This document shows positions 1 through 64,000 of a stretch of 64,000 bases of DNA, piece by piece (position 1 is the stretch's first letter; every line of letters begins with the position of its first letter). A model generated the notes under the pieces. That model saw nothing but the letters and a program-made list of their open reading frames with translations, was not told the origin of the DNA and made no database searches. Origin of the DNA: Oscillospiraceae bacterium (lineage in GTDB: Bacteria; Bacillota; Clostridia; Oscillospirales; CAG-382); the NCBI GenBank assembly GCA_015064955.1, contig SVRD01000006.1, forward strand, positions 40,714 to 104,713. The letters run 5' to 3'. The position numbers and the translations under genes are program-made.

Positions 1-386
1 TCGGCATCCGCGAACCCGATATTTACGGAAAATCGACGTATTCGGACCTTTGCGAAATGATATATACACACGCAAAGCAAAAGGGAATAGAAATCGAAAT
101 CTATCAGTCCAATCACGAGGGCGACTTGGTTACTGCGATCCAGAATGCCTACAACGTCTTTGACGGTATCGTGATAAATCCCGCCGCATATACGCATACA
201 AGCGTGGCGCTGTTGGACGCTATGAAGGCAGTCGGCATCAGAACTGTCGAGGTTCATATTTCCGACGTTTCCAAGCGTGAGGATTTCCGCCGGATAAGCT
301 ATGTCCGTGCCGCTTGCGAAAAAACGATTTCCGGTCACGGCTTTACGGGTTATCTCGAGGCTATCGACTATCTTCTCGGAGATTAG
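1..386 (+). CDS. aroQ: 3-dehydroquinate dehydratase type II, 5-prime truncated by window edge
   Basis: The reading frame is open from the window start (frame of 57..386). It reads GIREPDIYG...YQSNHEGDLV...INPAAYTHTSVAL, typical of type II dehydroquinase. It sits in an aro operon. Confidence 0.85.
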   Translation, partial: GIREPDIYGKSTYSDLCEMIYTHAKQKGIEIEIYQSNHEGDLVTAIQNAYNVFDGIVINPAAYTHTSVALLDAMKAVGIRTVEVHISDVSKREDFRRISYVRAACEKTISGHGFTGYLEAIDYLLGD

Positions 387-389
387 AAT

Positions 390-1595
390 ATGAATGTCAG
401 AATTTTGCCGTCGATGGCGCAGGGAATCGTAAATGCGCCGCCGTCGAAAAGTATGGCGCACCGCGCATTGATTTGCGGTGCACTAAGCGAAAAAAGTCTA
501 ATAAATAATCTTGCATATTCGGCTGATATCGAGGCAACGCTCAGCTGTCTTTCCTCGCTCGGCGCCGATATCGAAAGAAACGGCTCGTCGGTGAAGATCG
601 GCGGTCTCGATCTGATGAACGTAAAGGACGGAACGGTTCTTTATTGCAACGAAAGCGGAAGCACACTTCGGTTTATGATACCGCTTTGCTTGCTGACGGG
701 TAAAAAAATAACTCTCACTGGAGCGAAAAGACTTTTCGAGCGTCCTCTATCGGTGTATGAATCGATTTGCAGAGAGCAGGGTATTCTGTTTGAGCAAAAC
801 GATAATTCACTCACTCTCTGCGGTACTATCCAAAGCGGAAGCTACCGTGTAAGAGGTGACGTTTCGAGTCAGTTTATAACCGGTCTGCTGTATGCATTGC
901 CTTTGCTGGACGGAATCAGCATTCTCGAGGTTACCGAGCCCTTTGAAAGCTCGTCATACGTCGACCTTACGTTAAGCGCTTTGAACTCATTCGGTATCAG
1001 AATAACAAGAAACGGCAACCGATTTGTCATAATGGGCGGACAAAAATACCGCAAGTGCGAATACACCGTCGAGGGCGATTGTTCAAACGCCGCTTTTCTC
1101 GATGCGCTCTCCTTTCTCGGAGGCGATGTAAAAGTAAACGGTATTTCCGAAAAAACACTTCAGGGCGATAGGGTATATAAGGATTACTTTGAAAAAATCG
1201 CCCGTAACGAAAACGACATCGACCTTTCCGATTGTCCTGACCTCGCGCCGATACTGTTTGCCGTAGCCGCCGCAAAGGGCGGAGCGGGCTTTGTCGGTAC
1301 GGCAAGGCTTAGAATCAAAGAATCCGACCGCGCAAATGCGATGAAAGAGGAATTGGCGAAATTCGGTGTATGCGTCGATGTATGCGAAAACAGCGTTACA
1401 GTGCGTAAATCCGCTCTTTTACCGCCGAATGTGCCGCTGAACAGCCACAACGACCACCGTATCGTTATGTCGCTTGCGGTGCTGTGCAGTCTCACGGGCG
1501 GGGTTATAGAAAACGCCGAGGCTGTTGCAAAGAGCTTTCCCGATTTCTTCAGCGTTTTGGAGTCCTTAAAGGTAGGAATAGAATATGAAGCTTGA
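390..1595 (+). CDS. aroA: 3-phosphoshikimate 1-carboxyvinyltransferase (EPSP synthase)
   Basis: 401 aa. N-terminal PPSKSMAHRALI and LFCNESGSTLRF-like motifs fit class II EPSP synthase. Tightly packed after aroQ. Confidence 0.9.
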   Translation: MNVRILPSMAQGIVNAPPSKSMAHRALICGALSEKSLINNLAYSADIEATLSCLSSLGADIERNGSSVKIGGLDLMNVKDGTVLYCNESGSTLRFMIPLCLLTGKKITLTGAKRLFERPLSVYESICREQGILFEQNDNSLTLCGTIQSGSYRVRGDVSSQFITGLLYALPLLDGISILEVTEPFESSSYVDLTLSALNSFGIRITRNGNRFVIMGGQKYRKCEYTVEGDCSNAAFLDALSFLGGDVKVNGISEKTLQGDRVYKDYFEKIARNENDIDLSDCPDLAPILFAVAAAKGGAGFVGTARLRIKESDRANAMKEELAKFGVCVDVCENSVTVRKSALLPPNVPLNSHNDHRIVMSLAVLCSLTGGVIENAEAVAKSFPDFFSVLESLKVGIEYEA

Positions 1596-2448
1596 TGAAT
1601 CAAAAAAAATACTTATCGTCGGCTTGGGTCTTCTCGGCGGAAGCTATGCCCAAAGCCTCACAAGGCAGGGATACTATGTAACCGCAATAACCCGCAAGCA
1701 ATCGACGATAGATTATGCACTCGAGCATAATATGATAACCAAGGGCTCCGCATTTGTAGACCCCGAGCTGATAAAAGAGGCGGATATAATCATTTTCGCA
1801 CTTTATCCCCATATTTTTGTCGATTGGATAAAGCAATACGGCAGTCTTATTCAGCCCAAAACCGTGATAACAGACGTTACGGGTGTAAAGCAGTGCATCG
1901 TGTATGAAATACAGTCGATGCTTCCGCAGGGTGTCGAATTTATTTCGGCTCACCCGATGGCAGGCAAGGAAACCGCGGGTATCGAATATGCCGACGAATC
2001 GATTTTCAAGAACGCAAACTATATCGTCGTGCCGACAGAAAATAATTCGCTCGATACTGTCGAGCTTTGCGGTGATCTCGGCGAAACGCTCGGCTTCCGT
2101 GAAATATCGGTTCTTTCGCCCGAAAAGCACGACCGAATGATCGCGTTTCTTTCCCAGCTTACTCACTGCATCGCCGTTTCGTTGATGTGCGCCTGCGACG
2201 AGCCCGATCTCGAGCGCTACACCGGCGACTCCTTCCGCGATCTTACACGTATCGCAAATATCAACGACGAAATGTGGTCGGAACTGTTTTTGTCCAACCG
2301 CGAAACATTGCTTGACGAAATGGATAAATACCGCGAGTCCTTCGACAAGCTGTACAACACCATTAAAAACGGAGACCGCGATGAAATGCGCGAAATGATG
2401 CGCCTCTCCACCGCACGCCGCCGCAAATTCAATAAAGAAAAAAAGTAA
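1585..2448 (+). CDS. tyrA: prephenate dehydrogenase
   Basis: 287 aa. N-terminal Rossmann motif IVGLGLLGGS and an AHPMAG motif. The start overlaps the aroA stop by 11 nt. Confidence 0.8.
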   Translation: MKLDESKKILIVGLGLLGGSYAQSLTRQGYYVTAITRKQSTIDYALEHNMITKGSAFVDPELIKEADIIIFALYPHIFVDWIKQYGSLIQPKTVITDVTGVKQCIVYEIQSMLPQGVEFISAHPMAGKETAGIEYADESIFKNANYIVVPTENNSLDTVELCGDLGETLGFREISVLSPEKHDRMIAFLSQLTHCIAVSLMCACDEPDLERYTGDSFRDLTRIANINDEMWSELFLSNRETLLDEMDKYRESFDKLYNTIKNGDRDEMREMMRLSTARRRKFNKEKK

Positions 2449-2461
2449 GAGGCAAATCATT

Positions 2462-3490
2462 ATGAATATGCAATTTTTCCGCAAATTACCTATTCCCCAG
2501 CAGGTAAAGCAGGATTACCCCGTGACTCCCGAAATGGAGTCTGATAAAAACTCCCGCGATGCCGAGATCCGGTCGATATTCAAGGGTGAATCCGATAAAT
2601 TTATCCTTGTTATTGGTCCTTGCTCCGCAGACCACCGCGAGCCCGTTCTCGAATATATCTCGCGCCTCAGAACACTTCAGGATAAGGTTGACGATAAGAT
2701 TTTTATTATTCCCCGTATCTATACTAATAAACCCCGTACAACAGGCGAGGGATATAAGGGAATGCTCCATCAGCCCGACCCCGACGAAAAGCCCGATATG
2801 TACAAGGGCATCGTCGCGATACGTGAGCTCCATATGAGCGCACTGAAGGACTACGGCTTTACCTGCGCCGACGAAATGCTCTATCCCGAAAACCACCGCT
2901 ATCTTTCCGACCTTTTGGCATACGTTGCGGTAGGTGCACGCTCGGCAGAGGACCAACAGCACCGCCTCACCGCAAGCGGATTGGATTGCCCGGTCGGTAT
3001 GAAAAACCCCACCGGCGGCGACCTTACGGTTATGATGAACTCGATCCGTGCCGCTCACTCAAGCCATACCTTTATCTATCGCGGCTGGGAGGTAAAGAGC
3101 GCGGGCAATCCCTATGCCCACGCGATCCTTCGCGGTTACGTCGATTTCGCGGGTAAGAGTGTTTCCAACTACCACTACGAAGATCTTGTAAAGCTCAACG
3201 AGCTCTATCTCGCATCCGGCTTGGCAAATCCGTCCGTGATCGTAGATACAAACCACAATAACTCGGGCAAGCGCTATCTCGAGCAGATCCGTATCGCAAA
3301 CGAGATAGTGGAAAGCCGAAATTATAACTCTGATGTCAAAAAGCTTGTAAAGGGCTTGATGATCGAAAGCTATATCGAGGACGGCGCACAAAAGATCGGC
3401 GAGCATACCTTCGGGAAATCGATAACCGACCCCTGCTTGGGCTGGGAAAAGACCGAAAAGCTCGTTCTCGAATTGGCAGAAAAACTTTAA
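2462..3490 (+). CDS. aroF: 3-deoxy-7-phosphoheptulonate (DAHP) synthase, class I
   Basis: 342 aa. Contains VIGPCSADHRE and IPRIYTNKPRT motifs. Last gene of the aro block. Confidence 0.85.
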   Translation: MNMQFFRKLPIPQQVKQDYPVTPEMESDKNSRDAEIRSIFKGESDKFILVIGPCSADHREPVLEYISRLRTLQDKVDDKIFIIPRIYTNKPRTTGEGYKGMLHQPDPDEKPDMYKGIVAIRELHMSALKDYGFTCADEMLYPENHRYLSDLLAYVAVGARSAEDQQHRLTASGLDCPVGMKNPTGGDLTVMMNSIRAAHSSHTFIYRGWEVKSAGNPYAHAILRGYVDFAGKSVSNYHYEDLVKLNELYLASGLANPSVIVDTNHNNSGKRYLEQIRIANEIVESRNYNSDVKKLVKGLMIESYIEDGAQKIGEHTFGKSITDPCLGWEKTEKLVLELAEKL

Positions 3491-3494
3491 AAAC

Positions 3495-3530
3495 AAAAGA
3501 GAGAAGTGTAAAAGCTTCTCTCTTTTGCTT
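3495..3530 (+). terminator. rho-independent terminator of the aro operon
   Basis: Perfect 12-bp stem aaaagagagaag/cttctctctttt with an 8-nt loop and a T-rich tail. Confidence 0.8.
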
Positions 3531-3569
3531 CGATCGATGTTTCTTCGTTTCGGAAATATTCGTTATTAC

Positions 3570-4517
3570 TTAAAAATAATGATAAAGCAGAGATTTTCGT
3601 AAATTTTCTGTTCCGTCTGCGTATACTACCGTATACCAAACAGTAACTTGGATTATATGATCTTTTTCATCGTAATGGAAATAGCATGGCCCGTGAATAC
3701 TAAAGTCGATTACTTCCTTTACATATTCAAAATTTTTGTCGGCGTAATAATCCAAAACCACCGTTTTGGCACTTTCAAGATATTCATCGAGCGTATAATC
3801 AGGCAAATCCGGTATTTCATTGTCTTGAAAATCTTTGAATCGACAAACCGAACCGGTCGAATATTCAATCCAAACTTCACAGCTATTTATACATATTCCG
3901 TTCTCGTCATATTGCCTGAAACAGAATTGATGCCAACCTCCGCGAGTGTGAGTAAACTCTGGGTCAAGCTTAACTGTGCTCCAGTCAATATTTTTGCAAG
4001 TGTTTTCGCGAACCCAAGGTTCAGCGATCTTAAGAAGCTCTTCTTCTGTATAAGGTTCATCTCTTTTAGCGGTTCCCGGATCAGTGATAAACATGAAGTG
4101 CGGCGTTTCTGTGCCTCGTTCAAATCCGATTCTACCAAAGTCCTTAACACGATAATAATCCAGTATAAGATAGGTATGCGCATAGTGCATTGAATCTTCA
4201 TATACTGCATTTTCGAAGTTATAACCGAAATATGTTCCGCTTATAGTTTTGCCTTCCAGTTCTTCGTAATACAGAACTTCATTAAAATACCCCGGGTCGA
4301 TAACTGCGATTTCATTTATATCGTCATAATATCCGTAAGGAGGCGGGTATAGGATTTTTGCTACCACAAACTCGGGAAGATCGTTGCTTGGATAGGAAGA
4401 ATCTATGTTTGATAACTCGTCACTAACATTGGAAGATTGTATATCCGTAGTTGTATCAACCTGACACGATGACAAGATGATAATAGAAACAATCAACAAA
4501 CATATGATTTTTTTCAT
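3570..4517 (-). CDS. hypothetical lipoprotein
   Basis: 315 aa. Signal peptide MKKIICLLIVSIIILSSC has a lipobox (LSSC). The gene is AT-rich and I recognise no family. Confidence 0.6.
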   Translation of the reverse strand: MKKIICLLIVSIIILSSCQVDTTTDIQSSNVSDELSNIDSSYPSNDLPEFVVAKILYPPPYGYYDDINEIAVIDPGYFNEVLYYEELEGKTISGTYFGYNFENAVYEDSMHYAHTYLILDYYRVKDFGRIGFERGTETPHFMFITDPGTAKRDEPYTEEELLKIAEPWVRENTCKNIDWSTVKLDPEFTHTRGGWHQFCFRQYDENGICINSCEVWIEYSTGSVCRFKDFQDNEIPDLPDYTLDEYLESAKTVVLDYYADKNFEYVKEVIDFSIHGPCYFHYDEKDHIIQVTVWYTVVYADGTENLRKSLLYHYF

Positions 4518-4544
4518 TTGAGTATATCCTCCTTTTCTCTTGGG

Positions 4545-4898
4545 TTATTGAATATGTTCGTTTTCATCTTCGTATATAAGCACAGCAACATCGGCAGCGT
4601 CGGAAGCCCATGAGTTTTGCGGAATATTAAGTTCGTAAGCCCTATCGAATTTGTCATCAGGTTCTTTTTCGCGCAAACGCAAAATATGCCCTTTTTCCTG
4701 AGCATCTGAAAAATTGATTACTTCGGGAATGTCTTCACGTGATAATACAAGCTGTTCCGGCGTAGGAAGCATTTGATCAGAACTGTCAAAAACAGCACTT
4801 TCGATATCGCCAACAGCATAAACTGAATTTGTGAAAATTGAAACTAAAAAACAAAACGATAAAGTGATTGACAACACTTCTTTTTTTGCATTACACAT
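4545..4898 (-). CDS. hypothetical small secreted protein
   Basis: 117 aa. N-terminal signal peptide ends in ...SVYA/VG. GGGGAGG RBS upstream. Likely co-transcribed with the downstream lipoprotein gene. Confidence 0.5.
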   Translation of the reverse strand: MCNAKKEVLSITLSFCFLVSIFTNSVYAVGDIESAVFDSSDQMLPTPEQLVLSREDIPEVINFSDAQEKGHILRLREKEPDDKFDRAYELNIPQNSWASDAADVAVLIYEDENEHIQ

Positions 4899-5084
4899 AA
4901 ATTATAAAGCCTCCCCGTTCTATTTGTCAATTCTTAAAAATAAAGATCGCGTATTCATCGGTCACGCCTCGCTATCTTTTTGGGGGTTCATTATATATAT
5001 GTCTGAAACATGGAAAATGTCTATAAAAAAATCAAAAAAATTCAAAAAAATTTTTTCAGAGAAAATATACACCCATAAAACCGA

Positions 5085-5112
5085 TTGCATTTTATCAAAA
5101 ATCGTGTATAAT
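5085..5112 (+). promoter_or_regulatory. sigma-70-type promoter for the GH35 gene
   Basis: TTGCAT (5085-5090), 16-nt spacer, TATAAT (5107-5112). It lies 22 nt upstream of the start at 5134. Confidence 0.6.
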
Positions 5113-5133
5113 TACGGACAAGAGGTGAAGCTT

Positions 5134-6867
5134 ATGACATTTGAAATAAACGGCAATCAATTCATACGTGACGGCAAACCGATAAAAATAATGTCGGGCG
5201 CGGTGCATTATTTCCGCAACCTGCCAGATACCTGGCGCGATATCTTTAAAAAACTGCGCGCATTGGGCTGTAACTGCGTCGAAACCTACTGTGCTTGGAA
5301 TATGCACGAAAAGCAAAAGGGAGTATTCGATTTTTCGGGAATGCTCGATATAAAACGCTTCCTGACCGTTGCGCAGGAGGAAGGTCTTATGGCGATAGTC
5401 CGCCCCGGTCCCTATATCTGCTCGGAATGGGAGTTCGGCGGTCTGCCGTGGTGGATCCAGACCGAGCCCGATATCGAAATCCGTTGCTCAAACGAAACCT
5501 ATATCAAATATTTCGACCGTTACCTCGACCGCCTTTTCGACGAGATCCGTTCGCTTCTTTCGATAAACGGCGGAAATATAATAATGCTTCAATGCGAAAA
5601 CGAATACGGCTATTACGGCGACGATAAAGAATACCTCGCTTATTTAAAAGAAGGATACATAAAGCGCGGTATGAACGTGCCGCTTTTCACGTCGGACGGA
5701 ACCAACAGAGCGGAAATGCTCGATGGCTGTATAGAGGGCGGTTTGGTAACGCTGAACTTCGGTTCGGACGTCGAAAACCGTTTCCGCGACCACGATGAAA
5801 TGTATCCGGATATGCCGAAAATGTGTATGGAAATGTGGTGCGGCTGGTTCGATGCTTGGGGCGATGAATATCACCATACCACCTCGGCGTCAGACTACGC
5901 AAAGACTGTCGGCGATATGCTTGCCCGCGGAAGCTTGAATATGTATATGTTCATCGGCGGAACGAATTTCGGCTTTATGAACGGCGCAAATCATCACGAA
6001 AAATTCCTGCCCGACGTTACAAGCTACGATTACGATGCTGTTCTTACCGAATGCGGAGATATCACCGAAAAGTATCTTGCACTGCGCGAGGTATTCGCGA
6101 AATACAACGATGAACCTCTCCCCGAAATACTCCAAAACCGCGTTAAAAAGGCATACGGCAAAATAAAGCTTTGCGAGAGTGCGGGCATTTTTGCAAATCT
6201 CGAAAAGCTTGCGCGCCCCGTAAAATCAAACGTTCCGCGCTGTATGGAGCACTACGGGATCGGATACGGCTATATCGCATACCGCACAAGACTGAACAGA
6301 GATTACGAAAACGCGCTTCTTTCCTTTGAATCAATGGGCGACCGCGCGCAGATCTATATAAACGAAAGCTTTATCGGCACCGTTTATATAAACGAGAACC
6401 TTTCTATAAGCTTCAGTGCCAAAGAGGGCGACGTGCTCACCGTGCTTTGCGAGAATATGGGCAGAGCCAATTTCGGAGCAAAGATGATGCGCAAAAAGGG
6501 AATAGACGGCAGATGCCTGCTCAATAACAAGATCCACTTTAATTGGACAGTATATCCGTTGCCGATGGACAACCTTGAAAATTTAGAGTTCCAAAGCGCT
6601 CAAACAAAAGAAAACACCGCCTTCTACCGCGGATATTTAGAGGTCGATGAGCCTTGCGACAGCTTTATCAAGCTCGATAACTTCAAAAAAGGCTTCGTAA
6701 CCGTCAACGGCTTCAATATCGGCAGATATTGGGAGATAGGACCTCAGCAAACTCTCTATCTTCCCGCATCGCTGTTAAAGCACGGGAAGAACGAAATCAT
6801 CGTTTTCGCGTCCGACGGATTGAAGGGCGAGCCCGAAATTGAATTTACCGACACTCCTATAATATAA
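5134..6867 (+). CDS. beta-galactosidase, glycoside hydrolase family 35
   Basis: The tracked ORF starts at 4831. The homologous region begins at the ATG at 5134 (MTFEINGNQF), preceded by an AGAGGTGAA RBS and a promoter. Contains GAVHYFR, RPGPYICSEWEFGGLP and QCENEYG motifs. Confidence 0.9.
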   Translation: MTFEINGNQFIRDGKPIKIMSGAVHYFRNLPDTWRDIFKKLRALGCNCVETYCAWNMHEKQKGVFDFSGMLDIKRFLTVAQEEGLMAIVRPGPYICSEWEFGGLPWWIQTEPDIEIRCSNETYIKYFDRYLDRLFDEIRSLLSINGGNIIMLQCENEYGYYGDDKEYLAYLKEGYIKRGMNVPLFTSDGTNRAEMLDGCIEGGLVTLNFGSDVENRFRDHDEMYPDMPKMCMEMWCGWFDAWGDEYHHTTSASDYAKTVGDMLARGSLNMYMFIGGTNFGFMNGANHHEKFLPDVTSYDYDAVLTECGDITEKYLALREVFAKYNDEPLPEILQNRVKKAYGKIKLCESAGIFANLEKLARPVKSNVPRCMEHYGIGYGYIAYRTRLNRDYENALLSFESMGDRAQIYINESFIGTVYINENLSISFSAKEGDVLTVLCENMGRANFGAKMMRKKGIDGRCLLNNKIHFNWTVYPLPMDNLENLEFQSAQTKENTAFYRGYLEVDEPCDSFIKLDNFKKGFVTVNGFNIGRYWEIGPQQTLYLPASLLKHGKNEIIVFASDGLKGEPEIEFTDTPII

Positions 6868-6891
6868 TATTCGATCATAGAGGTAAAAATC

Positions 6892-8340
6892 ATGAAATGC
6901 AGCTTTGCTAAAATGTCAACAAAGGGTACCTTTGAGGCGGTCTGGCCATACGGTACCGATATTTACGGCAGATTTTTATATCTCGAGCAGGGAAGCGAAA
7001 GAGTGCTTATTGCGGCATTCGATTTCAATGCGACCTTTCCGCGTGAGGCTGACCGCTGGAGAAGAGAGGTTGCCGCACGCACGGGTATTCCCGAAAAATC
7101 GATCTGGTATCACGAAATACAGATCCACGCCGCACCCTGCCACGAGCAGATCGCGGGCGAGGCGATGGACAGACTTATCGATAAATCGGTCGAAACGGTT
7201 CTCGATATGATATCTCGCGCCGAGGAATGCGAGGTTTTCGCCGCCGAATGCGATATGGGTACAGAGTATTCCTTCAACCGCGAGCAGTATATCGAGGGCT
7301 TGGGCGGCGTTACCGTATGGCGCGGTATGAAGTTTGATGAAACCGGCAGACCCTACACTCAGGATCCCGATATTATGCTTCTCCGCGGTTATAAGCCGAA
7401 TCTGCCGATATTCGACAAGCCGATTTATTTCGATAACAATGTCGACCAGATGGCATATATGTTTATGTTCAAGAATATGAAGGGCGAAACCATCGGCACC
7501 GTTTCGCGCTTTGCCGCCCACCCCGACGTCGGCGTATTGTTCGAGCATAGCGAAAACCCCGAAAGATCAAAAGAGTATCATTACGATTACGACTGGACGG
7601 GTTATCTTGCCGACGATATGGCGGAAATCTACGGCGGAATCGGTATGTATATCAACGGTCCCTGCGCCGACCTTGCCACCAAAAAGGATTGTTCGCCCGG
7701 TCACGGAACCTATGAAGCATCTGCTAATGAATGCAAACGACTTGCTAAAAGCATCGGTTCTCGCATCCGCGAGGTTTTCGATAAGAAAGCGACAAAGCTT
7801 AATCCTGACGAGGTGTTCAAGACCGAAACCTTTGAAATCGTTATGCCGATGAAGGAGGATATCCCCGATAATTACGCGGATATGCCGAAATGCTGGGACC
7901 GCTTCAACGAGCTCCAAAAGGAATTCGAAGCCGCTGTTGCCGAAAACAGAAATCCGTATGAGGTCAAGCGCATTATCGACGATCTCTGGCGTGCAGGCCA
8001 TATAAATCATATGTGCAGAGGTGCTAAATACGGCTTTACCGACGAGGAATTAAAGACTCATAAGGTCACCGTGTACGTTTCGGCGCTTCGCTTCTGCGGA
8101 TACCTTTTCGTCGGTGTTCCCGGCGAGAGCCTTGTTGATATGACGTTGTGGCTTCGCTCGCGATTTACGGGTACGAAAACGATTCCCGTCGATCAATGCG
8201 GCGGTTATTATAATTACGTTGCAACACCGCGCTCTATGGTGCTCGGCGGCTATACCTATTGGTCGAGCTGGATAGCTCAGGACGCGATTCCGAAATTCAA
8301 GCGTGATCTTGCGCCCAAGCTCGATGAATTTATGAAATAA
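6892..8340 (+). CDS. hypothetical protein, possibly a ceramidase-like hydrolase fold (weak)
   Basis: 482 aa with no signal peptide. It starts 24 nt after the GH35 stop, with an AGAGGT RBS. The HAAP and FAAHPDV segments loosely recall the neutral ceramidase N-terminal domain. This was not verified. Confidence 0.45.
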   Translation: MKCSFAKMSTKGTFEAVWPYGTDIYGRFLYLEQGSERVLIAAFDFNATFPREADRWRREVAARTGIPEKSIWYHEIQIHAAPCHEQIAGEAMDRLIDKSVETVLDMISRAEECEVFAAECDMGTEYSFNREQYIEGLGGVTVWRGMKFDETGRPYTQDPDIMLLRGYKPNLPIFDKPIYFDNNVDQMAYMFMFKNMKGETIGTVSRFAAHPDVGVLFEHSENPERSKEYHYDYDWTGYLADDMAEIYGGIGMYINGPCADLATKKDCSPGHGTYEASANECKRLAKSIGSRIREVFDKKATKLNPDEVFKTETFEIVMPMKEDIPDNYADMPKCWDRFNELQKEFEAAVAENRNPYEVKRIIDDLWRAGHINHMCRGAKYGFTDEELKTHKVTVYVSALRFCGYLFVGVPGESLVDMTLWLRSRFTGTKTIPVDQCGGYYNYVATPRSMVLGGYTYWSSWIAQDAIPKFKRDLAPKLDEFMK

Positions 8341-8348
8341 TTGAAAAT

Positions 8349-8386
8349 AAAAACCGTCTCGGATATAAAAAACGAGGCGGTTTTTG
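8349..8386 (+). terminator. rho-independent terminator
   Basis: Stem aaaccgtctcg/cgaggcggttt (one G-U pair) followed by a T-run. Confidence 0.7.
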
Positions 8387-8464
8387 CTTTTGGAGGCACT
8401 ATTACCAAAAGCAGTGTGCGAAATTTGGCAATTCCTACGAAAAGCTTTTAAAGCTTGTTTTCGG

Positions 8465-8493
8465 TTGACAAATTGTTCAAAAAAATATATAAT
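8465..8493 (+). promoter_or_regulatory. consensus sigma-70 promoter of the dockerin protein gene
   Basis: TTGACA (8465-8470), 17-nt spacer, TATAAT (8488-8493). Confidence 0.7.
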
Positions 8494-8514
8494 TAACATA
8501 TTGTCATTAAAAAA

Positions 8515-8533
8515 TATGTGAAACTTTCACATA
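8515..8533 (+). promoter_or_regulatory. 19-bp palindrome TATGTGAAA-C-TTTCACATA (candidate operator)
   Basis: Perfect 9-bp arms around one central base. It lies between the -10 box and the GGAGG RBS at 8540-8544. The core reads TGTGA-N5-TCACA. Confidence 0.45.
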
Positions 8534-8549
8534 ATTCATGGAGGTCACA

Positions 8550-11500
8550 ATGAAAGTACTTAAGAAATCGTTGTGTCTGCTGATCGTGGCGGTTATGCTT
8601 CTTTCGGTAGTTATCGGCACAATGGTGTCTGCCAACGCCGCTGCGTTTACCATACAGCGTCAGTGGGACTCAAAATGGAAAACCGTTTATGTCGGCGGCA
8701 GAACAATGTATAATACCGCGTGCGGTATATTCTCGATCGTAAATGCTGTCGGTTATCTTACCGGCAACGCTCCCGATGTATATTCTGTTGCCGTTTGGGC
8801 AAACAGCATCGGCGCGTTCAATACCGCTTCCTTCGGCGGTACCGACCGCAGCACTCTTTATCCCAGAATCCAAGCTAAATACGGCTCTACATACGGATTC
8901 ACGTGCGATGTAGCGGGCGGCTCGGGCTATTGGGCAACCGCAGCAAGCACGACTCTTAAAAACCATCTTAAAAACGGCGGTGTTGCAATCGGCCACGTTC
9001 CCGGTCACTTTATTGCGATTGTAGGATATGATGCATCGACCAACAAATTCCACGTTTACGACAGTGCACCCAGCACCTCGAGAGGCACTGCTACATACGG
9101 CGCAACCGGTTTGGGCGACTGCTGGGTTACCCAGTCGAGACTTTCCACCGGCAAGCTTGACCTCGACTGGTTCTGTCTCCTTTCTGCAACCAAGGCACCT
9201 GTTAATAAGGCTTCTCTGAGAGGTCTCCTCAACGGTGGCAACAAGGTTTCGCACAAGGATTACAATACTACCACTCTTCAGGAGCTCCGTGTCGCGTATG
9301 ATGCGGCTGTCGTTGTAAGCAACAACTCCTCCGCAACACAGAGTGAGGTTGACACTGCGGCTAAAAACCTTCTCAACGCACTTTTGAATACAAGTGCAAA
9401 GAACGTTTTGTCGGTTGGCAAGAGCTATACCTCTACCGGTTGCAGCAGAACCGATGATTACTCCGACGACGGCGCTGTTCTTACCGATGGCGCAAAGGGT
9501 AAGACCGACGGCGGCACTACTCAGTATGCGGGTTTCCAGAATACTGCCGAAATCATTATCGACCTCGGTTCTGTTCAGAAGGTAGATACCTTCACAGCAT
9601 ATATGGCAGCAGGCTCTTGGGGCATCGCTGCTCCCACCTCCGCTTGTCTCGAAGCATACGTTTCTACCGACAAAAATATCTACACCAAAGCGGCAAGCAC
9701 TTCTGTTGCTATCGTTACCAACGGCACCGGTACTTACGATGAAACCTGGTCCAATTACAGAATGACTGCAACCTCCGATAAACAACATGATGCAAGATAC
9801 GTAAAGATAGTTATTAAGAACTACGATGGTTCTACCTCTCAACACATCTGGCTTGATGAAGTCGAGGTTTCCTGCTATACCGGCGCACATATCACCGATG
9901 CGATTTATATTTCGGGCATCAACTCAAAGGTTGCCGCAGGCGAAACCAAGATCTTTACCTCCGCGTTCAATAACGGCGTGATCTCCTCTTCTTATGATGC
10001 GGCAAATATCGCTTGGACTATGAACGTTGTTGCAAAGAAGAATTCCGACGGCTCTTACACAGTCAAGAGTGTAGCGGCAGGTGACGGCACCGCTGCTTCG
10101 AGCTATACTCTCGCGTCCGATGAAATTCTTATCGCGGCTCACTCTTGGGAGGATAACGTAGACGATCCCATTGGCGACAGCGCTGATAACTTCAAAAAAC
10201 TCGGCGCGTTGCAGGTTGGCGACAGCCTTTACCTCAGCGGTATCAATACCGACTATTCCTTTATCAATATCGGTGCATTCGTTTCTACCGATACAAAGAA
10301 CGGCTCGGGCACTGTCGGCGGCTCTGACGTAGAACAGCTTGTCGGCGGCAAGACCTTCTGGCTCACTCATTACAATGACAGCGTTGTTGAAGGCGCAGGC
10401 GTTATCATTACCGAATCATACTCCGGTGCGGTTTGGTGGTTGCACGTTGCGTTTGCTCCCACCTCGATCCCCAACGTATATGAGATCACCGCGATCTCCG
10501 ACGGAACCGATATTGGCGACGGCGAAGCACTTTCGATCCCCGCAGGCGGCTTTGTTTATGCGGTGAACTACGGTAACGACTATCCCTCCATCAATGCTGA
10601 CGGAAGCGGCACTGACTATACCTCCGAAAAATGTACCGCCGCTATTATCGACGCTCTTACCTGGAAGGTTGGCGACAAGCTCAAGATAAGCGGCATCGAT
10701 ACCGTGAACAAGACTATTCCCACCTCTACCGCAGGTAAAAAGTGGTATGACGATTCGTACGTTTGCACCGCAAACTACATTATGTATGATCCCAGCGCTA
10801 ACGAAAACCCCGACGTTTCTTATGACACCACAGTATATGATAATATGCTTTGGCTTACCCACTTCAACGATCTCTATAAAGAAGGCGCGGGCGCAATCGT
10901 AACCGATCCTACAATAACCGGAACCCAGTGGAACGATTACTTCGCGTTCACTCCCGTTGAAGGCACAAATATGTATGAAATTACCGCTATTTCCCGCGGT
11001 ATGCACGTTGGTACGTCTACCTTACCTGCACTTCCCGAAGGCGGCTTCATCTATTCGCTCAACCCCGGCAACGACTATCCCACACTTAACCAGACCGGAG
11101 ATACCGCCGGAAAATTCCCCGACCTTCCCGACTATACCTCCGAAAACTGCTTTACTATGGTTTCGATGGTAGAGGATTGGCAGATCGGCGACAGATTTGT
11201 GTTCGGCAACCTTGACCTCAACGGCAAAACTATTCCCACCACTACCGCTTCTAAGGAATGGTACGAGGAAGGCTATGTTTGTACCGCAACCTTCCAGAAG
11301 GTAGTTGAGGAAGAAATTCACGAGCACACTCCCGGTACCGAAGCAAGCTGTACTACCGATCAGATCTGCACCGAATGCGGCGAAGTGCTTGTCGAAGCTT
11401 TGGGACACACCCCGGGCGAAGAAGCAAACTGCACAAGATATCAGACCTGTACCGTTTGCGGCGAGATCCTTGCAAACTCCACCGGACACAAAGCAGGTGA

Positions 11501-11789
11501 GTGGGTAACTCTCGATGACGGCAGCAAGGAACAGCGTTGCACCGTTTGTAACGAGCTTCTTGATTCCGAAGCGGCTCCTGCTCCCAGCGGTTTGCTTGGC
11601 GACATTAACCTTGACGGTGCTATCGACCAGTATGACTATATTCTCGTAAAACGTCACTACTTCGAAACCCGTTATCTCACCGATGACGAAATGACCCGCG
11701 CCGACGTTAACCTCGACGGTGCGATCAATCAGTACGACTACATTTTGATCAAGCGCCACTACTTTGGCACATACGTGATTGAACAGTAA
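8550..11789 (+). CDS. secreted mosaic protein: C39-like cysteine peptidase, discoidin-like domain, three repeated modules, Cys-rich triple repeat, type I dockerin
   Basis: The likely start is the ATG at 8550 (MKVLKK), 5 nt after GGAGG; the tracked ATG at 8538 overlaps the RBS. Signal peptide ends ...SANA/AA. The NTACGIFS Cys and GHFIAIVGYD His resemble the peptidase C39_2 family. The region near WLDEVEV is F5/8-type-C-like. The C-terminal duplicated segments DINLDGAIDQYDY and DVNLDGAINQYDY form a dockerin. Confidence 0.8.
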   Translation: MKVLKKSLCLLIVAVMLLSVVIGTMVSANAAAFTIQRQWDSKWKTVYVGGRTMYNTACGIFSIVNAVGYLTGNAPDVYSVAVWANSIGAFNTASFGGTDRSTLYPRIQAKYGSTYGFTCDVAGGSGYWATAASTTLKNHLKNGGVAIGHVPGHFIAIVGYDASTNKFHVYDSAPSTSRGTATYGATGLGDCWVTQSRLSTGKLDLDWFCLLSATKAPVNKASLRGLLNGGNKVSHKDYNTTTLQELRVAYDAAVVVSNNSSATQSEVDTAAKNLLNALLNTSAKNVLSVGKSYTSTGCSRTDDYSDDGAVLTDGAKGKTDGGTTQYAGFQNTAEIIIDLGSVQKVDTFTAYMAAGSWGIAAPTSACLEAYVSTDKNIYTKAASTSVAIVTNGTGTYDETWSNYRMTATSDKQHDARYVKIVIKNYDGSTSQHIWLDEVEVSCYTGAHITDAIYISGINSKVAAGETKIFTSAFNNGVISSSYDAANIAWTMNVVAKKNSDGSYTVKSVAAGDGTAASSYTLASDEILIAAHSWEDNVDDPIGDSADNFKKLGALQVGDSLYLSGINTDYSFINIGAFVSTDTKNGSGTVGGSDVEQLVGGKTFWLTHYNDSVVEGAGVIITESYSGAVWWLHVAFAPTSIPNVYEITAISDGTDIGDGEALSIPAGGFVYAVNYGNDYPSINADGSGTDYTSEKCTAAIIDALTWKVGDKLKISGIDTVNKTIPTSTAGKKWYDDSYVCTANYIMYDPSANENPDVSYDTTVYDNMLWLTHFNDLYKEGAGAIVTDPTITGTQWNDYFAFTPVEGTNMYEITAISRGMHVGTSTLPALPEGGFIYSLNPGNDYPTLNQTGDTAGKFPDLPDYTSENCFTMVSMVEDWQIGDRFVFGNLDLNGKTIPTTTASKEWYEEGYVCTATFQKVVEEEIHEHTPGTEASCTTDQICTECGEVLVEALGHTPGEEANCTRYQTCTVCGEILANSTGHKAGEWVTLDDGSKEQRCTVCNELLDSEAAPAPSGLLGDINLDGAIDQYDYILVKRHYFETRYLTDDEMTRADVNLDGAINQYDYILIKRHYFGTYVIEQ
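10356..11294 (+). repeat. tandem coding repeat, two modules of roughly 140-150 aa inside the dockerin protein
   Basis: FWLTHYNDSVVEGAGVII...YEITAISDG...GGFVYAVNYGNDYP...YVCTANY is repeated as LWLTHFNDLYKEGAGAIV...YEITAISRG...GGFIYSLNPGNDYP...YVCTATF. A more diverged third copy lies upstream, at roughly 9900-10300. Confidence 0.75.
11316..11561 (+). repeat. three Cys-rich repeats, GH(T/K)(P/A)GxEx...C(T)xCxE(x)L
   Basis: HTPGTEASCTTDQICTECGEVL, then HTPGEEANCTRYQTCTVCGEIL, then HKAGEWVTLDDGSKEQRCTVCNELL. Confidence 0.7.
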
Positions 11790-11803
11790 AGTAGCATAAC
11801 ATT

Positions 11804-11838
11804 AAAGAAGCAAGTCGGTAACGGCTTGCTTCTTTTTA
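11804..11838 (+). terminator. rho-independent terminator
   Basis: 13-bp stem aagaagcaagtcg/cggcttgcttctt (one G-U pair), GTAA loop, T-run. Confidence 0.8.
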
Positions 11839-11882
11839 TAAGCTTATTAAGAAAAATTCTCAATAAATTTTTAAAAACCCCC

Positions 11883-11910
11883 TTTACAAAGTAAAAAAAT
11901 ATGTTATAAT
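11883..11910 (+). promoter_or_regulatory. promoter of the oxidative-stress operon
   Basis: TTTACA (11883-11888), 16-nt spacer containing an extended -10 TG, TATAAT (11905-11910). Confidence 0.6.
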
Positions 11911-11941
11911 TAAGCCAAGAACAGCGAAAGGAAAGAAATAT

Positions 11942-13732
11942 ATGAATATAACAAACGATATTAAATATATCGGCGTTAACGATAACGATATCGATCTTTT
12001 CGAGGGACAATACGTTGTTCCCAACGGTATGGCATATAATTCTTATGCTATAATCGACGAAAAGATAGCGATCATGGACACCGTTGACGCAAGATTCGGC
12101 CATGAGTGGCTCGACAATATTCAAAACGTTCTCGGCGGCAAAAAACCTGATTATATCATCATTCAGCATATGGAGCCCGACCATTCGGCGAATCTTCTGA
12201 ACTTTACAAAAGCATATCCCGATACGAAGATAGTTGCTTCTGCGAAAGCGTTTGTGATGATGAAAAACTTCTTCGGAACAGATTTTTCCGACCGTCAGAT
12301 AGTTGTAGGCGAGGGAAGTACACTTTCACTCGGTAAACACAATCTCACATTCGTAACCGCTCCGATGGTTCACTGGCCCGAGGTCATCGTTACCTATGAC
12401 AGCACCGATAAGGTTCTTTTCTCGGCAGACGGCTTCGGTAAATTCGGCGCACTCGATGTCGATGAGGATTGGGCGTGTGAGGCAAGAAGATATTATATCG
12501 GTATTGTCGGCAAATACGGCGCGCAGGTACAGTCTCTGCTTAAAAAGGCGTCTGCACTCGATATCAGCATCATTTGTCCGCTCCACGGACCTGTTCTTAC
12601 CGAAAATCTCGGTTACTATCTTAATCTCTATAATACCTGGTCGAGTTATTCTGTCGAAAGCGACGGTATCGTGATTGCATATACCTCTATATACGGCAAC
12701 ACCAAAAAAGCGGTTCTTCAGCTTGCCGAAAAGCTGAAGTCAAACGGCTGTCCAAAGGTCGTTGTTAACGATTTGGCAAGATGCGATATGGCAGAAGCCG
12801 TCGAGGACGCGTTCCGCTACGGAAAGCTCGTTCTCGCTACTACGACATATAACGCAGATATTTTCCCCTTTATGCGCACATTTATCGAACATCTTACCGA
12901 GCGCAACTACCAAAACCGCACGGTAGCTTTCATCGAAAACGGCAGTTGGGCACCGCTCGCTGCAAAGGTTATGAAGGAAATGCTTTCGGGCAGTAAGAAT
13001 ATTACCTATACCGAAAATAATGTGAAGATTCTTTCCGCACTTAACGATGAAAGCAATGCTCAGCTCAATGCACTTGCTGATGAGCTTTGTCAGGAATATC
13101 TCGCTCGTCAGGATTCTACCGCAAACAAAAACGACCTTACGGCGCTCTTCAATATCGGCTACGGCTTGTACGTTGTTACAAGCAACGACGGAAAGAAGGA
13201 TAACGGACTTATCGTGAATACGGTTTCTCAGGTAACCAATTCGCCCAATAAGATTGCCGTAACAATAAATAAAGAAAACTATTCGCACCACGTTATAAAA
13301 CAAACCGGCATTATGAACGTTAACTGCCTTTCGGTCGATGCACCCTTCAAGGTATTTGAGACATTCGGCTTCCAAAGCGGCAGAAACGTCGATAAATTCA
13401 AGGATTGCACCCCTCTCCGCTCGGATAACGGACTTGTTTTCCTGCCCAAGTATATCAATTCCTTTATGTCGCTGAAGGTTGAGCAATATGTCGACCTCGA
13501 CACCCACGGAATGTTTATCTGTACCGTAACCGAGTCGCGAGTTATAACCACAGCCGAAACAATGACGTATACCTACTATCAGAACAACGTCAAGCCCAAA
13601 CCTCAGACCGATGGCAAAAAGGGCTGGGTATGCAGAATATGCGGCTATGTATATGAGGGCGATCCACTTCCCGAAGATTTCATCTGCCCGCTGTGCAAGC
13701 ACGGTGCAAGTGATTTTGAACCTATTGAATAA
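11942..13732 (+). CDS. multidomain flavodiiron protein: metallo-beta-lactamase-like diiron, flavodoxin-like, flavin-reductase-like and rubredoxin domains
   Basis: 596 aa. Diiron motif HMEPDH. Flavodoxin-like stretch VIAYTSIYGNTKK. The flavin-reductase-like region reads GLYVVTSNDGKKDNGLIVNTVSQV. C-terminal rubredoxin reads WVCRICGYVYEG...CPLCKHG. Confidence 0.85.
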   Translation: MNITNDIKYIGVNDNDIDLFEGQYVVPNGMAYNSYAIIDEKIAIMDTVDARFGHEWLDNIQNVLGGKKPDYIIIQHMEPDHSANLLNFTKAYPDTKIVASAKAFVMMKNFFGTDFSDRQIVVGEGSTLSLGKHNLTFVTAPMVHWPEVIVTYDSTDKVLFSADGFGKFGALDVDEDWACEARRYYIGIVGKYGAQVQSLLKKASALDISIICPLHGPVLTENLGYYLNLYNTWSSYSVESDGIVIAYTSIYGNTKKAVLQLAEKLKSNGCPKVVVNDLARCDMAEAVEDAFRYGKLVLATTTYNADIFPFMRTFIEHLTERNYQNRTVAFIENGSWAPLAAKVMKEMLSGSKNITYTENNVKILSALNDESNAQLNALADELCQEYLARQDSTANKNDLTALFNIGYGLYVVTSNDGKKDNGLIVNTVSQVTNSPNKIAVTINKENYSHHVIKQTGIMNVNCLSVDAPFKVFETFGFQSGRNVDKFKDCTPLRSDNGLVFLPKYINSFMSLKVEQYVDLDTHGMFICTVTESRVITTAETMTYTYYQNNVKPKPQTDGKKGWVCRICGYVYEGDPLPEDFICPLCKHGASDFEPIE

Positions 13733-13754
13733 AGATTTTAAAGGAGTAACTGTT

Positions 13755-14135
13755 ATGAAAGAAGCAAAATTCTATGTATGTGAGACCTGCGGTAATTTAG
13801 TAGGTATGATCAACGAATCCGGCGTGAATATGGTATGCTGCGGCAAGAAAATGACTCATATCGTTCCCGGCACCGTTGAAGCGAGCAAGGAAAAGCATAT
13901 CCCCGTTGTTACCGTTAGCGAGGGTGTTGTAAACGTAAACGTTGGCTCGGTAGACCACCCTATGACCGAAGAGCATCTCATCGAATGGGTATATGTCCAA
14001 ACCGACCGCGGTGGTCAGAGAAAGTGCCTGAAGGCCGGCGACGCTCCCAACGTATCCTTTGCGTTGAAGGACGAAACTCCCGTTGCAGTTTATGCTTACT
14101 GCAATCTTCACGGTCTTTGGAAAGCAGATCTTTAA
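13755..14135 (+). CDS. dfx: desulfoferrodoxin (superoxide reductase, class I)
   Basis: The tracked ORF starts at 13611 inside the upstream gene. The real start is the ATG at 13755, after an AAGGAG RBS. N-terminal CETC...CC desulforedoxin-like site, plus EKHIPV, HPMTEEH and CNLHG ligands of the SOR centre. Confidence 0.85.
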   Translation: MKEAKFYVCETCGNLVGMINESGVNMVCCGKKMTHIVPGTVEASKEKHIPVVTVSEGVVNVNVGSVDHPMTEEHLIEWVYVQTDRGGQRKCLKAGDAPNVSFALKDETPVAVYAYCNLHGLWKADL

Positions 14136-14153
14136 TTCGGAGGTAATATAATT

Positions 14154-14312
14154 ATGAAATATGTATGTGACGTATGCGGTTGGGAATACGATATCGAAGA
14201 AGGAGCTGCCGAATACGGTATCGCGCCCGGAACAAAGCCCGAGGATCTCCCCGAAGATTTTGAATGCCCCCTCTGTGGAGTAGGTAAAGATAACTTTTCT
14301 GTTGTAGAATAA
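14154..14312 (+). CDS. rd: rubredoxin (52 aa, below the ORF-track cutoff)
   Basis: Translation reads [52 protein letters not shown]. It has two CxxCG knuckles. GGAGGT RBS at 14139-14144. Confidence 0.9.
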
Positions 14313-14331
14313 GTCTTTGGAGGTTTTGGCG

Positions 14332-14547
14332 ATGAAGGAAAACTATACTGTTTGCAACTGTATGAAGGTAAGCTACGGCGATATCGAGGACGCTTTGCAT
14401 AATCTCAAATCGTTCGGCGACGTGCTCGAAGCGTTCAAAGGCGTTCAGCTTGCTACAAAATGCTCGACAGGCTGCGGCGGCTGTCATCAAAAGGTTCTGG
14501 ATATCATTTCCGAGCTTATGATGGCTCCCTCTGCCGACAGAACATAA
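14332..14547 (+). CDS. BFD-like (2Fe-2S)-binding domain protein
   Basis: 71 aa from the ATG at 14332, with GGAGG at 14319-14323. The CNC...C(x2)C pattern (CNCMKV ... CGGCHQKV) is typical of BFD-like 2Fe-2S domains. The tracked TTG at 14317 is less likely. Confidence 0.7.
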   Translation: MKENYTVCNCMKVSYGDIEDALHNLKSFGDVLEAFKGVQLATKCSTGCGGCHQKVLDIISELMMAPSADRT

Positions 14548-14559
14548 TGCTTTAAATCG

Positions 14560-14595
14560 ACGGGCAGAGTATAACCTCTGCCCGTTCATATTTAT
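14560..14595 (+). terminator. hairpin terminator after the oxidative-stress operon
   Basis: Perfect 10-bp stem acgggcagag/ctctgcccgt with a 6-nt loop. The tail is only moderately T-rich. Confidence 0.55.
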
Positions 14596-14608
14596 AGGGT
14601 GAAATTCT

Positions 14609-15361
14609 ATGGAAATGGTACTTTTAACCGCACTCGGAGTGGGCGGAGCAACAGTTTTCGGCTCGCTTATCGGGTTTGCGTTCAAAAAAATATCGCATAA
14701 ATTCTCGGATATCATTCTCTCGTTTGCCGCCGGCGTTATGCTTGCGGCGGCAGTGCTCGGGCTCGTTATCCCATCGCTCGAATACGGCGGTAAATACGGA
14801 TTGATAATAACCGTGGCGGGTATTTTTACGGGCGCGGTTTGCTTAAACCTTATCGATAAGCTTGTTCCTCATCTCCACCGCTTTGTCGGTAATGAGGACG
14901 AAGCTCACGGAAATACCAATCTTAACAAGGTCTTGCTTTTCGTTCTGGCTATTGCGATTCATAATCTACCCGAGGGAATTGCCGCGGGCGTAGGATTCGG
15001 CTCGGGTGATAATACCCAAGCGATGATAATTGCAGGCGGTATCGCACTTCAGAATATCCCCGAGGGCATGGTAATAATCGCGCCGATGCTTTCTGCGGGC
15101 GTCACTCCGCGCAAAACCTTTGTCTGTGCGATGATGACAGGGCTTGTTGAGGTCGTCGGAACACTGCTTGGATACTTTGCGGTTAGCATTGCTTCGGCGA
15201 TATTGCCGTTCGCACTCGCCTTTGCGGGCGGTACGATGCTCTACGTTATAAGCGACGAAATGATACCCGAAACACATTCCCACGGAAATCAACGCGGAGC
15301 AACCTATTCGTTATTGCTCGGATTTTGTATAATGCTCGCAACCGACGTTTTGCTCGGGTAA
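14609..15361 (+). CDS. ZIP family metal (zinc) transporter
   Basis: 250 aa, polytopic. Contains HNLPEGIAAG and LQNIPEGM motifs as in ZupT. Confidence 0.8.
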   Translation: MEMVLLTALGVGGATVFGSLIGFAFKKISHKFSDIILSFAAGVMLAAAVLGLVIPSLEYGGKYGLIITVAGIFTGAVCLNLIDKLVPHLHRFVGNEDEAHGNTNLNKVLLFVLAIAIHNLPEGIAAGVGFGSGDNTQAMIIAGGIALQNIPEGMVIIAPMLSAGVTPRKTFVCAMMTGLVEVVGTLLGYFAVSIASAILPFALAFAGGTMLYVISDEMIPETHSHGNQRGATYSLLLGFCIMLATDVLLG

Positions 15362-15372
15362 TATCAGATAAT

Positions 15373-15406
15373 AAAAAACCGTGTATCTGCTGATACACGG
15401 TTTTTT
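15373..15406. terminator. bidirectional rho-independent terminator
   Basis: Stem ccgtgtatc/gatacacgg is flanked by an A-run and a T-run. It sits between convergent genes. Confidence 0.8.
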
Positions 15407-15408
15407 AA

Positions 15409-17205
15409 CTAATCAAGCGCGTTTATGAAGTCTTCGTTTTCGTCATAGGAATAACAACTGCGAAGTTCTTCCTTGGGGGTACCGACAATAACGGTCTTTA
15501 CAATCGAAACTGTGGAGTGATTTTCGCCGTTGCTTTGCTCTTTGTAAACCCCGATCTTGCAGTCATTGCTGATACCGTTTATCTTTTGAAGCCTATCACA
15601 GCCGTCAAAAGAACCGTAGGAAATCAATTTCACACTTTCGGGAAGGGTTATTTCGGTTATATTGCTTCCGTCAAAATAGAGATATTTAAACGCCTCACGA
15701 GCAAGCTCGTTTCTTGTGTTTTCGTCGCTTACCGCGTCCAAAAACTTAACAGCATCGTTATAGCAAGCCTCCTCATCGTAGCCGTAAACCTCAAGTATCG
15801 CAGAGAGTCTGTCCTTTTCATCGAATACAAGATACTTTTCGAGCTCGTAATAACCGATTCCGTTGCTGTCGATCTTTTCTGCGAAAAATGCTTCAAATAC
15901 CTTCGCATCGCGTTCGGGATTTGCTCCGATAGTCATTCCGAAGCGTGTTTCGGTTTTTTCGATATCCTCGGCATTCGTAATCATTTCTTTGATCGCTTTC
16001 ATCGATTCAAAGGTGAGATAACTCGGAACGTTTCTTTTGGGCTTTGCGGCATTTAGCCCCCAACAGAAATTGATTTCGACAACCGTGTCGCCGTTGGGAG
16101 CCTTTTCGGGAATGATCAAGTGGATATCTCCGGAATAATCCTTGTCAACTCTTATCTCGCTTACAACACAAGTGCCGTCGCCGTTGCTTTTGTAAACGAA
16201 ATTATAAGGCTGTTCGCCAAATGTTTCGGTTTTTACCTCTTTCCATTTCATACCGTCGGCATCCGCGGCGCAGGCAACAAGCGCTGCAATACAGAGCAAT
16301 ATGCAGATAAGATTAACGAAAAATTTGGGTTTTTTCCAATAAAGAGCGTGCTTAATACGTTTCTTTGCGTTAGAACTGCTTTCGCTGAACGCTATCGGGC
16401 TTGGGGCGGGAAAGCGTTTGTTTGAAGCAAAGGAAAGCAGTGCGAGTGTATAATTCTTTTTCATCACTTCGTCTCCTTTAGTTCGTAACACCTTTTCGTC
16501 ACAGCTCATTTCCATATCAAGACTCATAAGTCTGAATGCGATCCAACAAAGCGGATTGAACCAATGAACCGCGAGAATAAGGAATGCCATTGGCTTGATA
16601 ATATGGTCAAGCCTTCTGATGTGACAACGCTCGTGGAGAAGTATCTGCTCGAGCGTGTTTTTGTCGAGCCCGTATGGAATATATATTCTGGGCTTGAAGT
16701 AGCCGAGCGCAAAGGGTGTGCTTACCTTTTCCGACATAAAGACGTTTCCTTCATATCGTATCGCGTTCGACATCATTATTTTTAGTTTGAAATATGAAAA
16801 CAGAGTATAAATCAGTGCGACAGTCGTTCCGACAAACCATATCACCATAACAACGGTGTTGAAAATGTCAATAAAATCAGCTTTCTTGACAAATTCAATA
16901 CTCGCACCGCCGCTGACAAAGTCAGGGTCATAAACGGGAACAGAGGGTGAAGAAGTATTACCGTTGATGATAATATCTCCTCCGACGTTGGGTAAGCTCG
17001 GAGCTTTCGGAGCGACAAACGAGAAAATGCTGAATATCGCTCTGAAGCTGATCGGACAGCAAAGTCTGAATCCGACAACGATCCACAGCAGGTAAGAATA
17101 TTTCCTCGGAGCCTTGCTCAAAAGAGCGCGTAAAAGGATAACGGCAATAATTACAACGCCGCCTTTTATGCTCATTTCGAGTATAGTGTTGAAAAAATCA
17201 ACCAT
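15409..17205 (-). CDS. BlaR1/MecR1-type M56 peptidase sensor with a non-PBP extracellular domain
   Basis: 598 aa. N-terminal TM helices and the HERCHIRRLDH zinc motif. After the last TM there is a roughly 300-aa extracellular region with BspA-type LRR-like segments (ITEITLPESVKLISYGSFDGC). No penicillin-binding SxxK motif was seen. Confidence 0.75.
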   Translation of the reverse strand: MVDFFNTILEMSIKGGVVIIAVILLRALLSKAPRKYSYLLWIVVGFRLCCPISFRAIFSIFSFVAPKAPSLPNVGGDIIINGNTSSPSVPVYDPDFVSGGASIEFVKKADFIDIFNTVVMVIWFVGTTVALIYTLFSYFKLKIMMSNAIRYEGNVFMSEKVSTPFALGYFKPRIYIPYGLDKNTLEQILLHERCHIRRLDHIIKPMAFLILAVHWFNPLCWIAFRLMSLDMEMSCDEKVLRTKGDEVMKKNYTLALLSFASNKRFPAPSPIAFSESSSNAKKRIKHALYWKKPKFFVNLICILLCIAALVACAADADGMKWKEVKTETFGEQPYNFVYKSNGDGTCVVSEIRVDKDYSGDIHLIIPEKAPNGDTVVEINFCWGLNAAKPKRNVPSYLTFESMKAIKEMITNAEDIEKTETRFGMTIGANPERDAKVFEAFFAEKIDSNGIGYYELEKYLVFDEKDRLSAILEVYGYDEEACYNDAVKFLDAVSDENTRNELAREAFKYLYFDGSNITEITLPESVKLISYGSFDGCDRLQKINGISNDCKIGVYKEQSNGENHSTVSIVKTVIVGTPKEELRSCYSYDENEDFINALD

Positions 17206-17569
17206 TTTCTTCCTCTTTGTGTTCGTCGATAAGCTTCTTCAGCTCGTCTGCTTCTTTCTGTGAAAGAGTCTTTCCGCCGAGAAATGCAACCAAAAACTTA
17301 GGCAAAGAGCCCTCGAATGTATGGTCGACAAAATGCTCGCTTGCGTAGGTTTGCACCATGTCGCGCGGAATTGTTGCAGAGACTATCGTGTTTTCGTTAC
17401 GGGCGAACCCCTTTTCGCAAAGCTTTTTGAGTGTGGTATAGGTCGTGGGCTTCTTCCAACCCAGCTTATCCGCGCAAAGCTCAACAAGCTTACCCGAGGG
17501 AAGCGGTTCGTTGTCCCATATAATGCTCATAAATCTGTAATCGCTTTCGCAAAGCTTTAAGTTTTCCAT
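17198..17569 (-). CDS. BlaI/MecI/CopY family transcriptional repressor
   Basis: 123 aa winged-helix protein (SEADYRFMSIIW-like N-terminus). Its stop overlaps the M56 gene start by 8 nt. Confidence 0.85.
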   Translation of the reverse strand: MENLKLCESDYRFMSIIWDNEPLPSGKLVELCADKLGWKKPTTYTTLKKLCEKGFARNENTIVSATIPRDMVQTYASEHFVDHTFEGSLPKFLVAFLGGKTLSQKEADELKKLIDEHKEEENG

Positions 17570-17591
17570 AAAATCACCTTAACATTAAATT

Positions 17592-17689
17592 GTGTGCACA
17601 CGGGTTTGTAATAACCAACCGTCTGGCCAAAACGGTTTGTAACTACCAACCTCTGATGTTAGTCTATAACAACCAACCAAATTTGTCAA
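17592..17689 (-). promoter_or_regulatory. blaI-like promoter/operator region with a 10-bp palindrome and three direct repeats
   Basis: Minus-strand TTGACA (17689-17684), 17-nt spacer, TAGACT (17666-17661). Repeats are GGTTTGTAATAACCAACC (17603-17620), GGTTTGTAACTACCAACC (17634-17651) and AGTCTATAACAACCAACC (17661-17678). Perfect palindrome GTGTGCACAC at 17592-17601. Confidence 0.5.
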
Positions 17690-17732
17690 CCCCTTTTTTG
17701 AAAAAAGATAGAAAAATTTTAATTGGCAAAGA

Positions 17733-17761
17733 TTGACAGCCTTTTGTTACTATGTTACTAT
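17733..17761 (+). promoter_or_regulatory. promoter of the GH20 gene
   Basis: TTGACA (17733-17738), 17-nt spacer, TACTAT (17756-17761). AAGGAG RBS before the ATG at 17792. Confidence 0.55.
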
Positions 17762-17791
17762 AAATACATAAACGTATAAAGGAGAAATGTC

Positions 17792-20587
17792 ATGAAAAAA
17801 ATCATTTCTTTCCTCATGACTGCTTTGCTTATGAGTATATCCGCCATTTCGTTTATATCGGTCGAAGCTAATAGCGATTCAGCCCCTTCTGTCATTCCCG
17901 CAATCCGTGAATGGCAGGGAAGCAACGGCAGATTTGTACCGGATCAAAATACCGTTCTTGTGAATTTGCCATACTCTTCCTCGGTAGAAAAGATCAAGAC
18001 ATTCTTTTCCGAGATGGTTTCGCTTGATCTCGAAATCGATAATACCGAAAGCGGAAGCAATGAAATAGTATTTGCTCTCGATTCCTCTCTATATAAAAAG
18101 GTCGGCAACGAGGGCTATACCATCGAAGCGACCGAGTCTGCTATAAAAATCTCCGCGCCGACAGAAATCGGCTTGCTTTACGGCGGCATTTCTGTTGTTC
18201 AAAGCGTCACAGCCGACGGCTTTTTTCCTTGCGGCAGCGCAGTCGACTATCCCGCATTTCCCGTTCGTTCGGGTATGATAGACGTCGGCAGAGCCTGGAT
18301 ACCGCTCGATTATGTCAATGAAATCACTCGTTATATGGCTTACTATAAGCTTAACGAGGTCCATCTTCATATAAACGACGACGGTGAAAACGGTTATTCG
18401 GGATTCCGTCTTGAAAGCGATGTCAAAGGCCTTGCGTCCGAGGACGGCTATTATACAAAGGACGAATACCGCGCTTACCAAAAGGAAATGCTCGAATACG
18501 GTATATCGGTCGTAACCGAAATAGATACTCCGTTCCATTCAAGCTGCTATGCAAAGGCGGAAAATCCGCCCCCTTATCTCCCCGGAAATAAGCGCTGTCT
18601 CGACGTTTCAAAACCCGAAACACTCGAGTTTGTGAAAAACCTTTTTGCCGAGTATATGACGGGCGACGATCCTGTTTTTGTCGGCAAGGTCGTGCATATC
18701 GGAACCGACGAATACCCGCGCGAATACGCCGAGGAAATGCGCGCCTATACAAACGCACTTATCGAATATGTTAATTCCTTGGGCTATACCCCTCGCTTTT
18801 GGGGCGGTCTCGGACCCGACGGCTTCCAAGGCACCACCCCTATGTCCGAAAACGCCCAAATGAACTATTGGGACAACGGCATTTCGGGCTTGAAGGAAAC
18901 GCTTGACAGCAATTACGACTTTGTCAATACCGTAAATGCGATTCTTTATACCGTTCCGACAACGAACTATTCGTTCCCCGATTACTTTGATCTAAAGACA
19001 CTTTATAATATGTGGCAGGTAAATATGTTCTCGTTGGACGGGAGCGCGAAATGCGAGCCTGACGATGAACGCCTGCTCGGAGCCTGCTTTGCACTCTGGA
19101 ACGATCTTCACACCGCGTATAAGGGCGTAACCCGCTTTGATATATTCGATAGATTACGCGGAATGGTTTGCCTTATATCCGAAAAAACCTGGTGCGGTCT
19201 CGATACAGCAAGCGTCGGCTATGAAAGCTTCAAATCACGCTACGATAAGCTGTCTCTGCGCGCGGGTGATGCCGACCCGGGTCGGCATTCGCTGTCCGAT
19301 GAAGGTATCACAGTTGATTTTGAGTCCGACTTTTCGGAAATCACAAACGGCGGTAAGGTCGAAAACGGAAAATATATTCTTGACGGTGAATCATATATTT
19401 CGCTCGAGAATTTGCTTTCTGCTTCTTCCGTCGGATTCCCAAATACGCTTGAATTTGAAATTTGCCTTGATGAAGAAACAGATTTTCCGATCTTTTCGGG
19501 TGACGGCGTGCAGATTTTTGCCAATGCCGACGGAAAGGGCAATTTCGGCTTCAAGACCGAGGTTTATACATTTACTTATGATTATAAGCTTCCTATCGGC
19601 GAAAATGTTAAGATACGTTTGAGCAGCGATTTGAAAACAACCTATCTAACCGTAAACGATGCACTGTCATATTCTCCCCAAAACAGTCTTAACCCGCAAA
19701 ATACTAAGCTTTCTACTCTTACAATCCCGATAAGCGAAATCGGCAAGGGGATAAAGGGAACTATCGACAATATCAAAATCACACCTACTGCCGTAAACCC
19801 CGCGACTATTCTTGCCAACTATAATATTGCATTGAACTGCAAAACCTCGGTTTCGGGATTGGAGGTAAATGACGGCAGATTCACGTCGTCGCTTGCAGTT
19901 GACGGCGACGAAGCAACGCGCCTTTCGTTTGCAAGGGACAAGGACGAGCAATGGCTTCTTCTCGATCTCGGTGATGTTTACGATATCGCAAGAATAGAGA
20001 TAGTATTCTTCGAGCACGTTTCCGAATACGAGATTTACGTTTCGGAGGACGGCGCGCAATTTACCAAGGTTTACAGCCTTTCAAACGGAGCAGAGCAGGT
20101 AAAACAAACCGATAATATCGTTCTCGAGAATTCGGCAAAGGGACGATATATAAAATACGTTCAGCTCAAACGCTGGTATATGCCCGATTGGAATACCTAT
20201 TACAGCGGCGGCATTTCGGAGTTTCGCGCATATTCGTTCAATGAGCAAAAGTATCATACTTTACTCAAGGATGCGCTTTCTTTCCTTCAGAATACCGAAA
20301 AGAACGACCCTCGACGCGCGACAGTAAAGGAAATGATTTTCGAGCTCGAAAACCTTCTTGCCGAAAAGGACGTGTTTATAGCAAACGCAGAGTTTTATTA
20401 TAACGAACTGCAAACCGCTATGAATACACCGATCATAGAAACCGAATCCTCTGTTACGGAAGTATCGGAATCGGCAAAACCCGAAAATAACACCGGTAAT
20501 AAGTGGCTTATTGCAACTCTCGTTGCCGCGGCTGTTGCCGTTATCGGCACTGCAGTCGTTTTTATTAAAAAGAAAAGGAAAAAGTGA
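17792..20587 (+). CDS. beta-N-acetylhexosaminidase (GH20) with a discoidin-like domain and C-terminal membrane anchor
   Basis: 931 aa with a signal peptide. GH20 core has LHINDDG and HIGTDEY motifs. F5/8-type-C-like region (LAVDGDEATRLSFA...WLLLDLG). C-terminal TM helix followed by KKKRKK. Confidence 0.85.
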   Translation: MKKIISFLMTALLMSISAISFISVEANSDSAPSVIPAIREWQGSNGRFVPDQNTVLVNLPYSSSVEKIKTFFSEMVSLDLEIDNTESGSNEIVFALDSSLYKKVGNEGYTIEATESAIKISAPTEIGLLYGGISVVQSVTADGFFPCGSAVDYPAFPVRSGMIDVGRAWIPLDYVNEITRYMAYYKLNEVHLHINDDGENGYSGFRLESDVKGLASEDGYYTKDEYRAYQKEMLEYGISVVTEIDTPFHSSCYAKAENPPPYLPGNKRCLDVSKPETLEFVKNLFAEYMTGDDPVFVGKVVHIGTDEYPREYAEEMRAYTNALIEYVNSLGYTPRFWGGLGPDGFQGTTPMSENAQMNYWDNGISGLKETLDSNYDFVNTVNAILYTVPTTNYSFPDYFDLKTLYNMWQVNMFSLDGSAKCEPDDERLLGACFALWNDLHTAYKGVTRFDIFDRLRGMVCLISEKTWCGLDTASVGYESFKSRYDKLSLRAGDADPGRHSLSDEGITVDFESDFSEITNGGKVENGKYILDGESYISLENLLSASSVGFPNTLEFEICLDEETDFPIFSGDGVQIFANADGKGNFGFKTEVYTFTYDYKLPIGENVKIRLSSDLKTTYLTVNDALSYSPQNSLNPQNTKLSTLTIPISEIGKGIKGTIDNIKITPTAVNPATILANYNIALNCKTSVSGLEVNDGRFTSSLAVDGDEATRLSFARDKDEQWLLLDLGDVYDIARIEIVFFEHVSEYEIYVSEDGAQFTKVYSLSNGAEQVKQTDNIVLENSAKGRYIKYVQLKRWYMPDWNTYYSGGISEFRAYSFNEQKYHTLLKDALSFLQNTEKNDPRRATVKEMIFELENLLAEKDVFIANAEFYYNELQTAMNTPIIETESSVTEVSESAKPENNTGNKWLIATLVAAAVAVIGTAVVFIKKKRKK

Positions 20588-20973
20588 TTATGGAAAATCA
20601 TATTGCTACGGTAACCGAAGCCGTCACTGAATCAAATACCGCGATATCGGTCGGAAGCGGAAGCTTAAAGGTCTATGCAACTCCTGCGATGCTTGCGTTG
20701 ATCGAGAAAGCGGCGTGCAAGGCAATTGAAAATGCATTGAATGAAGGCGAAACAAGCGTCGGCACACTTCTTAACGTAAAGCATCTTGCCGCAACCCCTG
20801 TCGGAATGCAGGTCGAAGCAACAGCCGAGCTTTTAGAGCGCGACGGCCGCAAGCTCACGTTTGCTGTCAAGGCTTATGACGAATGCGGACTTATCGGAGA
20901 GGGAACACACGAACGCTTTATCGTATATTCCGAAAAATTCACCGAAAAGACCTATTCAAAGTTGAATAAATAA
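20584..20973 (+). CDS. hotdog-fold thioesterase family protein
   Basis: 129 aa. I recognise it as the small thioesterase-superfamily type (GSGSLKVYATPAMLALIE...). The start could instead be the ATG at 20590. Confidence 0.6.
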   Translation: MIMENHIATVTEAVTESNTAISVGSGSLKVYATPAMLALIEKAACKAIENALNEGETSVGTLLNVKHLAATPVGMQVEATAELLERDGRKLTFAVKAYDECGLIGEGTHERFIVYSEKFTEKTYSKLNK

Positions 20974-20976
20974 ATT

Positions 20977-21006
20977 AAAAAAGTGACAGTAAATGTCACT
21001 TTTTTA
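20977..21006. terminator. bidirectional terminator hairpin
   Basis: Stem aagtgaca/tgtcactt is flanked by A and T runs. It overlaps the stop of the convergent GHL10 gene. Confidence 0.7.
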
Positions 21007-22267
21007 ATTCAATACAAAAGGCTTTGTGTTCTTCTTCCGTATATTTATTGACTTCTGCCGTGAGCGGATCATAAAAGGATGAATATGTAAAAATACAGAC
21101 ACCCTCGCAATCAGAATTCTTGATCATCTGCAGTGAACGCAAGAGAATGTCCTTGTTGTCGCGCCATTCATATTTCCCACCGCTACCCGCATATTCGTCG
21201 GGCTCGCCCATTGAACCCGCTTCGCATTTTGCCGCAGAAAGCCCGATGATCATTTGTATTCTTTCGTTCTTCAAAGCGCTTATCCAGTCGGAAAGCACCT
21301 TTTCAAAGGGACAGGTCGAATTTTCAAAGCCGTAATAAAGCTGGGGCATTATATAATCAATATATCCGTCGCTCGAAAGCCACTTATATATATCAACGTA
21401 CCAGCCGTTTTCCAAAGAATAGATATTTCCCGCAGGTGCGATACCGAACTTCTTGTTTTCGTAGCAGTGCACCGCCTTATATAATGCAGTGATCGTTCGG
21501 TTTATGCTCTCACGCCTGAACTCACCCAAATCGTTGTATTCGGATTCATTAAATTCGTTTGAATCATCAAATTCAAATTCGGTCGGATAAAAGTAATCAT
21601 CGAGGTGGATACCGTCGAAATCGTATTTGTCGAGTATTTCCTTCGCTCCGTCAACGATCAAGCCTGTTGCCTCGCTGTACGATGGGTCGAGATAAAGCAA
21701 GCCGTCGCTTCCGAGCTCTATCCGCTTTCCGATACCCTCGTTATACCATTCGTAAAGTATTCCTTTGCCGTGCAGCAAAAGCTCACTTTGCTTGCAAAGC
21801 CGAAAAGGATTTATCCAGGCGTGCACCGATATCGAATGTTTTTTTGCAATCTCGAGAAAAATCCCAACCGCATCGTATTCGATATTTCCGCCGTAAGTCC
21901 CCGCGATGTATTTCGATGTCGGGTAAATCTCGCTTTCGTACATACTGTCGCCGTTTGGGCGTATCTGCAAAAACACCGTGTTAAAGCCGTCGCACACAAG
22001 GTTGTCCATCATATTTTCGATTAGATTTCGGTATTCGCCGATATCTCTCTGCTTGTTGCCGTCTCGAAATATCGGGTGCATATCAAATTGTGATATCCAG
22101 ATACCTTTTGTGAATTGTTTTCCGTTTTCAACCAAGGAAGCCGAAAGGTCAAGATAAACAACTCTGTATTCAGTTTCGTGAGCGCTTATTTGTGCTTCAG
22201 GATTTATTGATTCGGGACTGCAGGAGCATAAGAATATAAAGCTTATAATCAGTATTATTGTCTTCAT
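20996..22267 (-). CDS. glycoside hydrolase-like family 10 (GHL10) lipoprotein
   Basis: 423 aa. Lipobox IFLCSC. GIWISQFDM, NTVFLQIRPNGDSMY and HAWINPFR are typical of the GHL10/YngK family. Confidence 0.75.
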   Translation of the reverse strand: MKTIILIISFIFLCSCSPESINPEAQISAHETEYRVVYLDLSASLVENGKQFTKGIWISQFDMHPIFRDGNKQRDIGEYRNLIENMMDNLVCDGFNTVFLQIRPNGDSMYESEIYPTSKYIAGTYGGNIEYDAVGIFLEIAKKHSISVHAWINPFRLCKQSELLLHGKGILYEWYNEGIGKRIELGSDGLLYLDPSYSEATGLIVDGAKEILDKYDFDGIHLDDYFYPTEFEFDDSNEFNESEYNDLGEFRRESINRTITALYKAVHCYENKKFGIAPAGNIYSLENGWYVDIYKWLSSDGYIDYIMPQLYYGFENSTCPFEKVLSDWISALKNERIQMIIGLSAAKCEAGSMGEPDEYAGSGGKYEWRDNKDILLRSLQMIKNSDCEGVCIFTYSSFYDPLTAEVNKYTEEEHKAFCIELKK

Positions 22268-22375
22268 TGTTTTTCACCCATAACGATTCTATTACGCAGG
22301 GCGAAAAATAATGACTTATTGCAAAACGATTTTTAATATGTTATTATTAATAAACAGAAAGGGAGGCGGAGTATC

Positions 22376-23518
22376 TTGTTACCGAAAAACGCGGAATTAA
22401 TAATAAATATGTTCAACGATGCAGGATACGAAGCCTATGCCGTCGGCGGATATATGCGCGATAAGCTTCTCGGCAGGAATTCCGACGATATCGACATTAC
22501 GACAAACGCACTGCCCGAGCAAACAAAGTCGGTTTTTAGCGGTTTTAGCGTACTCGAAACGGGTATAAAACATGGCACCGTTACAATACTTATCGACCAT
22601 ACGCCGTATGAGGTAACTACTTATCGCACCGATGGCGAATATACCGATTCACGACATCCGGACAACGTGGAATTCGTGCGTGATGTAAAGACCGACCTCG
22701 CAAGACGCGATTTCACTATGAACGCGATCGCATATTCGCACCGTACCGGCTATCTCGATTTCTTCGGCGGATTCGAGGATATTAAGAAAAAGATAATACG
22801 CACCGTCGGTGACCCATACAAACGTTTTTCCGAGGACGCACTGCGAATCCTGCGAGCGCTTAGATTTTCGTCTGTACTCGGCTTTGCAATCGAGGAAAAT
22901 ACCCAAAAAGCAATATTTGATCTTGCGGATAACATTGCTCTCGTGGCCCCCGAGCGCATATTTACAGAGCTTAAAAAGCTTCTTTGCGGAGATAATGCAT
23001 ACGCGGTTTTAAAAGAGTATGCCGCGGTTTTAAACAGAGTGATCAAGCTGAACGGGGAAGTTGACAATATTTCAAAGCTCCCGAAAGATCATTCAATGCG
23101 GTTTGCTTACGTATGCGGAGCTTCGGTTGGCGAATCTCTTCGCTTTTTGCGTGCCGACAATCAAACAAAGCATATCTGCAAAATGTTGGTCGATTCCGAA
23201 CCGATTCCGAATGATATAACCGATTGCCGCATATATTGCTCGAAACTTGGCAGAGAATATTCGCGCATCGTTTTCGATTATCGCAAATCGTTGTATAATG
23301 AAGATCAATCGGGAATATGCGAATTTGTTTTGGAAAACGATAAATGCTTGTCGGTGTCCGAGCTTGATATAAACGGAAACGATCTTATGGGCATCTGCAT
23401 AAGCGGAAAGAATATCCGAGTTGTTCTTAATGAATTGTTACTTTGTGTGTTAACCGATAAAATAGAGAATAAAAAAGAATCTTTACTGCTGAAAGCGAAA
23501 GATATTGACATTCGTTGA
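22376..23518 (+). CDS. cca: CCA tRNA nucleotidyltransferase
   Basis: 380 aa with a TTG start after GGGAGG. Contains the AVGGYMRDKLLG...DDIDITT nucleotidyltransferase motif. Confidence 0.8.
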   Translation: MLPKNAELIINMFNDAGYEAYAVGGYMRDKLLGRNSDDIDITTNALPEQTKSVFSGFSVLETGIKHGTVTILIDHTPYEVTTYRTDGEYTDSRHPDNVEFVRDVKTDLARRDFTMNAIAYSHRTGYLDFFGGFEDIKKKIIRTVGDPYKRFSEDALRILRALRFSSVLGFAIEENTQKAIFDLADNIALVAPERIFTELKKLLCGDNAYAVLKEYAAVLNRVIKLNGEVDNISKLPKDHSMRFAYVCGASVGESLRFLRADNQTKHICKMLVDSEPIPNDITDCRIYCSKLGREYSRIVFDYRKSLYNEDQSGICEFVLENDKCLSVSELDINGNDLMGICISGKNIRVVLNELLLCVLTDKIENKKESLLLKAKDIDIR

Positions 23519-23532
23519 AAAAAATGATATAA
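23505..23532 (+). promoter_or_regulatory. promoter of tRNA-Thr
   Basis: TTGACA (23505-23510), 16-nt spacer with an extended -10 TG, TATAAT (23527-23532). It lies inside the 3-prime end of cca. Confidence 0.7.
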
Positions 23533-23562
23533 TCCCTCTTGCGCCTGCAAATGCGGGTGCTG

Positions 23563-23637
23563 TGCTGGTGTGGCGCAGGGGTAGCGCAATTGATTCGTAA
23601 TCAATAGGCCGAGGGTTCAAATCCCTCCACCAGCTCC
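23563..23637 (+). tRNA. tRNA-Thr (anticodon CGT)
   Basis: Manual cloverleaf: acceptor GCTGGTG/CACCAGC, D arm GCGC-AGGGGTA-GCGC, anticodon arm ATTGA-TTCGTAA-TCAAT, T arm GAGGG-TTCAAAT-CCCTC, encoded CCA. 75 nt. Confidence 0.9.
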
Positions 23638-23642
23638 ATAAC

Positions 23643-23676
23643 AAAAAAGAACCGTACTTTTGTACGGTTCTTTTTA
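23643..23676. terminator. bidirectional terminator after tRNA-Thr
   Basis: Stem aagaaccgtac/gtacggttctt with a TTTT loop, flanked by A and T runs. Confidence 0.8.
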
Positions 23677-23678
23677 AA

Positions 23679-24707
23679 TTAAACATAGCTTATAAAACGT
23701 TTGCAGCGTCTTGCAAAGAATGCCTCGATGTTGTTGTTCTTCAACGGCAAAAGTACACCGATTGCAATCAAGAGCACGATCGTCACCGCGATACTGCCCT
23801 CGGGACCAAAATCACCGCCGCTGAAAAGTGCGTTTCCGCTCAATGCGGTGTTGAAAACAGACGCGGTGCTTGAAATACCGCTCACATTACAGCCGTATAT
23901 GCACCCCTGCGCGAAATTCCATACCGTGTGAATTGCGCATATCCCCCAAATTGTGCCACGGCGGAGGAAGTATAACGCCGCGAACGCACCGAAGAGAAAG
24001 ATGTTAATTAGTGCAATCGGTCCGATTCCGTAGTTGGAAAGGTGAATGAACGCAAAGAACGCAGAGCTCGATAAAAGCGCGGTAAGCGTACTGCTGTTTG
24101 CGGAAAGCGATACGAAAAAGAAACCGCGAAGCAGTATTTCCTCACTCGCTCCCTGCACAATATATGCGGCGAAGAAGAGCAGTATCGTTTCCCAGCTTAC
24201 GTTAACGTTGAACCCCTTGAATTCGGCGTTGCCGCTTAAAAGAATAATAACGTATGCGGCGGAAAACATTATAAATCCGATAAGAATACCGCCGAGATAT
24301 TCTTTTATTGCGCCTCTTGTCGCAAATCCCATTGTAAAAAGTCTGCGTCTTTCGATACATTGGCAATAGAAGCATACAATAAAAATAATAGCAGAAGTCG
24401 AAAACAGATTTACTATCGAAAGACAGTGCGGATTGGCAGCGTTGATGCTTTTGATAGTTGTAAGCATAGCCTCTTGCAGCTGCTCAGTTGTAGCATCGGG
24501 CGAGCTGAAAAGATTCATTGTTTCGGCATCGCGCGTCATTTCATTGTATATTGGGAGCATTTGTATAAACGAGGTTGCGAACGAAGCAATAAAATATACC
24601 ATCAAGCAGGTAAACAGAACCGAAATAAACGTACGCTTTCTCGTTGTATGAGCGGTCTCGTCGATTGCAGAGGTCGAGCCGATCAATTTATTAAGCATTT
24701 TTTTCAT
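23679..24707 (-). CDS. CPBP family intramembrane glutamic endopeptidase (CAAX protease-like)
   Basis: Polytopic. Contains the EEILLRGFFF motif and FAFIHL. The likely start is the second ATG (MKKML) at 24707, after an AAGGA RBS; the tracked start is 24716. Confidence 0.75.
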   Translation of the reverse strand: MKKMLNKLIGSTSAIDETAHTTRKRTFISVLFTCLMVYFIASFATSFIQMLPIYNEMTRDAETMNLFSSPDATTEQLQEAMLTTIKSINAANPHCLSIVNLFSTSAIIFIVCFYCQCIERRRLFTMGFATRGAIKEYLGGILIGFIMFSAAYVIILLSGNAEFKGFNVNVSWETILLFFAAYIVQGASEEILLRGFFFVSLSANSSTLTALLSSSAFFAFIHLSNYGIGPIALINIFLFGAFAALYFLRRGTIWGICAIHTVWNFAQGCIYGCNVSGISSTASVFNTALSGNALFSGGDFGPEGSIAVTIVLLIAIGVLLPLKNNNIEAFFARRCKRFISYV

Positions 24708-24789
24708 CAGAATCATCCTTTTGAAAGCTTTCTGTTATTGTATCATAACAGAAATTAATAGTCAACCGAATATCTTGAATAAAAAGTAC

Positions 24790-24818
24790 TTGCAAATTCA
24801 AAAAATGTGTGATATAAT
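24790..24818 (+). promoter_or_regulatory. promoter of tRNA-Leu
   Basis: TTGCAA (24790-24795), 17-nt spacer, TATAAT (24813-24818). Confidence 0.7.
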
Positions 24819-24850
24819 ACACTTCGCGTGGTAAAAACGCATCAATAATT

Positions 24851-24937
24851 GCCGGAATGATGGAATTGGCAGACGTGCTGGACTCAAAATCCAGTGGTAG
24901 CGATACCGTGCGGGTTCGACCCCCGCTTCCGGCACCA
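24851..24937 (+). tRNA. tRNA-Leu (anticodon CAA), class II with long variable arm
   Basis: Acceptor GCCGGAA/TTCCGGC, anticodon arm CTGGA-CTCAAAA-TCCAG, variable arm GGTAGCGATACC, T arm GCGGG-TTCGACC-CCCGC, encoded CCA. 87 nt. Confidence 0.9.
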
Positions 24938-24938
24938 G

Positions 24939-24975
24939 AAAAGTCTCCAAGTTATATACTTGGAGACTTTTGCTT
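24939..24975 (+). terminator. terminator after tRNA-Leu
   Basis: Perfect 12-bp stem aaagtctccaag/cttggagacttt with a 7-nt loop. Confidence 0.8.
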
Positions 24976-25335
24976 GTTACGGGTTGGCACCAACACTCCC
25001 GAAAACGGCAGATTTTCTATGCCCCGTCTGGTTTTGGGAATTGTTCGACACTCGTTATGTTACTGTTGTGAGTGCCGTTGGTAATGTTAATTTTGATATT
25101 ATATATGTACTGGCAAAACACAATTCTCCAGAAATCCAGTTTTCCAAGTATAATAGAGTAATATTAAACTTCCGAAACTTTTTCTTCGAAAGTTTTGATG
25201 TTTTTGGGAATCATAAACGAAAACTGTATATATGCGTATTATCGATGTGTTTGATATATTGAAAAGTCAATCGATATATGTTAAACTAATGCGAAAGTAG
25301 AAGAAATGAAGTAATACCACGATAAAGGATAAGAT

Positions 25336-26376
25336 ATGAATTTTACATTTAATGATTATATACTTGATGTGGATATTGAAAAAATGAAAAGTGTTATTCT
25401 GAAAAACTACAAATGCCAATGTGCAATTTGCAAAGCTTTTAGAGAATATGCGGACACTTTAGATGAAAATATAACAGCCAAATTGATTGCCTTGGGTGTT
25501 AATATAGAACGTCCTGATGAGGTTTTTGACATAGGCGAGGATGAAAACCAAAATGTTTGCTATTCCGGGTGGTGGAATATTTACGGGAAGATTCTAACAA
25601 AATCCCAAACACCTTACCAAATATCCGACGGCTTTGAGCTAACCTTCTGTGACGATAGCCAATATGCTCCGCGGTGGTTTCAAGGTAGTGACTATTTTCA
25701 AATGCGTTTTTTAATTCGCAAAAGCCAGCTAAAAAGAATTGGGAAGAAATATCAAGTAGGCGACAAAACAGTATTTTCTTACCATATAGGCGATAATGCT
25801 TGTGCAAATATGTATAATCTTATTGGCGGAAAGATTTTCAAGATTTATTCCGATAGTATTATAAAAAACGATGCTCAAATAAAGTGCCATAATGTGGAGA
25901 TTTTCATAGAAAACGAATCCCGTTATCAAAAGCTTTCACTTTCTGTATCGCGGGATTTAGATACCTGCTTTGATGGTATAGACCGAATGGCGCTAACACT
26001 TGATAGCGTTAACATTGACTCCACCGAAGCAGAGCTATTGCTACAAGATGATATCATTTCTTGCTCGATGGGAAAAATCAAATGTATTAAAGTTTTTGAA
26101 AGTACAATCGAGGGTGAAAACGACAAGGTTGTTTATGATTCTCACATCGTCATCGAGGACGACTTAGGGAAGAAACTTATCTTTCGTGCAGAGCCCGACG
26201 GTGAAGAAGTGATGACGGTTTTCACTGACATAGATGATAATGACGTAGAAAAATATCTTCGCGTTTCGGATACTTGGTTTGTAAATGACGATTCGGCTTT
26301 TTATGAAAACAACGAGATAGACGGCGTGAAGAATTGTTACAAAACCGAAACGAAACTTAGAGTTTTTGTGATGTAG
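25336..26376 (+). CDS. hypothetical protein (island cargo 1)
   Basis: 346 aa. AAAGGATAAG RBS. Acidic, with no signal peptide, TM helix or catalytic motif that I recognise. N-terminal CQCAIC cluster. Markedly AT-rich. Confidence 0.6.
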   Translation: MNFTFNDYILDVDIEKMKSVILKNYKCQCAICKAFREYADTLDENITAKLIALGVNIERPDEVFDIGEDENQNVCYSGWWNIYGKILTKSQTPYQISDGFELTFCDDSQYAPRWFQGSDYFQMRFLIRKSQLKRIGKKYQVGDKTVFSYHIGDNACANMYNLIGGKIFKIYSDSIIKNDAQIKCHNVEIFIENESRYQKLSLSVSRDLDTCFDGIDRMALTLDSVNIDSTEAELLLQDDIISCSMGKIKCIKVFESTIEGENDKVVYDSHIVIEDDLGKKLIFRAEPDGEEVMTVFTDIDDNDVEKYLRVSDTWFVNDDSAFYENNEIDGVKNCYKTETKLRVFVM

Positions 26377-26442
26377 AGTGGAGAGATGAAGGAGATGATG
26401 GAAATTTAATAACACAAAGAATTATTAATGAGGGGGATTTTA

Positions 26443-26994
26443 ATGAAATTCGATTTTGAGAAACTATCTAAAGAAGATTCGCACAAGATAAGGCAAAACT
26501 TCATTGATATGTTTGTCGATACATCTCATGATCTTTTTGTAAAGTATATACGGGATGTTAAAGCCGATGATATTTGGGAAGGTTATGGGCATATTGCGTC
26601 GTATTTGTTTGCCTGTTTAAAAAATAGTGTAAGTCATAAGGAATATACTAGTAAGGCGTTTGAATATTTGAATGGATTGAATAACAATGATACTCTCTTT
26701 GTTATGTTTGATGTTCGTCCCGCAAAACGAATTTATCCCGATGGTTGCCGTTCGATTGCTGAGCCATACACGAAATACTTTGATTCTGATATGGTTTTGA
26801 GAATTAAGGCAGATGATTTGTATAACGTTTTAATGCATGATTATAACAGTCCTGTGGGAAATCAGATATTTGGTGAAGATGTGTATGTGTTCGAGCCATC
26901 ATTTAAATGGTATATTGCTTTTACTCATAATTCTTTCGTAGATGATCAGGGAAGCGAATGTGGTCAGTATTGCTATTCTAATATAACATTATGA
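26443..26994 (+). CDS. hypothetical protein (island cargo 2)
   Basis: 183 aa from the ATG at 26443, after a GAGGGGGA RBS; the tracked start at 26428 overlaps the RBS. Cytoplasmic, with no recognised domain. AT-rich. Confidence 0.55.
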   Translation: MKFDFEKLSKEDSHKIRQNFIDMFVDTSHDLFVKYIRDVKADDIWEGYGHIASYLFACLKNSVSHKEYTSKAFEYLNGLNNNDTLFVMFDVRPAKRIYPDGCRSIAEPYTKYFDSDMVLRIKADDLYNVLMHDYNSPVGNQIFGEDVYVFEPSFKWYIAFTHNSFVDDQGSECGQYCYSNITL

Positions 26995-27054
26995 CTACAA
27001 GCGAAAACGTTGTTTTTAATTTACAATCGAAAGATGAATGTCGGTCACCACGTA

Positions 27055-27105
27055 CTTCCGGCACCACGAAACTCCCCAAGCTATATGCATGGGGGGTTGT
27101 TTTTG
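27055..27105 (+). repeat. att-like copy A: tRNA-Leu 3-prime 12-mer plus a diverged copy of its terminator
   Basis: cttccggcacca at 27055-27066 is identical to 24926-24937. The following cgaaactccccaagctatatgcatgggggg is homologous to gaaaagtctccaagttatatacttggag and is followed by a T-run. Confidence 0.65.
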
Positions 27106-27191
27106 CGTTTATATACGAGGGACGAAGGGCGCGTGTTGAATGACAGTCCGGGGGACTGTCAGACCGCGCCACCGCTCCGACCGCAGTCGGG

Positions 27192-27217
27192 CGACCCCCG
27201 CTTCCGGCACCAGAAAA
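27192..27217 (+). repeat. att-like copy B: 26-bp perfect direct repeat of the tRNA-Leu T-loop through CCA plus 5 nt
   Basis: cgacccccgcttccggcaccagaaaa at 27192-27217 is identical to 24917-24942. Confidence 0.85.
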
Positions 27218-27247
27218 CGACAGATTTCAAGGGGAATCTGTCGTTTT
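27214..27247 (+). terminator. hairpin terminator attached to copy B
   Basis: Perfect 13-bp stem aaaacgacagatt/aatctgtcgtttt with an 8-nt loop. Confidence 0.7.
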
Positions 27248-27248
27248 C

Positions 27249-27422
27249 AGTTATATTCGCCTTCGGCGAGTTATATTGCCTTGCAGTTATATTTGGCTTG
27301 CGCCAAGCTATATTGCCCGATGGGCAGTTTTGGAGGCGAATATAATATCACTGCTAAACTAAGTGAAGCAATATCACCACGAGCAAGGCGAGTAATATCA
27401 CTCCGTCGAAGACGGAATATCC
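27249..27422 (+). repeat. two families of short direct repeats, each unit followed by a GC mini-hairpin
   Basis: AGTTATATT at 27249, 27269 and 27285, and AGCTATATT at 27306. AATATCAC at 27344, 27370 and 27394, and AATATCC at 27416. Mini-hairpins include cgcc-ttc-ggcg, ttggc-ttgc-gccaa, tgccc-gat-gggca and tccgtc-gaa-gacgga. Confidence 0.7.
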
Positions 27423-27491
27423 TTAAAGTCTTACAATTTTGCAAAAGTCCGAATTCATACTAAAAAATGCCGAGGATATCTTTTTTTGTAG

Positions 27492-27509
27492 CCGGCACCA
27501 TGAAAAGTC
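27492..27509 (+). repeat. att-like copy C: ccggcacca(t)gaaaagtc
   Basis: Matches 24929-24945 (tRNA 3-prime end plus the first 8 nt downstream) with a single 1-nt insertion. A strong terminator follows immediately. Confidence 0.55.
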
Positions 27510-27540
27510 ACTTTTGTCTACGACAAAGGTGACTTTTTTC
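27503..27540 (+). terminator. strong rho-independent terminator with no upstream gene (possibly the ancestral tRNA-Leu terminator)
   Basis: 16-bp stem aaaagtcacttttgtc/gacaaaggtgactttt (one G-U pair), 3-nt loop, T-run. Confidence 0.75.
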
Positions 27541-27609
27541 AATGATATCAGTTCTTCGCGGAATGGGTGATATTTGTCTTTGGCATATAAGAAACAGATA
27601 TTATATTTA

Positions 27610-27638
27610 TTGACACAAATTTACAAGTATGGTATAAT
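27610..27638 (+). promoter_or_regulatory. glnA promoter
   Basis: TTGACA (27610-27615), 17-nt spacer with an extended -10 TGg, TATAAT (27633-27638). AAGGAG RBS before the ATG at 27665. Confidence 0.75.
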
Positions 27639-27664
27639 TAATCATAAATATAAGGAGTGGAAAT

Positions 27665-29089
27665 ATGGCAAAGACGATTCAGGATATACTTAATATTATT
27701 AGAGAAAACGGTATCAAAATGATCGACTTCAAAATGGTCGATATCAACGGTCAGTACAGACACGTAACCATTCCTGCCGAAAACTTTTCGGAGGATACAA
27801 TGAAGAGCGGCATCGGCTTTGATGCATCGAATTACGGATACGCTGTTGTTGAAAAGAGCGATATGGTGTTTATCCCCGATCCCGACACCGCGATGATCGA
27901 CCCATTCTGCGCGATACCCACTCTTACGATGACGGGCAACGCGATGATTATAGATTCGCCCGAAAACCGCCCCCTCGCTCAATATCCGCGCAATATCGTG
28001 CTTGCGGCAGATAAATATATGAAGGATTCGGGTGTAGCGGATACTATGCTTATTCTTCCCGAATTCGAGTTCTATCTTTTCGATAACGTCGCTTGGGACG
28101 TCGCTCCCAACAGTATCGGCGTAAATCTTGATGCGGTTCAGTCCTATTGGAACACCGCAAACGAGGGAAAGGGTGTAGTTGTTCCCAAGCAAAAGGCATA
28201 TCACATCGCAAAGCCGTTCGACGTTTCCTATGAGTGCCGTAGCGAAATGTGCCTGCATATGAAGGACGCGGGAATCGATATTAATTATCATCATCCCGAG
28301 GTTGCCGCTTCGGGTCAGTTCGAAATCGAGCCTCAGCTCGGCGAAATGACAAAGATGGCAGATGCCACTATGATGATAAAATATATCATTCATAACACCG
28401 CGCTTAAATACGGCAAAACCGCAACCTTTATGCCGAAACCCATTTACGGCGAAGCAGGAAGCGGTATGCACGTACATATGCTTCTTCTTAAGGATGGACA
28501 ACCCGTATTCTCAGATGATAACGGATATTCACATCTGAGCGAGACAGCACATTACTTTATGGGCGGCTTGCTTAAGCATATCGCATCTCTTTGCGCGCTC
28601 ACTAATCCCAGCACGAACTCGTTCAAGCGTCTTGTTCCCGGTTATGAAGCGCCTGTCACGATCGGATATGCGACATCGAACAGAAGCGCTGTTATCCGCA
28701 TTCCCGCGTATGCAAAATCCCCTGAAAAGCGCCGTTTTGAGCTTCGCAATCCCGATGCAACCTGCAACCCCTATTTCTGCTATGCCGCAATACTTATGGC
28801 GGGTATCGACGGTGTAAAGAACAAGATCGATCCCCACGCAAACGGCTGGGGTCCTTATGACGTCAACCTTTATCATTTGAGCGACGAGGAAAAGGCAAAG
28901 CTTCGCCATCTTCCTACCTCGCTCGAGGAAGCTCTCGATGCACTCGAAAAGGACAACGATTATCTTACCGTAGGCGGTGTATTCCCGAAGGAGCTTATTG
29001 CAAACTTTATTAAAAATAAGCGTGCGGAATGCCGTGAGCTTGCAAATATTCCTCATCCTGCTGAATTTGATAAGTATTATAACCTTTAA
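27665..29089 (+). CDS. glnA: glutamine synthetase, type I
   Basis: 474 aa. ATP-binding signature KPIYGEAGSGMHVHM. The length and N-terminal beta-grasp region are typical. Confidence 0.9.
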   Translation: MAKTIQDILNIIRENGIKMIDFKMVDINGQYRHVTIPAENFSEDTMKSGIGFDASNYGYAVVEKSDMVFIPDPDTAMIDPFCAIPTLTMTGNAMIIDSPENRPLAQYPRNIVLAADKYMKDSGVADTMLILPEFEFYLFDNVAWDVAPNSIGVNLDAVQSYWNTANEGKGVVVPKQKAYHIAKPFDVSYECRSEMCLHMKDAGIDINYHHPEVAASGQFEIEPQLGEMTKMADATMMIKYIIHNTALKYGKTATFMPKPIYGEAGSGMHVHMLLLKDGQPVFSDDNGYSHLSETAHYFMGGLLKHIASLCALTNPSTNSFKRLVPGYEAPVTIGYATSNRSAVIRIPAYAKSPEKRRFELRNPDATCNPYFCYAAILMAGIDGVKNKIDPHANGWGPYDVNLYHLSDEEKAKLRHLPTSLEEALDALEKDNDYLTVGGVFPKELIANFIKNKRAECRELANIPHPAEFDKYYNL

Positions 29090-29096
29090 TTCAAAC

Positions 29097-29131
29097 AAAA
29101 AATCCCCCCTTGAAAAAGGGAGGATTTTTTT
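29097..29131. terminator. bidirectional terminator
   Basis: Stem aatcccccctt/aagggaggatt (one mismatch) is flanked by A and T runs. It sits between convergent genes. Confidence 0.7.
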
Positions 29132-30398
29132 AATCCTTGTAATAAGCAACCGCCAGATCAACGACAAGACCGTAGCTTTTTGTACCTGCTTGCTGACCTT
29201 GTGACTGAAGGAAGGCGTTGTTGACTGTGCCTGTCACAGTGCTCGCAACGCTGTCGCGGTATTTGTCGAAGAAGTCGGAATATGCAATAAACTCTTTGAG
29301 CAGAGCCTTCGGCATATAGTTGTAAACGATATCCTTGTGAAGCTCGTTGTTCGCTTTTGAAAGTGCCGAATTCAGATAGTTTGCCATATTTGCGTATCCC
29401 GAATAACGAATATAATCGTCGTCACTGCCGATACAAACCAAAAAAGCAACGAAATTCGCCTCGTCCTCGCGTGCGATACCGCGCTGGTGTGCCATCTCGT
29501 GAGCCATAGTGAACGGCATAAGAAAATCGGGATAATTGGTGTTTACGTTCGATTCACCCGTCATAAAGGTATATACACCCGAAATGTGAGTATAGGTCAT
29601 CGGCTCGGAGAGAGCGATTGCCTTCGGTGTCGAATCGAAGTGAGCGATATAATCGGATTCCGATGCATACTTTTCAAAAGCATCGTTTACCTTCTCGACA
29701 AGTTCTTTGTAGCTGTATGGCATAACCGAAGAGCCGTTGTCATCAAATCGTATGCTTTCGATATTGTCATAAACATTACGCGAAACTATCTTCGCCGTCG
29801 CATAGAGCTCCTCGGGCGATACAGCGTTTTGCTCGATGCCGAGATTGTCTGCAAGCTTGTAACGGTTATATGCGGGACCGAACGCAGAGAAGAACAGTGT
29901 GAGAATAACAAGAACAACGGAAAACAGCGGCCGAAGCCATCGGTAGAAGTTTTTACTGCTTTGATCGCGGTTTGTTGAGACTGATGAAGCAACAATATAT
30001 GCGATCGCTATGATCGGCAGACAAACAATAACCGATTCCGCCAATGAAAAATGAAACCAACCGGTCAGCTTTGCGAGAATCAAACGTATAAATTGCGCAG
30101 GGTATATTGTCCAGAATTCCGCAAATCCCGAGCTGAAGCGGGAAATGATATAGACAACTATCGAAGCAACAAAACAAATACAAAGAACCTTAAAAGGCGT
30201 TGTAAATAAACCGCCCTCAGCCATTCGCTTGAATGGATTTTTGCTTTTCTTTTTGTCGCTGCTTTCGCAATTTTCGCTTTCGCTTACTTCCGTATGGACA
30301 TCTTCCTGCGAAACTGAATCCTCTGCAGGAATCGTGCTTTCTTCGGTAACGAAATCGTTTTCTGCGACCTCGTTTATCTCTTTATCTCGTGACTCCAT
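29130..30398 (-). CDS. DUF3810 domain membrane zinc-metalloprotease-like protein
   Basis: 422 aa. Acidic N-terminus, TM helices, and an HEMAHQRG motif in FTMAHEMAHQRGIAREDEANF, which is typical of DUF3810. Confidence 0.7.
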   Translation of the reverse strand: MESRDKEINEVAENDFVTEESTIPAEDSVSQEDVHTEVSESENCESSDKKKSKNPFKRMAEGGLFTTPFKVLCICFVASIVVYIISRFSSGFAEFWTIYPAQFIRLILAKLTGWFHFSLAESVIVCLPIIAIAYIVASSVSTNRDQSSKNFYRWLRPLFSVVLVILTLFFSAFGPAYNRYKLADNLGIEQNAVSPEELYATAKIVSRNVYDNIESIRFDDNGSSVMPYSYKELVEKVNDAFEKYASESDYIAHFDSTPKAIALSEPMTYTHISGVYTFMTGESNVNTNYPDFLMPFTMAHEMAHQRGIAREDEANFVAFLVCIGSDDDYIRYSGYANMANYLNSALSKANNELHKDIVYNYMPKALLKEFIAYSDFFDKYRDSVASTVTGTVNNAFLQSQGQQAGTKSYGLVVDLAVAYYKD

Positions 30399-31438
30399 CC
30401 AAAATCATCTTTCTTGTTGCCAAACTGAATACCGGTGATCTCATCGTAAAGCATTTGTGAGATAGTACCGATTTCGTTGTTGTTGATAATAAGCTTCTTG
30501 CCGTTCCAATCGAGCAATCCAACAGGGGAGATTACTGCCGCAGTACCGGTACCGAACATTTCCTTGAGCTCGCCCTTCTGACCTGCTTCATAAACCTCGT
30601 CGATAGAAATTCTGCGTTCTTCAACGTTATAACCCTTTGCTTTGAGGTAGTTGATAACAGAATCTCTTGTTACACCGGGAAGAATATTACCCTCAAGCTT
30701 GGGGGTAACGACAGTGTCGCCGATAACGAAGAAGACGTTCATCGCGCCAACCTCGTCGATGTACTTGTGCTCAATACCGTCGAGCCAGAGAACCTGAGCA
30801 TAGCCGAGCTGCTCTGCCTTTTCCTGACCCTTGAGCGAGGCCGCATAGTTGCCGCCTACCTTTGCGTAGCCGGTGCCGCCCTTTACTGCGCGAACGTATT
30901 CGTCCTCAACACAGATCTTAACGGGAGCAAGTCCGCTTGCGTAGTATGCGCCAACAGGGGAGAGAATAATCATAAACTTATATGTGTGCGAGGGATGTAC
31001 GCCCAAGAAGGGATCGGTAGCGATGATAAAGGGACGAATGTAGAGCGAGGTGCCCTCTTGTGTCGGGATCCAATCCTGATCAACGAGAACCAATTCCTCG
31101 ATTGCCTGGAGAACGTCGTAGGGATCAACCTGAGGAATACACATTCTCACATTGGTGTTGTTCATTCTTTCGATATTCTTTTCGGGACGGAACATCAAAA
31201 TTCTGCCGTCTTTAGCGCGGTATGCTTTCATACCCTCGAACATTTCCTGACCGTAGTGGAATACCATCGAAGCAGGAGAAAGCGAGATTTCGCCGTAAGG
31301 AACGATTCGTGCATCGTGCCAGCCCTTTTCGGTGGAATAGTCCATAATAAACATATGGTCGGTGAATATTTTGCCGAATCCGAGTGCGCCCTCGGGCTTG
31401 GATTTCGGAGCTGTTGTAAGCGTTTTTGTAATCTGCAT
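30374..31438 (-). CDS. ilvE: branched-chain amino acid aminotransferase
   Basis: 354 aa fold-type IV aminotransferase (FGKIFTDHMF, GTSLYIRPF, GGTGYAKVGGNYA). Confidence 0.9.
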   Translation of the reverse strand: MQITKTLTTAPKSKPEGALGFGKIFTDHMFIMDYSTEKGWHDARIVPYGEISLSPASMVFHYGQEMFEGMKAYRAKDGRILMFRPEKNIERMNNTNVRMCIPQVDPYDVLQAIEELVLVDQDWIPTQEGTSLYIRPFIIATDPFLGVHPSHTYKFMIILSPVGAYYASGLAPVKICVEDEYVRAVKGGTGYAKVGGNYAASLKGQEKAEQLGYAQVLWLDGIEHKYIDEVGAMNVFFVIGDTVVTPKLEGNILPGVTRDSVINYLKAKGYNVEERRISIDEVYEAGQKGELKEMFGTGTAAVISPVGLLDWNGKKLIINNNEIGTISQMLYDEITGIQFGNKKDDFGWSHEIKR

Positions 31439-31474
31439 AGTATTAACCTCTCATTTTCTGAAAACGTACTTATG

Positions 31475-31503
31475 ATTATACAACTCCAAACACTATTTTT
31501 CAA
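31475..31503 (-). promoter_or_regulatory. ilvE promoter
   Basis: On the minus strand: TTGAAA (31503-31498), 17-nt spacer, TATAAT (31480-31475). Confidence 0.6.
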
Positions 31504-31527
31504 TAGTTTTTTCAATAAAATATATAC

Positions 31528-31556
31528 TTGACAAATAAAACAAAATGTTGTATAAT
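31528..31556 (+). promoter_or_regulatory. divergent consensus promoter upstream of the M23 peptidase gene
   Basis: TTGACA (31528-31533), 17-nt spacer, TATAAT (31551-31556). This would give a leader of about 105 nt. Confidence 0.6.
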
Positions 31557-31667
31557 CATCAAGAAAATGGCGTAGAGTGCGCACGCGTAATTGTTTTCAA
31601 ATTGTCCTTATTTTGTTAAAATTTGTGCGGTATAATTTATTTGATATTGTGCAATGGAGGTTTACTT

Positions 31668-32786
31668 TTGGCTTCTATATCCAAAACGCAAAACTTTATT
31701 ACCAAAAACAGAATAACGATTATAGCTATATTGGCATTTGTTGTCGCAATTTGCTGTATTTTGGCTTTTGCAAGCAACAAATCGGAGGATTCGGTTGTTT
31801 TTTCCGAGGCTGAGTCTTCGGTTGGAACCGAAGTAAGCAAGGAAGTTTTGTCCGAGGGCTACGGCGTTTATATCGACGAGCATTTCGTTGCTGCCGTTGA
31901 GTCCGAAGAACTTGCAAACGAGGTTCTTGAAAACGTACTTGATGCCCGTGTTACTTCTCTCGGAATCGCTTCCGAAACAGTATGCGGCTTCAATAACGAT
32001 ATCGAACTTGTAAACGGCAAGTATTCTTCCGAATCATTTGTTGACAGCGAAAAGCTTTTACAGCTTCTTGGAAAGAAAAATGTTTTCGGTGTGTCAGATA
32101 AAATCACCGATTACAATGGAAAGATTCTCCCTGTTAAGCTTGCGGTTCGCTCTGAAGTTACTTATACCGAGTTAGTTACTCTTGAATATGAAACCAAAAC
32201 AGTTTATACCGATGCTCTTCGCGATGGTGTAACAAAGGTTATATTCAAGGGATACAACGGCGAGGGCGAGGAAACCTACCGCCTTATTTCGATCGACGGC
32301 GTAGTTTCCGAAAGAGAAGTTCTCTCTGTCAACGTAATCGTAGAGCCCGCGAACGAAGTTATTCGTAAGGGCACCTCCTCCAATGGTATCGACGTTGCTT
32401 CGCTTGGAACTTTTATCAGACCTTACGATGGCGTTATCACTTCTTATGTCGGACCCAGATGGGGACGTACCCACAACGGTATCGATATCGCGGGTGACAG
32501 ATGTAAAGGCAAACCTGCTGTTGCAGCTTGCGACGGTGTTGTTGTAAGAGCGGATTGGTATGGCGGATACGGTAATTGTGTAATTATCGATCATGGCGAC
32601 GGTGTCCAAACACTTTATGCACACCTCAGCGCTTTTTCGGTTCAGGTTGGCGATGTACTTGAAGCAGGCGACGAAGTCGGTAAGATCGGTTCTACCGGTA
32701 ATTCCACAGGTCCTCACCTTCACTTCGAGGTTCACGTTGACGGCGAAATCGTTAACCCCTTGATTTTTGTAGACTACGAAGACTAA
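31668..32786 (+). CDS. M23 family peptidoglycan endopeptidase with a G5-like domain
   Basis: The likely start is the TTG at 31668 (MASISKT), 7 nt after GGAGG at 31656-31660; the tracked start at 31623 lies in promoter-like sequence. N-terminal TM anchor. M23 motifs HNGIDIAG and GPHLHFEVH. Confidence 0.8.
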   Translation: MASISKTQNFITKNRITIIAILAFVVAICCILAFASNKSEDSVVFSEAESSVGTEVSKEVLSEGYGVYIDEHFVAAVESEELANEVLENVLDARVTSLGIASETVCGFNNDIELVNGKYSSESFVDSEKLLQLLGKKNVFGVSDKITDYNGKILPVKLAVRSEVTYTELVTLEYETKTVYTDALRDGVTKVIFKGYNGEGEETYRLISIDGVVSEREVLSVNVIVEPANEVIRKGTSSNGIDVASLGTFIRPYDGVITSYVGPRWGRTHNGIDIAGDRCKGKPAVAACDGVVVRADWYGGYGNCVIIDHGDGVQTLYAHLSAFSVQVGDVLEAGDEVGKIGSTGNSTGPHLHFEVHVDGEIVNPLIFVDYED

Positions 32787-32791
32787 TTAAT

Positions 32792-32826
32792 AGGCTGTTG
32801 CAATCCCTGTGCAACAGCCTTTGTTT
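32792..32826 (+). terminator. rho-independent terminator
   Basis: Perfect 11-bp stem aggctgttgca/tgcaacagcct, followed by a T-rich tail. Confidence 0.75.
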
Positions 32827-32858
32827 ATACATAATTGCATTAATGCGCGGAGGAAAAT

Positions 32859-33890
32859 ATGGGAAAGACTTCTGTAAAAAATGATATTGTTCTTATCCGA
32901 GTTTTGAGCACAATTATGATTGTTTTGTGCCACATTGTAAAATATTATACATTCATTCCGGGACACAATATTTTAGGAACTGTATTTGATGTCGGAGTAT
33001 ATGTCTTCTTGTTCGTATCGGGATTTTTATACGGAGATAAAGAAGTGACTGATTACTCCGCATTCATTAAACGAAGGCTTTTGAAAATATGTATCCCTGC
33101 GATGATTCTTTCGATAACCTTTATTCTTGTATTGCGTTTTATTTATTCGCAGCAAATGGGATTTGGCGAAATCTTGATTTATTTATTCAATCTTCAGGGA
33201 CTAAGCTTTTTGGGGATTTTACCGGATGACGTTAAGCTTCCATGTGTAGATGGGTTGGGTCACCTTTGGTTCGTTACCGTGATCTTTATCTGTTATCTGT
33301 TGATACCACTGTTTCAAAAAACAAAAAGACTCGACTTCAAAAAACAATGCCTTTTGCTTTCAGCTCTGTTTTTGATTTCAACTGCAATAAAAATCTTTTC
33401 GAGCCTGAATTTAATATACTTTGTTGTATTCTATTTTGGTTATGCGCTTTCTGCGTGCGGTTGCTTTAGCAAAAGGAAAAGCTTTAAAAAGCATATTCCT
33501 ATATATGTAATAGGCGTGTCGATGCAGCTATTGCGAATCATAATGATGATGAGATTCGACAATACACCGTATTATTTCGCTTTTGTTTGTATCAGTCATA
33601 CTGCACTTGCTTTTATGATATTTGCTTTCTTCGCTGATATTAATTTGTTTTTTCCTCGTATGTGTGAAAGGATTGCTCAAAGTAAAATTCTAAAGCTGAT
33701 GAACTCATGTTCATATTACATATATCTGTCTCACGGTATTTTCAGTGTGGGATATCTTAATGTATATGAAAAAGAATATGCGATCTCCGTTAAAACACTG
33801 CTGTTCTTTCTACTTACTGTTGCTGTTTCGTTAATACTGTTTTATTTAGATAAGTTCATATCAAAAAATAAAAAAAACTCCGGTAATTAA
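32859..33890 (+). CDS. acyltransferase family 3 membrane protein
   Basis: 343 aa, polytopic. The N-terminus IRVLSTIMIVLCHI is typical of acyltransferase_3. AT-rich. A hairpin terminator lies at 33872-33901. Confidence 0.7.
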   Translation: MGKTSVKNDIVLIRVLSTIMIVLCHIVKYYTFIPGHNILGTVFDVGVYVFLFVSGFLYGDKEVTDYSAFIKRRLLKICIPAMILSITFILVLRFIYSQQMGFGEILIYLFNLQGLSFLGILPDDVKLPCVDGLGHLWFVTVIFICYLLIPLFQKTKRLDFKKQCLLLSALFLISTAIKIFSSLNLIYFVVFYFGYALSACGCFSKRKSFKKHIPIYVIGVSMQLLRIIMMMRFDNTPYYFAFVCISHTALAFMIFAFFADINLFFPRMCERIAQSKILKLMNSCSYYIYLSHGIFSVGYLNVYEKEYAISVKTLLFFLLTVAVSLILFYLDKFISKNKKNSGN

Positions 33891-33913
33891 CCGGAGCTTT
33901 TAATTATAAACTG

Positions 33914-34552
33914 TTATGCTACAATAGGAGCTTTGCAATCGCCTGCAACAAGAAGAATGATAAGCATTACGATTTGGATTATCGTAATAATTGCACCCTT
34001 CTTAAAGGTGGGCTTTTTGATTCTGATGTTGAGTATGTATCCGAACGCAAGGAGGATGAGTGCAATTCTGAAAAGCCAAACAGTTACGTTCGCGGGGATG
34101 AACGTAGTAAGAAGGAACAATGCTGTTATAATCATTGTGGACATCGGAATCGGAACACCGCGGAAGCTCTTTGTTGATTTACCGGGGTTTTCGTTCGCGA
34201 GCGTGTTGAAATATGCGAGTCTAATAGTTCCGCATACCACGAAGAAGCAATATACGATTACGTCGAACCAACCGTCAAATCCGAACGAAAATGCGATAAA
34301 GCAGGGCGTAACACCGAAGCTGATAACGTCACAAAGACTGTCAAGCTGAACACCGTAGAATTTTTGCTTCGCGGTGCGTTTCTTACTTGCACGTGCAATC
34401 TTACCGTCAAACATATCACAGAGAAACGCAATAAACATCATATAAACTGCGAATTTGTAATTACCGTTTGCGGCGAGCATGCAAGACGTTACTGCGGAAA
34501 TCAATCCAAATAAAGTAACCGTATTCGCTAAAGAATAAATACCAATAAACAT
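33914..34552 (-). CDS. pssA: CDP-diacylglycerol--serine O-phosphatidyltransferase
   Basis: The real start is the ATG at 34552 (MFIGIYS), after GGAGG; the tracked ORF extends to 34711 through the rsgA 3-prime end. CDP-alcohol motif DMFDGKIAR...G...DSLCD. Confidence 0.8.
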   Translation of the reverse strand: MFIGIYSLANTVTLFGLISAVTSCMLAANGNYKFAVYMMFIAFLCDMFDGKIARASKKRTAKQKFYGVQLDSLCDVISFGVTPCFIAFSFGFDGWFDVIVYCFFVVCGTIRLAYFNTLANENPGKSTKSFRGVPIPMSTMIITALFLLTTFIPANVTVWLFRIALILLAFGYILNIRIKKPTFKKGAIITIIQIVMLIILLVAGDCKAPIVA

Positions 34553-34566
34553 AATTTCCTCCAAAA

Positions 34567-35454
34567 TCATTTGTATCTGTCGATACTCTTGAGCTCGAAA
34601 TATAATTTTTTGTAGCTTTCGTGACGTGATTCGGCAATCTCGCCTTTCACAACCGCTTCCGCGATACCGCAATCGGTTTCTTTTGTGTGAGTGCAGTCTG
34701 CATAGCGGCATTTGTAGGTATGTTCAGCAAACTCTGGGAATAGGGTATGGAGCTCCTTGTGCTCTATCGTGCAGTACAGCTCGGTATTTACCGCTGTGAA
34801 GCCCGGTGTATCGGCTAAATAGGTTCCGTCTCCGAGTGAAAACAGCTCGGTGGTGCGGGTCGTGTTTTTGCCCCTTGCGATCTTTTCGGAAAGCGAACCT
34901 GTTTTGAGCCGGAGCTGCGGGTAAAGTGAATTGATCAAAGTTGATTTACCGACTCCCGAAGCACCGCATAAAACACATATCTTGCCGTGCAATAATTCCT
35001 TTGCGGCATCTACGCCTATTTTGTCTTTTGAACTTGTTTCTATGACAGAAAACGGTGTTTTTTTGTATATTTCACGTATTTCGTCACAGTCCGCCAAATC
35101 GCTTTTTGAAATGAAGATTGCGCATTGTATGTTGTTTTTTTCGGCGATGACGGTTAAAAGATCGATGTTGTAAAGATAGGGGGCAGGATCTTTTGGTGCG
35201 ACAACCATTGCGAGAAGATCAATATTCGCAACAGGAGGCCGTACCAATGAATTTGTACGCTCGCGTATAGAGGTAATAAATCCGTTGCCATCTCCGTTGT
35301 CGCGGAAAATCACCTTGTCTCCCGCAAGTATCTTTCCGTCATTCTTCCTTACGCGCGTTCCCGAACGGCAATAGATGATATTGCCGTCGGATTCAACAGC
35401 ATATCTGCCGTTCTGGCCCGAAAGAATCAGTCCCTCTTTCTCGATAATACTCAA
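34567..35454 (-). CDS. rsgA: ribosome small-subunit-dependent GTPase A
   Basis: 295 aa. Circularly permuted GTPase with GASGVGKSTLIN, DTPGF and a C-terminal zinc knuckle CRYADCTH. Confidence 0.9.
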   Translation of the reverse strand: MSIIEKEGLILSGQNGRYAVESDGNIIYCRSGTRVRKNDGKILAGDKVIFRDNGDGNGFITSIRERTNSLVRPPVANIDLLAMVVAPKDPAPYLYNIDLLTVIAEKNNIQCAIFISKSDLADCDEIREIYKKTPFSVIETSSKDKIGVDAAKELLHGKICVLCGASGVGKSTLINSLYPQLRLKTGSLSEKIARGKNTTRTTELFSLGDGTYLADTPGFTAVNTELYCTIEHKELHTLFPEFAEHTYKCRYADCTHTKETDCGIAEAVVKGEIAESRHESYKKLYFELKSIDRYK

Positions 35455-37697
35455 GGGTTTCCTCCTGTGCTGTTGTCGCCCCCGTTGGATATGGGCGAAA
35501 CGTATTGAATAACAACAAGGTCGATTCCGGATGTTGCCGATGTGATCGAGTCACCCTTGGGAATACTCTGGTAAACTATTGTGCTGACTCCGTCGTAAAC
35601 GGTTGTGGGAGTACAACCCAATTTGAGCAGTGAATCGATGAAGAGGAACATATCCTCATCAAATTCTGTGCGCGCCATATCGATATAGTCTACAACGCTT
35701 TCGTCAGCGTAATAGTAAAGGAAGTTTACGTAAAGCTGCTTATCGGGCGATGTGGCGGTCAATATAGCTTGAGCTTCTGCGGGTGTCATACCGTAGAAAT
35801 TAGGCATACCCTGCGGCTGAACAGCAATATAAATTGTGAGCTGCGTGCCCATCGGGCTGACTGTGCCTGCGGGAATACTTTGTGCGTAAACTCGGTTGTT
35901 TCCGCCTATCTGTTCGGTGTATTCGACGTTAACCGTATATCCCGAATAGGTCTGTGCAAACTTTTTCGCCTCCGCCTCGGTCATACCCGAAAGATCGGGG
36001 AGCTTGGCGGTATTTATAGCCTCGGGCTTGTTATAGATGTAAACGATAACACTGTCGCCGACCTTTACCTCGGTCCCTGCGACGGGCTCGGTCTTAATAA
36101 CCTGATTTTCGTGGAAGAAACCGTTTTCGGATTCGGTTACCTCGACAAACTCGACCTTTAATCCGAGATTGGAAAGCTTCGTTTGGACAGTGGTTCTCGG
36201 ATAGCAGGAAACGTCGGGAATAACACATTTTTCGGAACGGTTTATAATTATCTGTGTGAATGCTATCTTGTCCTTGTTTTTGTTGAAATCATTCGGGAGC
36301 TTTTTGTCGTGATTGCCTTCGGGCTCGGTTGAAATGATCTCGTTATTTTGAAGCTCGGGTCTGTATTCATAAATAATTTCGACGTTTTTGCTCGAAATAT
36401 CGAATTTGTAAGTTCCGTTTTGCAACGTGTTGATAAGATCGTTGTCGTAAATCTTACCGACAATATCGGGATACTTTACCGTTATTTCGGCACTACCGCT
36501 CGGCTCAACACCGAACATATCCGAAAGTATCGGGATTTCAAACGGAAGCATAGCCAAAAGCGTGGGAGCCAAGGAAATCAGAAGAACAAGCAGTGTGATG
36601 ATAAACGCCGACGCGACCGCTGCGATGATTGGGAACATCGTACGGTTGACTTTTTTCTTCTTCTTTTTCTTGCGTTTTTCGATCTTCTTTTCGGTTTCCT
36701 GCGGGTCCTCGGTAACAACCTTTTTCTGACCGATGGAATCTGCAATTTCCTGATCGTCGTAAGGCTCGATTTCTGCGGTAGAGATCATATCTATCGAAAC
36801 GACACTGCTCTTTCCTACACTCTCGTCCGCTGCAGTGGGGCTCATTGCGAAGATTACGTCAGGATAGCGGAGCACCCATTCGATCGCTTTTGCCATTGTA
36901 TGCGCCGACTGAAAACGCTCCGACGGCGATTTTTCCATCGCCTTCAAGATAATCTGCGATACACCGACGGGTATATCCAGAACGATGTCGCGGGGATGCA
37001 CAGGCTCATCGTTGACCTGCATCATCGCAACCTCCATCGGAGTTTCGGCAGTGAAGGGAAGTGTGCCGGTAACTGCCTCGTAAAGCATTATGCCGACAGA
37101 ATATATATCGGAATAATAATCGGTTTCCTTGCCGCAAGCCTGCTCGGGCGAGATATAATATACTGTTCCGACTGCCTTTTCGTCCTTCTGCTCGGAAAGA
37201 GAATTGGGAAGCTTTGCTATGCCGAAGTCGGTCACCTTGATGTCGCCGTTCTTCATAAGAATAACGTTTTGCGGCTTGATATCACGGTGGATAATGCCCT
37301 TGCTGTGAGCGTGCTCAAGCGCACGGAGTATCTGCAAAACGTAAATGCAAGCCTCTTTCCAGGATATCGCACCCTTGTTGTCAAGATATTCACGCAGCGT
37401 TATACCGTCGAGATACTCCATAACAATATACTTGATATCGGGGTAAATGGCTACGTCGTATACGCTTACGATGTTTTTGTTGGAAAGCATAGCGACAGCC
37501 TTGGATTCGTCAATAAAACGTGCCTCCGCCTGCTCGTTTCCGTTGTATTCGTCATTAAGGATCTTGATAGCAACGATTCGTTTCATAACAAGGTCCTGAG
37601 CCTTCAGCACGCATGCCATACCGCCCATTCCGACAAGCTCGAGTATTTTATATCTGCCGTCGAGTACCTTGCCAACAAAGCCTTCGTATTTATCCAT
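35451..37697 (-). CDS. prkC: Ser/Thr protein kinase, PrkC-type, with extracellular PASTA-like repeats
   Basis: 748 aa. Hanks kinase motifs HRDIKPQN, DFG and SPEQ. Lys-rich juxtamembrane tract, one TM helix, and repeated extracellular modules. Confidence 0.9.
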   Translation of the reverse strand: MDKYEGFVGKVLDGRYKILELVGMGGMACVLKAQDLVMKRIVAIKILNDEYNGNEQAEARFIDESKAVAMLSNKNIVSVYDVAIYPDIKYIVMEYLDGITLREYLDNKGAISWKEACIYVLQILRALEHAHSKGIIHRDIKPQNVILMKNGDIKVTDFGIAKLPNSLSEQKDEKAVGTVYYISPEQACGKETDYYSDIYSVGIMLYEAVTGTLPFTAETPMEVAMMQVNDEPVHPRDIVLDIPVGVSQIILKAMEKSPSERFQSAHTMAKAIEWVLRYPDVIFAMSPTAADESVGKSSVVSIDMISTAEIEPYDDQEIADSIGQKKVVTEDPQETEKKIEKRKKKKKKKVNRTMFPIIAAVASAFIITLLVLLISLAPTLLAMLPFEIPILSDMFGVEPSGSAEITVKYPDIVGKIYDNDLINTLQNGTYKFDISSKNVEIIYEYRPELQNNEIISTEPEGNHDKKLPNDFNKNKDKIAFTQIIINRSEKCVIPDVSCYPRTTVQTKLSNLGLKVEFVEVTESENGFFHENQVIKTEPVAGTEVKVGDSVIVYIYNKPEAINTAKLPDLSGMTEAEAKKFAQTYSGYTVNVEYTEQIGGNNRVYAQSIPAGTVSPMGTQLTIYIAVQPQGMPNFYGMTPAEAQAILTATSPDKQLYVNFLYYYADESVVDYIDMARTEFDEDMFLFIDSLLKLGCTPTTVYDGVSTIVYQSIPKGDSITSATSGIDLVVIQYVSPISNGGDNSTGGNP

Positions 37698-37729
37698 GTC
37701 GTTTTCCTTTCGATGCTGCGGCTTTTGTA

Positions 37730-38482
37730 TTATTCTCCGCCGAACAATACTGCCGTAATATTATCAAGTCCGCCGCCTTCGTTTGCCTCCTCGATCAGCC
37801 TTTCGGTTCTGACCTTATAAGAGGGCTTTTTGCTGGCGTACGAGCCCGAAATAATCTCGCCGATGCGATTATCCGAAACGTGATTTGTCAATCCGTCCGT
37901 ACATAAAAGCAGACGATGATAATTGTCTATTCTGTAAAAATCGCCGTCAACGTGCTCGTTAACGCCGAGTGCGCGCAAAATGATATTTTTGTTCGGGTGA
38001 TTTACCGCCTCTTGCAGTGTGATTTCACCCTTGTCGATAAGGTATTGAACGAACGAATGGTCCTTTGTGACCTGCTCGATACCGTTTTCTGTTTGTCTGT
38101 AAAGTCTGCTGTCGCCGACGTTAACGGCATAAGTGCCGCTGAGGCAAACCAGCGCGGCGACCAAAGTTGTTCCCATTCCCTCGAGTTCGGGATCGTTCAT
38201 CGAGCGAAGATATATAGCGCTGTTTGCTTCATCGAGAGCATCTCTCAATAGCATTTTGATCTCGGATTCGCTGTAATCGTCGGCACTTCTTTCGGTAAAG
38301 GCTCGCTTGATTACAGATGCGAATGTCTTCACACCCAATCCGCTTGCAACGTTGCCGCCCTTCGCGCCGCCCATTCCGTCACAAACTATCGCACAGAAAT
38401 ATCCGCTTTTGGAGAACACGGCAAAGCTGTCTTGATTGCATTTGCGCTTCATTCCAACATCGGTTTTTCCTCCGTATTTCAT
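37730..38482 (-). CDS. stp: PP2C-family Ser/Thr phosphatase
   Basis: 250 aa. Contains NQDSF, DGMGG and DGLTN motifs. Adjacent to prkC. Confidence 0.9.
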   Translation of the reverse strand: MKYGGKTDVGMKRKCNQDSFAVFSKSGYFCAIVCDGMGGAKGGNVASGLGVKTFASVIKRAFTERSADDYSESEIKMLLRDALDEANSAIYLRSMNDPELEGMGTTLVAALVCLSGTYAVNVGDSRLYRQTENGIEQVTKDHSFVQYLIDKGEITLQEAVNHPNKNIILRALGVNEHVDGDFYRIDNYHRLLLCTDGLTNHVSDNRIGEIISGSYASKKPSYKVRTERLIEEANEGGGLDNITAVLFGGE

Positions 38483-38500
38483 TGCCGTACCTCCTTTTGA

Positions 38501-39529
38501 TCAGTTTTTGTTATCTTCGGCGCGAAGCTGACCGCAGGACGCATTTATATCAGCACCGAGCCTTCTTCTCACCGTTACGTTTATTTTATATGTTTCTATT
38601 GTTTCTGTAAAGAGCTTTATTGCATTTTTTTCGCTTCTTACAAAGTTTTTTTCTTTGATAGGGTTCACCGGGATAAGATTAAGATGGCAAAGCATTCCCG
38701 AAAGCAGTTTGCCCAATTCCATCGCGTGCTCCTTGCTGTCGTTAACACCGGAAATCAAAGCATATTCAAACGAGATTCTTCTTCCTGTCTTATCGATATA
38801 TCTCTTGCAGGATCTTAAAAGCTCGTCGATGCTCCATTTGTTTGCAATCGGCATCGTTTGCCTGCGTATTTCATCATTAGGCGCGTGAAGAGATATCGAA
38901 AGAGTGATCGGGAGCATAAGGTCTGCGAGTTCGTCGATTTTATTTACAAGACCGCAGGTCGACAGTGAAATATGCCTCAGACCGATATTCAATCCGTCCT
39001 TGTGATTTACAAGGTTTAAAAATTTGATAACGTTATCGAAATTGTCAAGCGGCTCGCCCATTCCCATAAGAACGATATTTGAAACACGCTCGCCCAGATC
39101 ACGCTCTGCTTCGAGAATCTGCAAAAGCATTTCGGAGGGGGCTAACGACCTTACAAGTCCTGCTTTTGTGCTTGCACAGAAAGCGCAACCCATACGACAG
39201 CCGACTTGAGTTGAAATACACATAGTGTTGCCGTGGTGATATCTCATAAACACACTTTCGACGGTTTCGCCGTCGTGAAGCGAATAGAGATACTTTACCG
39301 TTCCGTCAATAGCGGATACCAGCTTTCTCTTTATTGATGCGGTAGGGATATATGCGTTTTCCGCAAGTATTTCGCGGAATTGCTTTGGCAGTGTGGAAAA
39401 CTCCGAAAAATCGCGTTTCCCCTTATATAATCCCTCGAATATTTGTTTTCCTCTGTATTTCGGTTGTCCTAGCTCGACACAAAAAGCTTCGAGCTCCTCG
39501 GGAAACATCGAAAGCAGATCAGCCTTCAT
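38501..39529 (-). CDS. rlmN: 23S rRNA (adenine2503-C2)-methyltransferase, radical SAM
   Basis: The start is taken at the ATG at 39529 (MKADLLSM), just after the rsmB stop; the tracked ORF extends to 39616. Contains the CRMGCAFC radical SAM cluster. Confidence 0.9.
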   Translation of the reverse strand: MKADLLSMFPEELEAFCVELGQPKYRGKQIFEGLYKGKRDFSEFSTLPKQFREILAENAYIPTASIKRKLVSAIDGTVKYLYSLHDGETVESVFMRYHHGNTMCISTQVGCRMGCAFCASTKAGLVRSLAPSEMLLQILEAERDLGERVSNIVLMGMGEPLDNFDNVIKFLNLVNHKDGLNIGLRHISLSTCGLVNKIDELADLMLPITLSISLHAPNDEIRRQTMPIANKWSIDELLRSCKRYIDKTGRRISFEYALISGVNDSKEHAMELGKLLSGMLCHLNLIPVNPIKEKNFVRSEKNAIKLFTETIETYKINVTVRRRLGADINASCGQLRAEDNKN

Positions 39530-39530
39530 T

Positions 39531-40775
39531 TCAAAACTCCCTGATGATTTTTGCCATATAAAAGCCTTCCTTTTCTTCACCAAACGGCAAGCAGGTCTCG
39601 TCGTGCAAAAGTGCAAACGACGGATTTGCGGTGAGAAAAGCTCTTACAGTGTCTTCGTTTTCTATTTTGTTTATCGAGCAGGTCGAATAGACCATTATAC
39701 CGCCGATCTTGAGATATTTTGCGGCATTTTCGATAATAATTCTCTGCGTGCGGTAGATGCCATCGAATTCGGACGGCGATTTGTATTTTATTTCGGGCTT
39801 ACTGCCCATAACTCCGGTTCCGGAGCAGGGAACATCGCAAATAACTCTGTCGGCAACTCCGAAAAGCTCTTTCTTCGGTGCCTTTCCGTCACACACATCG
39901 GTTTCGATAATCGTTATACCCAAAGCTTGCGCGCTTTTTTCTATCAATGGCAGCTTGTTTTTATGAATATCAAAGGAATAGATCCTGCCCTCGTTGCACA
40001 TATTGATCGCCGCACCGATGCTTTTTCCGCCGGGGCAGGCACAAACGTCGATAACCGTGTGACCTCTTTGTGCATCCAGCAGTCTGACAGCCTTTTGCGA
40101 GGCTTTGCCTTGAATATAAAAGTCGCCGTTGTTGATTATTGAAAGCGCCTTCTGCACGTCACCGCAAAGTACTGCGGTATCATCACAAACAGTTCCGTTT
40201 GTAGCGTCAGCAACCTTTTGTGCGTAGGTCTTGAGCGTATTAACTCTTAAATAAACAGGCTGTTTACCGAAAAATGCCTCGAAAATTCTGTCGCACTCCT
40301 CGGGATATTGCTCATTAATAAGATTATAAAGCTCTTTGTTGACCGAAAGCCTTATATTCGGTGAAGCCGATTCGAGCTTTTTATAAAGGCTTTCTTTGCT
40401 TCGGCAAGCATTTCTTAAAACCGCATTGGTAAAACCTGCGCGCTTGCTGCCGAAAAGCTCTTTTGAAATCTCGACCGTTTCGTCACAAACTGCACTATCG
40501 GGCACTCTGTCCATATAAAAAATCTGATAAAGCGCAGTTAGTAACAGACATTTTAAATGCTTATCCGTGGAGCTTCTGATAAGCTCATCGAGAATAAATT
40601 CAAGTGACAGCTTGCGCTCGACTGTACCGACAGCGATGCTTTCCGCAAAAGCGCGGTCGATCCCGATTAAATCATCGGGATATGATATTAGATTTGAAAA
40701 AGCACCGTCGTTAATACGCTTGACAGCGTTATATGCCGCGAGCCTTGCTTTATCACTCATTAACTTTTGTTCCAA
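39531..40775 (-). CDS. rsmB: 16S rRNA (cytosine967-C5)-methyltransferase
   Basis: 414 aa. NusB-like N-terminus, SAM motif DVCACPGGKS, and catalytic DVPCSG and TCS. The start could instead be 40760. Confidence 0.85.
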   Translation of the reverse strand: MEQKLMSDKARLAAYNAVKRINDGAFSNLISYPDDLIGIDRAFAESIAVGTVERKLSLEFILDELIRSSTDKHLKCLLLTALYQIFYMDRVPDSAVCDETVEISKELFGSKRAGFTNAVLRNACRSKESLYKKLESASPNIRLSVNKELYNLINEQYPEECDRIFEAFFGKQPVYLRVNTLKTYAQKVADATNGTVCDDTAVLCGDVQKALSIINNGDFYIQGKASQKAVRLLDAQRGHTVIDVCACPGGKSIGAAINMCNEGRIYSFDIHKNKLPLIEKSAQALGITIIETDVCDGKAPKKELFGVADRVICDVPCSGTGVMGSKPEIKYKSPSEFDGIYRTQRIIIENAAKYLKIGGIMVYSTCSINKIENEDTVRAFLTANPSFALLHDETCLPFGEEKEGFYMAKIIREF

Positions 40776-41679
40776 TCTCTATTTTGTTTCCGCGAAGGTA
40801 GCTTTCGGCGTTGCAAACACTTTTTCCCTCGGGACAAAGAACCATAATTATTACACTGCCCTCGGCACAAGCGATCTCGATTCCGCCTTTGTCGGTCGAA
40901 AGCACGGTTCCGTATTCTCCGCTTCCGTTGCCGAGAATTGCGTTTCTTACTTTAATTCTCTTTCCGCCGATAAAGAAGTATGAACCCGGAAACGGCGAAA
41001 GTCCTCTGATACGGTTTCTCACACAAACAGCAGGCTCGTTAAAGGTTAAATAAGCGTCATCGTTGCCGATTTTCGCGGCATAAGTCGCGCTTGAGTGATC
41101 CTGCTCGCATCTGGGAATACTTCCGCTTTCCGCAAGTGCGATAAATTCCTTCAAAGCCGATTTTCCGAGCTCTGCGAGCGCATCATGAAACTCGCCTGCA
41201 CACCAATCGTCTTTTATTTCTATTTCTTTTTTTAAAATGATATCGCCGGTGTCGATGCCTTCTGCCATAAACTGAAGCGTTACACCGCCGACCTTGTCAC
41301 CGTTCATAATCGCACGGTTTATCGGCGCCGCACCTCTAAGATGGGGAAGTAACGACGCGTGCACGTTTACACAAGCGATCTTGGGCATATCAAGAACGCG
41401 CTTTGAAAGTATTCTGCCGTAAGCGGTAACGACAAACAGATCCGCTTCGACACTTTCGAGCTTTTGTAAAACCTCTTCGTCCTTCAGACTTGCGGGCGAA
41501 ATCACCTCGAGCCCGTGCTCAAGTGCATATTTCTTTACGGGCGACGGGGTCATAGTATAGCCTCTGCCCTTGGGTCTGTCGGGTTGTGTAACTACAAGTG
41601 CAATATCCTGACCCGCTTCGCAAAGCGCTTCGAGCGAAGCAACTGCGAAATCGGGAGTTCCCATAAAAACAATTCTCAT
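40753..41679 (-). CDS. fmt: methionyl-tRNA formyltransferase
   Basis: 308 aa. MRIVFMGTPDFAV N-terminus and an HASLLPHLRGAAPI motif. Confidence 0.9.
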   Translation of the reverse strand: MRIVFMGTPDFAVASLEALCEAGQDIALVVTQPDRPKGRGYTMTPSPVKKYALEHGLEVISPASLKDEEVLQKLESVEADLFVVTAYGRILSKRVLDMPKIACVNVHASLLPHLRGAAPINRAIMNGDKVGGVTLQFMAEGIDTGDIILKKEIEIKDDWCAGEFHDALAELGKSALKEFIALAESGSIPRCEQDHSSATYAAKIGNDDAYLTFNEPAVCVRNRIRGLSPFPGSYFFIGGKRIKVRNAILGNGSGEYGTVLSTDKGGIEIACAEGSVIIMVLCPEGKSVCNAESYLRGNKIEIGTKVNE

Positions 41680-42149
41680 TATGCGTCCTCAATATCGTCG
41701 GGGTCGTACATTTCGATAGCCTTGTCGATGTACAAGGTTCCGTCCAAATGATCAAGCTCGTGGCAGAAGCATCTTGCCATAAGTCCGTTGCCCTCGGCTT
41801 CATATACGTTGCCGTTTCTGTCGGTCGCGCGTACCTTTACCCAAGCGGGGCGCTTTACAAGGCCGTACTTTTCGGGCACGGAAAGACAAGCCTCGATTTC
41901 CTCCTGCTTGCCCTTGGTGGCAATTATCTCGGGGTTGATCATTTCGTATTTTATGCCGTCAATTTCAACGATAACTATTCTTCTCAAAACACCAACCTGC
42001 GGCGCGGCAAGTCCGACTCCCTGCGCCTTGTCGAGTGTGTCGTGCATATCGTCGAGCAGCTGAATAATTCTCGGTGTGATTTCTTCGACGGGCCTGCACT
42101 TTTTGCGAAGTGTTTCATCGCCCTCTTTGAGTATGTTAAGAATTGCCAT
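41679..42149 (-). CDS. def: peptide deformylase
   Basis: 156 aa. Contains GVGLAAPQVG, EACLSVP and HELDH motifs. Confidence 0.9.
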   Translation of the reverse strand: MAILNILKEGDETLRKKCRPVEEITPRIIQLLDDMHDTLDKAQGVGLAAPQVGVLRRIVIVEIDGIKYEMINPEIIATKGKQEEIEACLSVPEKYGLVKRPAWVKVRATDRNGNVYEAEGNGLMARCFCHELDHLDGTLYIDKAIEMYDPDDIEDA

Positions 42150-42158
42150 AATTTGCTC

Positions 42159-44627
42159 CTAAATTATAGATGGATTTGCGTCAAGATCAAGCTTGACGTT
42201 TTTGGGAGCGGCTTGAAGCCCCTCTATCAACAAGTTGGATAAAAATTCGCGTGAGCGTGCATTGTCGTTGTATTTGACGATAATGCGCATACGGTATTTT
42301 CCCATAACCTTGTATATTCCGTTTTTGAACGGACCGAATTTATAAAGTGTTATATCCTTATAGCTTTTTTCGTATAACGAATAAAGCATGGTATCAAAAA
42401 TTTGTGCGAATTTTTCACAGTCGCTTTCGCTGACAGACGTGAATCCGAAAACCGCCATCGTGCAAAACGGAGGGAATTTGACTGCCTTTCTCAAAGCGAT
42501 CTCGCTTTCGTAAAAGCTTTCATAATCCTGCTTTGCCGCAAGGTTCAAAACCTCGTTGTCGGGGTTGTAGGTCTGCAAGATCGCCTTTCCGCGCTTGCCC
42601 GAGCGGCCTGCTCTGCCGACAAGCTGTGTTATAAGCGAAAAGGTACGTTCGCTTGCACGGAAATCGTCCATGTAAAGCGAGCTGTCAACATTTACCGCAC
42701 CCGCCAGATTGACTTCGGGGAAGTCAAAACCCTTTGAAATCATCTGAGTTCCGATAAGCACGTCGGATTGCTTGCTTGCAAATTCGTTGATAAGCTTATC
42801 GTGCGAAAACCTACCGCTCGTTGTGTCGGAATCCATTCGCGTAATTTTTAAATCGGGAAAATCACGTTCGAGTTCATCTTGAAGCTTTTGTGTGCCGAAT
42901 CCCGAGAATCCGATACTTGTGCTTCCGCAGGCGGGGCATATCTTCGGCGATTTTGCGGTGTAGCCGCAGTAATGGCAGGAAAGTCTTGCTTCACCCTTGT
43001 AAAGTCCGTTGTATTCGTGCCTTGTGAGAGAAACCGAGCAGCTCGGACAAGTAAAGACAAAGCCGCAGGATCTGCATGAGACGTGTGAGTTGAATCCTCT
43101 TCTGTTTACAAACAGCAGTCCCTGCTTGTTTTCACGCTTCGTTTCATTAAGCTCCAATGCAAGCCTTTTGCCGATAAGCTTGTCGGGATTGAGCCATACT
43201 TCATCTCTCATATCCTCGATAATAACCTCCGGAAGCTCGCTTCCGCTGTATCGCTTGTTAAGCGTAAATAGGGAATAGATACCCTTTTTCGCTTTGTAAA
43301 AGCTTTCTATCGAGGGGGTTGCAGATGCAAGAAGCATCAATGCGTTTGACTTGGTGCAACGAAATCTCGCAATATCGATTGCGTTGTATTTCGGCTGCAT
43401 TTCACTTTTATAGGTGTGTGCCTGCTCTTCGTCGATCGCGATCATGCCAAGCGAAGCAAACGGTGCAAAAACAGCGCTTCTCGTTCCGATTACAACGTCG
43501 ATCTCGCCCGCTTGTATTCTTCGGTAGGTGTCCGTTCTTTCGCCGACAGACAGCATCGAATGAATTACAGCAAGTCTGCTTCCAAATGCGGCGGCATAAG
43601 CCTTTACAGCCTGCGAAGCCAAGCCGATTTCCGGAATCAGTATAATGACTTGCTTGTTTCGCTTGATGACTTCCTTGGCGGATTCGATGATAACACGCGT
43701 TTTTCCGCTACCCGTTACCCCGAATAACAATGCCGCCTTTGCAGAATCCGATTCAATAAGAGCCTTGATTCCTTCGCAAGCCTCTTTTTGCTCGACCGAA
43801 AGGGTATATTCTCCTTCCGGCTCAATTCCGTCAAGAGAATACGCTTCTCTGAAAAAAGCTGTTTCGCGTTTTTCAACAAAGCCTTTTTTAATAAGCACGT
43901 TGGCGATAGCGGCAGAATATCCGCCGATCTCCTCAATCTCGCGCATTGTTGCAAGCGGATAATGCATCAAAAGCCCGATAAGCCCGCGTTGCTTTTCGGT
44001 TAGTCCCTCGCCCGAATCAATAAGCGATTCGGCTTCCTCGTTGCTTACAGTCAGACTGTATGTGAAAAGATTCTTTTCGTTGAACTTTTCGACAACTCTG
44101 CTCTCTCGCTTCAAAACTCCGATTCGACAGAGCGAATTGAGCAATATCTTGCATTCCTCACCGTATTCGTTAATTAACTCGCGCTCGGTCATCTGCTTTT
44201 TCAGATTGATCTCTCTGACAACGACCTCTGCGGGAGTGTTGAGCTTCGAGGTGTCGCATTCCTCTACCAAGGAATAAACAGTTTCGCTGTCGAGGTTGAC
44301 ACCGGGCGGAATAACTGCTCTGAATGCACTTCCGAACGTACAGAAAAAGCGTTCCTTCATAAAAGAACAGGTGCTTATAAGATCGTCGGGGACCTCAAAG
44401 GGATATTGCATAATGCTGTCGATAGACTTGATACGCTTGTAATCGCATTCATCGGAAAAACCGACAACCACCGCGCTTACTCGCTTGTTTGCATTTCCGA
44501 AAGGGACGACAACCACCGATCCGATACGGATATCCTTGCGGTATTCGTGCGGGACTGAATAGCTGTATGCTTTGTCTATGCTGTATGCAATGTCTGTCAG
44601 GTGAACGAAGGCATACGCTTTATCCAT
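42159..44627 (-). CDS. priA: primosomal protein N-prime (replication restart helicase)
   Basis: 822 aa. Walker A GVTGSGKT, DEEQ box, and a Cys-rich zinc region CRSCGFVFTCPSC...CHYCG. Confidence 0.9.
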   Translation of the reverse strand: MDKAYAFVHLTDIAYSIDKAYSYSVPHEYRKDIRIGSVVVVPFGNANKRVSAVVVGFSDECDYKRIKSIDSIMQYPFEVPDDLISTCSFMKERFFCTFGSAFRAVIPPGVNLDSETVYSLVEECDTSKLNTPAEVVVREINLKKQMTERELINEYGEECKILLNSLCRIGVLKRESRVVEKFNEKNLFTYSLTVSNEEAESLIDSGEGLTEKQRGLIGLLMHYPLATMREIEEIGGYSAAIANVLIKKGFVEKRETAFFREAYSLDGIEPEGEYTLSVEQKEACEGIKALIESDSAKAALLFGVTGSGKTRVIIESAKEVIKRNKQVIILIPEIGLASQAVKAYAAAFGSRLAVIHSMLSVGERTDTYRRIQAGEIDVVIGTRSAVFAPFASLGMIAIDEEQAHTYKSEMQPKYNAIDIARFRCTKSNALMLLASATPSIESFYKAKKGIYSLFTLNKRYSGSELPEVIIEDMRDEVWLNPDKLIGKRLALELNETKRENKQGLLFVNRRGFNSHVSCRSCGFVFTCPSCSVSLTRHEYNGLYKGEARLSCHYCGYTAKSPKICPACGSTSIGFSGFGTQKLQDELERDFPDLKITRMDSDTTSGRFSHDKLINEFASKQSDVLIGTQMISKGFDFPEVNLAGAVNVDSSLYMDDFRASERTFSLITQLVGRAGRSGKRGKAILQTYNPDNEVLNLAAKQDYESFYESEIALRKAVKFPPFCTMAVFGFTSVSESDCEKFAQIFDTMLYSLYEKSYKDITLYKFGPFKNGIYKVMGKYRMRIIVKYNDNARSREFLSNLLIEGLQAAPKNVKLDLDANPSII

Positions 44628-44629
44628 GC

Positions 44630-44899
44630 TTATTTATTGTCAACAATCGAATATTCGCCGTCGTAAAGCTTCATAACAGCAACCGAAACGGGTTTTTCGG
44701 TAAGGAGAAGCTCGTATTCGTTTTTGGGCTCCTTGGAGGTGATATAACGGTCGTTCTCCGTCTTGTTCATTTCTTCGTGCTCGTGAACGTCGTTTGCCTT
44801 GTCGATAAGGTGGCGGGCACACTTAGCAGTAGCGATAACGAGCTTGTAACGGTTTACCTTGTCGTTTGTAAGGTCCTGAACTGTGGGATAGAGCATCAT
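44630..44899 (-). CDS. rpoZ: DNA-directed RNA polymerase subunit omega
   Basis: 89 aa. The N-terminus contains NRYKLVIATAKCARHL, typical of omega. Confidence 0.8.
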   Translation of the reverse strand: MMLYPTVQDLTNDKVNRYKLVIATAKCARHLIDKANDVHEHEEMNKTENDRYITSKEPKNEYELLLTEKPVSVAVMKLYDGEYSIVDNK

Positions 44900-44928
44900 A
44901 ATAGAAATACCTCTTTATAGTTAGTAAA

Positions 44929-45162
44929 TTATTTTTCGATAGATCCGATGATTTCATCGGGCTCGATTGCCGAGCAAATAATATGGTCGCTGTCGGTTAT
45001 TAAAACCGATTTTGTTTTTTTGCCGCAGCTTACGTCAATAAGTCTGCCTGCATTTTTTGCGTCCTGAACAAGTCGGCGCACAGGGAGAGAATCGGGCGAA
45101 ACGACCGAGATAACGCGCTCTGCGTTAACAAAATTGCCAAAACCCGCATCAAACAGCTTCAT
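44929..45162 (-). CDS. remA: RemA/DUF370 family regulator
   Basis: 77 aa. [25 protein letters not shown] matches the DUF370/RemA family. Confidence 0.8.
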
Positions 45163-45173
45163 TTCAAAAACTC

Positions 45174-46052
45174 CTATTCGACGTTCTGTATCTGTTCGCG
45201 TATCTTTTCAACGTAGCTCTTGGCTTCGATAACAAGGCGTGCGATCTCGCCGTCGTTGCATTTGGAACCGATGGTGTTGACCTCACGGTTCATTTCCTGA
45301 ACAAGAAAATCAAGCTTGCGTCCGACGGGCACGGTTTCTTTCAGAATCGTTCTGAATTGAACGAAATGCGAATCGAGTCTGGCTAATTCCTCGCTTATAT
45401 CTGCCTTGTCAGCGAATACCGCACATTCGGTGAGAAGTCTCGATTCGTCATAGCTTGCGCCCTCGAGCAGCTCCTTAATGCGTGCTTTCATTTTTTCGTT
45501 GCTTTCCTTTACCGATTCGGGAGCACGAGCTGAAATCTTTTCACGGATTCCTTCGAGCACGACCAAATAGGATAAAAGATCTGCTTCGAGCTTTTCGCCC
45601 TCTGCTTCACGCATGGCGGTAAATCCGTCAAACGCTTTTTCCATAACAACTAAAAGCGCTTTTCCGGCAGCATCGGTGTCCTCTTCGGGACGGGTCGTTA
45701 CGAATACCTCGTTCCTGCCTGCGACCGTCTGAATGGTAACATCGCCGCCGAGCGAATAACGTTCCTTGATATCGCGTAAAAGGGAAACGTAGCTTTCGAG
45801 AAATTTTTCATTGACAGCGATTCCGTTGTCATCGCCTGCGATGTTGTCGATACTGATATAAATATCCATCTTACCGCGCGAAACGCGAGTGGATGCATAT
45901 TGCTTTACCTTGTCCTCGAGTGCGTTGTATAAACGTCCGAGCTTTATGTTGGTGTCGAGGTAGCGGCTGTTGACCGATTTGACCTCGCAAAGAATGTCGC
46001 GGCCGTCGATCACCTCGCGGTGACGTCCGTAGCCGGTCATGCTCTTTATCAT
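45174..46052 (-). CDS. yicC: YicC family stress-induced protein
   Basis: 292 aa. [11 protein letters not shown]-terminus and C-terminal REVNTIGSK. Confidence 0.85.
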
Positions 46053-46109
46053 ATAAGTCCTCCGAAAAAAATATCATATAATTATATCACGTGCATAACT
46101 TTTTGTCAA

Positions 46110-46625
46110 CTATCGCTTGCCGAAAAGCTTCGGTTTTATCCTGAAAACATAAAAATCCGCCAGCCTTTCGAGCGCGAAATCAAATACAACAAAGGTCACG
46201 TTGGACAATGCGTAGATCGCTAATCCGAAATTCAAAAATTCCTCCTCGATTCCCAATAAATTCGTGGCAACGTAAATCAAAGCAGTGAGGAAAATATTGA
46301 AGCAAATAATTCGTGCGGCGTAAGAAAGTGCCAACGGCTTTATTCTGTTCAGATAAAACTTGAGTATCGGGTAAAAACCCACAAACAAGGCAAAGACCGC
46401 CGCGGCGGTCTTATAGGGCAATAAAAGTATCGAAAGTATCGAGGCGACAGCATAAACACCCAAAGCCCAACCTTTCCCAAGCTCGATATATGCGATCATA
46501 ACGATAATACTACCGAGTGCGGCTGCGCTTAAATCAAGTGTCTGGAAAAATGAGCCTATCGCCAAAAATACGATACAGAGCGAGGCAAAAATGCCTGCAA
46601 ATGCAATTTTTCTGTTATTCTTCAT
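46110..46625 (-). CDS. hypothetical polytopic membrane protein
   Basis: 171 aa with about 5 predicted TM helices. I recognise no family. Confidence 0.55.
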   Translation of the reverse strand: MKNNRKIAFAGIFASLCIVFLAIGSFFQTLDLSAAALGSIIVMIAYIELGKGWALGVYAVASILSILLLPYKTAAAVFALFVGFYPILKFYLNRIKPLALSYAARIICFNIFLTALIYVATNLLGIEEEFLNFGLAIYALSNVTFVVFDFALERLADFYVFRIKPKLFGKR

Positions 46626-46631
46626 AGCTCA

Positions 46632-47258
46632 TCAACAGCAGGAAATGCAGTCGCCGCCCATACATTCGCAGCAGCAGTCGGCGCAAAGAAGACCGGTGCA
46701 AACGTCACAGCCCGAGCAACCGCCGGCGGTGTTCACGTTTCTGCCCGCATATGGACTTGAATAAGCACCGCTGCCCATTCTTTGCTGGAACGAGCGGTAT
46801 TCGCGGTTATAGGGATCCATTTGGCAGGCTGTGTTTATTTCGTTTCGTGCGTCCTGCAACCAGCCCTTGCGGTAAAATACAAGACTCATAAGAAAATGCC
46901 ATTCGGCGTTGCGCTCGGACATGCCGTTGAGCAATATCTCGGCTTCGTCAATGCGTCCCGAGCTGATAAGTCTGCGTATTCTTGTGAATCCGGTGTCGTT
47001 CTGGTTTGTGTTTGAGCGGTTTTGCTGTGAGTTGTTATAACCGTTCTGATTGTATCCGGCACTGCCGTTTGCTCGTTGGCTTTGTATCGTGTCGTATGCA
47101 TTGTTGATCTCCTTCATCTTTTCTGATGCGAGATCTTTAAGAGGGTTATCGGTGTAATTATCGGGATGATACTGCTTGGCGAGCTTTCTGTAAGCCTTTT
47201 TAATCTCTTCGTCAGATGCAGTTTCCGAAACACCAAGCACTTCATATGGGTTTTTCAT
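46632..47258 (-). CDS. J-domain protein with TPR-like middle region and Cys-rich tail
   Basis: The likely start is the ATG at 47258 ([10 protein letters not shown]), after an AGGAAG RBS. HPD motif in KQYHPDN. The C-terminus reads [30 protein letters not shown]. Confidence 0.75.
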
Positions 47259-48111
47259 TTTTGGACTTCCTTTCAACGATTTTCATTACCGCGTTTCTTC
47301 CGCCCAGCTCGGTAATGTTGAAGATTATTCTGTCAATTCCGTTTAACGGCTCGTGAACAGCCAACGCATAGTAATTCGAAAATGCATTCAGACTGTCGTA
47401 TAGCGTTTCCGCGATCTCTTCCTTGTGACGCATTGCTTCTTCTGCGGTTCCATAGCGCGCAAGGAACGGGTTATAATTATCGCTTGCTTCATCTTGCTCG
47501 AGGTCATCGAGCGCGTCTATAATGTAAATATATCTGCCGATATGATAACCGCAATTTTCAGCTATTAGCTTTTTGTCGTCTTCGAGTCCGAAAGAAGAAA
47601 TGCCTTTCATCATTGTGGCAAATCCGTCAGCCGCTCTGTCAATGGATTGGATTTTTTCTTTTTCTATCAGTGCGGTTGCATTCAATCCGCTTGCGACAAT
47701 ATCCGAAAGTCCCTCGAATCTGTCAGAACGCTTTCTGATGTGTGAAAATATCGGTTTGATCAATTTTTTGATAAAACGTCTAAAACCTTTTTGGTCGTTG
47801 ATATCATCAATTAGTTTGCCGTAAGTAAGCAATCCGAATGCGGAGCACACGAACTCAAAACTGCCGTCGGCACAAACGCAATTCTTCTTTTTCAGTCTGT
47901 AAGGACAGCGCTTTTTCTGAACACAGACCGATTCGTCGGTAAGTGACATTCGCAATAATGCAAGCAAAACAAAGTCGTAATTCAAAAGCCATCTTGTCAA
48001 ATGCGAGATGTTTTTGCCGCCGTATCTGCAAAGTCCGCAATATACCGATGAATAAAACTCGCTATCCTTTACGTAAAGCTCGCTCTTCACGGGACGAATG
48101 TATCCAAACAT
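47242..48111 (-). CDS. DUF5685 family protein
   Basis: 289 aa. The N-terminus [16 protein letters not shown]...YCGLC matches my memory of DUF5685. Confidence 0.6.
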
Positions 48112-48314
48112 AGCTTCTCCAAGTCATAATAATACAAATACATTATATCATTTACTTTGCAAAAACACAAGTGGATAATATAAAAAGAAACGGTGAATTT
48201 TCGGTTACGAAATCTTTTTTTGACAAAAAAGAAAAAACAAAAAAGTAAAAAACGGAATCAGCGCGTATATGTTTTTGTATCGAAAGAATGCTTCGCTTTG
48301 AGGAGATATGTTTT

Positions 48315-49313
48315 ATGATCAAAAACAGCACTCTTGCTTATGAGGATGAGTTCCTTTGCGAAAGGGCATTTCACGTAAAGGATACTGCAGGCAGACTCCG
48401 TCCGGTTACCGAATGTCCCGTGCGCACCGAATTTCAGCGCGACCGCGACCGCATTATTCACTGCAAAAGCTTTCGCAGATTAATGCATAAAATGCAGGTG
48501 TTTCTCGCACCCGAGGGCGATCATTACCGCACCCGTCTTACCCATACTCTTGAGGTTGCGCAAATAGCAAGAACGATAGCTCGCGCCCTCCATTTGAACG
48601 AGGATCTCACCGAGGCGGCGGCGCTTGGGCACGATCTCGGACATACTCCCTTTGGCCATTCGGGCGAGCGCGCGCTCGATTATCTGCTTCCCGAGGGATT
48701 TCGTCACAACGAGCAAAGCCTGCGCGTTGTCGATTATCTCGAAAACGAGGGAGAGGGGCTGAATCTTACCTTTGAGGTCAGAGATGCGATTTTGTGCCAC
48801 ACCGGCGATGAACCCGCCTCAACACTTGAGGGAAGAATAATCAAGGTGGCAGACCGCATCGCTTATATAAATCACGATATTGACGACGCGGCACGTGCGG
48901 GTATACTGAATATTTCGGACATCCCAAAGGAAATAAGCGAGCTTCTCGGAAACACTCACGGTCAAAGAATCACATCGCTTGTCAGTGCGACGATTCAAAA
49001 CGGCATTGATAATGATATCGGACTGCTCGAGCCGTACGGCGACGCTATGAATAAGCTGCGCGATTTTATGTTTGAGCGTGTATACAGAAATCAAACCGCC
49101 AAAAGCGAGGACGGCAAGGTTGTAAATATGATAACCTTCCTCTATGAGCACTTTTCTGCTCACCCCGATTCTATTCCGAAAGAATATATGAAATACGCGG
49201 AACGCGACGGCATTTCTGTCATAACTGCCGATTTTATTGCGGGTATGACTGACAGATACGCTCTCGGCTGCTTTAACGAGCTTTTTGTGCCAAAGGTTTG
49301 GCAATATAAATAG
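48315..49313 (+). CDS. dGTP triphosphohydrolase-like HD-domain protein
   Basis: Starts at the ATG at 48315, after GAGGAG. Contains HTLEVAQIAR and GHDLGHTPFGH motifs. Confidence 0.8.
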   Translation: MIKNSTLAYEDEFLCERAFHVKDTAGRLRPVTECPVRTEFQRDRDRIIHCKSFRRLMHKMQVFLAPEGDHYRTRLTHTLEVAQIARTIARALHLNEDLTEAAALGHDLGHTPFGHSGERALDYLLPEGFRHNEQSLRVVDYLENEGEGLNLTFEVRDAILCHTGDEPASTLEGRIIKVADRIAYINHDIDDAARAGILNISDIPKEISELLGNTHGQRITSLVSATIQNGIDNDIGLLEPYGDAMNKLRDFMFERVYRNQTAKSEDGKVVNMITFLYEHFSAHPDSIPKEYMKYAERDGISVITADFIAGMTDRYALGCFNELFVPKVWQYK

Positions 49314-49356
49314 ACTGATTTATAGTATATTATGTAAACTGCGAAAGGAGGACGGT

Positions 49357-51171
49357 ATGGCTTTCACACGTGAATTTCTCGAAGAATTGAAAATGAGAAA
49401 CAACATAGAAGAAGTTATCGGACGTGTAGTGCATTTGAAAAGAGCGGGAAGTAACCTTGTCGGAAATTGCCCATTCCATAGCGAAAGAACACCGTCTTTC
49501 ACGGTTTTCCCTTCGACATCGAGTTATTATTGCTTCGGATGCGGCGCAGGGGGAGACGTTGTCACCTTCGTTATGCAGACCGAAAACATCGAGTACAGAG
49601 AAGCGATCGAATTTCTTGCAAAGCGTGCGGGAATCAAGGTTGAGGATGATTATGTAAACCACAGATCGCAAGAGCCTGCAGTTAAGCGTGACAGACTTCT
49701 TGAACTGAACCGCGAAGCTGCAAGATTCTTTTATAAATCACTTTTAGATCCGATCGGCGCCAATGCAAGAGCATATCTCGAAAAGCGTCAATTCAGTTCG
49801 ACTACAGTTAAGAGATTCGGGATAGGTTACGCTCCCGATTCACTGTTCGGACAAGCTCCGCTTTGCGATCATCTCATTTCCAAAGGATTCAATGCCTTGG
49901 AAATCAAAACCGCATTTCTCGGCGGGGAGAGCAAAAAGAGCGGCAGACTTTACGATATGTTCCGAAACAGAATAATGTTTCCTGTGTTTGACGTAAACGG
50001 CGAGGTCGTTGCGTTCAGCGGCAGACGTCTGAATGAAAATGATGAACGAAAGTATGTTAATACCTCGGATACCCCAGTGTTCAAAAAGTCGAGAATACTG
50101 TTTGGATTGAACTTTGCAAAAAACAGCGAATCGGGAAAGCTTATTTTGTGTGAAGGTGCTCCCGATGCGATCGCGATGCACCAAGCGGGCTTTGATAACG
50201 CTATCGCAACACTCGGAACGGCGATAACCTCCGAGCACGCCCGCATAATCGCGCGTTATTGCAGAACGGTATATCTCGCATACGATATCGATAAAGCGGG
50301 TCGTAAGGCAACGTTAAAGGGTATTGAGCTTTTGAATCAGGTCGGTGTAGACACCAAAATATTGAACCTTGGCAGCGAAGCAAAGGACCCCGACGAATAT
50401 ATTAAAAAATTCGGTGCTGAGTCGTTCAAAGCAAAGCTTACCGGTTCTTCCGGTCAAATCGATTACAGAATCGATGAAATAATTTCACGCCACGATATCA
50501 CGGTCGCCGAGGAAAAGCTTCGCGCCGTTTCGGAGATCACCGACTTTATATCCGAGTTTTCTTCAAGACCCGAGCGTGAGGTTTACGCATCGAGAGCCGC
50601 AGAAAAGCTCGGCTTGACATTTGAATCTATTCGCACCGAGGTCGAGCGTAAGGCAAAACGGCAGGAGAGCAAGGCGAAAAAGGCTGTCGTTAATAATGCT
50701 CTGCGTGAACAAAGCGGTTTTGGTGGAGGGGCAAATGCCGATAAGCTCAGATTTTCATCCGAGGCCTCGCACGAGGAAGCGATACTCGGCTTGATACTGA
50801 TACGCTCGGATTTCGGTCCGATCGCTGTCAAAGAGCTTACCGAGGATGATTTTGCTACCGCCTTGAATAAAAAAATATTTAATCTGTTCAAGGATGATTT
50901 TTCCGAAGGACGCGAAATCGTTCTTTCGAAGGACGGCGTGCTTTCGGCAAAGGAGATCGGCGCTTTTGAAAATTGCCGTGCATCACGTCTTGCGTTGGGT
51001 GATATAACCGTTTCTGCCTTAAAATCACATATTTCGGCACTTAAATCGCTCAGAGAACGAAACGAATATGATAAAAAAATCGAAGCGGATCCCGCAAACG
51101 CATTGAATGAATACCTTAATAAGTTGAAAAAGAAAAAGTCTAACATACAGGAGGACGATAATAATGGATAA
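49357..51171 (+). CDS. dnaG: DNA primase
   Basis: Starts at the ATG at 49357, after AAAGGAGG. Zinc finger [13 protein letters not shown]...CFGCGAGG and a Toprim region EGAPDAIA...DID. Confidence 0.9.
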
Positions 51172-52267
51172 AGATTTGTCTGCCTTTACCCCCGAGCAGA
51201 TCGAAGCTGCAAAGGCTAAAGGCTCTATCAAGGTAACAGAGGTACTTGATGCTCTTTCGGATACCGACGTAAGCCTTGAAAAGTTTGAAAAAGCAATCGA
51301 AGCTCTCGAACGCAACGGAATCGAGATTTCGGGCGCGCAGATCGAGGCTGTTTTCGATATTTCAGAAGAGGATATCGATAACGAGGATTTCGAGGAAACC
51401 CCCGAGGACGTCGACAATCTTCTCACACAAGAGGGTGTTTCTACCGACGACCCCGTCAGAATGTATCTTAAAGAAATCGGCAAAGTGCCTCTTCTTTCCG
51501 CGGAAAAGGAGCTCGAGCTCGCAAACCGTATGTCACATGGCGATCTTGCCGCAAAACAGCAGCTTGTCGAAGCAAACCTTCGTCTTGTTGTAAGTATTGC
51601 AAAACGCTATGTTAACCGCGGTATGTTTTTCCTTGATCTTATTCAGGAGGGTAACCTCGGTCTAATGAAGGCTGCAGAAAAGTTCGACTACGGCAAGGGC
51701 TTTAAGTTCTCGACCTATGCGACATGGTGGATAAGACAGGCTATAACCCGCGCTATCGCAGATCAGGCAAGAACTATCAGAATTCCCGTGCATATGGTTG
51801 AAACGATCAATAAAGTTTTGCGTGTTTCGCGTCAGCTTCTTCAGGAAAAGGGAAGAGATCCGCTTGACGAGGAGATAGCAAAGGAAATGGATATGCCCGT
51901 CGATAAGGTGCGCGATATTCTGAAAATCGCACAAGAACCCGTTTCTCTTGAAATGCCTATCGGTGAAGAAGAGGATTCGCATCTCGGCGACTTTATCGCA
52001 GATGATAATACTCCCGCACCTGCGGATGCGGCATCGTATCAAATGCTCCGCGAGCATCTTTTAGAAGTTCTTCACACCCTCACCCCGCGCGAAGAAGCTG
52101 TTCTCAAGCTCCGTTTCGGTCTCGAGGACGGACGTCCCCGCACACTCGAGGAGGTGGGAAAGGTATTTGACATCACGCGTGAGCGTATCCGTCAGATAGA
52201 AGCAAAAGCGCTTCGCAAGCTTCGTCATCCGAGCAGATCCAAAAAGCTCAAGGACTATCTTGAATAG
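51164..52267 (+). CDS. rpoD: RNA polymerase primary sigma factor
   Basis: 367 aa. Region 2.4 [12 protein letters not shown] and region 4 [20 protein letters not shown]. Overlaps the dnaG stop. Confidence 0.95.
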
Positions 52268-52290
52268 GAAATATCAGAAAGGCATATACA

Positions 52291-53304
52291 ATGAAAGCAC
52301 AGCTTGAATCAATAAGAACCACCGCTGTGGCGGAAATTGCCGCGGCGGAAACCTCGCTTGAGGAAATCAGAATTAAATATCTTGGCAAAAAAGGCGCTCT
52401 TACCGCAATTTTAAGAGGTATGGGCTCGCTCACTCCCGAAGAAAGACCTGTAATCGGTGCGGTTGCCAACGAAGTCAGAAATTGTATCGAGGAAGCACTC
52501 GAGATTCGCGGTGCCGAGCTCAAAAAACAGGCTTTGGCTCGCAGTCTTGCAGAGGAAAAGCTCGACGTTACATATAACGCGGTCCCCTCTACCGCGGGCC
52601 ATATTCATCCGATCACACGCGCACTCGAGCGTATGACCGAAATTTTTATAGATATGGGATTTTCGGTTGCCGAAGGGCCCGAGGTTGAAACCGTCGGTAA
52701 CAATTTCGATGCTCTCAATGCGCCTGCCGATCACCCCTCGCGTGATTTTCAGGATACCTTTTATATCACCGAAAATACTCTTCTCCGTACCCAGACCTCA
52801 CCTGTTCAGATCCGTGCGATGCGCGGCATGACTCCTCCTATCAGAATTATTTCTCCGGGCAGAGTTTACAGAAGCGACGTAGCAGATGCTTCGCATTCGC
52901 CTATGTTCCATCAGCTCGAGGGTCTTGTTGTCGATAAGGGTATCACTATGGGCGACCTCAAGGGTATACTTTCGCAGTTCGCAAAAACAATGTTCGGACC
53001 CGAAACAAAAACCCGCTTCCGTCCCCACAATTTCCCGTTTACCGAACCCTCTGCCGAGGTTGACGTATCCTGCTTCGTTTGCGGCGGCAAGGGATGCCGT
53101 CTTTGCAAGGGCGAGGGCTGGATGGAAATTCTCGGCTCTGGTATGGTTCATCCCGAGGTTCTCAAAGCCGGCGGTATAGACCCCGAGGTTTATACAGGCT
53201 TTGCGTTCGGTATGGGTGTTGAACGTGTTGCAATGGTTATGTCCGGCATCGACGACCTTCGTTTGCTTTACGAAAACGATGCGCGCTTCCTTAAACAGTT
53301 CTGA
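52291..53304 (+). CDS. pheS: phenylalanine--tRNA ligase alpha subunit
   Basis: 337 aa with class II motifs (FRPHNFPFTEPS, GFAFGMGVERV). Confidence 0.95.
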   Translation: MKAQLESIRTTAVAEIAAAETSLEEIRIKYLGKKGALTAILRGMGSLTPEERPVIGAVANEVRNCIEEALEIRGAELKKQALARSLAEEKLDVTYNAVPSTAGHIHPITRALERMTEIFIDMGFSVAEGPEVETVGNNFDALNAPADHPSRDFQDTFYITENTLLRTQTSPVQIRAMRGMTPPIRIISPGRVYRSDVADASHSPMFHQLEGLVVDKGITMGDLKGILSQFAKTMFGPETKTRFRPHNFPFTEPSAEVDVSCFVCGGKGCRLCKGEGWMEILGSGMVHPEVLKAGGIDPEVYTGFAFGMGVERVAMVMSGIDDLRLLYENDARFLKQF

Positions 53305-53324
53305 TCTACGGGAGGTAAATTAAA

Positions 53325-55706
53325 ATGGAAGTATCACTTAATTGGCTTAAAGATTATGTAAACATACCTGAAGATATCAAAACCTTCTGCGACGCTATGA
53401 CCATGACCGGTACAAAGGTTGAGGGTTATAAGGTTCTCGGTGACGATATCTCGAATGTTGTGGTTGGTAAAATTATGTCAACCGAACCTCACCCCGATTC
53501 CGATCACTTGATCATCTGTCAAGTAAACGTCGGCAGAGAAGAAAATCTTCAGATCGTAACCGGCGCTCAGAACATCAAGGCGGGTGACGTGGTTCCCGTT
53601 TGTCTCGACGGAGCAAAGCTTCCCGGCGGCAAAACTATTAAAAACGGTAAGCTCCGCGGAGTAGTTTCACAGGGTATGCTTTGCTCGCTTTCCGAGCTTG
53701 GTCTCTCTGTAAACGATTTTCCCTATGCTATCGAGGACGGCATTTTCGTTCTCGAAGAAGAATGTGAGCTTGGCGATGATATCCGTGACGTTTGTAAAAT
53801 TAACGATACCGTTGTTGAATTCGAGCTTACCTTCAATCGCCCCGACTGCCTATCTTATATAGGCATCGCACGAGAGGCTGCCGCTACGTTCGGGGAAAAA
53901 GCAAATATTCCCACTCCGGTTGTTGCAGAGGTTGACGGTGAAATGGCAACCGACTATATTAATGTGAACGTTCACAATACCGAACTTTGCCCCCGCTATA
54001 CAGCAAGAGTTGTCAAGAACGTAAAAATCGGACCTTCTCCTCTCTGGCTCCGTGCGAAGCTTCGCGCTGCAGGTGTAAGACCTATCAATAACATCGTTGA
54101 TATTACAAACTACGTTATGCTTGAATACGGTCAGCCGATGCACGCATTCGACTATGAATATATCAAGAGCCGCGAAATCAATGTTCGTAATGCAAACGAG
54201 GGCGAGGAAATCGTTACTCTCGACGGTGTAACAAGAAAGCTCACTCCCGAAATGCTCGTTATCGCCGACGGCTCCCGCGCTGTTGCGCTTGCCGGTGTAA
54301 TGGGCGGTGAAAACAGCGAAATTACTGATAACACGACTACCGTTGTATTCGAAAGTGCGAACTTTGCGCGCGAAAGCATTCGTAAGACATCTAAAGCAGT
54401 CGGCTTGCGTACCGAAAGCTCGGCAAAGTTTGAAAAGGGCTTGCCCGCTGTTAATACCTTGCCCGCAGTTGACCGCGCTTGCGAGCTTGTAAATATACTT
54501 GATTGCGGCGATGTTGTTGAAGGAATTATTGATATCAACAACGCCGATATTTCCGAGCGTGTCGTTTCGTATGACCGCGCAAGGATCAATGCACTTCTCG
54601 GTACGAATATTTCGGATGACGAAATGGATAAGATACTTGCTTCCGTCGAGCTTGTTTCCGATGGCAAGGGCGGACTTATCGTTCCTCCTTACAGAAACGA
54701 TATCATCAATACCGCGGATATCGCCGAGGAAGTAGTCAGACTTTACGGCTTTGATAATATCGAGCCCACCATGTTCAAGGGTGCGGCAGATCTTGGCGGC
54801 AGAACCGAGCACGAAGCTTTCAGATACCGTATCGATGACGTTATGGCAGGCTTGGGTTATTGCGAAACCTGCACTTATTCCTTTGTTTCTCCCAAATCAC
54901 TCGATAGGATCAATATTCCTGCGGATAGCGAATTGCGCGACTTTATCCGTCTTATCAATCCGCTTGGCGAGGATACGTCGGTAATGCGTACCCACCCGCT
55001 TCCTTCGATGCTCGAGGTTCTCGAAAGAAACGTTAACCGCAAGGTTGAAAAGTGCCGTATGTTTGAAATTATGACGCTTTACTTCCGCGACGGCGATCTA
55101 TCCGACGAAACAAAATCGCTTTGCTTCGCATTCACTCCCGATTGCGGCGGCTTCTATGAGCTCAAGGCTGACGCCGAAGCACTTTTCGTTCGCTTGAATA
55201 TCAATGCGAGAGAATACGTTGCTATATCCGACGATCCCTCCTTCCACCCCGGAAGATGTGCGGAAATCAGAGTCGGTGGAAACGTTATCGGTAAGATAGG
55301 CGAGGTTCATCCCGTCGTTTGCGAAAACTACGATCTTCCCAGAGGAGTTTGCGCTGCGATCATTTCAACAGAGCTTCTTCTCGATTCCGTCAAGAATGAA
55401 CGCGGCTACATTCCGTTGCCCGTATATCCTGCTATGGAAAGAGATCTTGCACTCATTTGCGATAAGGATCACGAGGTCGGTAAGCTTATTTCTGATATCA
55501 AGTCCTATGCCGGAAAATCGCTCGAGGATGCATTTGTCTTCGACGTTTATCGCGGCAAGGGTGTCGAGGACGGCAAGAAGAGCGTTGCAGTGCGCTTGGT
55601 ATTCCGCCTTGCCGATAAGACTATGACCGACGAAGAAGCCGATGCAGGTGTAAAGAAGATTCTCAAGAAGCTCGATAAAGAACAGGGAATAGTTCTTCGT
55701 ACTTAA
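53325..55706 (+). CDS. pheT: phenylalanine--tRNA ligase beta subunit
   Basis: 793 aa. N-terminal tRNA-binding domain, B3/4 and B5 regions, and a C-terminal FDX-ACB-like domain. Confidence 0.95.
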   Translation: MEVSLNWLKDYVNIPEDIKTFCDAMTMTGTKVEGYKVLGDDISNVVVGKIMSTEPHPDSDHLIICQVNVGREENLQIVTGAQNIKAGDVVPVCLDGAKLPGGKTIKNGKLRGVVSQGMLCSLSELGLSVNDFPYAIEDGIFVLEEECELGDDIRDVCKINDTVVEFELTFNRPDCLSYIGIAREAAATFGEKANIPTPVVAEVDGEMATDYINVNVHNTELCPRYTARVVKNVKIGPSPLWLRAKLRAAGVRPINNIVDITNYVMLEYGQPMHAFDYEYIKSREINVRNANEGEEIVTLDGVTRKLTPEMLVIADGSRAVALAGVMGGENSEITDNTTTVVFESANFARESIRKTSKAVGLRTESSAKFEKGLPAVNTLPAVDRACELVNILDCGDVVEGIIDINNADISERVVSYDRARINALLGTNISDDEMDKILASVELVSDGKGGLIVPPYRNDIINTADIAEEVVRLYGFDNIEPTMFKGAADLGGRTEHEAFRYRIDDVMAGLGYCETCTYSFVSPKSLDRINIPADSELRDFIRLINPLGEDTSVMRTHPLPSMLEVLERNVNRKVEKCRMFEIMTLYFRDGDLSDETKSLCFAFTPDCGGFYELKADAEALFVRLNINAREYVAISDDPSFHPGRCAEIRVGGNVIGKIGEVHPVVCENYDLPRGVCAAIISTELLLDSVKNERGYIPLPVYPAMERDLALICDKDHEVGKLISDIKSYAGKSLEDAFVFDVYRGKGVEDGKKSVAVRLVFRLADKTMTDEEADAGVKKILKKLDKEQGIVLRT

Positions 55707-55719
55707 TTTCAAAAAAGAC

Positions 55720-55748
55720 TTGCAAAGAACACAAGTTTGTTGTATAAT
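55720..55748 (+). promoter_or_regulatory. promoter of ireB
   Basis: TTGCAA (55720-55725), 17-nt spacer, TATAAT (55743-55748). Confidence 0.65.
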
Positions 55749-55790
55749 AACTTATAACAATGTTTTTATCTCGATCAAGGAGGGTTGAAA

Positions 55791-56084
55791 ATGCAGGAAA
55801 AGAATCAAAAAGCGGTCGATAACAAACAAAAGACTTTGATGTTTCCTATCAAGGAGCAGCACAAGGAAGCCTTGCGCGAGAAGCTGCAAAGCGTTTATGA
55901 TTCGCTTGTAGAAAAGGGATATAACCCCATCAATCAGATCGTAGGTTATATAATTTCCGAGGATCCCACTTATATCACCAACTACAATAACTCCCGTGCG
56001 ATCATCTCCAAGATCGACCGTGATGAATTACTTCGTACTCTTATCGAAGATTTCATTAATACGGACGGTAAGAAGAAAGGTTGA
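55791..56084 (+). CDS. ireB: IreB family regulatory phosphoprotein (UPF0297)
   Basis: ATG at 55791, 7 nt after GGAGGG. YNPINQIVGYIISEDPTYIT is typical of UPF0297. Confidence 0.8.
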   Translation: MQEKNQKAVDNKQKTLMFPIKEQHKEALREKLQSVYDSLVEKGYNPINQIVGYIISEDPTYITNYNNSRAIISKIDRDELLRTLIEDFINTDGKKKG

Positions 56085-56371
56085 TTTCCCGAATGAAGAC
56101 TCTTATGTATAAAGGCAAGCCTCTTGTGCGCCAGGGCAGGTTCGTGTTTTACGGCAATCCCGATGATAAGTTTATTCTCTTTATGAATATTCTTGATGCA
56201 AAGAAGGTTGGCGACATCGAAATCGCCACAAAGGTGCTTGTTCAAATTCAAAACACCGATGACGATATTTCCTTCAACGAAAAGGTTGTCAAGCAATGCG
56301 AAAAGAAAAACTTTTACGATGCTTTCGAAATCGGTACTATCTGGCTTGAAAGAGCGCTCAAACAAAAATAA
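56081..56371 (+). CDS. hypothetical protein
   Basis: 96 aa. The TTG at 56081 overlaps the ireB stop; an alternative ATG lies at 56093. I recognise no family. Confidence 0.45.
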   Translation: MISRMKTLMYKGKPLVRQGRFVFYGNPDDKFILFMNILDAKKVGDIEIATKVLVQIQNTDDDISFNEKVVKQCEKKNFYDAFEIGTIWLERALKQK

Positions 56372-56375
56372 GTTA

Positions 56376-56406
56376 AAGAATCCACCCGCTCGGGTGGATT
56401 TTTTAT
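56376..56406 (+). terminator. rho-independent terminator
   Basis: Stem aatccaccc/gggtggatt with a 4-nt loop and a T-run. Confidence 0.8.
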
Positions 56407-56486
56407 TTACATATATATAATATTTTGTGAAAAAACGGTTGAAAAAAATAAGCCGTTATGTTAAGATAAATACTTGAGGTAATGTT

Positions 56487-57131
56487 ATGAAATACAAGTA
56501 TATTTTTTGGGATTGGAACGGAACGCTTTTCGATGATGCGAGCGCCGCGTGGCAGGCTGTCAATACAATGCTCGAAAACAGAAATCTGCCGAAAATTACG
56601 CTCGATCAATACCGCGAAACAGTTGAGGTTCCGATAGTAAAGTTTTATGAAACCGTTATGGATATGTCAAGGGAAACGCTCGATGATCTTTCTGTTGAGT
56701 TCAACTCGCTGTGGCTTTCATATCTCTGCGGTGAGCCGTTGTCTGACGGAGCGTGTGAATTGCTCGTTTTTTTAAAAGACAACGGGATTAAGAATTATAT
56801 ATACTCTTCAAGTCAGAATAAAATGATATTGCCTCATTTGGATGCCCTTGATATCACTCGGTATTTCAGTGCGGTTTTAGGGGCAAACGATTGCTACGTT
56901 GGTAGTAAGGCTGAGCGCACCCGTGATTTTATCGATTCAAACGGTTTTTCACCAAATGAGATATTATTCGTCGGCGATATGGACCACGACAGCGAAGTTG
57001 CTTCGCTTGTCGGTGCGGATTGCGTGCTCGTATCGTATGGACACCAAAGCACTAAAAAGTTAAGAAAAACAGGTAGGAGGGTTATGGCTTCGTTAAAAGA
57101 GCTTCAAATGATGCTCGAATCTGAGCTGTAA
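56487..57131 (+). CDS. HAD-superfamily hydrolase (phosphoglycolate phosphatase-like)
   Basis: 214 aa. Motif I variant FWDWNGTLFDD and motif IV VGDMDHD. Confidence 0.7.
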   Translation: MKYKYIFWDWNGTLFDDASAAWQAVNTMLENRNLPKITLDQYRETVEVPIVKFYETVMDMSRETLDDLSVEFNSLWLSYLCGEPLSDGACELLVFLKDNGIKNYIYSSSQNKMILPHLDALDITRYFSAVLGANDCYVGSKAERTRDFIDSNGFSPNEILFVGDMDHDSEVASLVGADCVLVSYGHQSTKKLRKTGRRVMASLKELQMMLESEL

Positions 57132-57141
57132 TGTGCGAAAA

Positions 57142-58626
57142 ATGAAAAAACTTGGTTTTGATTGCGAAAAATATGTCGAACTTCAGACACGTCATATTCG
57201 TGAAAGAATTGATAAATTCGGCGGAAAGCTGTATCTCGAATTCGGCGGAAAGCTTTTCGATGATTATCACGCGTCCCGCGTGCTTCCGGGCTTCAAGCCG
57301 GGAATAAAGATCGATATGCTCTCTGCACTTAAGGACGAAGCGGAAATCATTATCGTTATAAACAGTAACGATATCGAAAAGAATAAGGTTCGCGGCGATT
57401 TGGGTATCACTTACGATCAGGACGTATTGAGACTTATCGACGCATTCCGTGCTTGCGGTCTTTATGTCGGCAGTGTTGTTTTGACACAGTACAATTCACA
57501 GCCTGCCGTTGTCGCTTTTCAAAAGCGCTTGGAGCAGCTTGGCGTGATAACCTATAAGCATTATCCGATCGAAGGATATCCCTCCAATGTAAAGCACATC
57601 GTCAGCGATGAAGGATACGGCCGTAACGAATTTATAAAGACTTCAAGACGACTTGTCGTTATGACCGCCCCCGGTCCCGGAAGCGGCAAAATGGCGACTT
57701 GTCTTTCACAGCTTTACCATGAGCATAAGCAAGGTATTAAATCCGGCTATGCAAAATTTGAAACCTTCCCGATATGGAATCTCCCGCTTAACCACCCCGT
57801 TAATATTGCTTACGAGGCGGCAACTGCCGATCTTGACGACCTGAACTGTATAGACCCCTTCCATCTCGAAGCGTATGGCGTTCGTACCGTAAACTATAAC
57901 CGTGACGTTGAAATTTTCCCGGTTCTCAACGCTATGTTCCAAAGAATCTACGGCGAATCACCCTATAAATCTCCTACCGATATGGGCGTAAATATGGCGG
58001 GTAACGCGATTTGCGATGATGAAGTATGCCGCGATGCCGCTAAGCAGGAAATCATTCGCCGTTATTACGAAGCTCTTTGCCAGCAAAGAAAGGGAATGGG
58101 TGAGGGTGCTACCGTTCATAAGATCGAAATACTTATGAATCAATGCGGTATCTCGCAGGACGACCGTGCTGTTGTTCACGCGGCAAACTCACGCGCAGAA
58201 GAAACAAACGGACCTGCAGCAGCGATCGAGCTTAATGACGGCAGAATCATTACCGGAAAAACAAGCTCGTTGCTCGGTGCTTCGAGTGCCTTGCTTCTGA
58301 ATGCTCTCAAGGCATTGGCAGGTATCGAAAAAGAGGTTTACCTTATGTCTCCCGCGGTTATCGAGCCGATTCAGGAATTGAAAATTCGACATATGGGTAA
58401 TAACAACCCCCGTTTACATACCGACGAAATACTTATCGCGCTGTCTGTTTGTGCCGTGAACGATAAAAACGCAAAGGCGGCACTCGACCAGCTTAAAAAC
58501 TTAGAGGGCTGTGAAATGCACTCGTCTGTTCTGCTTTCGCAGGTTGACGAAAAGCTTTTAAAGAAGCTCGGTATCAATCTTACCTGTGAACCCGTATATC
58601 AAACAAAGAAGCTGTTCCACTCATAA
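57142..58626 (+). CDS. DUF1846 (UPF0371) domain protein
   Basis: GFDCEKYVELQTRHIRERI...LYLEFGGKLFDDYHASRVLPGF matches UPF0371. ATG at 57142; the tracked GTG is at 57133. Confidence 0.7.
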   Translation: MKKLGFDCEKYVELQTRHIRERIDKFGGKLYLEFGGKLFDDYHASRVLPGFKPGIKIDMLSALKDEAEIIIVINSNDIEKNKVRGDLGITYDQDVLRLIDAFRACGLYVGSVVLTQYNSQPAVVAFQKRLEQLGVITYKHYPIEGYPSNVKHIVSDEGYGRNEFIKTSRRLVVMTAPGPGSGKMATCLSQLYHEHKQGIKSGYAKFETFPIWNLPLNHPVNIAYEAATADLDDLNCIDPFHLEAYGVRTVNYNRDVEIFPVLNAMFQRIYGESPYKSPTDMGVNMAGNAICDDEVCRDAAKQEIIRRYYEALCQQRKGMGEGATVHKIEILMNQCGISQDDRAVVHAANSRAEETNGPAAAIELNDGRIITGKTSSLLGASSALLLNALKALAGIEKEVYLMSPAVIEPIQELKIRHMGNNNPRLHTDEILIALSVCAVNDKNAKAALDQLKNLEGCEMHSSVLLSQVDEKLLKKLGINLTCEPVYQTKKLFHS

Positions 58627-60041
58627 TGAAACTATCGAATATTTATACCACCTCAGGTATGTCAAAAAAACTGAATATTTTGGGCGATCTTCCCAATACC
58701 TCGTCACTTTATAAAAGCTTTTTCAAGGTTGCTTGGCCCGCGATGATCGAGTCGGCGTTAATGAGCCTTGTCAATATCTTTGATACCATTATGGTATCGG
58801 GAGAAGGTATCGATGCGGTTGCGGGAGTTGGTCTTACAACCCAGCCGAGAATGATTTTCTATGCCGTCTTTTTTGCGCTCAGTATAGCTGTCACAACAGT
58901 AGTTTCACGCCGTAAAGGCCAGGGCGATCAAGAGGGTGCAAATAAATCTCTTGCACAAGCTTTGGGACTTGTTGCACTGCTTGCCGTCGTTCTTTGCGGT
59001 GCTGCTGTAATAGTTGCCGAGCCGTTGTTAAAGTTTGCGGGTGCAAACGAAGAAACGATCGATTATGCGCTTGTATATTTTCGCATAACAATGATCGGCT
59101 TGATGTTCACCTCGTTTGGTATGATAATAAATGCCGCACAGCGTGCAAGCGGAAATACCAAAATTTCGATGACAACAAATATCGTTGCTAACGTAACGAA
59201 TATCATGTTCAATGCGTTGCTGATAAACGGCTTGTTCTTTTTCCCGAGGCTTGGTGTAACCGGCGCGGCGATCGCAACTCTTATAGGCAACATTGCGTCG
59301 TTTTCGATGAGCTTTTATTCAATTCTTCGCAAGGGAAGATATCTTAAGTTTGATTTCCGAGGAATGATACGCTGGAACAGCGATATTTTAAAAACGCTCG
59401 GCCGTGTATCAATGGGCGCGGGAACAGAACAGCTCTTTATGCGTATCGGCTTTTTCATTTACGCTAAGCTGGTTGCCGATCTCGGCACTGCAGAATACGG
59501 CACGCATATTATCGCTATGAATATTATCACGGTTTCGTTCGCCTGCGGCGACGGGTTAAGCGTCGCAACGAGTGCACTGATCGGACAGAATCTCGGCAAA
59601 GGACGCCCCGACCTTGCAACACTTTATGCAAAATCAGGTCAACGCATCGGCTATCTTATTTCCGCCGTTCTCGTTTTGCTTATGGTGTTTGCAGGCGGCT
59701 GGATGGTAAAGCTGTTTGCCGACCCGACCGATCAATACTATTCCTACGTTATGGAAAACGGCAAAATACTAACATATTTCATCGCTGCATGCGCACCGGG
59801 GCAGATATCTCAAGTAATCTATAACGGTGCACTTCGAGGTGCCGGCGATACAAAATACGTGGCATTCACATCTGCAATATGTATCGGTATTGTCAGACCG
59901 CTTTCGGCATATATCTTCTGCTATCCTGTCGGATGGGGATTGTTTGGTGCGTGGGTAAGCTTGTTGCTTGACCAATATATGCGTTTGGCATTCTCGATGC
60001 ACCGTTTCTTAAGCGGCGCATGGCAAAAAATCAAAGTATAG
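58626..60041 (+). CDS. MATE family efflux transporter
   Basis: 471 aa with about 12 TM helices and a typical MATE N-terminus (FKVAWPAMIESALMSLVNIFDTIMV). Confidence 0.8.
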   Translation: MKLSNIYTTSGMSKKLNILGDLPNTSSLYKSFFKVAWPAMIESALMSLVNIFDTIMVSGEGIDAVAGVGLTTQPRMIFYAVFFALSIAVTTVVSRRKGQGDQEGANKSLAQALGLVALLAVVLCGAAVIVAEPLLKFAGANEETIDYALVYFRITMIGLMFTSFGMIINAAQRASGNTKISMTTNIVANVTNIMFNALLINGLFFFPRLGVTGAAIATLIGNIASFSMSFYSILRKGRYLKFDFRGMIRWNSDILKTLGRVSMGAGTEQLFMRIGFFIYAKLVADLGTAEYGTHIIAMNIITVSFACGDGLSVATSALIGQNLGKGRPDLATLYAKSGQRIGYLISAVLVLLMVFAGGWMVKLFADPTDQYYSYVMENGKILTYFIAACAPGQISQVIYNGALRGAGDTKYVAFTSAICIGIVRPLSAYIFCYPVGWGLFGAWVSLLLDQYMRLAFSMHRFLSGAWQKIKV

Positions 60042-60051
60042 GTGAATTATT

Positions 60052-61548
60052 ATGACAGTAAAAGAGGCACTTGAACAAATATCCGCTTTTGAAAACACTT
60101 ATTCTGCACTAAATCACGCTTCGGGCATTTTATATTACGATGGCGACACCGTCGCGCCCGAGGGAAGTGTTGAAATACGCGCACTCACTCTCGGCGAGCT
60201 CTCGAGAATGAGCTATGAATTGATAACCTCCGAAAAATTCATCGATGCGTTGGAAACCTTGAATGAAAATATCGACGAACTGAGCGAAATCGATAAACGC
60301 AAGGTGAAAGAGCTTTACCGCGAATACGACAATACCCGCAAGATTCCGATGCAGGAAATGATCGATTTCCAGATCCATCTTACCGAATCGTCTGCGGTAT
60401 GGCATAAGGCGAAGGAAAATAATGATTTTGCTTCGTTTGAGCCGTATTTGCAAAAAACTTTTGATACCTTAAAAAAATTCGCGACGTATACCGATCCCGA
60501 AAAAGATCCTTATGATGTTTGCCTTGATAAATATGAACGCGGTCTCACAAAGGAAAAGTGCGATAAATTCTTCAACGCACTCCGCGAAAAGCTCGTTCCG
60601 CTTATCGAACGCATCAAGAATACAAATCAGATAGATGATTCCGTGCTTCATTTGAATTACCCGAAGTCACAGCAGGAAAAATTCACAGATTATCTTGTCG
60701 ACGTTATGGATATCGACAGAAAACATTTTACCGTCGGCGAAACTGAGCACCCCTTTACTATCAACTTTACCTCAAAGGACGTTCGTATCACTACGCATTA
60801 TTACGAGGATAACCTTGCAAGCTCGCTTTACAGCGTTGTACACGAATGCGGCCACGCACTTTATGAGCTCAATTCGATGCCCGAGCTTTTCCGCACAACT
60901 CTCGAAGGCGGCGTTTCGATGGCGATACATGAGAGTCAGTCGCGTTTCTATGAAAATATTATCGGCAGAAGCAGACCCTTCTGCGAGCTTATACTTCCGT
61001 TCCTGAAAAATGAATTTCCCGAGCAACTCGGTGATATTGACGGCGATTCTTTTTACCGTATGATAAACCGTTCTGAGCCTTCGCTCATTCGTACCGAGGC
61101 TGATGAACTCACCTATGCACTTCACGTAATGGTGCGCTACGAGCTTGAAAAGAGAATGATCTCCGGCGAGATCTGTGCAAAGGATCTTCCGTCCGAATGG
61201 CGCCGTCTCTATAAAGAATATCTCGGTGTAGATGTGCCCGACGATAAGCACGGTGTGCTTCAGGACAGTCACTGGTCCAATGCGAATATCGGCTATTTCC
61301 CGTCCTATGCACTCGGCTCAGCTTACGGCGCGCAAATGCTTAATGAAATGAAAAAGGATATTGACGTCGATGCCGTTATCAGAAGCGGAAAGCTTACCGC
61401 AATCAACGATTGGTTGCGTGAAAAGATCTGGAAATTCGGTTGTCTCTACGATCCGACAGATCTCTTCAATATGGTTTGCGGCGAATTTGAACCCGACGTC
61501 TACGTTGACTATCTCGAAAAGAAATTCACCGAGGTTTATAAGATATGA
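60052..61548 (+). CDS. carboxypeptidase M32 (Taq-type)
   Basis: 498 aa. Contains the HECGHALYE zinc motif and HESQSRFYEN. Confidence 0.85.
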   Translation: MTVKEALEQISAFENTYSALNHASGILYYDGDTVAPEGSVEIRALTLGELSRMSYELITSEKFIDALETLNENIDELSEIDKRKVKELYREYDNTRKIPMQEMIDFQIHLTESSAVWHKAKENNDFASFEPYLQKTFDTLKKFATYTDPEKDPYDVCLDKYERGLTKEKCDKFFNALREKLVPLIERIKNTNQIDDSVLHLNYPKSQQEKFTDYLVDVMDIDRKHFTVGETEHPFTINFTSKDVRITTHYYEDNLASSLYSVVHECGHALYELNSMPELFRTTLEGGVSMAIHESQSRFYENIIGRSRPFCELILPFLKNEFPEQLGDIDGDSFYRMINRSEPSLIRTEADELTYALHVMVRYELEKRMISGEICAKDLPSEWRRLYKEYLGVDVPDDKHGVLQDSHWSNANIGYFPSYALGSAYGAQMLNEMKKDIDVDAVIRSGKLTAINDWLREKIWKFGCLYDPTDLFNMVCGEFEPDVYVDYLEKKFTEVYKI

Positions 61549-61754
61549 GCTATTTGGTAGACGAATGTGTGCTCGATTCGGGTGATAAGGTTATAATCCG
61601 CTGGACAGACGGCACCGAAACAAAAGCAGTATATAAGGATACCTACGGCTATAACCATTTCTTCGATACAATTCCGCCCTCGGAAAAGGAAATCAGACTT
61701 TCCAATCACTTTATGCGCTTGAAGGGTATACACGTCAGAAAAGACGAGGAATAA
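61545..61754 (+). CDS. hypothetical small protein
   Basis: 69 aa. ATGA overlap with the M32 stop suggests translational coupling. Confidence 0.45.
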   Translation: MSYLVDECVLDSGDKVIIRWTDGTETKAVYKDTYGYNHFFDTIPPSEKEIRLSNHFMRLKGIHVRKDEE

Positions 61755-61756
61755 TT

Positions 61757-62605
61757 ATGGATTATATCGATCTGCACACTCATTCAAATTGCTCCGACGG
61801 CTCGATGACACCCACCGAACTTGTTCGCCATGCTGCAGAAAAAGGACTAAAAGCAATCGCATTGTCCGATCACGATACAGTCAGCGGAATCGACGAAGCG
61901 ATAGAAGCGGGGAAGCGCTATAACGTTGAAATAGTTCCCGCAATCGAGTTTTCGGTACAGTCGGAAACAGAAACTCACATTCTCGGCTTTTATATCGATC
62001 ATAAGAGTCCGATTCTTGTTGAGGCTCTCGGGAATATCAATAAAGTGCGCCGTCTCAGAACTTTAAATACCTGCGAAAAGCTTCAAAATCTCGGCTTCGA
62101 TATTTCGATGGAGGAAGCTTTGGCAATCGCACCGTCAGGACTTATCGGTCGCGCTCATTTTGCACGTATTCTAATGGAAAAGGGATATATTTCGAGTGTA
62201 AAAGAGGGATTTGATAAGTATCTGGCAAACGGCAGACCGGCTTACGATGGCAGTCAATACCTCACCGCAGAAAGCGCTGTAAAGCTTATCGAGGAGATTG
62301 GCGGTGTCAGCTTCGTTGCACACCCTCATCTTATCAGATTGCAGGATGCTCAGCTGCGTGAATTTTTGATCGAGCTGAAGAAATACGGCTTGTGTGGCAT
62401 AGAGGGCTATTACAACGAATATACCCCCGAGATGCAGGATTATTTTCAGTCTCTTGCTTCTGAGCTTAGACTCGAAATTTCGGGCGGTACCGATTTCCAC
62501 GCAAAAATGAAGCCTCATATTGAGATCGGAATCGGACAGGGAGATATGAAAATACCTTATTCGGTTCTCGAGAATATCAAACATATTGTAAATGCAAAAA
62601 GATGA
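61757..62605 (+). CDS. PHP domain phosphoesterase (TrpH/YciV-like)
   Basis: 282 aa. IDLHTHSNCSDG N-terminus, with SDHD and later His/Asp ligands. Confidence 0.8.
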   Translation: MDYIDLHTHSNCSDGSMTPTELVRHAAEKGLKAIALSDHDTVSGIDEAIEAGKRYNVEIVPAIEFSVQSETETHILGFYIDHKSPILVEALGNINKVRRLRTLNTCEKLQNLGFDISMEEALAIAPSGLIGRAHFARILMEKGYISSVKEGFDKYLANGRPAYDGSQYLTAESAVKLIEEIGGVSFVAHPHLIRLQDAQLREFLIELKKYGLCGIEGYYNEYTPEMQDYFQSLASELRLEISGGTDFHAKMKPHIEIGIGQGDMKIPYSVLENIKHIVNAKR

Positions 62606-63174
62606 AATTGACAGTTGATCGGATTACCGAGATTATTTACAATAAGATTCGTGGCCAATCTTCGAGCCGTCCTTTCGTTATCGCGGCGGACGGCCGTGCG
62701 GCTTCGGGAAAAACGACCTTTGCGGGTATGTTTGATTTTCCGATCATACATACCGATGACTTTTTCCGTCCGAAAAATCAAAACGGCGTAATCGAAATGT
62801 CCGAGCATATCGGAAATTTCGATATCGAGCGGTTTAGGTCGGAGGTCGTTAATAACCTTAAAAACAAAAACAGCTTCGAATACGGTGTGTTTGATTGTGC
62901 CGTAGGGAAAATCACCGACAAGGTGACAGTAACACCCGAAAAATGTATTATTATCGAGGGCGCGTACTGTTTGTGCCCTCTGCTAACCGAATATGCGGAT
63001 TTGAAGCTGTTTTTTGATATTTCGAAAGAAACTCAAAAAAATCGAATAATTTCCCGTGACGGTTTGGAAGGCTATGAACGGTTTTCAAAGCTCTGGATAC
63101 CGGCTGAGGAAAGATATTTCGAGCATTTCGCTATACAGGAATTGTGTGATTACGTAATTTGCACGGAGGATTAA
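62602..63174 (+). CDS. P-loop nucleoside/nucleotide kinase-like protein
   Basis: 190 aa. Walker A DGRAASGKTT. Uridine-kinase-like size. Overlaps the PHP gene stop by 4 nt. Confidence 0.6.
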   Translation: MKLTVDRITEIIYNKIRGQSSSRPFVIAADGRAASGKTTFAGMFDFPIIHTDDFFRPKNQNGVIEMSEHIGNFDIERFRSEVVNNLKNKNSFEYGVFDCAVGKITDKVTVTPEKCIIIEGAYCLCPLLTEYADLKLFFDISKETQKNRIISRDGLEGYERFSKLWIPAEERYFEHFAIQELCDYVICTED

Positions 63175-63177
63175 AGG

Positions 63178-64000
63178 ATGGGCAATTTTACTTATATTGA
63201 GGATAAATTTTATCTTAACGGCAACCCCATACAGCTGCTTTCGGGGTCGATTCACTATTTCCGCACAGTGCCTGAATATTGGCACGACAGATTGCAAAAG
63301 CTCAAGCAGTGCGGATTTAATACGGTAGAAACCTATATTTGCTGGAATCTTCACGAACGCAAGGAAGGCAGTTTCGATTTCTCGGGTATACTTGATCTTG
63401 CCCGCTTTATCGACACCGCAAAAGAGCTTGGCTTGCTTTGCATAATCCGCCCCGGTCCCTATATCTGCGCAGAATGGGATTACGGCGGACTTCCGTCTTG
63501 GCTGCGTACACACAAGAATATGCATATCAGATGTATGGACGAGGAATTTCTGAAATACGAAACCCGTTATCTTGAAAAAATCTTTGAAATCGTGCGTCCT
63601 CGTCTTATCACAAACGGCGGAAATATTATTATGATGCAGGTTGAAAACGAATACGGCTCATTCGGAAACGATCATGAGTATATCCGTTTTCTTGCCGATT
63701 TTTACAAAAAGAGCGGAATCGACGTTTTGCTGTTCACCTCCGACGGCCCTTCCGATTTCTTCTTCGGCGGCGGTACAATCAACGGCTTGCTCAAAACCGG
63801 AAATTTCGGTTCGGGTTATAAGGAGCATTTTGATTTTATGCGTGCTTATACCCCCGAAAAAGAACCGCTTATGTGTTCTGAATTTTGGGAGGGCTGGTTC
63901 GACACCTGGTATGATTCTCATCATCGCCGCGTGCCCGATGACGTTGCCGAAACTGTCGACGGAATCCTCGGCGCAGGCGGTAACGTGAACTTTTATATGT
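63178..64000 (+). CDS. beta-galactosidase GH35 paralog, 3-prime truncated by window end (absent from the ORF track)
   Basis: ATG at 63178, after AAAGGA. The frame is open to the window end. Translation MGNFTYIEDKFYLNGNPIQLLSGSIHYFR...RPGPYICAEWDYGGLP...QVENEYG is roughly half identical, by eye, to the GH35 at 5134. Confidence 0.85.
   Translation, partial: MGNFTYIEDKFYLNGNPIQLLSGSIHYFRTVPEYWHDRLQKLKQCGFNTVETYICWNLHERKEGSFDFSGILDLARFIDTAKELGLLCIIRPGPYICAEWDYGGLPSWLRTHKNMHIRCMDEEFLKYETRYLEKIFEIVRPRLITNGGNIIMMQVENEYGSFGNDHEYIRFLADFYKKSGIDVLLFTSDGPSDFFFGGGTINGLLKTGNFGSGYKEHFDFMRAYTPEKEPLMCSEFWEGWFDTWYDSHHRRVPDDVAETVDGILGAGGNVNFYM

Follow-up and report, generated by a model that had tools for sequence, protein, structure and literature searches.

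What are the closely packed 8-mers and GC mini-hairpins that lie between two copies of a tRNA-Leu 3' end in the window (the whole 64,000-nucleotide stretch of DNA analysed here), in a segment with no plausible gene? The preliminary description of this locus had seen two families of short repeats and had read them as the P and P' arms of an integrative element joined after loss of its interior, or as a miniature non-autonomous element, with iterons or an unannotated structured RNA as alternatives. Our motif scan of the window returned every motif at the position first given: AGTTATATT at 27249, 27269 and 27285 with AGCTATATT at 27306, then AATATCAC at 27344, 27370 and 27394 with AATATCC at 27416, where the minus strand reads GTGATATT; further matches lie at 27567–27574 (GTGATATT) and 27543–27550 (TGATATCA). 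The hairpins originally named (cgcc-ttc-ggcg, ttggc-ttgc-gccaa, tgccc-gat-gggca and tccgtc-gaa-gacgga) are likewise all present in the sequence, and each 8-mer unit is followed by a 4–6-bp GC mini-hairpin. Read on the opposite strand, AATATCAC becomes GTGATATT: a single motif, GTKATATT, is arranged as two convergent four-unit arrays, and the division into two motif families has to be given up. The clustering of this motif is locally far above chance: AGYTATATT occurs six times in 64 kb against 1.2 expected, with four of the six inside 66 nt, and GTGATATT six times against 2.5 expected, with four of the six inside 231 nt. A whole-element covariance model (R1) run over the 64-kb window matched at 27248–27424 (149.6 bits) and at a decayed copy at 27505–27620 (18.4 bits) and nowhere else. 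The view that the segment has no gene stands: the overlapping ORFs 27140–27463 and 27010–27345 have no Pfam match, and 1–2-nt indels in the hairpins among homologues show that the reading frame is not conserved; a small protein was rejected on these grounds. From left to right, the locus comprises:

27106–27212, plus strand: element X, the target of the insertion, a conserved structured segment of ~100 nt whose right-hand end is "att copy B" (27192–27217), 26 nt that repeat the 3' end of tRNA-Leu.

27213–27248, plus strand: P0, a terminator-type hairpin (GAAAACGACAGATTTC-AAGGGG-AATCTGTCGTTTTC) found by the terminator scan, the left end of the inserted unit.

27249–27326, plus strand: arm A, four units (A)GTTATATT/(A)GCTATATT at 27249, 27269, 27285 and 27306, each followed by a hairpin (hp1–hp4); Rfam Gut-1 match of 38.7 bits on the plus strand, and covariation.

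27327–27343, plus strand: linker and centre (GTTTTGGAG GCGAATAT); the 3' strand of helix H0, 27335–27346, pairs with 27250–27261.

27344–27423, plus strand: arm B, inverted units AATATCAC at 27344, 27370 and 27394 and AATATCCT at 27416, with hairpins hp5–hp7 between them; Rfam Gut-1 match of 34.9 bits on the minus strand, and covariation.

27424–27500, plus strand: the tail of the unit, ending ...ATCTTTTTTTGTAG plus CCGGCACCA (27492–27500, the right direct repeat, "att copy C"); locus L326 and Weinberg's tRNA-adjacent Gut-1 copies have homologous tails.

27503–27541, plus strand: terminator C, the resident terminator displaced by the insertion (inverted repeat I9); about 85% identical to the terminator right after X in locus L325.

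27540–27606, plus strand: an older array of arm-A type, now decayed (CAATGATATC.., GGTGATATT..), which immediately precedes the glnA promoter; Rfam Gut-1 26.3 bits, R1 18.4 bits, collinear with the GTGATG-type array of L325.

How the arrays came to stand here is answered by three relatives that keep synteny, reached through homologues of a CAAX protease (about 50% identity). In the first, L328, the order is tRNA-Leu, terminator, X, terminator, and the unit, the island and glnA are all missing. The second, L325, has tRNA-Leu, terminator and X, followed directly by a homologue of terminator C and an old array of the GTGATG type; its sequence after X aligns to the window from 27492 onward with a score of 69 and to the left end of the unit with a score of only 29, and P0 is missing from this empty site. 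The nine nucleotides CCGGCACCA of the tRNA-Leu 3' end stand at 27204–27212, where they are the last 9 nt of X and the left direct repeat, and again at 27492–27500. As L325 keeps the flanks and lacks the ~288 nt between them, 27213–27500 of the window is an insertion flanked by CCGGCACCA, in keeping with the earlier suggestion of a miniature non-autonomous element; core direct repeats and an empty site, as at an att-type integration, are both found at this locus. The third relative, L326, carries a full bipartite unit of the ATGAAG/CTTCAT type, with homologous P0 and tail, right after the tRNA-Leu CCA.

Two copies of the tRNA-Leu 3' end do flank the segment, as had been described; however, copy B is not an island scar but the 3'-terminal part of X, a tRNA-like element that is conserved and had no annotation. 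The X of the window and that of L325 share about 95% identity, a hairpin of X shows covariation in L328, and relatives without the island have X too; no Rfam family matches it. Terminator C, which follows the insertion, also served as the P0 of the older unit, and a further core-plus-terminator copy is found at 27046–27105. The 2.1-kb segment behind tRNA-Leu holds two ORFs of no known family (25336–26376 and 26428–26994); considered as a source of a trans-acting partner, they were set aside, with no match in Pfam, PHROGs, NCBIfam or PADLOC. A role of the unit as glnA leader or regulator was rejected as well: among 80 loci with GlnA at 79–88% identity none has the unit or tRNA-Leu upstream, and in the synteny-keeping relatives glnA is absent from the tRNA-Leu locus. 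Among contigs with identical GlnA, compared for strain polymorphism, the region is 100% identical throughout.

Following the suggestion of an unannotated structured RNA leads to a known family. Rfam cmscan matched the window to RF01706, Gut-1, at 27248–27318 on the plus strand (38.7 bits), at 27340–27425 on the minus strand (34.9 bits) and at 27540–27606 on the plus strand (26.3 bits). None of these three window matches reaches the RF01706 gathering score of 50 bits; several homologues of the window element exceed it (54–63 bits), and the cmscan alignment of the window shows the short hairpins and the repeated GUGAWAU motif of Gut-1. Two rows of the Weinberg 2010 Stockholm supplement (BAAZ01025322 and BAAZ01000095) match the window nearly base for base (AGUUAUAUUCGCC...GCGAAUAUAAUAUCAC), also behind a tRNA terminator, the order in the rows being terminator, AGUUAUAUUCGCC.., AUUGCCUGCGGCAGUUU..GCGAAUAUAAUAUCAC and an inverted AAUAUCAC array; the window P0 has homologues both in Weinberg's Gut-1 rows, a compensatory change (C:G to G:C) separating it from these, and in L061. 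On these alignments we assign the window element, itself a sub-threshold match, to the orphan Gut-1 family as a divergent, new member. Gut-1 was found in human-gut metagenomes and in no sequenced organism, and its function was not given (Weinberg 2010, PMC2864571). Gut-1 and the window element have in common three or four short GC hairpins with a repeated GUGAWAU-type 7–8-mer between them; however, the Rfam model describes a single arm, whereas the full unit has two arms and a polarity, running from P0 through arm A, the centre and the inverted arm B to the tail, with closure by H0. The bipartite polar unit, the named Oscillospirales MAGs, the insertion and the link to a PF05635 gene are all absent from the 2010 description.

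A pattern scan of one genome per species identified about 34 copies of the unit, and overall there were ~40 homologous loci; the copies come from Oscillospiraceae, Acutalibacteraceae, Ruminococcus, Christensenellaceae and unclassified Clostridia MAGs (gut, rumen). All 34 parsed copies follow one polar plan: P0 hairpin, CA, arm A, centre and inverted arm B. Arm A runs M1 (GTTATATT or GTTTTATT), hp1 (CGCC-loop-GGCGA), M2, hp2 (GCTTCGCA), M3, hp3, M4 and hp4; the centre reads GTTnnGG, GCGAATA[T/A/G]; and arm B runs M5 (AATATCAC), hp5, M6, hp6, M7, hp7 and M8. The motif differs by subfamily (GTKATATT, GTGAAAT, ATGAAG or GTGATG) and is uniform inside one element. Covariance models (A2, R1) were built from 23 copies, and true copies scored 75–188 bits against about 30–78 bits for their reverse strands; the higher forward scores indicate a fixed polarity of the element.

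Covariation among the homologous segments, a check suggested at the outset, was strong. In the seven local hairpins paired cells make up 95.3% against 73.6% in shuffles, and double changes number 152 against 44; none of 500 shuffles reached the observed values, and slid controls fell to 29–42% paired. Selection acts on the spacers to keep them hairpin-forming. In addition, there is a long-range helix, H0, newly found here, in which M1 and the 5' half of hp1 (27250–27261) pair with the centre (27335–27346). Its variable position N:N' is complementary in all 23 aligned copies (A-T in 12, T-A in 7, C-G in 2, G.T in 1 and T.G in 1), the two wobble cases being compatible with plus-strand folding. 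In a wider set H0 is complementary in 28 of 30 copies, the exceptions being L061, a misregistered call, and L004, a decayed copy; the helix is respelled in the GUGAAAU-type rows (CCACCC/GGGUGG) and in the ATGAAG-type unit, and it is part of the minimum-free-energy fold of the plus-strand RNA (z = -5.7). Pairing between the arms (M1:M8 through M4:M5) was tried and rejected, with no covariation and systematic T.C mismatches.

The stems are nearly all Watson-Crick: in about 1,000 pairs there are 13 G.T and 8 A.C, both rare. On the plus strand the loops of arm A are C(TNC)G and those of arm B are C(GNA)G or GNRA, so that C(GNA)G loops appear when arm A is read on the minus strand and arm B on the plus strand; given these mirrored loops, each arm keeps the polarity of the "8-mer plus hairpin" unit. 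The classic loop of very stable DNA minihairpins, which can extrude from supercoiled DNA, is C(GNA)G. The near-purity of the Watson-Crick stems and the loop polarity argue for a structure that matters at the DNA level or on both strands. Terminators bracket the unit, which is in line with DNA; against a DNA-only reading, the covarying hairpins, the GNRA loops and H0 fit RNA equally.

The contexts of other units bear on insertion too. In the first set of copies the unit lies directly 3' of a co-oriented gene or stable-RNA gene (exceptions as to co-orientation are L336 and L339). Ten copies are behind intact tRNAs of eight kinds, one is behind tmRNA and one behind an rRNA-5S-tRNA operon; others are behind groEL, atpC, a pyrophosphatase and further genes. 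P0 is the terminator of the upstream gene, and where P0 is without a T-run of its own M1 becomes GTTTTATT. Among the Weinberg rows three different tRNAs have an identical unit (P0, arrays and a ~70-nt tail) behind their CCA, and tandem copies occur at 240-nt spacing; the window P0 and tail are homologous to those tRNA-adjacent units. L079 and L067 have P0, the arrays and 86 nt in common and differ in their upstream genes, and in L079, L109 and L027 a bidirectional terminator is interrupted by the unit. Copy number is low, with one full and one decayed copy in the 64-kb window, and no unit was found in ~0.5 Mb from related genomes. Flanking repeats vary, from 9 bp here through about 5–7 bp in L079 to none at other tRNA-adjacent copies. 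Across the loci examined no recombinase or transposase was associated with units. A derivative of a MITE or DDE transposon was rejected: the ends are P0 and a tRNA-like tail instead of terminal inverted repeats, the flanking repeats are not of fixed length, and there are no copies in the ~0.5 Mb from relatives. As regards palindrome-associated elements of the IS200/IS605 type, which would leave no duplication, there is a hairpin 1–5 nt from the left end and insertion is right after ...CCA in a fixed orientation, yet a 9-bp repeat flanks the unit here and a tnpA/tnpB partner was not seen. A phage origin was rejected too, with one true unit among the 120 viral-contig pattern matches listed.

A protein gene is linked to the unit. 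Downstream of 6 of the 34 units there is a promoter and a 116-aa gene of PF05635, the family of 23S rRNA-intervening-sequence proteins, or "four-helix-bundle proteins". A protein search returned 7,940 PF05635-family matches, the best 120 of which were at 83–96% identity and mostly on very short contigs, and a search that started from the protein identified six further independent loci, each with a full unit (140–179 bits). In all 12 independent loci of this one PF05635 clade, in unrelated contexts, the unit ends 20–50 nt before the start codon, and among the sequences compared the clade's gene occurs only beside units. Homology between loci extends from P0 to the stop codon only, which defines a cassette of ~0.6 kb. 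In most of the four-helix-bundle loci M8 adjoins the -35 box (AATATAAC followed at once by TTGAAA-17-TATAAT). L334 has the order tRNA-Thr CCA, P0, unit, unit, gene and partial units, and, with no promoter between M8 and the ribosome-binding site, its array must share a transcript with the four-helix-bundle gene. There is no PF05635 gene beside the window copy or anywhere in the 64-kb window, and the window copy is therefore a solo unit; with the gene beside only about one unit in five, and none in the window, the assignment of the partner is correlative. The entry for a homologue of known structure, PDB 2RLD, lists five chains, and Avd, a related DGR protein, is a nucleic-acid-binding pentamer.

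The reading that we favour, tentatively, is that 27213–27500 is a small mobile Gut-1 cassette, present as a solo copy without a gene, and that its arrays bind a cognate protein. The cassette would have been planted right after the ...CCA end of the tRNA-Leu-like X and before X's terminator, bringing its own terminator P0, two convergent arrays, H0 to close arm A, and a tail that mimics a tRNA 3' end. Each array would keep four conserved 8-mers single-stranded between GC mini-hairpins, and the arrays together could serve as a multivalent docking platform for a trans-acting protein, the top candidate being the Avd-like PF05635 protein that the full ~0.6-kb cassette encodes immediately downstream. 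A motif that is subfamily-specific and uniform within an element suggests a private partner, as does the failure of the arms to pair with each other, and these features are harder to reconcile with a housekeeping factor or a self-pairing RNA; because the gene is invariably adjacent, the PF05635 protein is the best candidate. Membership of the family, the architecture, the covariation of the hairpins and of H0, the insertion and the link to the four-helix-bundle gene are shown by the comparisons above; binding of the 8-mers by this protein, DNA hairpins and not RNA as the active form, and the manner in which the cassette moves are what we infer. In our reading, the arrays are neither integrase arm sites nor a glnA regulator. 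One may speculate further, though this more specific picture is rather unlikely as a whole, that the arrays and the gene for a probably pentameric Avd-like PF05635 protein form a previously unrecognised type of selfish cassette: the four or five single-stranded 8-mers per arm would wrap the protein ring, the cassette would home to terminator-hairpin apices and to tRNA, tmRNA and tRNA-like genes at their ...CCA ends by a route like that of 23S rRNA intervening sequences (IVS), possibly assisted by RNA or reverse transcriptase, and solo arrays would be left behind.

Of the other explanations the one that survives best, possible if somewhat unlikely, is a free-standing structured sRNA, with transcription of the whole element or of each arm: its hairpins would offer the 8-mers to an RNA-binding factor, which they would bind or soak up as a sponge, or else the array would be a 5' leader of the four-helix-bundle gene. 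Gut-1 is classed as certain RNA by Rfam and by Weinberg 2010 (PMC2864571); the strong covariation, the frequent GNRA tetraloops and the presence of H0 in the RNA minimum-free-energy fold agree with this, as do the L334 array, which stands between a tRNA and the four-helix-bundle start codon, and the tandem 240-nt copies, which resemble sibling sRNA genes. However, P0 and M1 form an intrinsic terminator right before arm A, which leaves no space for a promoter there, and central divergent promoters were rejected, as the TATAAT-like centre has no -35 box, lies inside H0 and is not kept in the GUGAAAU subfamily. Further, wobble pairs are nearly absent and without strand bias, the mirror-image loop preferences of the two arms are not explained by a single transcript, and the motif differs between close lineages at the same tRNA-Leu locus.

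Quite improbable, in our estimate, is the explanation with which the locus was first approached, namely that the arrays are arm-type sites (P' and P) for a tyrosine integrase or excisionase and that the ~290-bp unit is a bare attP integrated at the core CCGGCACCA. In lambda attP the two sets of arm-type sites are mutually inverted, as the two arrays are here; the unit length of 240–330 bp is that of an attP, 9-bp direct repeats flank the unit and L325 provides the empty site, insertions are at the 3' ends of tRNA, tmRNA and other genes, and the motif is subfamily-specific. However, none of about 40 units has an integrase beside it, the nearest thing being a fragment of a large serine recombinase about 1.2 kb away from the variant L048; nor is there a second tRNA-end core downstream of the other tRNA-adjacent units, over the 0.2–6 kb of sequence that each locus offers. 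The same unit stands behind three different tRNAs with a right end that does not match, site spacing varies from 16 to 26 bp, and the conserved centre, H0 and the covarying hairpins have no explanation in a role as double-stranded arm sites. The derived version, P and P' arms joined after loss of an interior, is not supported either, since the bipartite array, with its conserved centre and covarying H0, recurs intact in about 40 loci.

A fail-safe bidirectional transcription insulator, in which the arms are weak hairpin-plus-U-rich terminators against RNA polymerase coming from either side behind highly expressed stable-RNA and housekeeping genes, is very improbable. It would fit the position right behind tRNAs, tmRNA, the rRNA operon, groEL and atpC, the change of M1 to GTTTTATT at a P0 without its own T-run, the convergence of the arms and the terminators at both ends of the unit. 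However, stems of 4–6 bp followed by AGUGAUAUU are poor terminators: with an intrinsic terminator defined as a GC-rich stem of at least about 5–7 bp with a T-run immediately after it, hp1–hp7 provide none on the plus strand, where P0 and terminator C qualify and P0 is the only one within the unit, and the minus strand has one weak 5-pair site (27391–27374) within the hp6/M6 region. The strict subfamily-specific 8-mer, H0 and the four-helix-bundle link also have no explanation in a U-tract role, and this model, like the iteron model, accounts for fewer features. Least probable of all are double-stranded iterons, that is, operator, centromere or origin repeats bound cooperatively, for instance at an autoregulating promoter adjoining M8 in the four-helix-bundle cassettes: the site spacing of about 20–24 bp, the -35 box beside M8 in most of those loci and the fit, a lead only, of TATCACT to WATCACW, the heptad bound by omega repressor, are in its favour, but hairpin-preserving covariation in the spacers has no role in dsDNA binding, the spacing is irregular and solo units are not consistently beside promoters.

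Returning to the favoured reading of a mobile cassette with a cognate protein, its interest lies first in Gut-1, an orphan since 2010 that is now placed in named Oscillospirales lineages. The bipartite polar unit, the closure of arm A by H0, the insertion at ...CCA ends and terminator loops, and the PF05635 link are new; our literature searches found no mention of Gut-1 after Weinberg 2010, and nothing beyond that paper on the function of the 8-mers, Gut-1 or PF05635. The PF05635 gene tied to Gut-1 in 12 of 12 loci is very abundant and highly conserved, and the tie turns two unknowns into one testable protein-nucleic-acid pair. For annotation we would caution that arrays of this kind behind tRNA genes are not to be read as att arms of islands or as regulators of a neighbouring gene (here glnA).

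Among known systems, supercoil-extruded C(GNA)G mini-hairpins are found in the promoters of the phage N4 virion RNA polymerase and in the d(GCGAAGC) minihairpin. The Gut-1 hairpins are like these in having 4–7-bp stems, a C-G closing pair and GAA, GCA or GTA triloops; unlike them, they come in arrays of seven with conserved linkers, and no phage context came to light, with a single true unit in the 120 viral-contig pattern matches listed. Lambda-type attP sites and CIME-like elements at tRNA genes resemble the window element in the short flanking repeat of the tRNA 3' end, the attP size and the two inverted sets of repeats, and, as at CIME-type loci, several elements have accumulated behind one tRNA gene here; in contrast to both, Gut-1 has no integrase, its hairpins and H0 are under selection and most copies are without flanking core repeats. 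BOX and REP/BIME elements are likewise modular, extragenic and hairpin-rich, lie 3' of genes, have complementary ends that close repeated modules and are in some cases tandem; Gut-1 differs in its low copy number (the 64 kb here hold one full copy, and about 0.5 Mb from related genomes none) and in conserving a single-stranded linker and not a palindrome, and a RAYT/IS partner was not identified.

The 23S rRNA IVS of Leptospira, Coxiella and Campylobacter carry an S23p/PF05635 ORF. Arrays of 8-mers and mini-hairpins are not a described feature of IVS, and the targets of Gut-1 are terminator loops and tRNA or tmRNA ends with no rRNA involved, so that the relation is best regarded as an analogy. 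The likeness, however, is that of a small structured non-coding insertion with a PF05635 gene, placed at the hairpin apex of an RNA gene or at the 3' end of a stable RNA, and if the pairing of Gut-1 with its PF05635 protein is confirmed it may bear on how 23S rRNA intervening sequences spread.

At the tRNA-Leu locus of the window, several features surround the unit, the Gut-1-type (RF01706) insertion whose first part is the hairpin/terminator P0:

24943-27105, a 2.1-kb segment immediately 3' of tRNA-Leu
24985-25040 (approximate), a P0-like remnant in this segment
25336-26376 and 26428-26994, the two ORFs of the segment
27046-27105, a further copy of the tRNA end with a terminator, bounding the segment
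27106-27212, element X, of ~100 nt, GC-rich and structured
27540-27640 (entry span), a decayed older array with motifs ATGATATC and GGTGATATT
27610-27638, the glnA promoter, perfect and sigma-70-type (TTGACA-17-TATAAT with TG)

The two ORFs had no match in Pfam, PHROGs, NCBIfam or PADLOC, and the terminator loop sequences of the segment are AGTTATAT and AGCTATAT. Element X, whose terminal 26 nt are identical to the tRNA-Leu 3' end and which has its own terminator in relatives, is ~95% identical between the window and the related locus L325, while the CAAX proteases of the same pair share only ~50% identity. One of its hairpins shows covariation in L328, a second relative, and no matching family was identified in Rfam; element X may be an unannotated tRNA-like RNA.

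The decayed older array adjoins the glnA promoter and is collinear with a GTGATG-motif array of L325. In the window, glnA (27665-29089) lies between the insertion pile-up and DUF3810; in the relatives L325 and L328 the interval from tRNA-Leu to DUF3810 is only 0.5-1.6 kb and lacks glnA. The 80 closest GlnA loci lacked the tRNA-Leu synteny. Taken together, these comparisons suggest that glnA may have been relocated into the tRNA-Leu hot spot of the window.

The orthologous tRNA-Leu site of a third relative, L326, carries a unit of a third motif subfamily, and further units were found at other loci:

L326 4480-4760, minus strand, an ATGAAG-type unit (ATGAAG five times, CTTCAT four times)
L096 2910-3493 (entry span), a unit directly 3' of tmRNA
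L098 1943-2853 (entry span), a unit directly 3' of the tRNA that closes an rRNA-5S-tRNA operon
L018 4080-6252 (entry span), two unit copies, L018a and L018b
L025 1727-1760, an inverted tRNA T-arm fragment, TGGATTCGAACGACCGAA, 17 nt past the unit
L334 1003-2090, in order the CCA of tRNA-Thr, P0, a tandem pair of full units, the PF05635 gene, three partial units of which two are truncated starts, and a terminator
L048 1240-3900, a variant with arm A and centre, then a promoter with a gene for a 70-aa XRE-type HTH protein

The L326 unit shares its P0, long-range helix H0, bipartite layout and tail with the other subfamilies. It was missed both by R1, our covariance model of the full unit, and by the pattern scan, which means that the superfamily extends beyond the GTKATATT and GUGAAAU types. 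The L096 unit looks like a recombinant of the two L018 copies, with a left flank that corresponds to L018a and with an arm B and right flank that correspond to L018b. In L025 a tRNA-Tyr precedes the unit, and the inverted fragment mirrors it.

The tandem units of L334 have a 200-nt period, and no promoter separates the final 8-mer from the ribosome-binding site there. In L048, the promoter and HTH gene replace arm B and are followed, on the opposite strand, by an ORF resembling Cu/Zn-SOD and by a fragment of a large serine recombinase. A protein search showed the unit-linked PF05635 four-helix-bundle clade to be extremely abundant and conserved (83-96% identity in the top 120 clusters), its members lying mostly on contigs of <2 kb, which is what one expects of a sequence whose multiple copies break assemblies.
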